Shown: positions 1 through 5,448, counted from the first letter of the stretch. The stretch is 5,448 nt of DNA from Hassallia sp. (GCA_050997715.1 JBPCQW010000270.1:1-5448), one strand, 5' to 3'. Notes: a model not told the origin generated them from the letters alone. Made by a program: numbers and translations.

Positions 1-1163
1 CACACTCGATGGCAGCGTTTCCTGAGGCTGAGGTGGGGTTGTTGGGGGGTGGTTCGCGGGATAGAACTCCGATACTGGTTGCGACTTATGACAGTGCGGC
101 AATTCACGCAGAAAGTTTGGGAAATAAGTATGCTTTGGTGATTTTTGATGAGTGTCATCATTTGCCAACTGATTTTAATCGGGTGATTGCGGAATATGCG
201 ATCGCACCCTATCGACTCGGACTTTCTGCAACACCGGAACGCACTGATGGCAAACACGCTGATTTAAATATCCTCATTGGTAAAGAAGTATATCGCAAAC
301 GCGCTGAAGATTTAGCAGGAAAGGCGTTAGCAGAACACGAAATTGTACAAATTAAGGTGAAGTTATCGCAAGTTGAGCGAGAGAGATACAATCAATTAAT
401 TCAAACTCGCAATGATTTTTTGAAGCAATCAAAGATTTCTTTGGGTAGTTTGAAAGGTTGGCAAAATTTTGTGCAGATGAGTGCGCGATCGCCTGCTGGA
501 CGTCGAGCTATGTTAGCACACCGACAAGCGAAAGAAATCGCTTTGGGTACAGATGGAAAGTTGCGAATTCTCACGAATTTACTTGCGGAACATTATCCTG
601 AAAGAATTTTGATTTTTACGGCTGATAATGCGACAGTTTACAAGATTTCTCAAGAGTTGTTAATTCCGGCAATTACTCATCAAACTCCTGTGAAAGAACG
701 ACATGAAATATTAACTAAGTTTCGCGAGGGGGAGTATAAAAGTTTGGTTGCTTCTCATGTGTTGAATGAAGGTGTTGATGTACCAGCTGCAAGTATTGCG
801 ATTATTTTATCGGGTACTGGTTCTGCGAGGGAATATATTCAACGTTTGGGGAGGATTTTAAGGAAGGGTAATATCGCAAATAAACAGGCGATTTTATATG
901 AGGTGGTGGCGGAGGATACGAGTGAGGAGGGTACTTCGGCAAGGAGGAGGGGAGAGAAGATTAACGAACCGCCAAGACGCAAAGGTCACGAAGATAAGAA
1001 AAGGAAAGGGAATTTGCAGGTGGTTTATGGAAGTGGTAAACAAAGTGATTATAAGGCTGCGGAACAGATGGAAATTAAGTATTCGGTTGATAATAATAAG
1101 AATAAAACTTCTCATTCAAATAGTACTGATGCAATAGATTCATCTGAAGAAAATAACTCCTAA
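1..1163 (+). CDS. xpb: XPB/Rad25 (ERCC3/Ssl2)-type SF2 DNA helicase, 5'-partial (N-terminus lies upstream of the window)
   Basis: The frame is open from nt 3 (cac tcg atg), so the Met at nt 9 is internal. Motifs seen: DExH motif II 'VIFDECHH' (DECHH = nt 147-161), motif III 'GLSATPER' (219-242), motif IV-like 'ILIFT', motif V-like 'LVASHVLNEGVDVP', and 'GSAREYIQRLGRILR' with motif VI QRLGRILR at 840-863. The order and spacing match what I recall of the archaeal XPB HD1-thumb-HD2 core, including 'LIPAITHQT..ER..IL..F' and a C-terminal 'ARRR'. No Walker A is present, consistent with truncation. Stop TAA at 1161-1163. Confidence 0.85.
   Translation, partial: HSMAAFPEAEVGLLGGGSRDRTPILVATYDSAAIHAESLGNKYALVIFDECHHLPTDFNRVIAEYAIAPYRLGLSATPERTDGKHADLNILIGKEVYRKRAEDLAGKALAEHEIVQIKVKLSQVERERYNQLIQTRNDFLKQSKISLGSLKGWQNFVQMSARSPAGRRAMLAHRQAKEIALGTDGKLRILTNLLAEHYPERILIFTADNATVYKISQELLIPAITHQTPVKERHEILTKFREGEYKSLVASHVLNEGVDVPAASIAIILSGTGSAREYIQRLGRILRKGNIANKQAILYEVVAEDTSEEGTSARRRGEKINEPPRRKGHEDKKRKGNLQVVYGSGKQSDYKAAEQMEIKYSVDNNKNKTSHSNSTDAIDSSEENNS
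198..205. repeat. HIP1 octamer GCGATCGC
   Basis: Exact palindrome read in the sequence. HIP1 is the highly iterated palindrome characteristic of many cyanobacterial genomes. Confidence 0.9.
485..492. repeat. HIP1 octamer GCGATCGC
   Basis: Exact match read in the sequence. Confidence 0.9.
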
Positions 1164-1168
1164 TTTTA

Positions 1169-1222
1169 GTAGAGATGTTCCACCGGAACGTCTCTACAAG
1201 TTCCGCCGGAACGTCTCTACAA
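1169..1222 (+). repeat. Hairpin plus tandem 23-bp direct repeat in the helicase-nuclease spacer
   Basis: The two units 1177-1199 'gttccaccggaacgtctctacaa' and 1200-1222 'gttccgccggaacgtctctacaa' match at 22/23 positions. Left arm 1169-1181 'gtagagatgttcc' pairs with 1185-1197 'ggaacgtctctac', giving a 13-bp stem with one G-U and a 3-nt loop. The same left arm could instead pair with the second copy at 1208-1220. No U-tract follows either copy. Confidence 0.8.
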
Positions 1223-1252
1223 CTCCTAACTACCAACAACTAACCAATCTCA

Positions 1253-2467
1253 ATGTTACCAACAGATTTACTAATTCATCGTCAGAATGGTGAGGAGATA
1301 ATCCCGAAGAGACTTAAGCTTGATAAGATGACTTTGGAGTTAGCTGTTGAGTTAATTAATTGTTTTCGAGAAGAAATAGGAAAGACGCAAGGTGTGCTTG
1401 AGCGTCAGTTGTTGGAGTTGGAAGGTGATACTACTGATTATAAGGTGAAGCGGGGGCTGGCTTATATTTTGAAAAGCAGTTTTTGCACGTTTGAGGTGGT
1501 GAGTCCTTTGGAACCTCAAATGTTACGAGAAAGGGTGTTTGCTTTGTCGGCAAAGTCTGTTTCTAGTCCGCAATCAACGCAGGCTACACTTAGCAAGATT
1601 GCTGATGAATTAAGTCATGAATTTGAGCGGGAAGTTTTACCGCAACAAGTTCATGATGGGTTATATGCTGATTTATCTGAAAATAAGATTTTGATTGCTT
1701 TTGATGCACCTACACCTGAAGATTTGTTACATCGATATAATTTATCTCAAGTGCAGGGTGTGTTTTATCGAGCAAGTCAACTTACTTTAAATGCTCATCG
1801 GAATGTACCGGGTGAATATAAGCTTTTGTTTCGCTATTTAAAGCTGTTTCAATTGATGGCTTATATTGAGGGTGATGCTGACCACGGGTTTACAATTACG
1901 ATTGATGGTCCGACGAGTTTGTTTAATCCGAGTACGCGATATGGTTTAGCGATCGCTAAACTTATTCCCGCTTTACTTCATGTGACAAGATGGAGTCTTT
2001 CTTCTATTCTCCAAACTCGCGACTTTTACACGAATACCTGGAAAACTGGACGTTTCACTCTCAATTCTGAATGCGGTTTGGTGTCTCATTATCCACCTGG
2101 CAAGCCTTACGATAGTATGTTGGAAGCGTCGTTTGCTGATAAGTGGGATTCATTAAAAAGTGATTGGGTGTTGGAGCGAGAAGTTGATTTAGTTCCAATT
2201 CCTGGTAGTGTGATGATTCCCGACTTTCGTTTGGTGCATCCTGATGGACGCACGTTTTTATTAGAAATTGTCGGTTATTGGCGCCCAGAATATTTACAAA
2301 AGAAGTTTTCACAAGTGCGACGTGCGGAACGTGATGACTTGATTTTGGCAATTTCTGAAAGATTAAATTTGGAAAAAGCGGGTGTGAAATTAAATGATGT
2401 TCCCGCTAGAATTATTTGGTTTAAAGATAAGTTATTGCCGAAGGCAGTATTAGCAGCGTTGGAGTAA
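1253..2467 (+). CDS. bax1: DUF790/Bax1-like endonuclease (XPB-associated nuclease)
   Basis: A 404-aa ORF lying directly downstream of the XPB-type helicase on the same strand. The N-terminus 'MLPTDLLIHRQNGEEIIPKRL' matches the family-typical start as I recall it. The C-terminal nuclease-like block 'IPDFRLVHPDGRTFLLEIVGYWRPEYLQKK' has D324 at nt 2222-2224 and E338 at 2264-2266. This resembles the restriction-endonuclease-fold signature of Bax1/DUF790. XPB-Bax1 gene pairing is established for archaea. Confidence 0.8.
   Translation: MLPTDLLIHRQNGEEIIPKRLKLDKMTLELAVELINCFREEIGKTQGVLERQLLELEGDTTDYKVKRGLAYILKSSFCTFEVVSPLEPQMLRERVFALSAKSVSSPQSTQATLSKIADELSHEFEREVLPQQVHDGLYADLSENKILIAFDAPTPEDLLHRYNLSQVQGVFYRASQLTLNAHRNVPGEYKLLFRYLKLFQLMAYIEGDADHGFTITIDGPTSLFNPSTRYGLAIAKLIPALLHVTRWSLSSILQTRDFYTNTWKTGRFTLNSECGLVSHYPPGKPYDSMLEASFADKWDSLKSDWVLEREVDLVPIPGSVMIPDFRLVHPDGRTFLLEIVGYWRPEYLQKKFSQVRRAERDDLILAISERLNLEKAGVKLNDVPARIIWFKDKLLPKAVLAALE
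1949..1956. repeat. HIP1 octamer GCGATCGC
   Basis: Exact match read in the sequence. Confidence 0.9.
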
Positions 2468-2471
2468 TTTT

Positions 2472-2624
2472 ATGAAAACTATTGAAACAATTGCCACGGT
2501 TACAGCAGATGGGAAAATTACATTGCAGTTACCGGCTGATATTCCCCCAGGTGAACATCAAGTGGTGGTGGTGATTGATGAAAAGCCTTTAGTAGAGAAG
2601 GAAAAGCGTCCTCCGCAGTCCTAA
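2472..2624 (+). CDS. Small 50-aa protein (not in the ORF track), AbrB/SpoVT- or AF2212(DUF104)-like antitoxin-style beta-hairpin protein
   Basis: Read by hand: ATG 2472 to TAA 2622-2624, giving MKTIETIATVTADGKITLQLPADIPPGEHQVVVVIDEKPLVEKEKRPPQS. GGAG at 2461-2464 sits 7 nt upstream of the ATG and overlaps the last sense codon of the bax1-like gene. Only 4 nt separate that gene's stop from this ATG, which suggests translational coupling. An intrinsic terminator follows 13 nt after the stop. The pattern 'DGKITLQLP..IPPGE..VVVI' is typical of small antitoxin-like DNA-binding or adaptor proteins. Confidence 0.5.
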   Translation: MKTIETIATVTADGKITLQLPADIPPGEHQVVVVIDEKPLVEKEKRPPQS

Positions 2625-2636
2625 ATCATTCGTAGT

Positions 2637-2661
2637 GCGGACTTCAGTCCGCTCTTTTCTT
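2637..2661 (+). terminator. Rho-independent terminator closing the xpb-bax1-small ORF unit
   Basis: The stem is gcggac (2637-2642) paired with gtccgc (2647-2652), with tetraloop ttca (2643-2646). It is followed by 'tcttttctt' (2653-2661), which is T-rich. Confidence 0.6.
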
Positions 2662-2742
2662 GCTACGTTTTTATCCAGCATCGGAAAAGACAAGCTTACA
2701 ATTGAAGATAGATATAAGTGTAATCTCATACTTAATAGCTGC

Positions 2743-3174
2743 ATGGAACCTGTAACACTCACAGCAGTAGCAACAGCGATCGCCACCATAATTTTAACCA
2801 AAGCCCTAGAAAAAACAGGCGAAAAGCTGGGAGAAACTGCATTAAAGGAAAGTCATAACTTAATCGAACAGCTACGCCATAAGAATAAGTTACCATTTCT
2901 CGCCAATGCCACACAAGAAAACCAAGAGCCATTAGATTATGGCAAAGCAGTCCTAGAGTTAAAAGCAGTCGCAGACGCAGATAGCGAAATTGCCAAATCA
3001 GTGCGATCGGTAGAAGCAGCAGCAAACGCCGATCCACAAGTTGCGCCAAAAGTCAAAGCATTAACAAATGATCTCAACTCGCAACCAGCAGGCGTCATCA
3101 ATTCTACAAAGTTAGCTGAATCGATTAAAAACTTATTTCAAGGAAATATTACTATCATTGGTGGTAACTTTTGA
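2743..3174 (+). CDS. 143-aa alpha-helical protein with a hydrophobic N-terminal helix. It is a candidate N-terminal effector or adaptor module of the downstream STAND NTPase
   Basis: I prefer ATG 2743 over the track's GTG 2635, because that GTG lies inside the terminator hairpin. The sequence starts MEPVTLTAVATAIATIILTKALEKTGEKLGE, with hydrophobic helix V4-L22 at nt 2752-2808. There is an internal duplicated 11-mer: ADADSEIAKSV and ANADPQVAPKV. The C-terminus is FQGNITIIGGNF (3136-3171). The ORF shares a frame with the NB-ARC ORF, separated by one TGA. From memory, this type of N-terminal sequence is usually found fused to cyanobacterial NB-ARC/TPR proteins. No Shine-Dalgarno is visible. Confidence 0.6.
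   Translation: MEPVTLTAVATAIATIILTKALEKTGEKLGETALKESHNLIEQLRHKNKLPFLANATQENQEPLDYGKAVLELKAVADADSEIAKSVRSVEAAANADPQVAPKVKALTNDLNSQPAGVINSTKLAESIKNLFQGNITIIGGNF
2776..2783. repeat. HIP1 octamer GCGATCGC
   Basis: Exact match read in the sequence. A 7/8 copy, GCGATCGG, is at 3003-3010. Confidence 0.9.
3172..3174 (+). other. Single in-frame TGA separating two same-frame ORFs (2743-3171 and the frame running on to 5448)
   Basis: Read directly: ...aac ttt TGA cca cag tcg tcg gaa cgg gaa ccg aca aag tta aat ccc ctc acc aaa ata cca gat aat ttg ccc tgg... The translation is ..GGNF*PQSSEREPTKLNPLTKIPDNLPWSGATKFVGREKEL. There are no other stops in this frame between 2743 and 5445. Confidence 0.95.
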
Positions 3175-3234
3175 CCACAGTCGTCGGAACGGGAACCGAC
3201 AAAGTTAAATCCCCTCACCAAAATACCAGATAAT

Positions 3235-5448
3235 TTGCCCTGGAGTGGCGCGACAAAGTTCGTCGGACGTGAAAAAGAACTCGAACTTCTCCACCAACTA
3301 TTGCAGGGAAATAACTGTGTGGCAATAGCTGCCGTTGCTGGTATGGGTGGTGTGGGTAAAACTGAACTAGCGTTGCAATATGCACTTCTTCAGCGGGAAT
3401 TTTACTCTGGGGGGATTTGCTGGTGTGATGTCAAAAGCGGTGATGTGGGTTTGCAGGTGGTGCAATTTGCTCGCATTTACCTAGATTTAAACCCCTTGAC
3501 AGATTTAGATTTAATTGGGCAGGTGAAATACTGTTGGCAGCGCTGGCGTGAGGGTAATGTGTTGTTAGTGCTGGATGATGTCACTATATATAAGGAAATT
3601 CAGCCGTATTTACCGCCTTCATCCACCCGGTTTAAGGTGCTGATGACAACCAGAAAGCACTTCGGGCAGATTCCTAAATTATCATTGGATGTACTGGAAC
3701 CACAAGCCGCGCTGGAGTTGTTGCGAAATCTAATTGGGGATGAACGGGTTAATGTAGAAACACAGGTTATCGCGTCTTTACTTGAAAGGTTGGGATATTT
3801 GCCTTTGGGGATAGAGTTAGTTGGACGGTATCTCGCAAGAAAAGAGGATTTGTCCATAGCAGAAATGTTGCAGAGGTTGGAGAAAAAGAAACTTAACGAG
3901 CGTTCTTTGTCTCAACCAGAAGACGACATGACAGCACAGCGGGGTGTGCAAGCAGCATTCGAGTTAAGTTGGGATGAATTAAACGACACAGATAAGCAAC
4001 TCGCGTGTTTGCTGAGTTTATTTGCTGCTGCACCGATACCTTGGGAGTTGGTAGAATCTTGTTTACCTGATGTGGATGCAGAAGAGTTAGAAGAAAGTCG
4101 GGATGATAAACTGCTGAATTTGCATTTGCTCCAGCGTAAGCAAAAGGGAATTTATCAACTGCATCCACTGCTGCGAGAATTCTTTCAAGGGAAGTTAGAA
4201 GCACCACCTTTTGAGGAAAATTCCGGGGATGTCAAACAAGCTTTTGTCAAAGTAATGATAGCAGTTGCCAAGCAGATTCCTGATTATTCTACCCTTGAGC
4301 AAATCACCGCCGTTTCTCCCGCCATACCTCATATAGCTGAAGTAGCGAATAATCTGATTCAATATGTCAGCGATGATGATTTAATTTCACCATTTATCGG
4401 GAACGCTCAATTTTATAAAGGTCAGGGATTGTATAACCAAGCTAAACCTTGGTATGAACAGTGTTTAGAAGTTACCAAAAAACACTTGGGAGAGCAACAT
4501 CAAGATGTTGCCCTTAGCCTCAACAACCTAGCCTCACTTTACGATTCTCAAGGAAAATACACCGAAGCCGAACCGTTATACCTACAAGCTTTGGCACTAA
4601 GGCGACAACTACTGGGAGAGGAACATCTTCTTGTTGCAGAGAGCCTCAATAATCTGGCTTTACTCTACAACTACCAAGGCAGATACAGCGAAGCCGAACC
4701 CCTTTACCAACAAGCTTTGGCACTCTATCGCCAACTGCTGGGCGAATCACATCCAGATGTCGCCACTAGCCTCAACAACCTAGCGTTCCTCTACAAATCC
4801 CAAGGCAGATACAGCGAAGCCGAACCCCTGTTGCTGCAAGCTTTAGAACTAAGACAACGCCTACTGGAAGAGGAACACCCTCTTGTTGCACTTAGCCTTA
4901 ACAACCTGGGACAATTCTACTACTCACAAGGAAAATACAACGAAGCCGAACCCCTATTGCTGCAAGCTTTGGAACTAACGCAACGCTCGCTGGGAGAAAA
5001 ACATCCATCTTTTGCTACTAGCCTCAACAATCTAGCTGCACTTTACTACTCCCAAAGAAAATACAGCGAAGCCGAACCACTGATGCTGCAAACTTTGGAA
5101 CTAATGCGACACCTGCTTGGAGAGGAACATCCAGATGTTGCACTTAGTCTCAACAACCTGGCATATCTCTACAACTTCCAAGGAAGATACAGCGAAGCCG
5201 AACCCCTGCACCTGCAAGCATTGGAACTCAGGCGACACCTACTGGGAGAAGAACATCCAGCTTTTGCGGTTAGCCTCAAAAATCTAGCAGAACTCTATCA
5301 CTTACAAGAACGTTATACGGAAGCCGAACCATTGTATCTGCAAGCATTGAAGATTTTTGAGCAACAATTAGGTGTTAATTATCACTACACTGTCAAGTGT
5401 CATAAAAATTTGGTAAGTCTTCGCGCTGACATGGCTTCACAGGAGTAA
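3235..5448 (+). CDS. NB-ARC (AP-ATPase) STAND NTPase with C-terminal TPR array (bacterial NLR-like protein). The start codon is uncertain
   Basis: Motifs seen: 'FVGREKELELL' pre-P-loop motif, Walker A 'GMGGVGKT' (nt 3340-3363), Walker B 'VLLVLDDV' (DD = 3574-3579), RNBS-B-like 'VLMTTRK', GLPL-like 'LGYLPLGIELVG'. Eight 42-aa TPR units of the kinesin-light-chain type (SLNNLA.LY..QG+Y.EAEPL..QAL) follow, from about nt 4408. Stop TAA at 5446-5448. The only start upstream of the P-loop region that keeps the FVGRE motif is TTG 3235, which has no Shine-Dalgarno. The first in-frame ATG (3343) lies inside the P-loop. Confidence 0.9.
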   Translation: MPWSGATKFVGREKELELLHQLLQGNNCVAIAAVAGMGGVGKTELALQYALLQREFYSGGICWCDVKSGDVGLQVVQFARIYLDLNPLTDLDLIGQVKYCWQRWREGNVLLVLDDVTIYKEIQPYLPPSSTRFKVLMTTRKHFGQIPKLSLDVLEPQAALELLRNLIGDERVNVETQVIASLLERLGYLPLGIELVGRYLARKEDLSIAEMLQRLEKKKLNERSLSQPEDDMTAQRGVQAAFELSWDELNDTDKQLACLLSLFAAAPIPWELVESCLPDVDAEELEESRDDKLLNLHLLQRKQKGIYQLHPLLREFFQGKLEAPPFEENSGDVKQAFVKVMIAVAKQIPDYSTLEQITAVSPAIPHIAEVANNLIQYVSDDDLISPFIGNAQFYKGQGLYNQAKPWYEQCLEVTKKHLGEQHQDVALSLNNLASLYDSQGKYTEAEPLYLQALALRRQLLGEEHLLVAESLNNLALLYNYQGRYSEAEPLYQQALALYRQLLGESHPDVATSLNNLAFLYKSQGRYSEAEPLLLQALELRQRLLEEEHPLVALSLNNLGQFYYSQGKYNEAEPLLLQALELTQRSLGEKHPSFATSLNNLAALYYSQRKYSEAEPLMLQTLELMRHLLGEEHPDVALSLNNLAYLYNFQGRYSEAEPLHLQALELRRHLLGEEHPAFAVSLKNLAELYHLQERYTEAEPLYLQALKIFEQQLGVNYHYTVKCHKNLVSLRADMASQE
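4408..5445 (+). repeat. Coding tandem repeat: eight TPR units with an exact 126-bp period
   Basis: The 11-mer GAAGCCGAACC starts at 4564, 4690, 4816, 4942, 5068, 5194 and 5320, spaced exactly 126 bp apart. A degenerate copy 'caagctaaacc' sits at 4438. The first and last units are divergent capping units. Confidence 0.9.

What the first reader, a model, noticed from the sequence alone, without database searches (positions are those of the whole stretch)
2743..5448. One in-frame TGA splits what looks like a single effector-NB-ARC-TPR gene
The 143-aa N-terminal-domain ORF and the NB-ARC-TPR ORF share a reading frame and are separated only by TGA 3172-3174. The 60 nt between the TGA and the annotated TTG start have no stops and encode a P/S/T/E-rich, linker-like peptide (PQSSEREPTKLNPLTKIPDN). 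The pre-P-loop block 'IPDNLPWSG..FVGREKEL' runs straight across the TTG, suggesting coding sequence continues upstream of it. TTG 3235 has no Shine-Dalgarno, and the first in-frame ATG (3343) sits inside the Walker A loop. So independent initiation of the NTPase looks weak.

There are three possible explanations. It may be a recent nonsense mutation or a sequencing error in a fused NLR-like gene. It may be programmed UGA readthrough, giving abundant free N-domain plus a small amount of full-length fusion. Or it may be a genuinely split two-component system. The stop is UGA followed by C. As I recall from E. coli reporter work, that is among the weakest termination contexts, so the readthrough idea is not far-fetched.
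Basis: partly seen in the sequence, partly recalled or inferred. Interest (0 to 1): 0.75.

Follow-up and report, generated by a model that had tools for sequence, protein, structure and literature searches.

The report
Conserved leaky stop joining effector and NLR
The in-frame TGA is not an error: over 130 related cyanobacterial sites keep the same TGA-C stop and a small RNA hairpin between a cell-death effector gene and its NLR-type sensor, which points to programmed stop-codon read-through, an unusual way for a bacterial immune gene to make two proteins from one reading frame.

Summary
ORF 2743-3171 (143 aa) and the NB-ARC/TPR ORF share one frame and are separated only by TGA 3172-3174 followed by C.

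The TGA is not a mutation or an assembly error:
- In 80 homologous genome loci and 77 sites found with an RNA motif alone, there are 135 distinct junctions.
- All 121 junctions with a nearby P-loop have it in frame with the TGA, and 120 have no other stop, across 21 different spacer lengths.
- No start codon is conserved after the TGA. One locus has none before the P-loop.
- Codons 15-25 after the TGA evolve as coding sequence (pN/pS 0.31).
- A hairpin 8 nt after the TGA, and possibly a pseudoknot, shows compensatory base changes.

The small protein belongs to the BELL family and has a BASS5-like amyloid tail. Canonical BASS5 gene pairs repeat that tail at the N-terminus of the NLR. This family does not.

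Best reading (confidence about 0.65): programmed UGA read-through yields abundant free effector plus a little effector-NLR fusion. α/β-hydrolase and TIR effectors use the same junction.

I found no description of this in the papers I searched. It has not been tested experimentally.

The parts
2743..3171 (+). 143-aa effector ORF: an all-helical BELL-family domain with a hydrophobic N-terminal helix (MEPVTLTAVATAIATIIL)
   Evidence: The ORF is. A word-index search gave 166 homologues and a profile search gave 389 representatives, nearly all stand-alone proteins of 130-160 aa. The AlphaFold2 model has seven helices (pLDDT 67). Family members carry the BASS5 Bell-side motif listed in Dyrka et al. 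2020, Table S2. pN/pS is 0.25.
3109..3171 (+). C-terminal tail KLAESIKNLFQGNITIIGGNF: a BASS5-like putative amyloid-signalling motif, rich in N/Q/G and beta-prone
   Evidence: It aligns with the KLA[ED]KIGxVVxxGG... tails of relatives and with the BASS5 Bell-side motifs. The last 10 residues are disordered in the model. The tail evolves faster than the domain (pN/pS 0.55).
3172..3175 (+). UGA stop plus +4 C: the conserved weak termination signal and proposed read-through site
   Evidence: TGA is present in 100% and +4 C in 98% of 65 unique junctions. The codon 5' of the element is TGA 68 times and TGG once in the loci retrieved by protein similarity. TGA-C ends only 3.4% of neighbouring long ORFs. 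Weak termination at UGA-C is documented in PMC5289835.
3172..3213 (+). Conserved junction element of about 45 nt (consensus TGA CTR NAN YCG YCY G..loop..CRGRY AAAGTYAA ATCCC). The covariance-model hit spans 3166-3228
   Evidence: A covariance model built from 58 other loci, without the window, hits 3166-3228 at 64.8 bits (E=4e-18). It is the only hit in the window with E below 0.5; the other 16 matches have E of 0.59 to 9.2. The regular-expression version of the motif occurs only at these junctions in 1.08 Mb of fetched DNA. There is no Rfam family for it.
3183..3200 (+). Hairpin S1: 5' arm 3183-3187 (GUCGG), loop 3188-3195 (AACGGGAA), 3' arm 3196-3200 (CCGAC). It begins 8 nt after the UGA
   Evidence: 97.8% of cells are paired, and 3 of 5 pairs show changes on both sides (CG/UA 58:14, CG/UA 34:26, GC/CG 66:4). 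None of 500 shuffles reached the observed covariation, and slid registers pair in 52% of cells or fewer. Twenty-one arm combinations were seen among 137 unique junctions.
3191..3213 (+). Possible pseudoknot S2: loop GGGA 3191-3194 pairs with UCCC 3210-3213
   Evidence: 89.5% of cells are paired, with two pairs showing GC/AU exchanges. The mean longest loop-to-tail helix is 4.33 nt, against 3.36±0.06 with shuffled loops and 4.14±0.05 with swapped partners. Support is moderate only.
3172..3207 (+). Outer helix that pairs the stop codon itself: UGAC(C) 3172-3176 with AGUUA 3203-3207 (the fifth pair is a C-A mismatch in this window)
   Evidence: 97.3% of cells are paired across 73 junctions. The 3' arm varies only U/C opposite the G of UGA.
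3175..3234 (+). Stop-free 20-codon linker between the UGA and the first possible start, TTG 3235
   Evidence: Codons 1-14 have no in-frame stops, against 60 and 17 in the other two frames. Their pS is low (0.21) and pN/pS is about 0.95, which indicates constraint at the RNA level. Codons 15-25 have pN/pS 0.31, against 0.64 and 0.87 in the other frames, with no stops against 36 and 32.
3229..3273 (+). Conserved NLP..SG..FVGRE block, the N-terminal edge of the NTPase module. It runs across TTG 3235
   Evidence: The block is aligned in all NB-ARC-type loci. In NLRs that have their own ATG, the same block is preceded by at least 40 aa carrying a BASS motif or an EAD domain.
3274..3915 (+). NB-ARC NTPase domain, with Walker A GMGGVGKT at 3340-3363
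   Evidence: Pfam PF00931, E=1.6e-14, residues 34-247 of the post-TGA translation. The P-loop is at codon 56.
4405..5430 (+). TPR sensor region (eight TPR_12/TPR_10 units). The stop codon is at 5446-5448
   Evidence: Pfam TPR_12 E=2.6e-119 and TPR_10 E=1.1e-98. NCBIfam FxSxx_TPR E=5.8e-81, below its cut-off.

Best explanation
The region 2743-5448 is one translational unit with a programmed leaky stop.

Most ribosomes terminate at UGA 3172-3174. They release a 143-aa BELL-type membrane-targeting cell-death effector that ends in a BASS5-like amyloid-prone tail.

A minority of ribosomes decode the UGA and continue through a 20-codon linker into the NB-ARC/TPR sensor. The inserted residue is probably Trp, from near-cognate tRNA-Trp. 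This gives a low-abundance effector-tail-NLR fusion of about 900 aa.

Three features would favour read-through: the weakest known RF2 context (UGA-C), conserved nucleotides after the stop (CUR NAN YCG), and a small hairpin or pseudoknot. The hairpin starts 8 nt after the stop, which places it at the mRNA entry channel when the UGA is in the A site.

Functional inference: when the TPR sensor triggers oligomerisation of the NLR, the N-terminal tails of the fusion are brought together. They then nucleate conversion or polymerisation of the excess free effector, leading to membrane damage and cell death. This does with one motif copy what canonical BELL/BASS-NLR gene pairs do with two.

What is shown here: conservation of the UGA-C, of the frame and of the RNA pairs; the absence of a conserved start; the coding signature of the linker; membership of the effector family; and the absence of an NLR-side motif.

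What is inferred: that read-through occurs, which residue is inserted, its efficiency, the role of the hairpin, and the seeding model.
For: (1) 76 of 80 homologous genome loci carry the TGA-C junction, and about 70 of them have an intact in-frame STAND NTPase of either NB-ARC or NACHT-like type.

(2) A metagenome scan using the nucleotide motif alone gave 77 sites. Every one lies at the end of an ORF and continues in frame, mostly into an NTPase. Overall, 121 of 121 P-loops are in frame 0, and 120 have no intervening stop, across 21 spacer lengths.

(3) No start codon is conserved. The first ATG, GTG or TTG falls at codon 18 to 76 depending on the locus, and the earliest candidates lack an SD-like motif. 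L047 has no start codon before the P-loop. L042 has none before the FVGRE motif. Two annotations of the same PCC 7120-type gene disagree on its start.

(4) Codons 15-25 after the TGA, which lie upstream of most candidate starts, have pN/pS 0.31 and an excess of third-position variation, in this frame only. Indels inside the element change loop length between 5, 8 and 11 nt, always by multiples of three.

(5) Hairpin S1 shows compensatory changes. A model built without the window finds the element at 3166-3228 with E=4e-18.

(6) The only sense codon found at the stop position is TGG, in L081.

(7) Close relatives that lack the element (L056, L064, L066) have a different frame, their own ATG, and an NLR-side copy of the tail. 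These are BASS5 pairs as in Dyrka et al. 2020 Table S2. In 127 element-bearing loci the tail has no similarity to the NLR N-terminus (mean z=-0.03, against 4.3-8.8 in the canonical pairs).

(8) UGA-C is a documented weak terminator (PMC5289835).
Against: There is no experimental evidence: no peptide, ribosome-profiling or reporter data.

The hairpin is small (5 bp with an 8-nt loop) and not thermodynamically exceptional. The window's z-score is -0.07 and the family mean is -0.74. Known read-through stimulators are usually more stable.

The pseudoknot has only moderate support.

Codons 1-14 show no protein-level constraint (pN/pS about 0.95). Their open frame could therefore partly reflect plain nucleotide conservation.

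Most NB-ARC-type loci do have a GTG or TTG at codons 20-27, so weak internal initiation or re-initiation is not excluded for them.

The loci are homologous, so counts of loci overstate the number of independent events.

Some α/β-hydrolase effectors with the same junction have no amyloid-like tail. The seeding model therefore cannot be the whole story.
Confidence: 0.65

Rival explanations
1. This is a true two-cistron operon. The NLR is made separately, either by weak internal initiation or by termination-reinitiation at the non-conserved GTG or TTG codons 20-27 codons after the stop. The conserved RNA element would then be an intercistronic regulator, acting on coupling, RNase processing or mRNA stability, rather than a recoding signal.
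For: Gene callers annotate two genes. Most NB-ARC-type loci have a GTG or TTG at codons 20-27. The hairpin is weak for a recoding stimulator. Cyanobacterial genes often lack an SD motif (general knowledge). Canonical BELL/NLR pairs are genuine two-gene systems.
Against: The candidate starts are not conserved in position or identity and lie inside or after the conserved NLP..SG..FVGRE block. In NLRs with their own ATG, that block is preceded by at least 40 aa. L047 has no start before the Walker A motif and L042 has none before FVGRE. Codons 15-25 upstream of the candidate starts show a coding signature. The frame with the TGA is kept in 121 of 121 sites despite 21 length classes. This model does not explain why the stop must be TGA-C.
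Confidence: 0.2
2. The junction is mainly a DNA-level, or single-stranded-DNA-level, recombination module. It would allow effectors (BELL, α/β-hydrolase, TIR) and NTPase modules (NB-ARC, NACHT-like) to be shuffled. On this view its conservation reflects recombination rather than translation.
For: The same element of about 45 nt sits between at least three unrelated effector types and several NTPase types. Homology starts exactly at the TGA and ends about 15 codons later. Tandem paralogues occur (L086; L003 and L041).
Against: A recombination site would not need a stop codon, the TGA-C context, strict frame maintenance or in-frame indels. No recombinase is consistently linked in the contexts examined. 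This reading can coexist with read-through rather than replace it.
Confidence: 0.07
3. The UGA is recoded by a dedicated mechanism, either selenocysteine insertion with the hairpin acting as a bacterial SECIS or a specialised suppressor tRNA, or it is bypassed by ribosome hopping.
For: The layout (UGA, a hairpin within about 10 nt, and strict conservation of UGA rather than any stop) resembles a bacterial SECIS. The stop codon lies inside a helix, as at the T4 gene 60 take-off site (general knowledge).
Against: The cyanobacteria analysed in PMC1273633 are listed as non-Sec-decoding. No Cys codon was ever found at the position, only TGG. The position is an unconstrained linker that follows unrelated tails. 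No SECIS or other Rfam family is matched. Hopping would not require in-frame indels within the bypassed segment, and the codon before the stop is not conserved.
Confidence: 0.04
4. The TGA is a recent nonsense mutation in a fused NLR gene, making it a pseudogene, or it is a sequencing or assembly error in this window.
For: A single in-frame stop in an otherwise continuous frame is what such an event would look like in one sequence. A few loci do have decayed NLRs: L010, L035, L040, L045, L046 and L069.
Against: The same TGA-C is present in more than 130 distinct sites from independent assemblies. Both flanking ORFs are under purifying selection. Fused versions with a sense codon are almost absent.
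Confidence: 0.01

Closest known systems
BELL-domain / BASS amyloid-signalling gene pairs with NLRs in filamentous bacteria (Dyrka, Saupe et al. 2020, bioRxiv 10.1101/2020.01.06.895854), BASS5 family; fungal HET-S/NWD2 is the paradigm
   Same: There is a small helical effector with a hydrophobic N-terminus and a C-terminal tail of about 20-25 aa that is N/Q/G-rich and beta-prone. It lies immediately upstream of, and collinear with, an NB-ARC/TPR or NACHT NLR, in multicellular cyanobacteria. Close relatives of the window protein carry the BASS5 Bell-side motif and form canonical pairs.
   Different: The NLR here has no copy of the motif at its N-terminus, no conserved start codon and no separate frame. 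It is instead joined in frame to the effector through a conserved UGA-C and an RNA element. The paper's screen required an NLR-side motif and does not mention stop codons or read-through.
Programmed stop-codon read-through signals: phage Qβ coat/A1 (UGA), MuLV gag-pol (UAG with a pseudoknot 8 nt downstream), and alphavirus or coltivirus UGA-C with a 3' stem-loop
   Same: There is a conserved leaky stop with an in-frame extension and a weak context with C at +4. An RNA structure lies about 8 nt after the stop. Two products would be made in a fixed ratio from one ORF (the viral examples are from general knowledge).
   Different: This is a chromosomal bacterial gene family, not a virus. The structure is much smaller and less stable than the viral stimulators. 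Read-through has not been measured. The products would be an immune effector and its sensor rather than structural and replicase proteins.
'All-in-one' NLR/STAND architectures with N-terminal effector domains (BELL, α/β-hydrolase, TIR) in multicellular bacteria (Kaur et al. 2020 eLife, PMC7159879; Dyrka et al. 2020)
   Same: The conceptual read-through product has exactly this architecture of effector, NB-ARC or NACHT, then TPR. The same effector types are involved.
   Different: A conserved stop codon sits at the effector-NOD boundary, so the main product is the free effector. Neither paper mentions this.
Bacterial selenocysteine insertion (UGA plus SECIS hairpin) and the prfB UGA-C +1 frameshift site
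   Same: UGA is specifically required, and a hairpin lies within about 10 nt, as for SECIS. The UUU UGA C context in this window resembles the CUU UGA C of prfB (general knowledge).
   Different: There are no Cys homologues, and the Sec trait is not reported in cyanobacteria. The downstream ORF is in frame 0, not +1, and the codon before the stop varies.

Membership tests
BELL/BASS-NLR amyloid-signalling pair (Dyrka et al. 2020) | Effector with a BELL domain: about 100 aa, alpha-helical, with a hydrophobic N-terminal helix | tested here: met
   The model is all-helical and the N-terminus is hydrophobic. Members of the same HMM-defined family carry the BASS5 Bell-side motifs listed for BELL proteins in Table S2. 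There was no direct profile comparison with the authors' BELL seed sequence, and no Pfam model exists.
BELL/BASS-NLR amyloid-signalling pair (Dyrka et al. 2020) | BASS motif of about 25 aa at the C-terminus of the effector | tested here: inconclusive
   The tail KLAESIKNLFQGNITIIGGNF aligns with BASS5-type tails (KLAEKIGQVV..GG..N.QN) in relatives. It was not scored with the authors' pHMM, and amyloid formation is untested.
BELL/BASS-NLR amyloid-signalling pair (Dyrka et al. 2020) | A matching BASS motif at the N-terminus of the adjacent NLR | tested here: not met
   No similarity between the tail and the first 60 aa after the TGA in 127 loci (mean z=-0.03). Canonical pairs give z=4.3-8.8.
BELL/BASS-NLR amyloid-signalling pair (Dyrka et al. 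2020) | Adjacent, collinear NB-ARC or NACHT NLR gene | tested here: met
   NB-ARC and TPR lie directly downstream on the same strand. The same holds in homologous loci.
Programmed stop-codon read-through | A conserved in-frame stop with an ORF continuing in frame 0 across many homologues | tested here: met
   (121 of 121 in frame, 120 with no other stop).
Programmed stop-codon read-through | Coding-type constraint downstream of the stop, with no independent start | tested here: met
   pN/pS is 0.31 for codons 15-25, in this frame only. No start codon is conserved, and L047 has none before the P-loop. Codons 1-14 are uninformative because RNA constraint dominates there.
Programmed stop-codon read-through | A leaky stop context and a stimulatory 3' RNA structure at about 6-9 nt | tested here: met
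   UGA-C is present in 98-100% of junctions. The hairpin starts 8 nt after the stop and shows covariation. Its stability is modest.
Programmed stop-codon read-through | Direct detection of the extended protein or of read-through activity | not testable with these tools
   No proteomic, ribosome-profiling or reporter data are available here.
Selenoprotein gene (bacterial SECIS) | Cys-containing homologues at the UGA position and Sec machinery in the genome | tested here: not met
   Only TGA (68) and TGG (1) occur at the position. There is no Rfam SECIS match. The Sec machinery was not searched in the genomes. The literature lists cyanobacteria as non-Sec-decoding.
prfB-type +1 programmed frameshift | Downstream ORF in the +1 frame, a slippery CUU U before UGA-C, and an upstream SD-like stimulator | tested here: not met
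   The downstream ORF is in frame 0. The last sense codon varies (TTT, TTC, AAC, ATT, ACT and others).
NB-ARC/TPR STAND NTPase (NLR-like) | Walker A within an NB-ARC domain, followed by TPR repeats | tested here: met
   PF00931 E=1.6e-14, GMGGVGKT, and TPR_12 E=2.6e-119.

The most novel reading that the evidence does not exclude
The junction may be a dedicated, possibly regulated, bacterial recoding switch. A 45-nt UGA-C plus hairpin/pseudoknot cassette would be placed between interchangeable death effectors (BELL, α/β-hydrolase, TIR) and NLR sensors, and would set, or dynamically tune, the ratio of free effector to sensor-fused effector. Tuning could respond, for example, to RF2 activity, tRNA-Trp status or phage interference with translation. 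The rare fusion would then act as the nucleus for seeded, amyloid-like or cooperative assembly of the free effector. This would be the first widespread programmed read-through in cellular bacterial genes. It would also be a one-gene version of HET-S/NWD2-type signalling.
Probability: 0.25. Interest if true: 0.92.

Novelty: new variant of a known kind. Interest (0 to 1): 0.85.

Why it matters
Programmed stop-codon read-through with a dedicated RNA signal is well known in viruses but is almost unknown in chromosomal bacterial genes. Here it would be conserved across hundreds of cyanobacterial NLR-like immunity or cell-death genes.

It would explain how these sensors obtain an N-terminal effector or amyloid motif without a second gene copy. 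It would also fix the sensor-to-effector ratio in the way Gag and Gag-Pol ratios are fixed in retroviruses.

The model is easy to test in Nostoc/Anabaena PCC 7120, which carries a copy.

In practical terms, the starts of these NLR genes are probably mis-annotated in public genomes. The bioinformatic screens for amyloid-signalling pairs, which require an NLR-side motif, would have missed this whole class.

Tried and rejected
- **Family searches on the 143-aa protein:** Pfam, NCBIfam and PADLOC gave no hit.
- **Structure and PDB searches:** A PDB sequence profile search and Foldseek on the AlphaFold2 model gave nothing meaningful. Structural kinship to HeLo, MLKL or Bab therefore could not be tested.
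- **Rfam:** No family was found in the window.
- **Thermodynamic stability as evidence for the RNA structure:** Rejected. z-scores are about -0.1 to -0.7. The case for the structure rests on covariation.
- **prfB-like +1 frameshift at UUU UGA C:** Rejected. The downstream ORF is in frame 0 and the last codon varies.
- **Start codon overlapping the stop (TTG in TTTTGA):** Rejected. That frame closes after 16 codons, and many loci end in AAC TGA.
- **Integron attC-like core site (GTTRRRY in AAAGTTAAAT):** Rejected. The inverse core is absent and GTC variants are common.
- **Selenocysteine and ribosome hopping:** Considered unlikely (see the rival explanations).
- **Apparent fused protein P0016, with W at the stop:** An artefact. 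The DNA reads TGA, and the gene caller used another genetic code.
- **Search across the junction for fused homologues:** It returned only NLR fragments with their own N-terminal motifs.
- **Microcoleus homologue L162:** It has no junction element and no NLR downstream. The element may therefore be largely restricted to Nostocales.

Full report
**1. The observation.** The window contains an ATG-initiated 143-codon ORF (2743-3171) that ends at TGA 3172-3174. The next base is C. The following 60 nt have no stop, and TTG 3235 opens the listed NB-ARC/TPR ORF in the same frame. Reading on from the TGA, the frame stays open for 757 codons to the stop at 5446-5448. TTG 3235 has no Shine-Dalgarno-like motif. 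The first in-frame ATG, at 3343, is the Met inside the Walker A motif GMGGVGKT. Pfam finds NB-ARC (E=1.6e-14) and eight TPR_12/TPR_10 units. The 143-aa protein has no hit in Pfam, NCBIfam or PADLOC.

**2. The small protein is always a separate ORF.** A word-index search with the 143-aa protein returned 166 proteins. All are about 90-200 aa, most are 139-152 aa, and none is fused to an NTPase. A profile search of 1.84 billion representative proteins gave 389 hits, again almost all 130-160 aa. The few long hits are of other kinds:
- a direct fusion to a dynamin-like GTPase (P0261);
- a fusion to a NACHT/HEAT remnant (P0190);
- a 259-aa product (P0257) discussed in section 6.

**3. The TGA, the frame and the missing start are conserved.** I fetched 80 genomic loci encoding relatives, all from Nostocales: Nostoc, Scytonema, Nodularia, Calothrix, Brasilonema, Tolypothrix, Aetokthonos and others.
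- In 76 of the 80 loci the small ORF ends in TGA, and in 74 of those the next base is C.
- In about 70 loci the frame then runs on without a stop for hundreds of codons into a STAND NTPase.
- The NTPase is of two types. The NB-ARC type has GMGGxGKT about 51-64 codons after the TGA. A NACHT-like type has GEPGAGK[ST] about 109-123 codons after it.
- Six copies have truncated NLRs, as expected for fast-evolving immune genes.
- Background use of TGA-C in the flanks of the same loci is 3.4% of 268 long ORFs.
- No start codon is conserved after the TGA. The first ATG, GTG or TTG lies at codon 18 to 76 depending on the locus, and the earliest candidates lack an SD-like motif.
- The window's TTG is just the Leu of a conserved NLP motif that other loci encode with CTN or TTA.
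- L047 has no canonical start anywhere between the TGA and its P-loop. L042 has none before the FVGRE motif.
- Two annotations of the same PCC 7120-type gene place the NLR start at different codons.

**4. A conserved nucleotide element follows the stop.** The junction has the consensus TGA CTR NAN YCG YCY G...; T1, G2, A3, C11, G12 and C14 are invariant in 65 unique sequences.
- **Hairpin S1.** On an alignment of 73 unique junctions, the hairpin starts 8 nt after the TGA (window 3183-3187 paired with 3196-3200). It is paired in 97.8% of cells. Three of its five pairs show changes on both sides (CG/UA 58:14, CG/UA 34:26, GC/CG 66:4).
- **Whole structure.** 64 cells show double-sided changes, against 20.4±5.2 in shuffles (0 of 500 shuffles reach the observed value). 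95.7% of cells are paired, against 52% or fewer in slid registers.
- **All sites.** Over all junctions the arm combinations include GCCCG/CGGGT, GTCCG/CGGAC, GCCTG/CAGGT, GTCCC/GGGAC and the window's GTCGG/CCGAC.
- **Outer helix.** It pairs the stop codon itself (UGACU with AGUYA) and is 97.3% paired. It cannot show double-sided changes, because its 5' arm is fixed.
- **Possible pseudoknot.** Pairing of the loop (GGGA) with downstream UCCC has moderate support.
- **Caveats.** The structure is not unusually stable: the window's z-score is -0.07 and the family mean is -0.74. Rfam has no such family.
- **Independent detection.** A covariance model built without the window finds 3166-3228 at 64.8 bits (E=4e-18); no other match in the window has E below 0.5. 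It finds nothing in the three loci that lack the arrangement.

**5. The linker is read in this frame.** Nei-Gojobori estimates on 40 unique ungapped NB-ARC-type junctions are shown below.

| Segment after the TGA | pS | pN/pS, frame 0 | pN/pS, other frames | Stops, frame 0 | Stops, other frames |
|---|---|---|---|---|---|
| Codons 1-14 (the RNA element) | 0.21 | 0.95 | 0.78, 0.70 | 0 | 60, 17 |
| Codons 15-25 | 0.32 | 0.31 | 0.64, 0.87 | 0 | 36, 32 |
| Codons 26-55 | 0.46 | 0.27 | 1.09, 2.60 | 0 | 63, 104 |

- In codons 1-14 the RNA-level constraint dominates.
- Codons 15-25 also show an excess of third-position variation. This resembles codons 26-55 and the BELL domain itself (pN/pS 0.25).
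- Codons 15-25 lie upstream of most candidate starts.
- Indels inside the element change loop length between 5, 8 and 11 nt, always in threes.
- Over all 135 distinct junction sites, 121 have a P-loop within 140 codons. All 121 are in frame with the TGA, and 120 have no stop between, across 21 different distances.

**6. Sense variant.** One metagenomic contig (L081) carries the element with TGG in place of TGA (...VTFN W LESP...) in the DNA itself. That copy also has a later frameshift. Another apparent 'W' (P0016) is a gene-caller artefact over a real TGA. No Cys codon was seen at the position.

**7. What the small protein is.** Three relatives (L056, L064, L066) lack the element.
- Their small ORF ends ...KLAEKIGQVVIGGTGSIQNQSF, followed by TGA-T.
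- The NLR starts at its own ATG about 20 nt later in another frame, with MPEDxGKFAEKIGVVAHNSTVNIHNQNIG. This is a copy of the effector's tail.
- This is the BASS5 family of BELL-domain/NLR amyloid-signalling pairs of Dyrka et al. 2020. Their Table S2 lists the Bell side as KLADKIGQVVMPGGTGNIQNQ and the NLR side as MPEDSGKFADKIGVFAAPGAQVNIGTQI.
- Many members of the window's protein family carry this tail, so the 143-aa protein is a BELL-family effector. Its tail, KLAESIKNLFQGNITIIGGNF, is BASS5-like.
- The AlphaFold2 model is all-helical with a disordered tail. Foldseek gave no informative match.
- In 127 element-bearing loci the tail has no similarity to the first 60 residues after the TGA (mean z=-0.03). 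Canonical pairs give z=4.3-8.8.
- NLRs with their own ATG have a BASS motif or another adaptor domain in front of the same IPQNLPxSGxxxFVGRE block.

**8. The junction is modular.** A scan of metagenome contigs with the nucleotide motif alone returned 77 sites on 76 contigs.
- Every site lies at the end of an ORF and continues in frame, mostly into NB-ARC or NACHT-like NTPases.
- 60 of the upstream ORFs are BELL-family proteins with varied N/Q-rich tails, including canonical BASS5 tails.
- Others are α/β-hydrolases (DUF676/PGAP1-like) or a TIR_2 domain. These are the same alternative effector types described for amyloid-signalling and all-in-one NLRs.
- Some of the hydrolase effectors have no amyloid-like tail.

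**9. Interpretation.** The most economical explanation is programmed UGA read-through. Termination gives the free effector. Occasional decoding of UGA gives an effector-NLR fusion; the inserted residue is probably Trp, from the near-cognate tRNA. UGA-C is the documented weakest RF2 context (PMC5289835). A structure beginning 8 nt after the stop sits where known recoding stimulators act (general knowledge).

The functional model is inference from the canonical BASS pairs. The fusion would provide the sensor-linked copy of the tail or effector, and on NLR oligomerisation it would nucleate assembly of the excess free effector.

Rival explanations, in order of weight:
- **Separate initiation or re-initiation, with the RNA element as a regulator (about 0.2).** This is contradicted by the lack of a conserved start, by L047 and L042, and by the coding signature upstream of the candidate starts.
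- **A recombination module (about 0.07).** This does not explain the stop codon or the frame maintenance.
- **Selenocysteine, a suppressor tRNA or hopping (about 0.04).** Cyanobacteria are listed as non-Sec-decoding, no Cys variants occur, and indels within the segment are in frame.
- **Mutation or error (about 0.01).** Refuted by the comparative data.

**10. Is it known?** The preprint that defined BELL/BASS pairs, the eLife survey of NTP-dependent conflict systems and the PNAS paper on hypermutated sensors in multicellular bacteria contain no mention of stop codons, read-through or recoding. Full-text searches combining read-through with NLR, amyloid, cyanobacteria and NACHT terms found nothing relevant. 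I therefore rate this as a new variant of known kinds: programmed read-through, and BELL/BASS-NLR signalling. The comparative support is strong, but there is no experimental proof.

Noticed in passing
window 9-2624: Upstream of the finding lie three ORFs. The first is the C-terminal half of an XPB/ERCC3-like helicase (9-1163; PADLOC PbeA E=6e-41). The second is a DUF790 (Bax1-like) protein (1253-2467, E=9e-159). The third is a tightly following 50-aa ORF (2472-2624) with no family hit. This looks like a separate nuclease-helicase module, possibly defence-related. It is not conserved next to the BELL gene in other loci.
   Followed up: partly
window 2637-2652: A terminator-like hairpin (GCGGACTTCAGTCCGC followed by a T-rich run) lies between the 50-aa ORF and the BELL gene. 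It suggests that the BELL-NLR unit is transcribed on its own.
   Followed up: no
L081 639-701: This is the only natural sense-codon variant of the junction. It has TGG (Trp) in place of TGA on a GC-rich 2-kb metagenome contig. A frameshift lies further downstream, before the P-loop, so this copy is either decaying or contains an assembly error.
   Followed up: partly
L094, L096, L111, L116, L126, L132, L140 (α/β-hydrolase) and L114 (TIR_2), at the motif positions listed: The same TGA-C plus hairpin junction follows effectors that are not BELL domains: DUF676/PGAP1-like α/β-hydrolases and a TIR domain. Some of these lack any amyloid-like tail. The cassette is therefore a general effector-NLR joint and is not tied to BELL or BASS.
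   Followed up: partly
L086 4004 and 9648; L003 and L041 (Scytonema hofmanni UTEX 2349, about 5 kb apart): Tandem paralogous BELL-UGA-NLR units lie a few kb apart on the same contig. One of the L086 copies has a truncated NLR (25 codons).
   Followed up: no
P0261 (823 aa) and P0190 (700 aa): BELL-like N-domains are fused directly, with no stop codon, to a dynamin-like GTPase (P0261) and to a NACHT C-terminal/HEAT-repeat remnant (P0190).
   Followed up: no
L161 169-765 (protein P0016): A public gene call translates the junction TGA as Trp and reports a 198-aa 'fusion'. The DNA reads TGA, so this is an artefact of an alternative genetic code chosen by the gene caller. It shows how database entries can mislead on this locus type.
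   Followed up: yes
L162 3001-3600 (Microcoleus sp.): A BELL homologue ends ...QGNTFHGGNF and is then followed by LNPP..., but it has no junction element (no covariance-model hit) and no NLR downstream. This may be a remnant, or a lineage in which the effector is orphaned.
   Followed up: partly
L082/L083 5451-5541 (Nostoc/Anabaena PCC 7120-type genomes; small protein BAB75480.1): The model strain carries a copy of the cassette. Two annotations of the same NLR gene start it at different codons (5529 and 5541). In the related genome L084 the NLR is not called at all.
   Followed up: partly
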